A stretch of DNA of 34,320 bases from Cyclobacteriaceae bacterium (GCA_015492915.1 WGED01000695.1:1-34320); one strand, 5' to 3'; positions 1-34,320 are shown, counted from the first letter of the stretch. Notes: generated by a model not told the origin, from the sequence alone. Numbers and translations are program-made.

Positions 1-81
1 GTTTCAGTGAAATATACCGGTTCGCAAGATAATCAAATTGAAAGGGTTTCTCTTATTGTCGTTATCGACAATTCCCGTTAA
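1..81 (+). CDS. possible 3' end of a window-truncated gene (26 codons + TAA)
   Basis: Frame +1 is open from base 1 to TAA at 79-81 (VSVKYTGSQDNQIERVSLIVVIDNSR*). The other frames are closed. It is too short to identify, and an open frame of this length could be chance. Confidence 0.25.
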   Translation, partial: VSVKYTGSQDNQIERVSLIVVIDNSR

Positions 82-99
82 GCCATTTCAGGATCATCA

Positions 100-1203
100 T
101 CATGAAATTTTAACTCCTTTTTCCTGTAATTTTTCTTTAAATAATTGTTCAATCTGATCGATCATTTTTTCAACAGAAAAAGATGATTTAATCCTGGCAA
201 ATCCATTTTTTATCATTGCAGTCTGAAGCTCAGGGTTTGACAAAACATATTTGATGCCATCATAGAGTGCCTGCGGATTTTCCGGTTCAACAATATATCC
301 GTGTTTTTCATGCTCGATCAGTTCTCCGCGAACACCCATCACATCCGTTGTCACGCAAGCTGTCTCTACCGACATGGCCTCACGCAATACGTTGGTCATG
401 CTCTCATATCTGGAAGAAAGAACAAACAGATCGGCTGCTTTCATGATCGGCAGCACATCTTTTCTAAATCCAATAAATTGTATATAATCATCAACCTGTA
501 ACTTTTTTGCCATCTTTTTCAGTTCATCTTCAAGCGGTCCCTCTCCTACAACGATAAACCTCCAGTCATCACCATTGTCCTTAGCCTTTTTAGCTGCCTG
601 AATCAAAATATCAAAACCTTTTTGCCGTGCGACGCGTCCTACTGCCACCATTACTTTCGAACTTTGCGGCAGATTAAACATTGCTTTCAGATCAATGTCA
701 TCTACATCGCCAATAAACTCGAAACCATCATGAATGGGATGAATAAAATCATCTTTAAAATACCCGTACCTCATGTAAATATCCTTCAAGGCAAAAGTGT
801 TTGTGATGATCCCATCGATATATTTCGTATAAGCCAGTTTGTGGTAGAATTTTTTCTTTATGATATCCAGGCCGCTTCTGGCAAGGATTAATGGCACACC
901 GGCAATTTTTGCTGCCAGACAGCCTATCTTCACATCTCTTGTCTGCACGCCAATAAACACATCGATTTTTTCTTTTTTCAGAAACCTGACCAGTTTTGGA
1001 ATTTTCCAAAATGCTACATCAGCATGAAGATCAAAAGGATATATATCAAGGCCGTTCTCAATGGCACGTTGCTCAACGACTGATCCCGGGCGGCTTGAAA
1101 TGATTGCATGGTGGCCTCGCTTTTTCATGAGCCGACCAACTTGTACCACCCATCGCTCACAGCCACCCCACACGGGCATCGTGTTCAGAAAAAATATACG
1201 CAT
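100..1203 (-). CDS. glycosyltransferase, GT4 / group 1 (GT-B fold)
   Basis: 367-aa ORF. The N-terminus MRIFFLNTMPVWGGCERWV and the C-terminal donor-binding region (SRYESMTNVLREAMSVETACVTTDVMGVRGELIEHEKHGYIV) are typical of GT4 enzymes. Confidence 0.88.
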   Translation of the reverse strand: MRIFFLNTMPVWGGCERWVVQVGRLMKKRGHHAIISSRPGSVVEQRAIENGLDIYPFDLHADVAFWKIPKLVRFLKKEKIDVFIGVQTRDVKIGCLAAKIAGVPLILARSGLDIIKKKFYHKLAYTKYIDGIITNTFALKDIYMRYGYFKDDFIHPIHDGFEFIGDVDDIDLKAMFNLPQSSKVMVAVGRVARQKGFDILIQAAKKAKDNGDDWRFIVVGEGPLEDELKKMAKKLQVDDYIQFIGFRKDVLPIMKAADLFVLSSRYESMTNVLREAMSVETACVTTDVMGVRGELIEHEKHGYIVEPENPQALYDGIKYVLSNPELQTAMIKNGFARIKSSFSVEKMIDQIEQLFKEKLQEKGVKIS

Positions 1204-1314
1204 TCTCTTTGCTGGTTTATTTTAATGTATCGTATTTTACTGGTAATCAATGATTTGGTTAGGTACAAACCAATTCAATGTTATTTATGTTTGTTCTATG
1301 GTGCTGTGTTCTTT

Positions 1315-2772
1315 TTAATGCCTCCTCCAATAAAACGGTGTCAATAATATCAATACGGTAAATAATTCCAGTCTGCCGAGCAACATCAGGAAGGAAAGGA
1401 ACCATTTGCCGGCGGGAGAAATAAAGGCAAAATTATCTACAGGCCCCACGCGACCGATTCCGGGCCCGATATTACCAAGGCATGTAGCCACAGCCCCCAT
1501 GGATGTATTAAAATCATATCCCATGGATGATATGATCACTGACCCTAATGCGAACACCATGAAATAAATAATCATAAAAGCCATGACGTTAAAGGTAATT
1601 TCAGCGGAGACGGCCCTGTTATTAAGGCGCACGGGTAACATGGCCTGCGGGTGAAGCTGACGTCTGAGCTCCAGGATACTGTTTTTAAGTAAAATGATAT
1701 GCCGCACCACTTTTACTCCGCCGGCAGTTGAGCCTGCCGAAGCGCCGATAAACATCAGCATGAAAAACAATACGGTGAGCAATGGCTCCCAGCTTGTATA
1801 ATCTGCCGTTACATAACCGGTCGTCGTAATGATAGAGACGAGTTGAAACAGTGAATCTCTGAAAGCTTTTTCGAAACTGCTTTCCGTAAGGTAATACACC
1901 AGTACTGTGACCAGCACGGCAAAACCGGCCGTGAAAAGAAGATAATAACGAAATTCCTCATTATCCCATACTTTTCTGAGGCGACCGTGGAGTGCGAAAT
2001 ATGTCAATGTGAAATTAGTGCCAGCAAGGAACATGAATATGATGATGACATATTGGATGAAAGGGGAAGTGAAATATGCGATACTTGCTTGTTTGGTAGA
2101 AAATCCGCCGGTAGCCATCGTGGTCAGAGAGTGATTAATGGCATCGAAATATGACATTCCGCCTATTTTCAGGAGTACAGCCTCCCCGACGGTGAGCAGC
2201 AGATAGATCAGCCATAACCTCTTGGCTGTATCCGTGATGCGTGGCTTGAGTTTATCAGGGGTGACGCCCGGAGCCTCCGCGACGAATAGCTGCATGCCGC
2301 CGATACCCAACAGTGGCAATATGGCAACTGTAAGAACGATAATGCCCATGCCGCCGATCCACTGGGTGAGGCTGCGCCACATCAGAATTCCTTCACTCAT
2401 CGATTCTATATCATTGAGTATTGAGGCACCGGTAGTCGTAAAACCCGATAACGTCTCAAAAAAAGCATCGGCCATAGTCGGTATCTCACCGCTCAGCAGG
2501 TAAGGGAGTGTGCCAAAGAAAGACATTGTCAGCCAGCCCAGTGTGACGATCAGATAGCCGTCCCGCTTGCTCAGCCCGTTTTTGCTTTTGCTCCTCGTAA
2601 TGAAATAGACGATGGTGCCAATTGCAGAAGTGATCAGGCCTGAATAAAGCAATGCCCGCCATTGCCCGTCGTTGTAGTAAAGAGATACGGCAAGGCAGAG
2701 CAGCATAAATCCCCCGTTGAGCATCAGCAGGATACTGAGAATGGAAAAAATGGCCTTCAGGTTGAGTCTCAT
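1315..2772 (-). CDS. trkH: TrkH/KtrB-family potassium uptake membrane subunit
   Basis: 485-aa polytopic ORF with four selectivity-filter-like P-loop motifs (TTTGAS, MATGGFS, TTTGY, STAGGVK). It lies 74 nt downstream of trkA on the same strand. Confidence 0.92.
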   Translation of the reverse strand: MRLNLKAIFSILSILLMLNGGFMLLCLAVSLYYNDGQWRALLYSGLITSAIGTIVYFITRSKSKNGLSKRDGYLIVTLGWLTMSFFGTLPYLLSGEIPTMADAFFETLSGFTTTGASILNDIESMSEGILMWRSLTQWIGGMGIIVLTVAILPLLGIGGMQLFVAEAPGVTPDKLKPRITDTAKRLWLIYLLLTVGEAVLLKIGGMSYFDAINHSLTTMATGGFSTKQASIAYFTSPFIQYVIIIFMFLAGTNFTLTYFALHGRLRKVWDNEEFRYYLLFTAGFAVLVTVLVYYLTESSFEKAFRDSLFQLVSIITTTGYVTADYTSWEPLLTVLFFMLMFIGASAGSTAGGVKVVRHIILLKNSILELRRQLHPQAMLPVRLNNRAVSAEITFNVMAFMIIYFMVFALGSVIISSMGYDFNTSMGAVATCLGNIGPGIGRVGPVDNFAFISPAGKWFLSFLMLLGRLELFTVLILLTPFYWRRH

Positions 2773-2846
2773 GACAGCTAAAAAATTACAGCTTTTTCAT
2801 GGAAACCATTAATGTAGGTAAATCTGTTGTAAACCGGCGCCATAAA

Positions 2847-4187
2847 TCACTTAAAATATTGTTCGACTTCACGAATGGTCTCGGGCAGGCTCAATACCAC
2901 AACCCTGTCTTTGGGCCTGAATTCAAAATCACCGAAAGCCGTATATCCAACACCTTTTCTCACAACTCCGCCGATAATCGCTGTTTTGGGGAAGTTAAGA
3001 TCCTTGATCTTTTTATGATTTATTTTGGAGGTTTCCTTCACCTCAAACTCCATGATTTCGGCATCCACACCGTGAATGCCTGTGAGAGAGATCACATCGC
3101 CCTTCCTGATGTACCTTGAGATAAAATTAGCTGCGATCAGCTTTTTATTGATCATGGTGTCTACGCCGATATTCTGCGATAAATGGATATAATCCATGTT
3201 TTCCACCAAAGCGATGGTTTTCTTTACTCCATAAGTCTTGGCCACGAGGCATGAAATAATATTTGTCTCGGAGTTATTGCTGACAGCGATAAAAGCATCC
3301 ATATCCTCGAGGCCTTCTTCCTTGAGCAAGTCTACACTGGTAAAGTCACCGTTAATCACCAGGGTGTCTCTGAGTTCATCTACGAGCTCCATGCAACGGT
3401 CCTTATTTGCTTCTATCAGCTTGATTCTGTACTTTTTACTCAATCGTCGCGCGGCGTGATATCCGATTTTTGTCCCGCCGAGAATCATCAGGTTTTTAAA
3501 GACGACCTTTTCCTGGCTCGACAGCTCCATCACTTTCTGCACGCCACTCGGTTCGGCAATGAAATAAGCGTGGTCACCGGTCAGAAAAGTTGTGTTGCCA
3601 TGAGGAATGATCGTTTTCCCATTGCGTAAAATGGCCACGGTGATAAAATTCTGATCAGGATTCAGATATGTGGTATCCTTGATACTTTTATTGACAAGCT
3701 GACTATTTTCGCCAATATGAATACCCACCAAGGTGAGCATGCCGTTGTCAAATTCGAAGGTATCGGTAAGGGCGGCTTCCCGCAACAACCTCTTGATTTC
3801 GCGTGCTGCCAGGCTTTCCGGAGAGATCAATTCATCAATACCCACAGTTTTCAGATCGAGCGTCTCTTTGTCGATCAGATATTCCATATTATCGATACGT
3901 GCTATGGTTTTTTTTGCGCCGAGTTTTTTGGCAATGATACACGTGGCAAGGTTGGTCTCCTCGGAAGAGGTAACGGCGATTAACAAATCCGCCTTACTCA
4001 CCGCAGCCGATTTTAAGAATTTATAAGATGTGGAACTTCCTTTTACTGTGTGTACATCGAGGTGGGATGATATATAATTCAATCGTTCCTGATCAAGGTC
4101 AATGACAACGATTTCCTGTCTTTCCTGCGTCAGTTGCTTTGCGAGATGGAACCCTACTTCTCCTGCTCCTGCTATTATAATGTTCAT
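2847..4187 (-). CDS. trkA: Trk system potassium uptake protein TrkA (tandem RCK/NAD-binding domains)
   Basis: 446 aa. Rossmann motifs sit at the start of each half (IIIAGAGEVGFHLA and MILGGTKIGYHAA). Forms an operon with trkH. Confidence 0.93.
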   Translation of the reverse strand: MNIIIAGAGEVGFHLAKQLTQERQEIVVIDLDQERLNYISSHLDVHTVKGSSTSYKFLKSAAVSKADLLIAVTSSEETNLATCIIAKKLGAKKTIARIDNMEYLIDKETLDLKTVGIDELISPESLAAREIKRLLREAALTDTFEFDNGMLTLVGIHIGENSQLVNKSIKDTTYLNPDQNFITVAILRNGKTIIPHGNTTFLTGDHAYFIAEPSGVQKVMELSSQEKVVFKNLMILGGTKIGYHAARRLSKKYRIKLIEANKDRCMELVDELRDTLVINGDFTSVDLLKEEGLEDMDAFIAVSNNSETNIISCLVAKTYGVKKTIALVENMDYIHLSQNIGVDTMINKKLIAANFISRYIRKGDVISLTGIHGVDAEIMEFEVKETSKINHKKIKDLNFPKTAIIGGVVRKGVGYTAFGDFEFRPKDRVVVLSLPETIREVEQYFK

Positions 4188-4277
4188 TGATAAAAATGAT
4201 CAATTGTGATACAAATATAAATACTGTGGTGTAACAAAATACAACAATTTGATATTTAAATATTCCTGTTTTTCAGA

Positions 4278-5510
4278 TCATTCCATCAGCGGTTGCTCCA
4301 GCAAGGTCCTGTTGTAAGTAAGCCAGAACCCGGCATCGTTGGGAGCTTCCTGAAGATAGAGCGGCCTGGTAATATCAATGGCTGTTTTCTTGTCTATGGG
4401 GGTATAATCCGCTGCATTGATTTTATTGATAAAAAACTCACGAAAAAGGGAGATATCCACCTTCCCGTCCAGGGTCAGCAACTGAAAGTAATTCATATAG
4501 GAGAAATATTTCAGGTACATCTTATCCTGAAATTCCCGGTATTCAACATTGAGCTCAAACAGCTTTTTGGTCTCCAGTCGTTTAGTGACGAAATATGCGT
4601 AATTGAATTTGACGATGGCATAATTATCGGTACGGATGAATAACTGCCCTTTTATTGACACATGAGTAAATTTGAATTTTCTGCCGGTTGAAATATTGAT
4701 GACATATACCTCCTTGCCGTCGATGGTCGTATAGTATTCTATTTTAAAGTCATAATTCCTGTCGGCAAACGTATCGAATACACCTATGAAAGGAACTGCG
4801 GTGATATGGTTTCGTATGGGATTGTGATAATAAAGATTCAGGAATTCATTGCCGCTGTACGAAGACGCCACACCATGCAGCAGAATTTTGGTGGAGTCAT
4901 TCTCATAATCCGTGACATACCCGGTAAGATTGTCAATATAATTACGGCTATAACGTAACTGATTAATCTTGATAAGCGTGCGATCGATAGGTTTTCTGAA
5001 TCCTTTGTCGTCCACTTCGATCACCGCTTCGAGCATACTGACATATTGGTTATTTTTCTTTAAATAATCACGGTAATACCCTTTGAGATTGAATGGCTTT
5101 TTGGGATAATTTCTTGGGATCCTTGCGATGGCTTTAGCAACCACCCGTTTACCCGTAATTTTCTCATCTTTAACAAGAATGTTCTGCAGGTAGCTTACCG
5201 TCGGTTTGAGCAATATATCAAAGCGGTTTTTCCCCTTCAGTTCCTGTACGGCTACTTTGAATGTGGCGTAACCTATGGCTGTGGCACACAATGAATCATT
5301 CAGTACTTTGTCCGGGATATGAAATTCAAATTCGCCCAGGTCATTGGCCACGGTTCCGATGCTCTTGCCGCAGATACCCACGTGCGCAAAACTGACACCT
5401 TCACCCGTTTCCAGATCCGTAACTTTCCCTTTGATGAATAACTGCTGGGCACTGACATTTAAGACCCAGAATAAAAATACCGGCAGCACTGTCCACTTCA
5501 TGGGCCGCAA
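4278..5510 (-). CDS. secreted carboxypeptidase-regulatory-like (CarboxypepD_reg) domain protein, function unknown
   Basis: Signal peptide MRPMKWTVLPVFLFWVLNVSAQ. It is followed by a CarboxypepD_reg-type pattern (FIKGKVTDLETGEGVSFAHVGI...TVANDLGEFEFHIP). The remaining ~300 aa are not recognised. Confidence 0.72.
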   Translation of the reverse strand: MRPMKWTVLPVFLFWVLNVSAQQLFIKGKVTDLETGEGVSFAHVGICGKSIGTVANDLGEFEFHIPDKVLNDSLCATAIGYATFKVAVQELKGKNRFDILLKPTVSYLQNILVKDEKITGKRVVAKAIARIPRNYPKKPFNLKGYYRDYLKKNNQYVSMLEAVIEVDDKGFRKPIDRTLIKINQLRYSRNYIDNLTGYVTDYENDSTKILLHGVASSYSGNEFLNLYYHNPIRNHITAVPFIGVFDTFADRNYDFKIEYYTTIDGKEVYVINISTGRKFKFTHVSIKGQLFIRTDNYAIVKFNYAYFVTKRLETKKLFELNVEYREFQDKMYLKYFSYMNYFQLLTLDGKVDISLFREFFINKINAADYTPIDKKTAIDITRPLYLQEAPNDAGFWLTYNRTLLEQPLME

Positions 5511-5573
5511 AATTAAAAGATTACTACAATTTTATTACCTTAATCCTCAATAGATTTCACCACAAAGCCTGAT

Positions 5574-7502
5574 TTGCGAAAAGAAAAAGTGCGCGATCCA
5601 TTAAAAATATTGAAACAGTATTGGGGATATGATTCCTTCAGAGCCTTACAAAAGGAGATTGTCATGTCCGTGCTCAATAAAAATGACACGGTGGCACTGT
5701 TGCCTACCGGCGGAGGAAAATCGCTTTGCTATCAATTGCCGGCGATGTGTAAGGAAGGCTTGTGCCTGGTTATTTCCCCGCTGATCGCACTGATGAAAGA
5801 CCAGGTGGATGAGTTAAATAAAAGAGGAATAAAAGCGTATGCCATCTACACGGGTTTGACAAACAGAGAAATAGACATTATCCTCGACAATTGCATCTAT
5901 GGAGAAGTAAAGCTTTTGTATGTCTCTCCCGAGCGACTCCGGACGGAAATTTTCAGGGAGCGCGTCAAAAACATGAATGTGAACCTCCTGGCTGTTGATG
6001 AGGCGCATTGTATTTCGCAGTGGGGTTATGATTTCAGGCCGACTTATCTCCAGATTGCCGAATTTCGGGATTCTTACCTCCCGGGAGTCAAGACCATTGC
6101 ACTTACGGCCACAGCCACAGGACAAGTAGTCGATGATATATGTGAGAAACTTTTGCTCCGGGAACCTCGCCGCTACAAGGCCAGTTTTGAAAGGGAAAAT
6201 CTGGCACTGGCAGTGCGCAAGCCTCAACACAAAGAGAGTAAGTTGCTGGAAATTCTCAATAAAGTGCAAGGCCCGGCACTCGTTTACGTACGAAACAGAC
6301 GTAAGGCAAAAGAAATTGCCGCATGGCTCCTCACTCACCATATCTCAGCCGATTATTATCATGCGGGGCTCGGCCATGACCTGAGAGCAAAAAAACAGGA
6401 GTTTTGGCAATCAGGTGATACAAGGGTGATGGTGGCTACAAATGCTTTCGGAATGGGTATCAATAAAGATAATGTCAGGATTGTGATCCACTATGATATT
6501 CCGGACAACCTGGAGGCGTATTACCAGGAAGCGGGTCGTGCCGGCAGGGATGGTAAAAGAGCTTATGCAGTCATTCTTTATCATGAGGGGGACAAGCATC
6601 AGCTTTATCAGAGTTTCGAAAATTCGAACCCTTCGCCTGACTTTATCCGCAGGGTGTACCAGGCACTGGCCAATTATTATAAGATTGCCGTCGGCTCCAA
6701 TATGCTCTCTTATTTTGATTTTGACATCACAGATTTTTGCAACCGGTTTGATTTCTCGGCCCGTGAAGCATATTACGCTATTCAGAGACTGGAAGAGGAG
6801 GGCTTTGTTGAATTGAATGAAAGTTTTTACCACCCTTCAAAAATCTCTTTTAATATCGACAAAACAGAGCTTTACAAATACCTGATTGCCAACGTAGCCC
6901 TGGAGCCGCTTATCAAGACCTTGCTAAGGCTCTACGGGGGCGAATTATTTGGTAATTTCATGCGCATCTCCGAAAATCAGATTGCCCGAGTGCTGAATAT
7001 ACCGTTGGGAAAGGTGAAACACCAACTTGCGGCCCTAAATGAGCAAAAGATTATCACTTATGACAAAATGAGAGACAAGCCCCAGCTCGCGTTTATTACG
7101 CAAAGGTATGATGCGTCTGCATTGCCGCTGGACATCCAGAGACTCAATGAGCGCCGGAAAATTAAAAAGCAAAAACTGGATTCAATGATCCGGTATGTTG
7201 AGGATACAGGACATTGCAGGACCAGATTTATCCTCGGATACTTTGGGGAGAAAAGCTTTGATGACTGTGGACATTGCGATTACTGCATTGAAAAAAGAAG
7301 GACGCTGTCGGAATCCGATCAGGAACGGATCCGGGAGATTGTTCATTACCAGCTTCACAAAGGTCCCATTCTGCCCGACGAGCTCAGCCGGATTTTTGCG
7401 CATCATGAGCAGTCTTTACTTGACGAGATAATTCGGGAAATGAGCGAAAAGGACCTGATCGCCTATGACATGCAGGGGAGGCTGCACTGGAAGCAGCAGT
7501 GA
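5574..7502 (+). CDS. RecQ-family ATP-dependent DNA helicase (~640-aa paralogue type)
   Basis: Motif I LLPTGGGKSLCYQLP, motif II VDEAHCISQWGYDFRP, LTATAT, and motif VI QEAGRAGRDG. There is a C-terminal Cys cluster CRTRFILGYFGE..CGHCDYC. The start is uncertain: TTG 5574 or GTG 5589. It must lie upstream of LKQYWGYDSFR. Confidence 0.9.
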   Translation: MRKEKVRDPLKILKQYWGYDSFRALQKEIVMSVLNKNDTVALLPTGGGKSLCYQLPAMCKEGLCLVISPLIALMKDQVDELNKRGIKAYAIYTGLTNREIDIILDNCIYGEVKLLYVSPERLRTEIFRERVKNMNVNLLAVDEAHCISQWGYDFRPTYLQIAEFRDSYLPGVKTIALTATATGQVVDDICEKLLLREPRRYKASFERENLALAVRKPQHKESKLLEILNKVQGPALVYVRNRRKAKEIAAWLLTHHISADYYHAGLGHDLRAKKQEFWQSGDTRVMVATNAFGMGINKDNVRIVIHYDIPDNLEAYYQEAGRAGRDGKRAYAVILYHEGDKHQLYQSFENSNPSPDFIRRVYQALANYYKIAVGSNMLSYFDFDITDFCNRFDFSAREAYYAIQRLEEEGFVELNESFYHPSKISFNIDKTELYKYLIANVALEPLIKTLLRLYGGELFGNFMRISENQIARVLNIPLGKVKHQLAALNEQKIITYDKMRDKPQLAFITQRYDASALPLDIQRLNERRKIKKQKLDSMIRYVEDTGHCRTRFILGYFGEKSFDDCGHCDYCIEKRRTLSESDQERIREIVHYQLHKGPILPDELSRIFAHHEQSLLDEIIREMSEKDLIAYDMQGRLHWKQQ

Positions 7503-7661
7503 TTGATGCTATGGGAAATTGGTTATTTTCATGACCTTGCTGCACTGATGGGATCAGGCAAATGCAGAAGACCGGGGCAGTGTTGAATCAGCGTGCCCAC
7601 ATAATGGGATGAACGTGTTGTTGTTAAATCGGACAGCTTCCAATTTTTAAACAGATCGGAA

Positions 7662-8333
7662 ATGGAAACCCTGGAAAGAAGGCTGGACAGAACAGCCATG
7701 AAAGTCAATTATAAAAGAATTGTGTGGTTTTATGACTTTTGGAGTTGGCTGACCGAAAGTAAGGCAGCAAAATATGTACTGCAATTTGCTGAAATTAAAG
7801 ACGGGGAAACTATCCTGGAAGTGGCCTGCGGAACAGGCGTTGTCTTTAAAGAAATACTGAAAAGAAATCCCCACGGGAAAACTCTAGGTATTGATCTGTC
7901 GCCGGATATGCTCCGGAAGGCAGGAAAGCGATTAAAAAACATGGATAAGGTTGATTTTGAGCTATTGGAAGGCGATGCTCTGGCGCTAGATTTTGGTGAT
8001 AATACATTTGATCTGTTGATCAATAATTTTATGATCGATCTGATGCCTGCCGGTACTTTTGATGAAATAGCGGAAGAATTTTACAGGGTTATTAAACCCG
8101 GCGGAAGGGTAGTGGTTTCGACTTTTTCTTTCGGTAAAAAGAAAATCCATAAGTTTTGGTTTTGGCTTGCCAAAAAATTCCCGGACCTTTTAGCCGGTTG
8201 CCGTCCGGTTTCGTTTAAGGACAATTTAATTAAAGCCGGATTTGAGATTGAAAAGAGTATTGATCTGAGTCAGAACACATTCCCGTCGAAAGTGATAAAA
8301 GCGAGAAAAGCAAAGACTACCAGCGGACAGTAA
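7662..8333 (+). CDS. class I SAM-dependent methyltransferase
   Basis: 223 aa. SAM-binding motif I ILEVACGTGVV, with later LEGDALALDF and IKPGGRVVV motifs (Methyltransf_11/UbiE-like). Confidence 0.85.
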   Translation: METLERRLDRTAMKVNYKRIVWFYDFWSWLTESKAAKYVLQFAEIKDGETILEVACGTGVVFKEILKRNPHGKTLGIDLSPDMLRKAGKRLKNMDKVDFELLEGDALALDFGDNTFDLLINNFMIDLMPAGTFDEIAEEFYRVIKPGGRVVVSTFSFGKKKIHKFWFWLAKKFPDLLAGCRPVSFKDNLIKAGFEIEKSIDLSQNTFPSKVIKARKAKTTSGQ

Positions 8334-8341
8334 AATTGGCT

Positions 8342-8365
8342 ATGAAAAAATGATGATTTTTTCAT
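8342..8365. terminator. A/T hairpin between convergent genes (ATGAAAAAA-tgatga-TTTTTTCAT), likely a bidirectional terminator
   Basis: Perfect 9-bp stem with a 6-nt loop. It lies between the stop at 8333 (+) and the stop at 8374 (-). It is copy 1 of a recurring 24-nt motif (see findings). Confidence 0.45.
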
Positions 8366-8373
8366 GTGCCTGT

Positions 8374-9420
8374 TCATTGCAGGGATATGACACTGCCCGT
8401 CCTGTTGCTCTCGATGGCCGCTTCAATGATTCGTATTACATCGAGCGATTGTTCCGGTTTTACCGCAAGTTCGGTGCTATTACGTATGGCATCATGAATA
8501 TTTTCATAATAAGCCAGATAATCACCGGGGATTGTCTCGATGCGGCCCGTGACATGCAATCCTGAGATCGTGGTGTTCAGTTTACCCCACAGTTTTTTCT
8601 TTTCCATACCCCATTTGGGTCCTCCCGGTAATTTGCCAGCCTTGAGGTCATCTTCCTGCGGGTCGATGCCCCACTTCAGAAAAGACCCTTCCGTGCCGTG
8701 CGCGATATAGCGGGGGCCTTCCTCCCGCACCAGGTAGCTCGATTTCAGATTGACATGAAGGTCATCGTAATTCATGACAATGTCATAAAAATCATCTGCC
8801 TTCCCGCCGGTACGCTGTATGCCGATATAGGCCGACACGCTCTGGGGCAAGCCAAACAAGTCATAGGCCTGATCAATCATGTGTGATCCGAGATTATAAA
8901 CCTGCTCCGCGCCGACAGTGCGCTCTTCTTTCCAGGTATTGGGTTTTATAAAATTTCGATACCGGTCGAAATGCGATTCGAAGGACACGAGCCTGCCAAG
9001 CAGTTGCTCTTCGATCACTTTTTTGACCGTCAGGAAATCACCGTCCCATCGCCGGTTTTGGAATACGCTGATGATTCTCTTTTTCTCTTTTGCCAGGCCG
9101 ATCAATTCTTTTGCCTCAGAAGATTTTATGGTAAAAGGCTTCTCTACGATCACATGCTTTTCTGCCTCCAGCGCCATTTTGCAAAACTCATAATGCGTCA
9201 CATCCGGTGTGTTCACGATAATGAGTTCAATGTCATGATCTTTGAGTAATTCCTCATACGACTCCACGACCCTCACATAAGGATACCGCTCTTTGGAGCC
9301 CTTGTATGATCTTTCAACGATTTTTACGATGTCAAATCCGGGGTGCACATGCAGCAGTGGCGCATGAAAGACCATCCCTGACATTCCGTATGAGGCGATA
9401 CCTGTTTTGATAGGGGACAT
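8374..9420 (-). CDS. Gfo/Idh/MocA-family NAD(P)-dependent oxidoreductase
   Basis: 348 aa. N-terminal Rossmann segment IKTGIASYGMSGMVFH and the family EKP motif (HVIVEKPF). Confidence 0.9.
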   Translation of the reverse strand: MSPIKTGIASYGMSGMVFHAPLLHVHPGFDIVKIVERSYKGSKERYPYVRVVESYEELLKDHDIELIIVNTPDVTHYEFCKMALEAEKHVIVEKPFTIKSSEAKELIGLAKEKKRIISVFQNRRWDGDFLTVKKVIEEQLLGRLVSFESHFDRYRNFIKPNTWKEERTVGAEQVYNLGSHMIDQAYDLFGLPQSVSAYIGIQRTGGKADDFYDIVMNYDDLHVNLKSSYLVREEGPRYIAHGTEGSFLKWGIDPQEDDLKAGKLPGGPKWGMEKKKLWGKLNTTISGLHVTGRIETIPGDYLAYYENIHDAIRNSTELAVKPEQSLDVIRIIEAAIESNRTGSVISLQ

Positions 9421-9512
9421 TTTCTGTCGGTTAATGGTTAAATCGTTTAAAACTCATAAAATTTAAAAAGAATGCGGCCATTTCCATTTTATTAAAAAAC
9501 TTTATAAATCTC

Positions 9513-10907
9513 TTAAATCTTAAAGATCATCCGGAGCCATTTCAGACTGTCGCCATAGGGAGGATAGCGAAGCGGTATATCAATCTTGTTGCTTTGCTTT
9601 ACGATGCCTTTGCTGTTGGAAAATACATCAAAACTTGCCTTGCCGTGATATTTGCCAATGCCGCTGTTGCCCACACCGCCTACAGGAATGTGCGGGCTGC
9701 CAAACTGAAACAGCGTGTCATTGATGCATCCGCCGCCATAGGGCATTGCCCGGATGATCCGCTCCTGTTTCTTTTTATTCTTTGAAAAATAATACAAAGC
9801 CAGCGGTTTGGGGCGGTCTTTGATTTCGTTGAGTGCATCCTCTAGGTGCTCAAATTTCATGACCGGCAGGATGGGGCCGAATATTTCATCCTGCATCACA
9901 GGATCCTCCCATGAGATTTCATCAATTACCGTGGGAGCGATATACCTGTCTGCTGCGTCATGGTCCCCGCCTATGACAATTTTGCCGTTTTCGAGCAGGT
10001 GTTTTAGCCTACTGAAGTTACGGTCGTTGATAATCCTCGGGTAGTCCGGACTCTTTTTAGGATCATCACCATAAAACTTTTTGATATAATGACTGATCTT
10101 ATCCAGAAGTTCGTTTTTAATATCCTTGTGTGGAAGTAAGTAATCCGGAGCAACGCATGTCTGGCCTCCGTTTACAAATTTACCCCATACGATACGCCTT
10201 GCAGCGATATCGATATCTGCATCGCTGTCAACGATACAAGGCGATTTGCCGCCGAGTTCCAGTACACAAGGTGTGAGATTTTTGGCCGCAGCCTCATAAA
10301 CGATCTTACCCACTTTGACACTTCCTGTGAAAAAGATATGATCGAATGCTTCTGCGAGCAGGGCCTGTGTGACTTCGGGTCCGCCTTCGACTACCGCTAC
10401 ATATGATTTATCAAATATTTCTTCCATCATCATCCTGATCAGGGCTGAAGTATGGACTGCCAATTCTGACGGTTTGAGTAAAACACAATTGCCGGCAGCG
10501 ATCGATCCCACCAGCGGTTCCAGAATCAGTTGCAAAGGATAGTTCCATGGCCCGATAATCAATGATAATCCATAGGGTTCTTTGTACAAATAGTTTTTGG
10601 CCGGAAAGCTGACCAGGGTGGATTTCAACTTTTCGGGGCGCATGAGTTTTGGCAGATTTTTCAGGAAATATTTTATTTCCTCCTGCACAAGGGCCACCTC
10701 GGTGCCGAAAATTTCAAATATCGACTTTTTAAAATCTTTGTTTATCGCATCAAACACATCGCTTTCATATTTTTTCAGCACCTTATTCAACTTTTTGAGC
10801 TGCTGAAGACGAAATCTGAGACCAAGTGTTTCACCCGAACGAAAATATTCTTTTTGCCGGTGGATCAGCTCGGGGATTTGCTCTGTTGTTGAAATATTAT
10901 TTGTCAT
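9513..10907 (-). CDS. NAD(P)-dependent aldehyde dehydrogenase (ALDH3-like length class)
   Basis: 464 aa. Catalytic Glu motif LELGGKSP, catalytic Cys motif GQTCVAPDY, and FTGS cofactor motif. Confidence 0.93.
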   Translation of the reverse strand: MTNNISTTEQIPELIHRQKEYFRSGETLGLRFRLQQLKKLNKVLKKYESDVFDAINKDFKKSIFEIFGTEVALVQEEIKYFLKNLPKLMRPEKLKSTLVSFPAKNYLYKEPYGLSLIIGPWNYPLQLILEPLVGSIAAGNCVLLKPSELAVHTSALIRMMMEEIFDKSYVAVVEGGPEVTQALLAEAFDHIFFTGSVKVGKIVYEAAAKNLTPCVLELGGKSPCIVDSDADIDIAARRIVWGKFVNGGQTCVAPDYLLPHKDIKNELLDKISHYIKKFYGDDPKKSPDYPRIINDRNFSRLKHLLENGKIVIGGDHDAADRYIAPTVIDEISWEDPVMQDEIFGPILPVMKFEHLEDALNEIKDRPKPLALYYFSKNKKKQERIIRAMPYGGGCINDTLFQFGSPHIPVGGVGNSGIGKYHGKASFDVFSNSKGIVKQSNKIDIPLRYPPYGDSLKWLRMIFKI

Positions 10908-11153
10908 GGCATTCCGGTTTTATTCAATATCGGGAAGTTCATTACTCCCGTGACCCTGTGCGGAAGTATGAACACCAATGCGAGGTAAAAATTAATATTT
11001 TTAAACTCACAACTTCCCCAAAAGCGGTATAAATATATGATGACGGAAATTTTGGATTTTAAATTTTCAGAAACAAACAGTTCTAAATATTCTTTTCCTC
11101 TCAGGAACGGATAAGAGCTGAAATAGCTTTTTGTATATGGAGCTTTTATGTAA

Positions 11154-11600
11154 ATGAACTTAAGTATGAAAGGGGCATTATTTCTTTTATTGTTAATTGT
11201 CAATATCTCAACGAGCTTTGCACAGAACGGCAACACCAGGGATATCACAGGTACATGGCGGACATCATCAGGTGATTTGCTTGTAAGGATAGATGTCGTA
11301 GGTGGTCATTATCAGGGCAGGATTGTATGGCTCAAAACAGATGAAGCCGGAAAGATGCCCCTGGATGAAAATAATCCAGACCAACTTAGAAAACGAATGC
11401 CGTTAAAAGGAAATAAAATCATTTGCGATCTCTCTTACAATCCCGATAAGACAGAATGGAACGGTGGCACATATTATTGTTTCAAAGAGGGCAGAACCTA
11501 TAAATGCTGCATCCGCATGGCAGCCAATGATCAGATCAAAGTGATCCGCTATACCGGATCGCCCGATGCCGGTATTTCGGACATTTGGTACAAACAATGA
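11154..11600 (+). CDS. DUF2147-family secreted protein
   Basis: Signal peptide ending SFAQ. It is followed by the pattern GTWRTSSGDLLVRIDVVGGHYQGRIVWL...NPD...PLKGNKII that I recognise as DUF2147. An alternative ATG lies at 11166. Confidence 0.78.
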   Translation: MNLSMKGALFLLLLIVNISTSFAQNGNTRDITGTWRTSSGDLLVRIDVVGGHYQGRIVWLKTDEAGKMPLDENNPDQLRKRMPLKGNKIICDLSYNPDKTEWNGGTYYCFKEGRTYKCCIRMAANDQIKVIRYTGSPDAGISDIWYKQ

Positions 11601-11820
11601 TTGTCCTGGCAGGAGGACTCTTAAACCTCCACGACTCTCAGACGCTTTTTTAAGAAACAGACAGCATGAATTTTTCCTTTGTTTCCTGACAGGGAGACAG
11701 TCTGTAGTACTTATCATGATGAATCCACTATTTATTCAAAAAAGCCAATCAAGGGATTTTATATCACGTAAATATTGTTATAAATATAAAGCTGTCAACC
11801 ATTATATCAAGGAGGAAATC

Positions 11821-12525
11821 ATGAGCAATGTTTTATTGGAATATATGAAAAAACGGTTTATGCCGGACCACAATCATATTGTCAGAAGGCATACAAAGCC
11901 GGGTCCGGTGGTAACCATTTCAAGACAATACGGTTGCCCGGCAAAACAACTGGCCGCCCACCTTGTGAGTGCGCTTGACCAGATTGAGGCGGAGAACTTT
12001 ACAAAACAGACATGGCAATGGATAGGCAAGGAAGTGCTCGATGAATCAGCGAAGGAATTGAATCTCAACCCCAAAATGGTTAAGGAGATCGTCCATGCCG
12101 AAGACCTCGGGCTTGTCAACGATATCGTCATGTCGCTTTCACACCGTCATTATCCGGGAGATATTAAGATAAAGAAAAAGATAGGCCACGTGATCAGGGC
12201 ATTTGCCGAGCAGGGTCATATTATTATCGTTGGGCGTGGCGGAGTGTCAATCACAAGGGATATTGAGAGGTCTCTTCACATCAAGCTGATGGCCCCGCTG
12301 GAATGGAGGATCAACCAGGTGAGCAAAGCCCATGAGATCACGCTTAATGATGCCGAAAGAAAAATCAGGGAGATTGATAAGAAGCGGGAACATATCAGAG
12401 AGTTTTTCGAGGGCAAAAGAGTGGACGACACTGCTTTTGATGTGATTTTCAATTATGCTACACTGGAGGAGGACGAGATTATTGCCACAATCATTAAGAT
12501 GATGGAAATGAAAGATCTTATTTGA
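11821..12525 (+). CDS. cytidylate kinase-like family protein
   Basis: In-frame ATG at 11821 (MSNVLLEYMKK...). VVTISRQYGCPAKQLAAHL and IIVGRGG are typical of the Cytidylate_kin2-type family. The 85 codons of open frame upstream overlap the DUF2147 gene and look non-coding. Confidence 0.75.
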   Translation: MSNVLLEYMKKRFMPDHNHIVRRHTKPGPVVTISRQYGCPAKQLAAHLVSALDQIEAENFTKQTWQWIGKEVLDESAKELNLNPKMVKEIVHAEDLGLVNDIVMSLSHRHYPGDIKIKKKIGHVIRAFAEQGHIIIVGRGGVSITRDIERSLHIKLMAPLEWRINQVSKAHEITLNDAERKIREIDKKREHIREFFEGKRVDDTAFDVIFNYATLEEDEIIATIIKMMEMKDLI

Positions 12526-12877
12526 TCATCTTAATTTATATGGAGTGGAAAGTGAGGAGGAATACATTGTCTAAAACCTCATTTTTCTTACATGTTAAGG
12601 GATTTTGCGTTTAAGTCGTAAATGCAGGAGGCCTGAAAAATTTATCGAATTAGTTCCCGATTTCATCGGACGAATTGGGGAGTTGATAGAAACAGGGTAT
12701 GGGTACTAAAAGGATGTTATTGCCCTATTCATCCCATTTTCTTGCTCAATTGCAATCTGTCCTTACTAAAATCCAATTTCCCAAACAAGCTTCCAGACTC
12801 CTTAAAGGATACTTTTTCTATTTGTAGGGATTAATTTTAGGACGGAATTAAAGATTGGAAGCTAAAAATATCATTTG

Positions 12878-13420
12878 ATGATGAATTCTATAACTATGGA
12901 AAGGAAACTGAGAATCATGATGGTGGCCACAGCGATGCTGATGGCCGTGGGTTTTACAGAAGTATTTTCCCAGACTGCAAGTGTGTACCGTATTCAATCC
13001 CTGTTTTTATATAATTTTTCCAAACATGTAAAATGGGAGAATACAGAAGGAGCTACATTTACAATCGGGGTTTATGGTAATAAGCAAGCCTTCGAACAAA
13101 TAAGGGAAGGCCTTAAAAACAAAAGAACCTGGGGTAATTTTATAAAAGTAATAGAGATTACCTCACCGGCAGATGTCAGTCAGTGCCACATTTTATATCT
13201 GCCTAAATCAAACAAAAAGAAAGTGGTGGAATTTATCCGGGCTTCCGGAAATGTATCCAATACCCTGATTGTTACAGAAGATGATTTGGTAAAAGAAGGT
13301 GCTGCTATCAGTTTTATTTTCCAGCAGTCCAAGATGAATTTCAAGATCAGCAAAGATCGTATAGAGCAATGTGGACTGAAGGTGAGCAGTTCGCTGGTGT
13401 CAATTGGCGTAGCAGCCTGA
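12878..13420 (+). CDS. YfiR/DUF4154-family periplasmic protein
   Basis: Signal peptide (MERKLRIMMVATAMLMAVGFTEVFSQ). Then VYRIQSLFLYNFSKHVKWEN...FTIGVYGN...CHILYL, the DUF4154/YfiR pattern. The start is ambiguous: ATG 12878, 12881 or 12896. Confidence 0.75.
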   Translation: MMNSITMERKLRIMMVATAMLMAVGFTEVFSQTASVYRIQSLFLYNFSKHVKWENTEGATFTIGVYGNKQAFEQIREGLKNKRTWGNFIKVIEITSPADVSQCHILYLPKSNKKKVVEFIRASGNVSNTLIVTEDDLVKEGAAISFIFQQSKMNFKISKDRIEQCGLKVSSSLVSIGVAA

Positions 13421-13446
13421 AAATATTTAAGTTTAACCTATCAACA

Positions 13447-13476
13447 AAGCCCCCGCCAAACGAGTGGGGGTTTTTT
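13447..13476 (+). terminator. intrinsic terminator (CCCCC-N11-GGGGG + T6)
   Basis: The sequence aaagCCCCCgccaaacgagtGGGGGtttttt lies 27 nt after the YfiR-like stop, between convergent genes. Confidence 0.7.
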
Positions 13477-13488
13477 ATTGCCTGAAAA

Positions 13489-14853
13489 TCATAATAATTC
13501 ATTGGCGAGATTGGCGAGCTCCGAGCGTTCACCTTTTTCCAGGGTGATGTGTGCATAGATGGAATGCCCCTGAATCTTGTCTATCAGGTACGATAACCCG
13601 TTACTTTGCGAATCGAGATAAGGTGTATCTATCTGATAAATATCTCCTGTAAACACAATCTTGGTGTTTTCTCCAGCTCTTGAAATGATGGTTTTCACTT
13701 CATGAGGCGTGAGGTTTTGGGCTTCATCCACTATAAAGAAGATGCTGGACAATGAGCGGCCCCTGATATAAGCCAGGGGTGTGATGACCAGTTTTTCCTT
13801 ATTTACCATGTCATTGATCCGCTTGTAGTCTTTATCAGATTCATTGAACTGATTCTGAATAAATTTAAGGTTGTCCCAGAGGGGTTCCATATATGGGTTT
13901 AACTTTGATTTGATATCACCCGGAAGGTAACCAATGTCTTTATTGCTGAGTGGAACAATGGGCCGCGCTAAATAGATCTGCTTGTAATTACGCCTTTGCT
14001 CGAGTGCACTGGCCAGTGCCAAAAGGGTCTTGCCTGTGCCGGCTACTCCTGTGATCGATAGCAGTTTCACTTCGGGATTCATCAGGGCGTGGATAGCGAA
14101 TGTCTGCTCGGCATTGCGAGGTTTTATGCCATATGCCGTCTTTTTAGTAACTAATTCCACATTATCTGTGTGCGGGTTGTAAAAAGCCAGGCCGGATTTG
14201 CGCTGACTTTTAAGAATGAAATAATTATTTGCTACAGGTTTTTTGCGTTTCAGCAACGCCCTCACATCACAACTCTTATGTTCATACAATTCATTGATAA
14301 GATCAGCATCCGAATTATTAATAACCGATTTGCCGGTATAGAGTGTATTGACATTTTTGATTTTGCCCGTCTCATAATCTTCGGCGAGCAGATTCAGAGA
14401 TTTGGCTTTAAGCCTCAGGTTTACATCCTTAGTCACCAGTATCACCTTTGTATTTTTATTTTCTGACTGAAGCTGCAGTGCCGCGTTGAGAATCTTATGA
14501 TCCGGTTTTTTCTCGTCGAAGATCTTTTCGGCGTCGATTTCGCTTTGCTGAGTCATCAATACCCTGAATCGGCCCTTATTCCTGCCATTGATCGGGATCC
14601 AATCCTGGAGTTTTTGGCCTTTTGATATTTTCTCTAGTGTTCTGATAAATTCCCTCGCTTCAAAGTTTTTAATGTCATTGCCTTTCTTAAAGTTGTCCAG
14701 CTCTTCAAGCACGGTAATGGGGATTGCGACATCATGTTCGGCAAAATTCATGATGGCGTCATGAGAATAAATAATCACGGATGTGTCCAGCACAAAAATC
14801 TTTCGCTCCTCTTTTTTGGTTGTTCTTCTCATTGATAAATTATTGAATGGCAT
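13489..14853 (-). CDS. PIN-PhoH fusion protein (PhoH2 / YlaK type; predicted RNA helicase-RNase)
   Basis: N-terminal PIN acidic residues (FVLDTSVI, LEELD, VTKDVNLR). PhoH ATPase with Walker A GVAGTGKT (14026-14049) and Walker B FFIVDEAQN. An alternative start at ATG 14832 would remove the overlap with the upstream gene. Confidence 0.92.
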   Translation of the reverse strand: MPFNNLSMRRTTKKEERKIFVLDTSVIIYSHDAIMNFAEHDVAIPITVLEELDNFKKGNDIKNFEAREFIRTLEKISKGQKLQDWIPINGRNKGRFRVLMTQQSEIDAEKIFDEKKPDHKILNAALQLQSENKNTKVILVTKDVNLRLKAKSLNLLAEDYETGKIKNVNTLYTGKSVINNSDADLINELYEHKSCDVRALLKRKKPVANNYFILKSQRKSGLAFYNPHTDNVELVTKKTAYGIKPRNAEQTFAIHALMNPEVKLLSITGVAGTGKTLLALASALEQRRNYKQIYLARPIVPLSNKDIGYLPGDIKSKLNPYMEPLWDNLKFIQNQFNESDKDYKRINDMVNKEKLVITPLAYIRGRSLSSIFFIVDEAQNLTPHEVKTIISRAGENTKIVFTGDIYQIDTPYLDSQSNGLSYLIDKIQGHSIYAHITLEKGERSELANLANELL

Positions 14854-15490
14854 TCATATAAAAATAATCATCTTTCTCACCTGTCCGTATCTTCAGTATG
14901 TTGGAAATAACCAGACTTACAAGTATCCTGGATGCTCTGCTTCTTGACAAACCGGCAATTTTCATGAATTCACTGAGCGTGGCATTACCATGTTGCTCAA
15001 TATGTCTGAAAAGCAATTGCTCGTTGTTTCCAACCATTACAGGTTGTGATTTGTTTCCCCGAGAATGCTTTAAAATCTCAACGGCCTCCCGGCTCGCCTG
15101 AATACTTTTGTCATTGACCCTGATATATGCCTTACCTCTTTTGTCAGGGTTTTCACGATAGTACCCGGGCTTTTTCCTGTTTTCATAAATAGTGTATAAC
15201 AACACGCCGCGTTTTTTTGTGATGGGAATATAATCCGATTGATATCTGACCGGTGGCCGGGAATGGATTCTGATCGCTTTATCTATAACAAAACGCTCTT
15301 CTTCGGCGTGTTTCAGGCCTGTTATGTTGCCATCGTCACTTACCCCGATTAAAAGTTGTCCCCCCCTGGCATTGGCAAAAGCGACCATCTCTCTGACTAT
15401 TTTTTCAGGGAATGTTGCTTTTTGCTTAAACTCCAATTGCTGCCCTTCACCCTGGCTAACTAACTCTTCTAACTCTCGAAGATTCATCAT
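14840..15490 (-). CDS. AlbA_2 (Schlafen-like) domain protein with C-terminal winged-HTH
   Basis: 216 aa. The N-terminus ELVSQGEGQQLEFKQ...MVAFANARGGQLLIGVSDDGNITGL is the AlbA_2 hallmark. The C-terminus ATLSEFMKIAGLSRSRASRILVSLV is HTH-like. Its stop overlaps the 14853 start of the PIN-PhoH ORF by 14 nt. Confidence 0.8.
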   Translation of the reverse strand: MMNLRELEELVSQGEGQQLEFKQKATFPEKIVREMVAFANARGGQLLIGVSDDGNITGLKHAEEERFVIDKAIRIHSRPPVRYQSDYIPITKKRGVLLYTIYENRKKPGYYRENPDKRGKAYIRVNDKSIQASREAVEILKHSRGNKSQPVMVGNNEQLLFRHIEQHGNATLSEFMKIAGLSRSRASRILVSLVISNILKIRTGEKDDYFYMNAIQ

Positions 15491-15568
15491 TGCATTGCAA
15501 AACTAATCAATACGATTGATAGCTTTATCGAAAATTAAACGAAAAAAAATCATGCTTAATGAGTGGAT

Positions 15569-15592
15569 ATGAAAAAAAGATGATTTTTCCAT
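15569..15592 (+). repeat. copy 2 of the 24-nt A/T hairpin motif (ATGAAAAAAAGATGATTTTTCCAT)
   Basis: 22/24 identical to 8342-8365 and about 19-20/24 identical to 20090-20114. All three copies are on the + strand and in intergenic DNA. Confidence 0.4.
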
Positions 15593-16153
15593 TAAAAAAT
15601 AGATCGGGGCACTACGATTAGCAGCAGTATCTTTCTATGAGAAAACGGGCATTATTTTTATTAATCGCCTGTTAAGGTGCTTTGCGAAGCGATTAATTTT
15701 AGAGAGTCGGTTATGTACTTTTTTGTTGAGCACAAGCTTTTTTTTCCTTCCATAAACATATCAAGGTGATAATCACGGTGTTCCGGTTTGATAAAATCTT
15801 CTTGCACGGATCAATCCGGAGAGTTTGAATTTTTCATCCCACAAGACAATTGTTCATCGTATTTAAATTATGACAGAATACTTTTCGCCCTATTTAATGG
15901 AAATCAGGCAGTTTTACTGAAAGCTGATTATTAAAACAGATAATGGCGAAGTTGAGAACTTTTTATGTCAGGAATTATTACAATAAAAGATTGCGCGGGC
16001 GTTTATAGTTTTGTCAGGATTGTAAATTATTTGTTACCGATGTAACATTTTTTTCTGTAATGGCAGGTTTGAATGGTTACATGAATTTACTTTTACGCAT
16101 AAATCTTTGCATTTAAAGCAGAAAGGCTTTTACAAATATAAACAGACTAAGTT

Positions 16154-16300
16154 ATGAAAAGATTAGTGGTACTTATTTCAGTTGTTTTTGTATTGATGGC
16201 GGCATCGTGTACGCAACGAACATGCCCGACTTATACCAAGGGCATCAAAGAGGACCCGCAAAAGCAAGCTGTCGAGAAACAACTTGATGAGAGAGTTTAA
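16154..16300 (+). CDS. small (48-aa) predicted lipoprotein, absent from the ORF track
   Basis: ATG 16154 to TAA 16298-16300: MKRLVVLISVVFVLMAASCTQRTCPTYTKGIKEDPQKQAVEKQLDERV. It has a classic n-h-c signal peptide with lipobox AASC. It lies 71 nt upstream of a second lipoprotein gene. Confidence 0.55.
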   Translation: MKRLVVLISVVFVLMAASCTQRTCPTYTKGIKEDPQKQAVEKQLDERV

Positions 16301-16371
16301 CTTCAGTATTAATGTGCACAATGGACTGAAGCTATACATTCTTTAAAAGAAGCAATAAAAATTAAGGTATT

Positions 16372-16782
16372 ATGAAATCACGAATTTTTCTTTCTCTAGC
16401 AATTTTTTCATTTGTTTTATTTACAGCAAGTTGTGGCAAGGAAGAATTATTTGCAACAGTATCCATACAGGAAACAGGAAGTGATCTCGGTGGAGATGTA
16501 ACAGGAGATGGCGGGAGTACACAGCGAAGTTATACCTGGAACAATTCTTTAAATACTGTTGATTATAATATGGATATAACTGCGTCCCTCAGTGGCAGCT
16601 TTAATCTGAGGATTGACGATGCGGACGGGAACAATGTTCTAAATCAAACTTTAGTTGCCGGTAAAGGGGAGGATACGAAATCCGGAGTTTCTTCTACCGG
16701 AGCCGCCGGAGATTGGACCATTACAGTAACATTAACCAATTTTAATGGCGATGGTTCATTTAGTGTAAGCCCCGGGAATTAA
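16372..16782 (+). CDS. predicted lipoprotein, function unknown (Gly/Asp/Thr-rich beta-type domain)
   Basis: Signal peptide MKSRIFLSLAIFSFVLFTASC with a lipobox. The mature N-terminus is C-G-K-E-E-L. No domain is recognised in the rest. Confidence 0.75.
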   Translation: MKSRIFLSLAIFSFVLFTASCGKEELFATVSIQETGSDLGGDVTGDGGSTQRSYTWNNSLNTVDYNMDITASLSGSFNLRIDDADGNNVLNQTLVAGKGEDTKSGVSSTGAAGDWTITVTLTNFNGDGSFSVSPGN

Positions 16783-16862
16783 AATATGTGATTATCAACA
16801 AAATGTATCGATCAAAAATATTAAAGACAGTGTATTTATAAATTTGCTGTTATGTGAGATTT

Positions 16863-16890
16863 AAGCCTGGTCACAGGCTTTTATCTTTTT
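16863..16890 (+). terminator. intrinsic terminator for the lipoprotein gene(s)
   Basis: AAGCCTG-gtca-CAGGCTT (7-bp stem) followed by ttatcttttt. Confidence 0.6.
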
Positions 16891-16900
16891 GTCAGGACAC

Positions 16901-16930
16901 AAAAAAAGGGAGCTATGCTCCCTTTCTGTT
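16901..16930. terminator. bidirectional intrinsic terminator (rho side strongest)
   Basis: A7-GGGAGC-tat-GCTCCC-TTTCTGTTTT. On the minus strand the hairpin is followed by T7, 26 nt after the rho stop codon. Confidence 0.8.
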
Positions 16931-16947
16931 TTATATTATGTTTTGTT

Positions 16948-18531
16948 TTATCCATTCATGGAAACGAGGAACTCCTCGTTGCTTCTTGTCCCTTTCATTT
17001 TACTCAGCAGGAATTCCATGGCCTCTGTCGAGTTCATGTCAGACATGAATTTTCTCAGTATCCATACTCTTTGCAGGAACTCCTGATCGAGCAGCAGTTC
17101 TTCGCGCCTTGTACCGGAAGCCGGTACGTCGATGGCCGGATAGATGCGTTTGTTCGAGAGTTTTCTGTCAAGTACAAGTTCCATATTACCTGTTCCCTTG
17201 AATTCTTCAAAGATCACTTCATCCATCTTCGAACCTGTTTCGATCAGGGCTGTGGCAATAATGGTCAGCGAGCCGCCATTCTCGACATTCCTCGCAGCGC
17301 CAAAGAATCGCTTAGGCTTGTGGAGGGCATTGGCGTCGACACCACCTGATAATATTTTACCAGATGAAGGCACAACAGTGTTATGAGCGCGCGCCAGCCT
17401 TGTGATTGAGTCAAGCAAAATCACAACATCATGACCGCACTCAACCATTCTCTTGGCTTTTTCGAGTACGATACTTGCCACTTTCACATGTCGTTCAGCT
17501 TGTTCGTCGAAGGTAGATGAAATGACTTCGGCTTTTACGCTTCTCGCCATATCCGTTACTTCTTCCGGCCTTTCGTCGATGAGCAGGATTATGAGATAAA
17601 CCTCCGGATGATTCTCGGCAATGGCGTTGGCGATATTTTGCAACAGCACGGTTTTACCCGTCTTGGGTTGTGCCACAATCATACCCCGCTGGCCTTTTCC
17701 GATGGGAGCAAACATATCCAGAATCCTGGTTGAATAATTGCCCGGCGAAGTGCAGAGATTGATCTTTTCCTGCGGAAAGAGGGGCGTCAGATATTCAAAC
17801 GGTACCCTGTCCCGGATTTCATCCGTCGTCTTGCCGTTTACCGTCTCGACTCTGAGCAAGGCAAAATATTTTTCACCTTCTTTAGGAGGCCTTATCTGAC
17901 CTTTCACAGTGTCACCCGTTTTAAGACCGAAAAGCTTAATCTGCGATGGTGATACATAAATATCGTCAGGGCTGGCGAGATAGTTGTAATCAGAAGATCT
18001 CAAAAATCCATAGCCGTCCTGCATGATTTCCAGTACACCCTCATTTGCAATAGCGCCGTCAAATTCTTTGATATTCGCTTTAAACTTTTTCTGTTCGGGT
18101 TTTTCCGGCTCCGGTTCCTTGGCTTTTCTGACCTTTTCCGGTTGAGGGCTTTCTTTCTTTTTCGGCTTTGAACTGTCGGTATCGAACGAAACGATCGACG
18201 GGTCAAAATCCATGGAAAGCGATTGCAACAGTTCCTCCGGGCTCATTTCCGAGGCCTCCGCAGGCTTTTCCTCAGATGGCGCCGGAGGCTCTTCGGTCGT
18301 CTTTTTCACATTTTCACGCTTGATGCGGATTTTTCTCTTCTTCTCCTCCTTTACTTCCTCCTTTTTAGTTTCTTTAGGTGCAGGCTCTACGGGATTGGAA
18401 GCCTGAAAATCAAGGATTTTGTAGATAAGTTCTTTTTTGGGGAGTTTTTTGAAGTTTTTAAGCCCAAGCTCTTCTGCGATTTCTTTCAGTTCCGAAAGCA
18501 ATCGCACATTTAATTCTTGAATTGTGTACAT
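16948..18531 (-). CDS. rho: transcription termination factor Rho (with a ~110-aa charged insertion)
   Basis: 527 aa. N-terminal [27 protein letters not shown]-like [15 protein letters not shown], Walker A AQPKTGKT, and [10 protein letters not shown]. Residues ~44-155 are K/E/P-rich low-complexity sequence. Confidence 0.97.
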
Positions 18532-18775
18532 ATTTTAATAGAAATCTCTCGTGAGATTACACATTGATAAAATGAAATAATAAAGTGATACCTGATTTAG
18601 GTTATTAAATAGAAAATGAAATTCTTAGGGATTTACCTAAAAGTAAAAAATCTATTTGAAGATAATTTATGCAAGTATAGACTACTCAATCTTTTTAATC
18701 AAGTATTTAGGATAAATTTCGTCCGGCACTGCTTGTTTATTGTTAAAAAGTGCATTTTGATTGACTAAAATCACC

Positions 18776-18783
18776 TACATTTG
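18776..18783 (+). promoter_or_regulatory. candidate Bacteroidota -7 promoter box (TAcaTTTG) for serS
   Basis: Matches the TAnnTTTG consensus 16 nt upstream of ATG 18799. It overlaps the TTG at 18781, which argues against that start. Confidence 0.4.
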
Positions 18784-18798
18784 CCAAAAATTTTTGAA

Positions 18799-20073
18799 AT
18801 GTTACGAATTGCAGACATAAAAAAAGACAAGAAGAGGATCATTGCCGGTTTGGCGAAAAAAAGGGTTGAAAATGCCCGGGAAGTCATAGAAGACCTTTTG
18901 ATGCTCGACGAACAGCGCAGGCACACGCAGGCCGAACTGGACAGTGTACTGAACGAATCAAAAACGATTTCAAAGCAGATAGGCGCCCTGATGAAAGCGG
19001 GTGACAGGGAAGGGGCGGAACAGGCCAAACAACAAACAGGCGCCCTGAAAGCCCGCAGCAAGAGCTTGCAGGAACAGTTGAGAAATATCGAAGAAAAACT
19101 TATCCGGCGCCTGTATAATATTCCTAACGCTGCCAATGAAAAAGTGCCGGAAGGTGCGACACCTGAAGACAATGTAGTGGTGCTGGAGCATGGCGCCGTG
19201 CCGCAATTGCCCGAAGGAGCCCTGCCGCACTGGGAGCTGATCGAAAAGTATGATATCATCGACTTTGAGTTGGGTAACAAGATCACAGGCGCGGGATTCC
19301 CTGTTTATAAAGGTAAAGGCGCCAAACTGCAGCGTGCACTCATCAATTTTTTTCTGCATGAGGCTGAAAAGGCGGGCTATCTGGAGATACAGCCTCCCGT
19401 TATCATTAATTCCGATTCCGGCTACGGCACGGGACAGCTCCCTGACAAGGAAGGGCAGATGTACGGCATCGTGGATAGTGACCTGTATCTGATCCCGACT
19501 GCCGAGGTGCCCATTACCAACCTGTACCGTAATGTAATTATGAAAGATGAACAATTACCTGTGATGAACGTGGGCTACACCCCCTGCTTCAGGCGTGAGG
19601 CGGGCTCATGGGGCGCCCATGTCCGTGGGCTCAACAGGCTGCACCAGTTCGACAAGGTGGAGATCGTGCAGATCAGAAAGCCGGAGGAATCATATCAGGC
19701 ATTGGAGGAGATGTGCGTCTATGTGGAAGGCCTGCTCGAAAAGCTCGAACTGCCATTCAGGAAAGTACTGCTGTGCGGTGGCGATCTTGGCTTCACATCT
19801 GCGATCACCTATGACATGGAGGTCTTTTCTGCCGCACAAAACAAATGGCTGGAAGTGAGTTCTATCAGCAATTTTGAAACATACCAGGCCAACAGACTGA
19901 AGCTGAGGTATAAAACTACAGAAGGTAAAACAGAGTTGTTGCATACACTCAATGGCAGCGCTTTGGCATTGCCGCGCATTGTGGCGGCTATCCTCGAAAA
20001 CAACCAGTCTGGAGAGGGTATCCGTGTACCGGAAGTGCTGCAACCATACACTGGATTTGATGCGATCGATTGA
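18799..20073 (+). CDS. serS: serine--tRNA ligase
   Basis: 424 aa from ATG 18799 (MLRIADIKKDKKRI...), with a coiled-coil N-terminal arm. Class II motifs: FRREAGS (motif 2 region) and NGSALALPRIVAAILENNQ (motif 3). Confidence 0.97.
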   Translation: MLRIADIKKDKKRIIAGLAKKRVENAREVIEDLLMLDEQRRHTQAELDSVLNESKTISKQIGALMKAGDREGAEQAKQQTGALKARSKSLQEQLRNIEEKLIRRLYNIPNAANEKVPEGATPEDNVVVLEHGAVPQLPEGALPHWELIEKYDIIDFELGNKITGAGFPVYKGKGAKLQRALINFFLHEAEKAGYLEIQPPVIINSDSGYGTGQLPDKEGQMYGIVDSDLYLIPTAEVPITNLYRNVIMKDEQLPVMNVGYTPCFRREAGSWGAHVRGLNRLHQFDKVEIVQIRKPEESYQALEEMCVYVEGLLEKLELPFRKVLLCGGDLGFTSAITYDMEVFSAAQNKWLEVSSISNFETYQANRLKLRYKTTEGKTELLHTLNGSALALPRIVAAILENNQSGEGIRVPEVLQPYTGFDAID

Positions 20074-20087
20074 GAATTATATGATTC

Positions 20088-20109
20088 TCATGAAGAAATC
20101 ATGATTTTT
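20088..20109. terminator. weak hairpin + T5 between convergent serS and the DUF4286 gene (copy 3 region of the 24-nt motif)
   Basis: TCATGA-agaaa-TCATGA (self-complementary hexamers) followed by TTTTT. It lies in the 46-nt convergent gap. Confidence 0.35.
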
Positions 20110-20119
20110 CGAATGCAAC

Positions 20120-20425
20120 TCAATCAACCGATTCGAGCAAGGTCATAAATGATACATGCTTATAGCGGAAAGTCTCATTATGTTTCCTGGTGATTTTCCG
20201 GGCATATTGCTCCAAATACCTGTCCGCCTTGTCGAGCGAATCGGTGAAAAATTGCAGGGAATATGTAAACCCTTCATTTTCGGTTTCATTGAGCAGTCTG
20301 AACAGCTTGTGCCCCGAAAATAACCCCGTTTCCATGACAAACGGGATATATTCTTCCCGTATCCAGCGGAGCCACTCATCCCTGATCTCCGGTTCAATAT
20401 TGAAAGTGATATTATAAAGATGCAT
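20120..20425 (-). CDS. DUF4286-family protein
   Basis: 101 aa. The pattern MHLYNITFNIEPEIRDEWLRWIREEYIPFVMETGLF and the size match the DUF4286 family common in Bacteroidota. Confidence 0.78.
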   Translation of the reverse strand: MHLYNITFNIEPEIRDEWLRWIREEYIPFVMETGLFSGHKLFRLLNETENEGFTYSLQFFTDSLDKADRYLEQYARKITRKHNETFRYKHVSFMTLLESVD

Positions 20426-20610
20426 ATGTCATGAGAATTTGGGCAAAATTGCTAAATATTCATGGCAATCAAAAGGGCAGGGGTTGTCACTGTGGCGGAT
20501 ATCGGATCATTCTCAAAATCTCATAAATCATTCAAAAAATTTCATACACTCTCTGCGATCATTAATCCGTAAATTAAGGTATCACTCACGATTCCTTAAA
20601 CAATTGAAAA

Positions 20611-20931
20611 ATGATTGAAGACGAGCTAAGAATACTGACAGTTGAATCAGGTAATGATATTACCATGAAACAACATGAAATGATTGCGGAACGGTTTAAT
20701 TCCATGGTCGGGATTAAACTGCGTAGTTGCAGCCGCCGTACTATTAAAATCGAATATTTTGCCCATCTTTTCAGTGAACAGGCTGTTCGGGAAGAGCTGA
20801 GTAGTCTGGGGATAACCTTTAAAAAGAAAAGAAAAGGAAACCTTTTCGAAAGGTTATTGAATTCCATCACTAAGGATAATGTAAAAGCATTCGGCGGTAA
20901 AAGAATCGACTGCTGCGACCTGAATCCATGA
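20611..20931 (+). CDS. hypothetical protein (106 aa) with a C-terminal Cys-Cys motif
   Basis: ATG-initiated ORF in a gap with no competing ORF. The composition is coding-like. It ends ...FGGKRIDCCDLNP. No family recognised. Confidence 0.55.
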   Translation: MIEDELRILTVESGNDITMKQHEMIAERFNSMVGIKLRSCSRRTIKIEYFAHLFSEQAVREELSSLGITFKKKRKGNLFERLLNSITKDNVKAFGGKRIDCCDLNP

Positions 20932-21142
20932 ATCTGAATTTCACAGAGGCGTCATGAGAAAATGGCAATTTTTTGTGCTGGCGGGAAGGAGATTTCCACG
21001 CGGGGGTCTTTCCTTTCCGACTCAGATCAATAATGACCCTTTTCTCATAGCCCGGCTTTGAGGGCCACAAAAGATTATTGAAAAAAAGCTTTGTTCGTCA
21101 ATGCTTTAAGCGTTTCATTAATTATCTCCCGAATTATTCGGG

Positions 21143-23566
21143 TTAATCCTTTGTCACCCTGCTACCGGCAGTCTTTTCGATCTCTACACTGGCATTGCCG
21201 CGATAATGTACATTACTGGCGCCCTTAGCGTCAATGGTCAGTCGCTTTTTAGCATATACCCTGGCCGACGATGCACTTCTGGTCTCAATATTTACCTCGT
21301 CGGCTATGAAATCGTATGATTCGAGGGTTGAGGCGCCACTGATTTTTGCTGTCAGTTTTTCGCCCTGGCCCGTTAGCCTGAGTTTGGCTGCGCCATCCAC
21401 TTCTGCATCGAGGTAGTCGGTTTTTATATCCATCTCTGCATAAGCAGCCCCCGACATTTTGATATCGATCATGTCTTCTTCAATACCACTGATATAAGCC
21501 CTGCTGGCACCTCCGAGATTGATCGCTTTGAGTTCGGGCACAACAATATAAATCTTGACGGGATTTTCCTTTCTCTTTTTGAAAATTGATTCAGGCCCTC
21601 TGTAGTCCAGGGATAATGTGTTCTCTGTTTTGTCCACAATCACATCGTTCACCATATCTTTTGGGCCGTTGATGATGAGCTCATGGCCGGAACCTTGTTT
21701 AATATATAGTGTAAAAGGAATACTCGTGATCACTTCCGTAAATCTGCCCACGTCGTAATTTCGCTGATAACCTTTTATGTCCCAGCTTGTTTTGTCACCG
21801 GTATCAGCCTTGCTTTCTTCAGGCTCAGGGCAGGTAATGCATTTCAGCCCTTTTTCATCAAAGGTCCAAACATTATCCCTGAGCATCCTGTTGCTGTATC
21901 CCTGGCGATACATATAAATGCCGAGCAAATGTTTCAGATTTTCATCAATAACAAATTTCTGTCCTTTGGGGATGTAAAGCGTCATGTTAAGGTGTTGATT
22001 TCTGAATCCCGCCCCTTCACCGAAGTTGAGCATTGAGTTGAATAAAAAGACGGAATCCTGCACTTCGACATTATATATGATCTTTTTGGCATTTTCAACG
22101 GCTTCTTCCCGCGTTTTGCCTTTGGCATAATAATTTTGTTCGAGCATGATTACGGAGTCATCCGCCGGTTTGATGGTGAGCGAAATAAGCTCAAACTGAT
22201 CCTCTCCGATATCATTAAAACGTAAAATCGCCGTTTTCCCATGGAGGTCATAGTTCTTAACGGTAGTGTATTTCCCGTCCATGCGGAAATTACTGATATA
22301 GCGGGGTACGGTGAAGCTGAGCACGATCACGCTGATAAGCCAGAGTGCAAGCAGCGACCAGTTTATTTTTGAGTTTACCACATTCCGTTTCATAATAATT
22401 ATGAGTCCGAGCAAGGCGAGGTAGAAAGACATGATGCCCAATACTACCGATAGAGCGATGCCGGAAATGAGTCCTACATCATTTTTAATCACCTCAAGGG
22501 GGTAGAGGACATTGAGATCGCTCCCGGCGAACAGTCCTATCATGATGCCACTGGTGATGAGTATAGCCAGGATACCGCTCAGCCCTGCCAAAGTAAGTAT
22601 CACACCGAATATCACCCTGATCGCTTCGACAAGGAACAACATAAACGGACCGAGGGCCTTGGATAAAAAGCCAAACAGGGCTGCGATCAATCTGAACGGG
22701 AAAAGGAATATTTTCACGAATATATTTTCCTCGCCTTCTTCCACCTTCAGGCTCTTCTTAATGTTAGACTCAATGCTACTCAGTGTGACGGGCTGCCCCT
22801 GCATTTCCATTTTATCCGTTAGGGTTTTTGCCTCAGGCAGTATGATCCAGAGCAATATGTAGAGGATCAGCCCCGTACCTGCAAAGAATATGCTGATGAA
22901 AAACAACAGTCTGACAATGACTACATCGATACCGAAATATGCCGCAATACCTCCCGATACGCCGCCCAGCACTTTGTTGTCCGGATCGCGGTACATTTTT
23001 TTAATCTTCTTTTTCTCAACTAAGTCATCCGAAGGCGGGATGATGATCCACATTACTATATAACCGAGCAGCAATACCCCACCGATGGAAGGTAATTTGG
23101 ATACTCCGAAAAACAGCAGCATGTAGATAAGCCTGATCCACAACGGATCAATGCTGAAGTAGTAGGCAATGCCTGAGAGCACACCGGCGAGCAATTTCCT
23201 TTTTGTATCACGGTACAATCGTTTCGGTTCCTGCACCACCTGCGGCCCTTCTTCCTGAGTTTCTTCCTCTTCATCCATTCTGTATGTACTTTCCTCCTCA
23301 GCGGCCTGAAAATCTTTGATGCTTCCCATCGTCGCTATCAGCGATTCGACATCTTCCTTTTCGATTACCTGCTTGCCGCCCTCCTTGAGCTTTGAGAGAA
23401 AAATCTCAGCGATGCGCGTCTCAATGTCAGAGATGATTTCGAGGCTGTCTTCAAAAGTAGAGAAATATCTGTTGATGGATTCGAGGTATTCTTTGAGTTG
23501 GTCGTAGCCGTCTTCTTCTATGTGAAATATAATACCGCTTATGTTGATACTGATATTCTTTTTCAT
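21143..23566 (-). CDS. PspC-domain membrane protein (two PspC domains, multi-TM block, C-terminal DUF2807/DUF4097-like beta-helix)
   Basis: 807 aa. PspC repeats LYRDTKRKLLAGVLSGIAYYFSIDPLWIRLIYMLLFF and MYRDPDNKVLGGVSGGIAAYFGIDVVIVRLLFFISIFF. The C-terminus has repetitive G-A-S/A strands (LGGASRAYISG, MSGAAYAEMD, VDGAAKLRLTG, ISGASTLESY, AKGASNVHYRG). It lies 8 nt downstream of padR. Confidence 0.9.
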   Translation of the reverse strand: MKKNISINISGIIFHIEEDGYDQLKEYLESINRYFSTFEDSLEIISDIETRIAEIFLSKLKEGGKQVIEKEDVESLIATMGSIKDFQAAEEESTYRMDEEEETQEEGPQVVQEPKRLYRDTKRKLLAGVLSGIAYYFSIDPLWIRLIYMLLFFGVSKLPSIGGVLLLGYIVMWIIIPPSDDLVEKKKIKKMYRDPDNKVLGGVSGGIAAYFGIDVVIVRLLFFISIFFAGTGLILYILLWIILPEAKTLTDKMEMQGQPVTLSSIESNIKKSLKVEEGEENIFVKIFLFPFRLIAALFGFLSKALGPFMLFLVEAIRVIFGVILTLAGLSGILAILITSGIMIGLFAGSDLNVLYPLEVIKNDVGLISGIALSVVLGIMSFYLALLGLIIIMKRNVVNSKINWSLLALWLISVIVLSFTVPRYISNFRMDGKYTTVKNYDLHGKTAILRFNDIGEDQFELISLTIKPADDSVIMLEQNYYAKGKTREEAVENAKKIIYNVEVQDSVFLFNSMLNFGEGAGFRNQHLNMTLYIPKGQKFVIDENLKHLLGIYMYRQGYSNRMLRDNVWTFDEKGLKCITCPEPEESKADTGDKTSWDIKGYQRNYDVGRFTEVITSIPFTLYIKQGSGHELIINGPKDMVNDVIVDKTENTLSLDYRGPESIFKKRKENPVKIYIVVPELKAINLGGASRAYISGIEEDMIDIKMSGAAYAEMDIKTDYLDAEVDGAAKLRLTGQGEKLTAKISGASTLESYDFIADEVNIETRSASSARVYAKKRLTIDAKGASNVHYRGNASVEIEKTAGSRVTKD

Positions 23567-23574
23567 CTTTATGG

Positions 23575-23925
23575 TTATTTAGAGGAATCTTTCTTTACTG
23601 ACGATTTAATGATCTTATTGGTTGAATCTACCAGCTCTTTCCACGTTTTGTCGAGCTGGCTCAAAAATTCACTGCCTTTATTTGTGAGCGTATAATACTT
23701 TCGTGGCGGGCCCGAAGTGGATTCCACCCATTTATATTCGACCAGTCCCGCTTTGCGCAGTCTTGTCAGTAATGGGTATAATGTGCCCTCCACCACAATG
23801 ATCCTAGCCGATGTCAGCTCTTCGAGCATGTCCGAGGCATATACTTCACCCCTCGAAATTATGTGTAAAATACAAAATTCGAGGATGCCTTTTCTCATTT
23901 GTACCTGCGTGTTTTCAACCTTCAT
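23575..23925 (-). CDS. PadR-family transcriptional regulator
   Basis: 116 aa. ILEFCILHIISRGEVYASDMLEEL...EGTLYPLLTRLRKAGLVEYKW is the PadR winged-helix signature. Confidence 0.92.
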   Translation of the reverse strand: MKVENTQVQMRKGILEFCILHIISRGEVYASDMLEELTSARIIVVEGTLYPLLTRLRKAGLVEYKWVESTSGPPRKYYTLTNKGSEFLSQLDKTWKELVDSTNKIIKSSVKKDSSK

Positions 23926-23966
23926 CTCATTTTTTTTAATATGTTCTCATTACAATGTTACGGAAT

Positions 23967-23989
23967 AGTACCTTGTATGGCCAGGTACT
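23967..23989. promoter_or_regulatory. inverted repeat AGTACCT-N9-AGGTACT, candidate PadR operator
   Basis: Perfect 7-bp arms, 42 nt upstream of the padR start in the divergent padR / porV-like intergenic region. Confidence 0.35.
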
Positions 23990-24004
23990 AAGTAAAAAAT
24001 ATTA

Positions 24005-24058
24005 GCTTGTATTAAAAAATCTTAGTATAATACAATGAAAACAAAACAAAATACAAGC
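24005..24058. promoter_or_regulatory. nested inverted/direct repeats built on GCTTGTATTA / TAATACAA / AATACAAGC
   Basis: TTGTATTA (24007-24014) pairs with TAATACAA (24028-24035). GCTTGTATT (24005-24013) pairs with AATACAAGC (24050-24058). Confidence 0.3.
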
Positions 24059-24150
24059 ATTGTGATTGGCAGATTGCTTTTTTTACAAAATTACCAGAGC
24101 GAGAGGTTACAGAATATTGACGTCAGAGATAAAAAATATCCTGATGTTAT

Positions 24151-24158
24151 TACTTTTG
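24151..24158 (+). promoter_or_regulatory. candidate -7 promoter box (TActTTTG) for the porV-like/porU-like operon
   Basis: Matches TAnnTTTG 26 nt upstream of the TTG start at 24184. Confidence 0.35.
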
Positions 24159-24183
24159 TAACAATACCAAACAAGCGACGGGG

Positions 24184-25263
24184 TTGAGGAGCCTTTACCT
24201 GATATTTTTCGTGTTTTTCTCTTTCACTGTATTTGGGCAGATCACTGCACCAAAGTACAGTAATGAATTTTTGTCGATAGGTGTAGGGGCCAGGGCACTC
24301 GGCATGTCAAATAGTGTCGTGTCGAATGTGTCGGATGGGACGGCGGTGTACTGGAATCCGGCGGGGCTGTTGTCAATCCCCGATAAATATGAAGTCAATC
24401 TCATGCATGCGGAGTACTTTGCAGGCATCGCCAATTATGATTTCCTCAGTTTTGCTATGCCGATCGACACAGTGAGCCATTTAGGGTTCAGTATCATCAG
24501 GTTTGGCATAGATGACATTCCTGACACCCGCTTTCTCTATGATGCCAATGGCAGCATCAACTACGACAAAATCCGCTTTTTTTCTGCGGCTGACTATGCT
24601 TTTCTCTTTTCATATGCCCGCCGGCTTCCGATACTCGGAGGCATAAGTTTGGCAGGCAATTTCAAGGTAGTACATCGCTCCGTGGGTGATTTTGCCTCGG
24701 CATGGGGCTTCGGGCTCGATGTCGGAGCACAAAAGGTTATAGGCTCATGGCAGCTGGGATTGATGCTTCGCGACATTACCGGAACATTTAATGCATGGTC
24801 TCACAATGCTTCTCTCGTCGAGGATGTGTATGCCCTTACGGGAAATATTATCCCTGTCTCTTCCATCGAGGTCACCTTGCCGAGAATGATCTTCGGCGTC
24901 ACAAAGAATTTTGAGTTTGGGGACAGGTTCGGAATACTCGCTGCCGCTGATCTTGAGTTTACTTTCGACGGCAAACGCAATGTTGCCATCAAAACGGATG
25001 TATTTTCAATCAATCCGATGGTCGGTGTTGAGATGAATTATGCAAAGATCGCTTATGTGCGACTGGGAGCCGGTCGGTTTCAGCGCGTTGAAGGATTCAG
25101 AAGCAATGCCTACACTTCATGGCAACCTAATTTTGGCCTTGGTATAAAGATAAAAGTGCTCAGGATCGATTATGCGATGACCGATTTTTCAGACAGCGCA
25201 GAATCACTCTATTCTCATGTTTTCTCTCTGGCTGTTAGGTTTAATGACAAAAAAGATAAATGA
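24184..25263 (+). CDS. PorV/PorQ-family outer-membrane beta-barrel protein (T9SS shuttle-like)
   Basis: 359 aa with signal peptide MRSLYLIFFVFFSFTVFGQ. The pattern FLSIGVGARALGMSNSVV...AVYWNPAGL resembles the conserved PorV/LptO N-terminal motif. Alternating beta-strand pattern with an aromatic C-terminus region. The TTG start is inferred because the open frame has no in-frame ATG upstream. Confidence 0.8.
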   Translation: MRSLYLIFFVFFSFTVFGQITAPKYSNEFLSIGVGARALGMSNSVVSNVSDGTAVYWNPAGLLSIPDKYEVNLMHAEYFAGIANYDFLSFAMPIDTVSHLGFSIIRFGIDDIPDTRFLYDANGSINYDKIRFFSAADYAFLFSYARRLPILGGISLAGNFKVVHRSVGDFASAWGFGLDVGAQKVIGSWQLGLMLRDITGTFNAWSHNASLVEDVYALTGNIIPVSSIEVTLPRMIFGVTKNFEFGDRFGILAAADLEFTFDGKRNVAIKTDVFSINPMVGVEMNYAKIAYVRLGAGRFQRVEGFRSNAYTSWQPNFGLGIKIKVLRIDYAMTDFSDSAESLYSHVFSLAVRFNDKKDK

Positions 25264-25270
25264 CGACTGC

Positions 25271-28200
25271 ATGAGAAAACGGCTAAAAATATTGGTTTTT
25301 TTCATAGCGGGGTGGCCGTTGGTTTCACAGTCGCAGCCCTACGGTAATGAATGGATCAATTTTTCGCAGCAGTACTATAAGATCACCACGGCGGAAGATG
25401 GTATTTACAGGATCACATATGATGATCTTATTACTGCCGGGTTTCCCGTTTCTACCGTTGATCCCGGGAAAATTATGCTTTTTCACAGAGGGGAAGAACT
25501 GGCCATTTATATTGAAGGCCAGGACGACGCCCGCCTTGACCCACCGGATTATATTGAATTTTACGGCAGGCGAAACGATGGCGCCCTTGATGAGGAAATA
25601 TACATCAAACCTGAGGCCCAACCACATAAGTATTATAACATCTACTCGGACACCACGGCTTATTTCCTCACGTGGAGCCTGATAGAAAATGGCAAGCGAA
25701 TGTCTTATTTCAAAGAGGAAAATACCTCCGGCCTTCCCGCCGAGCCATATCATCTTGAAGAAAGATTGAATTTATATACTGATAATTATTCGATTGGATT
25801 GCACTATCCGATCGGTGTACCAAGCGCCGAGACCTATCTGACGGAATTTGATTACGGAGAGGGCTGGACAGGCACTGCTTTTCGCCAGGGACAATCGAGG
25901 GATGTGGCTATATCGGGGATCGATCAGGTTGTCACGTCCGGACCTAATCCTGTACTTGAGGTGCTGCTCGCGGGCAGAAATAATCTTGCACATGATGTTG
26001 TGGTCGAGGTAGGGCCCGATGCGGGAAGCCTTCGTCTGCTTAAAGAAATCAAATTCAATTATTATTATACTTTTCTGATGACCGATACCATCGAGTGGTC
26101 AGATATCTCAGGGGGAAATTTTATGGTCAGAGTGACGATCAAGGACAATGGTGTTGCGGATCGTGTGTCGATTTCATATGTAAAATTAAAGTTTGCTGCA
26201 GCATGGGATCAGGGCAATTTGCAGCAGAAGGTATACCGCCTTGCTCCGAATGGTTCAGGCAGATCTTATGTTGAGATTCAGAATGTGCCTTCCGGTGCGA
26301 TGATATACGATATTACCGATGAGAGAAATGTGATTAATATAGGGTACAATATCAATGGAGCTGCTATAGACGCCATGCTGCCCAATGACACGAAAGGGCG
26401 CAAACTGTTTCTCACCTCCCGCCGAATCCCCGTGCCGAAGATTCAACAAATTTCCATGCGGAATCTGCAACCCGCCGGTGTGGATTATGTCATCGTCACC
26501 CATAAGCTATTGAGGCAGCCATCAGCCAATTATGCCGATGTGCCCAGGGCGTATGCTGCTTACAGGGCTTCACCACAGGGAGGAGGGTACGACACGATGG
26601 TGGTAAATATGGATGATCTGTATAATATGTTCAGCTACGGAGAATATACCTCATTGGCTATGCACAGGTTTGCTCGCTTCCTGGCTGATAAGGGTGACCC
26701 GCAATACATTTTTATTATAGGGAAGGGGCTTAATCCCGCCTATAATTTTTTCCGACTCGATCAGGAGGCGCAACCGGCAAGAGATCTGATCCCGACAGGA
26801 GGTTATCCGGGTAATGACATAATTTACACAGCGGGTCTGAAAGGCTCAACCTATGAGCCCGGCATACCTATCGGAAGGGTGGCAGCTACTACTCCCCAGG
26901 TACTTGAGTCCTATTTTGAAAAAGTGAAAGAGATGGAGGCAGGCCCGTATAATGAGCTGTGGCGAAAGGAGTTGGTGCATGTAAGTGGGGGCCGGGATCC
27001 TTTCCAGCAACAGATATTCCGCACTTATGTAGACGGCATGAAGGCAGTGGTTGAAGGACCATTGTTGGGTGGCGATGTAGTTACCTTTAGCAAGACAGTA
27101 ACCGGCCCCACGCAACTGATCAATATTTCGGATGTGGTGAATGACGGTAAGATCCTGATCACCTTTTTCGGCCATTCTGGCACGCAATCTACCGATGTGG
27201 ACATCGGCAAGGTGAGCAACGACAGTTATGGCTACAGCAATAAAGGTAAATATCCCATGATGCTCGTCAACGGTTGTATCGCCGGGGATATGTTTAATAT
27301 GGGATTTGAAGGTTTTGGTGAGGACTGGATCAACACACCGGATAAAGGGGCAATAGGTTTTATCGCCCACACAGGATCAGGCCTCACGTCAAGATTAAAA
27401 ATGTACAGTGACTTATTTTATGAAGTGGCATTTACCGACTCCCTTTTTCTTGCGAAAGGGGTAGGAGAGATTGTTAAAGAAGTCGGGAAGAGGTATCTGG
27501 AAAAATATTCAGACAATGAAATAAATATCTCGCAAATTCAACAAATGGCCCTGCAGGGAGATCCGGCCGTGGCCCTGGTAAGGATGACAAAAACTGATTA
27601 TGAGATCAACCAGGACAATATTTTCGTGCAAGCGGTCGATGATCAGCCTATCAATGTTTTTACGCCGGTATTTAACCTTGGTCTCATAGTCCGCAATCTG
27701 GGCATCACCAATGAAGATTCGCTGAAAATAACCGTCGTTCGCAAGTTGAGCGGCGGTCAGGAATTAGCACTCGATACCCTTGTTTACGGGCCTGTTTATT
27801 ACAAAGATACATTGTATTTTCCCATCAAAAATGTCGGGCTGGACGGTTTCGGAAACAACCGGTTCACTGTATATCTCGATCCGCTCGGTGAGATCCATGA
27901 ATTTGATGACATGAATAATAGCGCCTTCTATGATTATTTTTTGTTGCTGGGGGGTACACGCAATGCATTTCCGGCTAATTATTCCGTCATAAATAAAAAT
28001 GAGATACGGCTTGTCGCCCAGTCGCTCAACCTGCTGGCAGATGACCGCACCTATTTATTTGAGATCGATACCACTGCCGGCTTTGATAGCCCCGTAAAAA
28101 GGCAAAATTCCATACAGGGAGCAGCTACTGCAAAATGGACCGTTAGTCTTTTTGACAACCTGCCGGTGCAGGACACGGTCGTCTTTTACTGGCGCACCAA

Positions 28201-30295
28201 ATTTTCTGATCCTCGCCCTGATGAACTCAATATCTGGATGACGACCTCATTTGTATATATTAAAAATTCTCCTCCCGGATGGGCAATGACTCATTTTGAG
28301 CAGTTCCAAGGCAATAAGCTGGATAACATTGTTTTGAATGACCAAAACAGGCAATGGGAATTTCAGAAATTTAATACTGATCTCTATGTGAGAACTTTCG
28401 GCGCCTCACACCCCAATTATAATTATGAAAATGTACAGTTGACCATCAACAATACGGAATACATCTTCCCGACACGTCTGTGCACAGATAATTCCGTTAA
28501 CATGGTTGCATTCGATAAAGTGACCACATTGCCATATCTCGTTTTAGGCAGGTCTTTTATCCTTGACAGACGCAGTTGCGGGCGTCAACCGCAGGTGATC
28601 AATAATATGCTGAAAAATGAAATTGAAGGGCAACTGAAAATCGAAGAATATATCGACAAAATGGGTGATGGTGATTATGTGCTGATGTTTTCTATCGGCA
28701 ATGTCACCTATCAGAGCTGGCCGGCGACCACTATTGCCAAACTGGAGGCTATTGGAGTGAGCGCCTCACAGTTGCAAAACCTTCAGAATGGAGAGCCGGT
28801 GATCATTCTCGGAAAGAAAGGGACAATTCCCGGATCAGCCACAGTTATCAAAGCAGATTATACAAGCCCGGATCCTGCCACGGAGCAGGAAATCACCATG
28901 GTAAAAACGATTACAGGCCAGGCTGTGTCAGGTACTGTTTCGAGTCCGAAAATCGGCCCTGCCGCCTCATGGAGTAAATTCTATCAACAAACGGGATCAC
29001 TTGAATCGCCAACGCTCGATCAGTACACATTCGATATTTACGGGGTTGATAAAAACAATAACGAGAGCTTGCTGTTTGGCAATGTACAACTTGGGCAGGT
29101 GGATCTCACGAGTGTGGATGCCACAACATATCCATTCATGAGATTACAACTGAATTTATCTGATGAACAGGACCTGACACCTGCGCAATTGAAGAAATGG
29201 ATTGTATTGTTTGATGGTTATCCTGATGGCGTACTAAGCTACAAGCCGGGACAGGAAATCGAAAACATAGAGAAAATGGAAGGAGAGGTTCATGAAGTTT
29301 CTTTCATTTTTGACAACATCGGGGAATTACCTTTCACTGATTCCATAGCTGTGGAGTATCGTTTATTCAATCACGACAGCCGAACCACTTTTGCCGATAC
29401 TTTCAACATAAAGCCTCTTGGCGGAAGAGAGATGACAGATTTTGCAGTGTACCTTGAAACCCTGAAAAGAACCGGCCTCAATGATCTTAAAGTGTTTGCC
29501 AATCCCTACCTGCAGCCGGAACATAATTATAACAATAATATCATACAACTGCCTGATTATCTCAATGTAATGGCAGACAACATCAACCCTATCCTGGAGG
29601 TGACGGTTGACGGCCAGTTTATCATGGATGGCGATATCGTTTCGCCCTCGCCGGTTATCACGCTACGGCTTAAGGATGAAAATGATGTCTTGTTCAAGGA
29701 AGATACGTTGGGCGTAAACCTGTATCTGAATAAGAAATGCGAAAATTGTGAGCCGGCAAGGATCAGTTTTTCATCACCCAATGTAACCTGGACGCCGGCG
29801 ACTAAGGACAATGACTTCATGGTTGAATTCAGACCGGACAAGCTGGAAGACGGCATTTACACTTTGCGTGCCGAAGCGTCGGATGCGAGTGGAAATCCGT
29901 CTGGCACTGAGCCCTATGCCGTAAGCTTTGAGGTGATCAATGAATCACAGATCACCAATTTCTTTCCCTATCCCAATCCGTTTTCAACACGGACGCAGTT
30001 TGTCTTCACCCTTACGGGAAGTGAGATACCGGATGAGATATACATTCAGATCATGACTGTGAACGGCACAGTGGTCAAAGAGATCACACAGGATGAAATC
30101 GGCCCGATTCATATCGGAAACAATAAGACAGAATATGCCTGGGATGGCCGCGATCAGTATGGCGACCAGCTTGCAAACGGGGTGTATTTGTATAAAGTAA
30201 AGGTGTACAAAGACGGCAAGGAGATGAAGATGCGGGCTACCAGCGCCGATCGTGCCTTTAAGCATGGCTATGGGAAATTATACCTTTTAAGGTGA
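25271..30295 (+). CDS. giant peptidase C25 (gingipain/PorU-type) protein with a T9SS C-terminal domain; PorU-like sortase candidate
   Basis: 1,674 aa from ATG 25271 (MRKRLKILVFFIAGWPLVSQSQ signal peptide). PorU-like N-terminus GNEWINF..YYKI..DGIYRITYDDL. Clan CD dyad: FFGHSG (His 27173-27175) and VNGCIAG (Cys 27275-27277). Two CARDB/Ig-like modules. CTD: YPNPFS...GVYLYKVKV...KLYLLR. Confidence 0.88.
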   Translation: MRKRLKILVFFIAGWPLVSQSQPYGNEWINFSQQYYKITTAEDGIYRITYDDLITAGFPVSTVDPGKIMLFHRGEELAIYIEGQDDARLDPPDYIEFYGRRNDGALDEEIYIKPEAQPHKYYNIYSDTTAYFLTWSLIENGKRMSYFKEENTSGLPAEPYHLEERLNLYTDNYSIGLHYPIGVPSAETYLTEFDYGEGWTGTAFRQGQSRDVAISGIDQVVTSGPNPVLEVLLAGRNNLAHDVVVEVGPDAGSLRLLKEIKFNYYYTFLMTDTIEWSDISGGNFMVRVTIKDNGVADRVSISYVKLKFAAAWDQGNLQQKVYRLAPNGSGRSYVEIQNVPSGAMIYDITDERNVINIGYNINGAAIDAMLPNDTKGRKLFLTSRRIPVPKIQQISMRNLQPAGVDYVIVTHKLLRQPSANYADVPRAYAAYRASPQGGGYDTMVVNMDDLYNMFSYGEYTSLAMHRFARFLADKGDPQYIFIIGKGLNPAYNFFRLDQEAQPARDLIPTGGYPGNDIIYTAGLKGSTYEPGIPIGRVAATTPQVLESYFEKVKEMEAGPYNELWRKELVHVSGGRDPFQQQIFRTYVDGMKAVVEGPLLGGDVVTFSKTVTGPTQLINISDVVNDGKILITFFGHSGTQSTDVDIGKVSNDSYGYSNKGKYPMMLVNGCIAGDMFNMGFEGFGEDWINTPDKGAIGFIAHTGSGLTSRLKMYSDLFYEVAFTDSLFLAKGVGEIVKEVGKRYLEKYSDNEINISQIQQMALQGDPAVALVRMTKTDYEINQDNIFVQAVDDQPINVFTPVFNLGLIVRNLGITNEDSLKITVVRKLSGGQELALDTLVYGPVYYKDTLYFPIKNVGLDGFGNNRFTVYLDPLGEIHEFDDMNNSAFYDYFLLLGGTRNAFPANYSVINKNEIRLVAQSLNLLADDRTYLFEIDTTAGFDSPVKRQNSIQGAATAKWTVSLFDNLPVQDTVVFYWRTKFSDPRPDELNIWMTTSFVYIKNSPPGWAMTHFEQFQGNKLDNIVLNDQNRQWEFQKFNTDLYVRTFGASHPNYNYENVQLTINNTEYIFPTRLCTDNSVNMVAFDKVTTLPYLVLGRSFILDRRSCGRQPQVINNMLKNEIEGQLKIEEYIDKMGDGDYVLMFSIGNVTYQSWPATTIAKLEAIGVSASQLQNLQNGEPVIILGKKGTIPGSATVIKADYTSPDPATEQEITMVKTITGQAVSGTVSSPKIGPAASWSKFYQQTGSLESPTLDQYTFDIYGVDKNNNESLLFGNVQLGQVDLTSVDATTYPFMRLQLNLSDEQDLTPAQLKKWIVLFDGYPDGVLSYKPGQEIENIEKMEGEVHEVSFIFDNIGELPFTDSIAVEYRLFNHDSRTTFADTFNIKPLGGREMTDFAVYLETLKRTGLNDLKVFANPYLQPEHNYNNNIIQLPDYLNVMADNINPILEVTVDGQFIMDGDIVSPSPVITLRLKDENDVLFKEDTLGVNLYLNKKCENCEPARISFSSPNVTWTPATKDNDFMVEFRPDKLEDGIYTLRAEASDASGNPSGTEPYAVSFEVINESQITNFFPYPNPFSTRTQFVFTLTGSEIPDEIYIQIMTVNGTVVKEITQDEIGPIHIGNNKTEYAWDGRDQYGDQLANGVYLYKVKVYKDGKEMKMRATSADRAFKHGYGKLYLLR

Positions 30296-30300
30296 TCTTT

Positions 30301-30561
30301 TTACAGCAGGTTGGCAGGTAGCCTGATCTGATCAGCGTAAAACTTCAGTCTCGTGGGGTTGCGCTCCAGTGGGATAATGCGCTCGATCCGGTCGTCCTTG
30401 TGATGATAAAAAACCTCCACGTAATAATTATTTAACAGATACAGGTTAACCTTATAGCTGTAATATCTGATGGCGACTACGAAAGAACCCTCTGTGTAAA
30501 GCGTCCTGATTTTATCTTTCAGGCTCATGGAAAAAAAGTCATTCTTTGAGATCATCGCCAT
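30301..30561 (-). CDS. hypothetical protein (86 aa)
   Basis: ATG ORF 11 nt downstream of the Dabb gene on the same strand. The composition is coding-like (Tyr-rich beta pattern). No family recognised. Confidence 0.6.
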   Translation of the reverse strand: MAMISKNDFFSMSLKDKIRTLYTEGSFVVAIRYYSYKVNLYLLNNYYVEVFYHHKDDRIERIIPLERNPTRLKFYADQIRLPANLL

Positions 30562-30572
30562 TGCAGGGGTCT

Positions 30573-30878
30573 TTAGTCAATTTCGAAATCCACCACTTTT
30601 CGTTCGGAAGCTATTTTGCCAATAAATCCGGCAGCTTCTCTGTGAACAGGATGTTCAACATATGCCTGCAGTGCTTCACCGTCCGTATGGGTTGTGATGA
30701 GCACGATATCGGCAGCAGCTTCTGAGGTATTGAAGTTCAACCCTACTTCCATCGAGGTGATAGCGGGGATAGCCTTTTGCAGCGCCAGCAGTTTATTTTT
30801 CATAATAGCCAAATTCTCATGCTTGCTGTGCCCTTCGGCATGGTCCTTCAGTTTCCACATTACTACATGTTTTATCAT
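30573..30878 (-). CDS. Dabb (stress-responsive alpha/beta-barrel) family protein
   Basis: 101 aa. MIKHVVMWKL...L..L...IP.I.S.EVG.N...........ITTH.D.EAL.AY..HP.H matches the Dabb pattern. Confidence 0.85.
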   Translation of the reverse strand: MIKHVVMWKLKDHAEGHSKHENLAIMKNKLLALQKAIPAITSMEVGLNFNTSEAAADIVLITTHTDGEALQAYVEHPVHREAAGFIGKIASERKVVDFEID

Positions 30879-31015
30879 AGCCCGAGATTCTTCTTTTGAT
30901 TATACGATTTTACTAATAAATAATTACTTTGAGAATTATGAAAGTTAAACTTTACGAATCATGAAAAATAGGTTAATTTTGGTTTTATCCTTATTGTCAT
31001 GAGAGTAAACAAAAG

Positions 31016-31065
31016 GCCATGGCAATTGTTTTATTGAAAAAATAGTCAAAAAACCATGGTTTTTT
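31016..31065. promoter_or_regulatory. two CCATGG-centred palindromes (GCCATGGC and AAAAAACCATGGTTTTTT) 37 bp apart
   Basis: An 8-bp palindrome at 31016-31023 and a perfect 18-bp palindrome at 31048-31065. Both lie in the divergent 244-nt intergenic region. Confidence 0.25.
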
Positions 31066-31122
31066 ATTAAGAATAAGAACTGCTGTTCTCGCTGATTTTT
31101 GAGTATTAAAAAGTTGATCTGA

Positions 31123-31650
31123 ATGAAAAACGCACTCATTTTTTTAATTCCTCTTTTTTTTATTGTTCATTCTGCACAAAGCCAGTTCCTCATTCCGGGC
31201 GAAGGTTTTATGGATGTGAAGCTGGGATATGACTGGGATGAAATAGAGTGGGAACTTGGATTCAGGGGTTTTAAGGTTGACAAGGCTGATATTGATTCTG
31301 CTTCGTTGGCTGTGGCGCAGAAAGCCGGGATAGATTTCGATTTTATGGTCAATTACCAATGCATTATGTGGGCGCCTGTCACCAAACTGTATCTCAAAGA
31401 CAACAAGGTGATCATGATGCAATTTAGCAGCTATCCGGAATACAATAAAATGTTATGCGCGGATATCGGGACCGAGGAAGGACTGAATTTCTGGGACAAC
31501 AGTGAGACAGTGAAAAAGATATATAACAATGCCGAGCGCTTTGATTATGGGGATAAGGCCTATTTTCTCATAAAAGAAAAGGGACTGGTGATCGAGCTCA
31601 CCAATGATGAAGTGCGTTCCATGTTTATTTTTAAGCCCGAAATGGAGTAA
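31123..31650 (+). CDS. secreted hypothetical protein (175 aa)
   Basis: Signal peptide MKNALIFLIPLFFIVHSAQSQ. The composition is coding-like. No family recognised. Confidence 0.7.
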   Translation: MKNALIFLIPLFFIVHSAQSQFLIPGEGFMDVKLGYDWDEIEWELGFRGFKVDKADIDSASLAVAQKAGIDFDFMVNYQCIMWAPVTKLYLKDNKVIMMQFSSYPEYNKMLCADIGTEEGLNFWDNSETVKKIYNNAERFDYGDKAYFLIKEKGLVIELTNDEVRSMFIFKPEME

Positions 31651-31733
31651 AAAATAATTTCTTTGATATATTTACCAACTTAAAGGAAGAATCACGACAA
31701 ATAAATAATTTATAATCAATAAAACATTAGGCT

Positions 31734-32636
31734 ATGTATTCAAGAAACTTCTATAAGCTAAGCGGTAAAATATTGCTGGCCATAGTCATAGGGTTAATGG
31801 TTGCCTGTGGATCTGACAAGAAAAAAAGCTCAGAATCTTCTAAAGAATTTGAGGAGGCACAATCACAACTGGGAGAAAAGGTACAAAAGGTAGTTGCAGA
31901 CATTCCACCGCCATCCGAAATACCCTATATCATTCAAAGTACAGGAGCGGATTTTAATCCCAATATTGTAAATGACTTTAGCAAATGGGAATCTTATACC
32001 ATCAATCCGCAGAAAGCCGCATTCAATCTCGGTGTATTTTCTACCGATATCGGCTACCTGAGCAGCTATGGCAAAACGCAGGAAGTGATGAATTATCTTG
32101 ATGTGTGCCTGAAGCTGACAGACGCCATCGGTGCGCATGATGCTGTTGATTTTAATGCGCTCGAGCGGTTTGAGAACAACCTGTCAAACCCCGACAGTCT
32201 TGCTAAAATCATCGACGAGCTCATTGCCAAGAGTGATACCTATCTGCAAAACACCGATCGCGACAACCTTGCTGCCATGGTCGTGGGTGGTTCCTTCATC
32301 GAGGCGCTGTATATTGCCACGCAGATCATTGATACCTATCCGAAGGATATTCTCCCCGACGATCAGAGGATGACAGTGTTGACTCCGCTTATCCAGATGC
32401 TGGTAAAACAAAAGGATTCGCTGAAAGATCTGATAGAACTGCTGAATTCAATAAAAGACAAGGATGAGTGGGTGGTGGCCACCATCAACAGTCTCCAGGA
32501 AATGTATGACAATTACACCAAATTTGACCCGATGGGTAAGATTCGCGAAGGCAAGGGCAATGAAGTATTAAACGATGCGGTATTGTCGAGACTTACGGTA
32601 CAGGTTGACTCCATCAGGTCAAATATCGTGTATTGA
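31734..32636 (+). CDS. predicted lipoprotein, all-alpha, function unknown (300 aa)
   Basis: Signal peptide with lipobox (LAIVIGLMVAC-GSDKKK). The remainder is helical-looking. It is followed by a strong terminator. Confidence 0.75.
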   Translation: MYSRNFYKLSGKILLAIVIGLMVACGSDKKKSSESSKEFEEAQSQLGEKVQKVVADIPPPSEIPYIIQSTGADFNPNIVNDFSKWESYTINPQKAAFNLGVFSTDIGYLSSYGKTQEVMNYLDVCLKLTDAIGAHDAVDFNALERFENNLSNPDSLAKIIDELIAKSDTYLQNTDRDNLAAMVVGGSFIEALYIATQIIDTYPKDILPDDQRMTVLTPLIQMLVKQKDSLKDLIELLNSIKDKDEWVVATINSLQEMYDNYTKFDPMGKIREGKGNEVLNDAVLSRLTVQVDSIRSNIVY

Positions 32637-32662
32637 AAAAGCACAAAAAATTCATAGAAAAA

Positions 32663-32695
32663 AGTATTGGAGATGATTCTTCAATACTTTTTTTA
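32663..32695 (+). terminator. intrinsic terminator
   Basis: AGTATTGGAG-atgatt-CTTCAATACT (10-bp stem with one G-U) followed by T7. Confidence 0.8.
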
Positions 32696-32733
32696 TTTTT
32701 ATAGCTGACTAATTTGCTGCATGATTACTAAAC

Positions 32734-34320
32734 ATGAGTGAACAGTTATTAAAAGCGGTCATACGGTTGTTTGCCTTGCTGGCAAGGCTTGATGGCGTGG
32801 GAGACCGGGAACGTACTGCGATGTACAATCTCATCGACTCGAAGCTGAATAAGGAAGTTGTACCCCGCTTTATGGAAATGTTCAATCATTTTGCTGTCAG
32901 CAAGCTCACGGCAGGGAAGGATCTGCTGGATGAGATTATCGCTATCGCCCGCGAGATCAACGGCCAGATCACCCATCAGCAGAAAATCGTATTGCTTTCC
33001 GATCTCACACAATTGGTCTTTGCCGATAATGTCCTTTCTGAAAAGGAGCGCAATGCCCTCTACCATATTGGGAGTGAGCTCAATATTGACACCGAAGAAT
33101 TACATGCCATCAGGAATTTCGTTACCGGAAAACATATTGATGATTTCAATTCATCGAAGATACTGATCATCACCAACAGCAAGGAGATCGTGCCGGAAAA
33201 ATGCCGTCACATTACCCCTGACGGGTATATCGATGGGTTTGTTGCTGTTTTATACCTCAAATCCATAAAGCCGTTCTTCATGAAATATTACGGCATGTCC
33301 AGCATGTTTTTGAATCAGACGCCGGTTGACAGTGGTAAAATTGTGATTGTACCGACGGGGAGTGCGCTGCGTGGCAATGGATTTAAGGCTATTTATTACA
33401 GTGATATGCTGGGACAGTTCAGGGATGATCTGACCGGTACCCGCATCACCTTCAGGGCGGAGGATCTTTACTATCAGTTTAAAAAAGGCGGTGTCGGCCT
33501 GCGGGGTGTAACACTGTCTGAAAAAAACGGCAGCCTCATAGGGATTATGGGTGCCAGCGGTGCCGGCAAGTCAACCCTTATAAATATCCTGAACGGAAAC
33601 GAAAAACCCTCTGCCGGGCGGGTCCTTATCAACGGCATCGATATTCACAGGGAAGGAGAGAAAATAAAAGGCGTGATCGGCTATGTGCCTCAGGACGATC
33701 TGCTCATGGAAGACCTGACGGTTTTCGAAAATCTGTATTACGCTGCAAAACTTTGCTTTAGCAACTATTCCGAGGCCCGCATAACCAGTCTGGTTAATAA
33801 GACACTCACAAACCTGGGATTATTTGAAATAAGAAATCTCAAAGTCGGCAATCCCCTTGATAAAATTATCTCCGGCGGACAGCGCAAACGGTTGAATATC
33901 GGGCTGGAGCTGTTACGCGAGCCGATGGTACTCTATGTCGATGAGCCTACCAGCGGATTGTCATCCAGAGATTCGGAAAATATCATGGATCTCCTCAAGG
34001 AAATATGCCTACGGGGCAAGCTTGTTTTTGTGGTCATTCATCAGCCCTCATCGGACATTTTCAAAATGTTTGACAAACTGCTCATCCTTGATGTCGGCGG
34101 CTACCCTATTTTTTATGGAAATCCCATGGAGGCGACCGTATATTTCAGGGAAGTGGCCAACCTGGTTGACAAGGAGACCGGCGCCTGTGCCGTATGCGGC
34201 AATGTAAATGTAGAGCAGATATTCAACATCATTGAAACAAAAGTGATGGATGAATACGGCATGCCCACGGCACAAAGAAAAATCACTCCCGCATCGTGGT
34301 ATGAGATTTATAAAAAAAGA
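32734..34320 (+). CDS. ABC transporter ATP-binding protein (ABCG/White-like NBD) with a TerB-like N-terminal domain; 3' end outside the window
   Basis: I checked by hand that the frame is open from ATG 32734 to the window end (529 codons). Walker A GASGAGKS (33550-33573), signature ISGGQRKRLNIG, Walker B VLYVDEPTSGLSS, and H-loop VVIHQPS. It is absent from the ORF track because there is no stop in the window. Confidence 0.9.
   Translation, partial: MSEQLLKAVIRLFALLARLDGVGDRERTAMYNLIDSKLNKEVVPRFMEMFNHFAVSKLTAGKDLLDEIIAIAREINGQITHQQKIVLLSDLTQLVFADNVLSEKERNALYHIGSELNIDTEELHAIRNFVTGKHIDDFNSSKILIITNSKEIVPEKCRHITPDGYIDGFVAVLYLKSIKPFFMKYYGMSSMFLNQTPVDSGKIVIVPTGSALRGNGFKAIYYSDMLGQFRDDLTGTRITFRAEDLYYQFKKGGVGLRGVTLSEKNGSLIGIMGASGAGKSTLINILNGNEKPSAGRVLINGIDIHREGEKIKGVIGYVPQDDLLMEDLTVFENLYYAAKLCFSNYSEARITSLVNKTLTNLGLFEIRNLKVGNPLDKIISGGQRKRLNIGLELLREPMVLYVDEPTSGLSSRDSENIMDLLKEICLRGKLVFVVIHQPSSDIFKMFDKLLILDVGGYPIFYGNPMEATVYFREVANLVDKETGACAVCGNVNVEQIFNIIETKVMDEYGMPTAQRKITPASWYEIYKKR

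Follow-up and report, generated by a model that had tools for sequence, protein, structure and literature searches.

[quoted passage not shown] The pair lies within a window of 34,320 nucleotides from a Cyclobacteriaceae bacterium (GCA_015492915.1, WGED01000695.1:1-34320), by which we mean the whole stretch of DNA that was analysed. Canonical PorU strips T9SS cargo proteins of their C-terminal domains and links the trimmed proteins to anionic LPS, and canonical porU is a single-copy machinery gene that is typically followed by porV. The family represented here is catalogued but uncharacterised: both window proteins widely pass the curated equivalog cutoffs of the NCBIfam PorU2 and PorV2 models, match these models end to end, and differ in no respect from ordinary members. 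The models carry the product names 'putative type IX secretion system sortase PorU2' (NF052324) and 'putative type IX sorting system protein PorV2' (NF052325), so that a first-pass annotation of this DNA was right to expect such names in automated annotations, and in RefSeq the homologues of Fulvivirga sediminis and Catalinimonas niigatensis already bear the name PorU2; no use of either name was found in the literature searched.

Both genes are on the + strand and are separated by 7 nt (Table 1), a gap in which a terminator-like site was looked for and none was found. The two closely spaced genes of the first-pass annotation, the first of them with 359 codons and a TTG start, were borne out when the coordinates were rechecked, and the same starts are used in public gene calls with identical products (P0121, 359 aa; P0001, 1,674 aa). 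Each protein begins with a signal-peptide-like segment, read from the sequence, that ends just before a Gln, which agrees with the signal peptide originally assigned to the barrel; in PorU2 the family consensus here is AQxYGNEW, and PorU2 is predicted to be Sec-exported. Within the whole window there are no T9SS genes other than these two.

Table 1. Features of the porV2-porU2 locus and of its upstream neighbours in the window
Feature	Position	Residues	Strand	Detail or basis
807-aa membrane sensor gene	21143..23566		-	PspC, LiaI-LiaF-TM, Toastrack and DUF2807 matches in Pfam
PadR-family regulator gene	23575..23925		-	PF03551, E=2.7e-19; divergent from porV2
Palindrome AGTAC-N13-GTACT, likely operator	23967..23989		.	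Upstream of both genes, 42 nt from the PadR ATG and about 195 nt from porV2
porV2	24184..25263	1-359	+	Predicted outer-membrane β-barrel, PorV/PorQ (FadL-like) superfamily; TTG start at 24184, TGA stop at 25261-25263
PorV2 signal-peptide-like segment		1-18	+	Read from sequence; ...TVFG, then QITAPKY
porU2	25271..30295	1-1674	+	Secreted (predicted) multidomain C25 (clan CD) cysteine peptidase, PorU family; ATG at 25271, TGA stop at 30293-30295
PorU2 signal-peptide-like segment	25271..25333		+	Read from sequence; MRKRLKILVFFIAGWPLVSQS, then QPYGNEW
PorU-type N-terminal region	25334..26485	22-405	+	NF033707 and BLASTP alignments
Peptidase_C25 catalytic domain	26486..27577	406-769	+	PF01364, Foldseek, profile search
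Putative catalytic His635 codon (FFGHSG)	27173..27175	635	+	CAT
Putative catalytic Cys669 codon (VNGCIAG)	27275..27277	669	+	TGT
β-sandwich domain after C25	27578..27979	770-903	+	Within the PorU2 N-terminal model
PorU2-specific insert	27980..29563	904-1431	+	Tandem β-sandwich domains and one α/β domain, about 530 aa
Ig-like domain and predicted PorU-type T9SS C-terminal domain	29564..30292	1432-1674	+	PorU alignments

The alignments show that the homology of PorU2 to the PorU sortase runs from one end to the other and takes in the N-terminal region, the C25 domain and the C-terminal Ig-like plus C-terminal domains. Residues 32-772 align to positions 4-735 of the PorU model NF033707, and residues 14-770 align by BLASTP to residues 14-790 of the canonical PorU of Chondrinema, in keeping with the PorU-like N-terminus that had been proposed for this protein; identity to a canonical Cytophagales PorU is about 18% over the N-terminal region and C25. 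Peptidase_C25 (PF01364) is matched over all of its 374 positions (1-374) with 199.8 bits (cutoff 23; E=1e-58), and the 879-position model NF052324 (PorU_rel_Nterm) with 987.5 bits (cutoff 450; aa 8-883 on model positions 5-879). As a canonical PorU, PorU2 was rejected (237.8 bits on NF033707, cutoff 420); the canonical PorU proteins of related genomes reach 1,233-1,435 bits on that model and only about 195-203 bits on the PorU2 model.

The protein is, as had been noted, several hundred residues longer than PorU: its 1,674 aa compare with 1,156 aa for the P. gingivalis PorU chain, 1,095 positions for the NCBIfam PorU model and 1,130-1,151 aa for Cytophagales PorU, and among more than 1,700 PorU2 homologues the best 120 listed have about 1,550-1,820 aa, most of them 1,665-1,730. 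About 530 extra residues, mainly β-sandwich domains, distinguish it from PorU; in the alignments aa 904-1431 have no counterpart in canonical PorU, and a 1,094-aa PorU2-type protein of Runella aligns to aa 17-903 and 1432-1655, without the insert. The AF2 model (pLDDT 87.5) was compared by Foldseek, in which the β-sandwich array matches multi-β-sandwich macroglobulin/complement arrays. The α/β domain has a weak ILEI match (E=0.02). The domain that precedes the insert, modelled as β-strands at aa 770-903, occurs in the short Runella variant as well. The two CARDB/Ig-like modules of the first-pass annotation are borne out in part: CARDB drew no Pfam match, and the AF2 model has about six β-sandwich domains; weak profile matches at aa 861-898 are to the small PDB chains 2kl6 and 3idu, which bear no other name there than 'uncharacterized protein'.

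The putative active site is intact at the catalytic positions of PorU and the gingipains, as the clan-CD dyad of the first-pass annotation had implied. His635 and Cys669, 34 residues apart, are invariant in 193/193 PorU2 homologues, and each directly follows a β-strand in the AF2 model (pLDDT 87.5). Profile alignment places His635 on RgpB His211 and PorU-chain position His655, and Cys669 on RgpB Cys244 and PorU-chain position Cys688; because of a 2-residue numbering offset, the last of these is probably Cys690 of the C690A mutant (PMC5562754).

The C-terminus of PorU2 aligns to residues 930-1143 of P. gingivalis PorU and 933-1132 of Chondrinema PorU (E 5e-11), and more weakly to the C-terminus of PorZ; aa 1432-1674 also match FlgD_ig (33.4 bits) and Big_13 (29.3 bits). 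The type-A C-terminal domain of the first-pass annotation thus stands in part: the two type-A models stay below their cutoffs (TIGR04183, 19.3 against 23; PF18962, Por_Secre_tail, 19.2 against 27), yet over the last ~220 aa there is homology to the C-terminus of PorU, including its C-terminal domain. On the ground of this homology, the region is predicted to work like a PorU-type C-terminal domain, outside type A by threshold. A type B domain (CHU_C, PF13585) was likewise rejected (18.5 bits, gathering cutoff 27).

Compared with canonical PorU/PorV (PDB 6ZA2 and 6H3I; gene pairs PGN_0022/0023 in P. gingivalis and CHU_3237/3238 in C. hutchinsonii), the window pair has the same C25 His/Cys dyad, the same PorU-type N-terminal region, the same Ig and C-terminal domains at the C-terminus, and a neighbouring gene for a PorV/FadL-fold barrel, but its proteins stay below the equivalog cutoffs for PorU, PorV and PorQ. 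Surface proteins that retain their C-terminal domains are held by cognate PorV-like barrels in PorU/PorV, in PorZ/PorQ and in type B cargo with PorP/SprF (PMC5562754, PMC10202324), and the same logic of a T9SS-exported surface protein with a dedicated barrel might apply here, with the differences that PorZ-type proteins are β-propellers and PorU2 is a C25 peptidase, and that both PorV2 and PorU2 fall short of the PorQ and CHU_C models, respectively. By analogy with PorU:PorV and PorZ:PorQ, PorU2 would be exported by the T9SS translocon through its own C-terminal domain, which would be retained, and docking on PorV2 would keep it at the cell surface; its β-sandwich array might serve as a spacer or stalk and so determine the reach of the active site. 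From there PorU2 could cut the C-terminal domains off some of the T9SS cargo and might also transfer the cleaved cargo to an acceptor. Docking on PorV2 and processing of such a subset are, on these analogies, probable. The canonical sortase reaction requires both PorZ and PorQ (PMC5562754), and no PorZ-like or PorQ-like partner was found in the neighbourhoods of the porV2-porU2 loci; nor was any cargo-like gene with a similar C-terminal domain found within ±10 kb in 80 loci.

A less likely possibility, though one that deserves serious weight, is that PorU2 is a gingipain-like degradative or maturation protease of the cell surface, itself T9SS cargo rather than a sortase or signal peptidase, with PorV2 as its dedicated anchor and the β-sandwich array either as a stalk or for the binding of substrates or glycans. 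The gingipains RgpB and Kgp (MEROPS C25, clan CD) share the catalytic fold and dyad and lead the Foldseek matches of the C25 domain ahead of PorU (RgpB 1cvr, E=8e-18; PorU 6za2, E=2e-11); the long β-sandwich array with its weak ILEI-like, lectin-type domain, the lack of linked PorZ/PorQ-type partners and the presence in the same genomes of a canonical PorU that could serve as the sortase would all suit such a protease. Sequence profiles reverse the structural ranking, however: the PorU2 profile searched against PDB finds PorU at E=9e-15 and RgpB at E=6.5e-11, with 57.7 bits for PorU (over 405-786) against 45 for RgpB and 43 for Kgp, and PorU2 reaches 238 bits on the PorU model. The solved gingipain chains match the catalytic region only, whereas the flanks of PorU2 are those of PorU, and to be paired so consistently with a barrel of the PorV family is the hallmark of T9SS machinery and not of ordinary cargo. 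No gingipain-type adhesin domain was detected in PorU2 by Pfam, NCBIfam or profile searches.

The partner protein was described at first pass as a PorV/PorQ-type barrel with the motif FLSIGVGARALGMS...VYWNPAGL, which is present, and its sequence and model support a β-barrel of the outer membrane with the PorV/FadL fold. It passes NF052325 (PorVQ2; 516.7 bits, cutoff 325; aa 6-353 on positions 6-353 of 354) and, just above the subfamily cutoff of 90, NF033709 (PorV_fam; 93.8 bits). It was rejected as a canonical PorV (NF033710, 29.4 bits, cutoff 250) and as a canonical PorQ (NF033711, 57.7 bits, cutoff 220), the PorQ score being the higher of the two. The AF2 model is of moderate confidence (pLDDT 73.4, pTM 0.70), and the nearest folds in PDB are 8gl6_F, the PorV of F. 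johnsoniae (E 6.9e-12, TM 0.57), and 6h3i_F. These are followed by strong matches to FadL, TodX and TbuX (E about 1e-8 to 1e-9), and the Pfam PorV match is sub-threshold, as might be expected if the pair stood outside type IX secretion altogether, with a FadL-type channel for hydrophobic substrates beside an unrelated secreted peptidase. We regard this as highly improbable: PorV itself is the best structural match, the barrel passes the curated models for the PorV/PorQ family and for PorV2, and the peptidase has the architecture of PorU with a C-terminal domain of PorU type. The distribution of the family also speaks against it, given that the 80 loci examined, out of at least 573 species genomes (mostly Cytophagales) that encode a relative, belong by their record titles nearly all to the Bacteroidota, the T9SS phylum; one MAG contig is titled Thalassobius.

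A second T9SS module is further suggested by the linkage of the two genes and by their coexistence with canonical ones. In 71/74 informative PorU2 loci porV2 is directly upstream on the same strand, the barrel-first order that the first-pass annotation had set against the canonical one, in which porU precedes porV (PMC8564354). A neighbouring barrel gene is not universal: PorU2 lacks an adjacent PorV2 in three loci, and the short Runella protein, which is plasmid-borne, stands alone. Three related genomes have canonical PorU, recognised by its NF033707 score, and PorU2 together on one contig: Rhodocytophaga rosea (CP048222.1), with PorU2 near 3.99 Mb and canonical porU then porV near 6.76 Mb; Fulvivirgaceae BMA10 (contig JAUJEA010000005.1); and a Cyclobacteriaceae MAG chromosome of 7,859,018 bp. 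At the family level, this coexistence supports porV2-porU2 as a true paralogous second pair, as originally proposed, and not the sole canonical one. That the pair might instead be the organism's only PorU/PorV pair, a divergent Cytophagales orthologue, could draw on the window's want of any other T9SS gene and on the two related genomes in which canonical porU is not followed by porV, canonical PorV being confirmed beside the pair only in R. rosea, but it is the least credible reading in view of the three contigs with both kinds of PorU, the adjoining porU and porV of R. rosea, the scores of the window proteins below the canonical cutoffs, and the canonical PorU/PorV pair in use in C. hutchinsonii, a member of the same order (PMC8564354, PMC11611037).

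Apart from these questions, porV2-porU2 is accompanied in 52-53/81 loci by a divergent PadR/PspC-Toastrack stress-sensor operon: PadR is immediately upstream of porV2 in 53/81, and the gene for the 807-aa sensor, in an operon with PadR, is kept in 52/81. Signalling systems that combine PadR with PspC/Toastrack proteins are known (PMC11237479), and we regard the two genes only as conserved neighbours of the porV2-porU2 module. The palindrome in front of PadR is likely to be a PadR operator; its core GTAC-N13-GTAC recurs in 34 of the 53 PadR-porV2 intergenic regions, and it always lies close to PadR, even where a spacer of 0.7-1.9 kb separates it from porV2.

The two genes belong to a family that is already recognized and named in the NCBI curated models, so that the window adds a typical member of a catalogued family and not a new type of system. 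The product of gene 1 scores 516.7 bits (cutoff 325) against NF052325, "putative type IX sorting system protein PorV2", and that of gene 2 scores 987.5 bits (cutoff 450) against NF052324, "putative type IX secretion system sortase PorU2". Both fall below the cutoffs of the canonical equivalog models, gene 2 with 237.8 bits for PorU (cutoff 420) and gene 1 with 29.4 bits for PorV (cutoff 250) and 57.7 bits for PorQ (cutoff 220). The Pfam model Peptidase_C25 is matched over its full length by PorU2 (E=1e-58), and the Pfam PorV match of gene 1 is sub-threshold only. RefSeq records of the Fulvivirga sediminis and Catalinimonas niigatensis homologues already carry the name PorU2. In the literature searched, we found no use of the names PorU2 or PorV2, the apparent matches being reference superscripts, and a search for PorU paralogues returned only false positives or unrelated uses.

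An ORF scan and translations confirmed the two plus-strand genes of the first-pass annotation, 7 nt apart, and the motifs that it had quoted, with His635 and Cys669 at the positions claimed for them. No plus-strand terminator-like site was detected between the genes. An in-frame ATG at 25217, which would make gene 2 overlap gene 1, was rejected as the start of gene 2, as both the family alignment and the public product P0001 (1,674 aa, identical to the gene 2 product) begin at 25271, with a typical signal peptide.

Coordinates of features in the window and in related genomes (L081, L082, L086 and L088 are retrieved loci)
Feature	Sequence	Position	Strand	Remarks
porV2 (gene 1)	window	TTG 24184 - TGA 25261-25263	+	359 aa; ORF scan and translation
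porU2 (gene 2)	window	ATG 25271 - TGA 30293-30295	+	1,674 aa; ORF scan and translation
PadR regulator	window	23575-23925	-	divergent from porV2
Putative sensor	window	21143-23566	-	807-aa PspC / LiaI-LiaF-TM / Toastrack / DUF2807 membrane protein; operon with PadR
Palindrome GTAC-N13-GTAC	window	23967-23989
-7-like element	window	24153-24160		24 nt upstream of porV2 TTG
Rho	window	16948-18531	-	527 aa
Small ORF	window	20611-20931	+	106 aa
porU; porV2-porU2	Fulvivirgaceae bacterium BMA10, JAUJEA010000005.1	137-153 kb; 451-468 kb
porU then Pfam-PorV gene; porV2-porU2	Rhodocytophaga rosea CP048222.1	6.76 Mb; 3.99 Mb
porU; PorU2	Cyclobacteriaceae MAG chromosome, 7,859,018 bp	6.51 Mb; 1.07-1.10 Mb
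Short PorU2-type gene	Runella rosea plasmid NZ_CP030852.1	L081:11926-15210		1,094 aa
Region with PorV-model gene	Emticicia oligotrophica plasmid pEMTOL01	L082:6325-8294
DUF2807 protein beside porU	BMA10	L086:4964-5647
DUF2807 protein beside porU2	BMA10	L088:12080-12805

The putative catalytic dyad, His635 and Cys669, is invariant in all 193 of the 193 PorU2 sequences. Single-sequence phmmer searches of the PDB with PorU2, at full length or as the C25 domain alone, found no relevant solved structure, and a profile built from close homologues reached only the C-terminus of PorU; alignment with PorU and the gingipains required a profile of 16 diverse PorU2 C25 domains. This profile matched P. gingivalis PorU residues 405-786 (E=9e-15), RgpB (E=6.5e-11) and Kgp (E=3e-10), and placed the PorU2 residues FGHS over ...YTGH211GS and NGC over ...DVAC244VNG of RgpB, so that His635 and Cys669 occupy the catalytic positions, as had been proposed. 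The aligned residues of the PorU chain are His655 and Cys688, which, given a 2-residue offset, probably correspond to His657 and Cys690; a PorU C690A mutant has been used experimentally (PMC5562754). In an AlphaFold2 model of PorU2 aa 395-1440 (mean pLDDT 87.5), each of the two residues immediately follows a β-strand, and the closest PDB folds to this model are those of RgpB (E=8e-18), of Kgp and of PorU (E=2e-11).

The alignments show PorU2 to be collinear with PorU at both ends, with a middle stretch that has no counterpart in PorU. The canonical model NF033707 covers PorU2 aa 32-772, and aa 1437-1656 align with P. gingivalis PorU 930-1143; likewise, the canonical PorU of a Chondrinema litorale plasmid aligns with aa 14-770 (18% identity) and aa 1436-1645 (24% identity). 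The PorU2-specific insert can be delimited to aa 904-1431, because the 1,094-aa PorU2-type protein of a Runella rosea plasmid aligns with the window protein over aa 17-903 and 1432-1655 and skips that stretch. In the AlphaFold2 model the insert consists of β-sandwich domains in tandem and one α/β domain, the latter weakly ILEI-like, and the Foldseek matches of the insert are macroglobulin- or complement-like β-sandwich arrays. The type A C-terminal domain of the first-pass annotation holds only in part: the C-terminus is homologous to that of PorU, but its scores on the sorting-domain models of types A and B are below threshold, and the domain is therefore better described as PorU-type by homology and not as a certified type A domain. 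The short Runella protein, annotated as "C25 family cysteine peptidase" (949 bits on NF052324), lacks the insert and has a type A C-terminal domain that barely reaches the cutoff; its plasmid-borne gene adjoins two-component and phosphatase genes and no PorV2.

The structure model of PorV2, of moderate confidence (pLDDT 73.4), is closest among PDB folds to F. johnsoniae PorV (8gl6_F, E=6.9e-12; 6h3i_F); FadL, TodX and TbuX come next. At the sequence level, a PorV2 profile reaches F. johnsoniae PorV over the N-terminal ~110 residues only (E=5.9e-4). An exhaustive search of representatives with the PorV2 profile gave 6,971 clusters at E≤1e-3, of which 333 reached E≤1e-30, and PorV2 is therefore a sizeable sub-family within a large superfamily. 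This search was aimed at PorQ and PorV, and the 150 matches listed were PorV2-like throughout.

Besides porV2-porU2, the window carries housekeeping genes only, and the question of whether this is a second pair or simply the canonical one was addressed in related genomes. Canonical PorU and PorV seeds were obtained from a plasmid search with PDB-derived PorU and PorV fragments, and a Cytophagales PorU seed was then run against the protein database, where three matches coincided in organism and contig with a known PorU2 (see the table). Against the PorU model the canonical PorU proteins reach 1,233-1,435 bits, compared with ~195-203 against the PorU2 model, which reverses the pattern of the window PorU2. 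Canonical PorU, PorV, PorQ and PorZ have also been studied experimentally in C. hutchinsonii, of the same order (PMC8564354, PMC11611037). Together, the shared contigs, the mirrored scores and the C. hutchinsonii set bear out, at the level of the family, the suspicion that PorU2/PorV2 is a paralogous second pair. The canonical porU is followed by porV in R. rosea, as in model organisms, and by genes for a PhoX phosphatase and a MauG-type cytochrome c peroxidase, not porV, on the C. litorale plasmid, in the Cyclobacteriaceae MAG and in BMA10; the PhoX gene of the latter two has a Pfam Por_Secre_tail match.

Relatives of PorU2 are encoded in at least 573 species-representative genomes. The 80 loci retrieved are mostly from Cytophagales (Cyclobacteriaceae, Fulvivirga, Roseivirga, Marivirga, Algoriphagus, Pontibacter, Rufibacter, Adhaeribacter, Spirosoma, Bernardetiaceae and Microscillaceae); a few distant members (31-33% identity) are in MAGs with the label Bacteroidales, Rikenellaceae or Sphingobacteriaceae, and the label of one MAG contig is Thalassobius. 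At 71 of the 80 loci porV2 lies immediately upstream of porU2 on the same strand; of the nine exceptions, a contig end truncates six, and the remaining three (L056, L059 and L065) truly lack porV2 there. The porU2 genes of these three are full-length, and 10 kb upstream of that in L065 are present and hold unrelated genes. Within ±10 kb of PorU2 at the 80 loci we detected no second C25 gene, no other PorV-like gene and no other protein with a PorU2-like insert or C-terminal domain.

A divergent operon for a PadR regulator and the putative PspC-Toastrack sensor lies immediately upstream of porV2 at 52-53 of 81 loci, in several families, and all remaining flanking gene families are common to 20 loci or fewer each. 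The linkage is missing in R. rosea, BMA10 and the distant loci. Modules of this kind have been characterized in the literature as envelope-stress signalling systems (PMC11237479). The palindrome GTAC-N13-GTAC, present in 34 of 53 intergenic regions, always stays near the PadR start and not that of porV2, whatever the spacer length, which argues for PadR autoregulation and provides no direct evidence that a PadR operator controls porV2-porU2. Upstream of porV2 in the window, TACTTTTG fits the Bacteroidota -7 element TAnnTTTG, and a similar element occurs at that position, with start sites approximate, at only 12 of 53 related loci. In BMA10, stand-alone proteins with DUF2807, which is also the last domain of the window sensor, are encoded beside both the canonical porU and porU2.

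PorU and PorZ of P. gingivalis retain their C-terminal domains, with PorV holding PorU at the surface and PorQ holding PorZ there, and PorV additionally shuttles cargo to PorU (PMC5562754); retention by cognate PorV-like barrels has been generalized in a review (PMC10202324). By analogy, PorU2 is probably exported by the T9SS and would retain its C-terminal domain and dock on PorV2, where its dyad would process a subset of the cargo and its β-sandwich array would serve as a spacer. A serious rival is that PorV2 anchors PorU2 as a dedicated surface protease and not as a full sortase, because no PorZ- or PorQ-like partner and no cargo gene is linked to it and canonical PorU is present anyway. 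The first-pass interpretation of the locus as an alternative sortase/shuttle pair was supported overall. We advance only tentatively, as a possible though rather doubtful extension, that PorV2/PorU2 is a second, independently deployed attachment and processing module for a cargo class or surface acceptor outside canonical PorU/PorV, functionally coupled in most Cytophagales to the PadR/PspC-Toastrack envelope-stress sensor, such that membrane stress would lead to remodelling of the cell-surface coat.

Current models of the T9SS, from Porphyromonas and Flavobacterium, assume one sortase, PorU, and one shuttle, PorV. The presence in hundreds of Cytophagales species of a second, strongly conserved pair with an intact catalytic site suggests a division of labour in the trimming, release or anchoring of secreted proteins. 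PorV2/PorU2 could help to account for residual cargo secretion in porU mutants of some species; in F. johnsoniae, porU mutants are reported to secrete SprB and RemA still (PMC11611037). The compactness of the pair and the obvious target for point mutation, Cys669, make the question directly testable.

On the conjugative plasmid pEMTOL01 of Emticicia oligotrophica, one gene passes the canonical PorV model with 268 bits (cutoff 250), and the gene directly before it encodes a protein that carries a T9SS type A sorting domain; the two may form a mobile cargo-plus-shuttle pair. Elsewhere in the window, the Rho protein covers a 413-position model from its first to its last position and therefore contains an insertion of ~110 residues, and at the end of the 106-aa ORF lies a mini-domain described as "LDCC motif putative metal-binding" (NF040898, 38.5 bits against a cutoff of 30).
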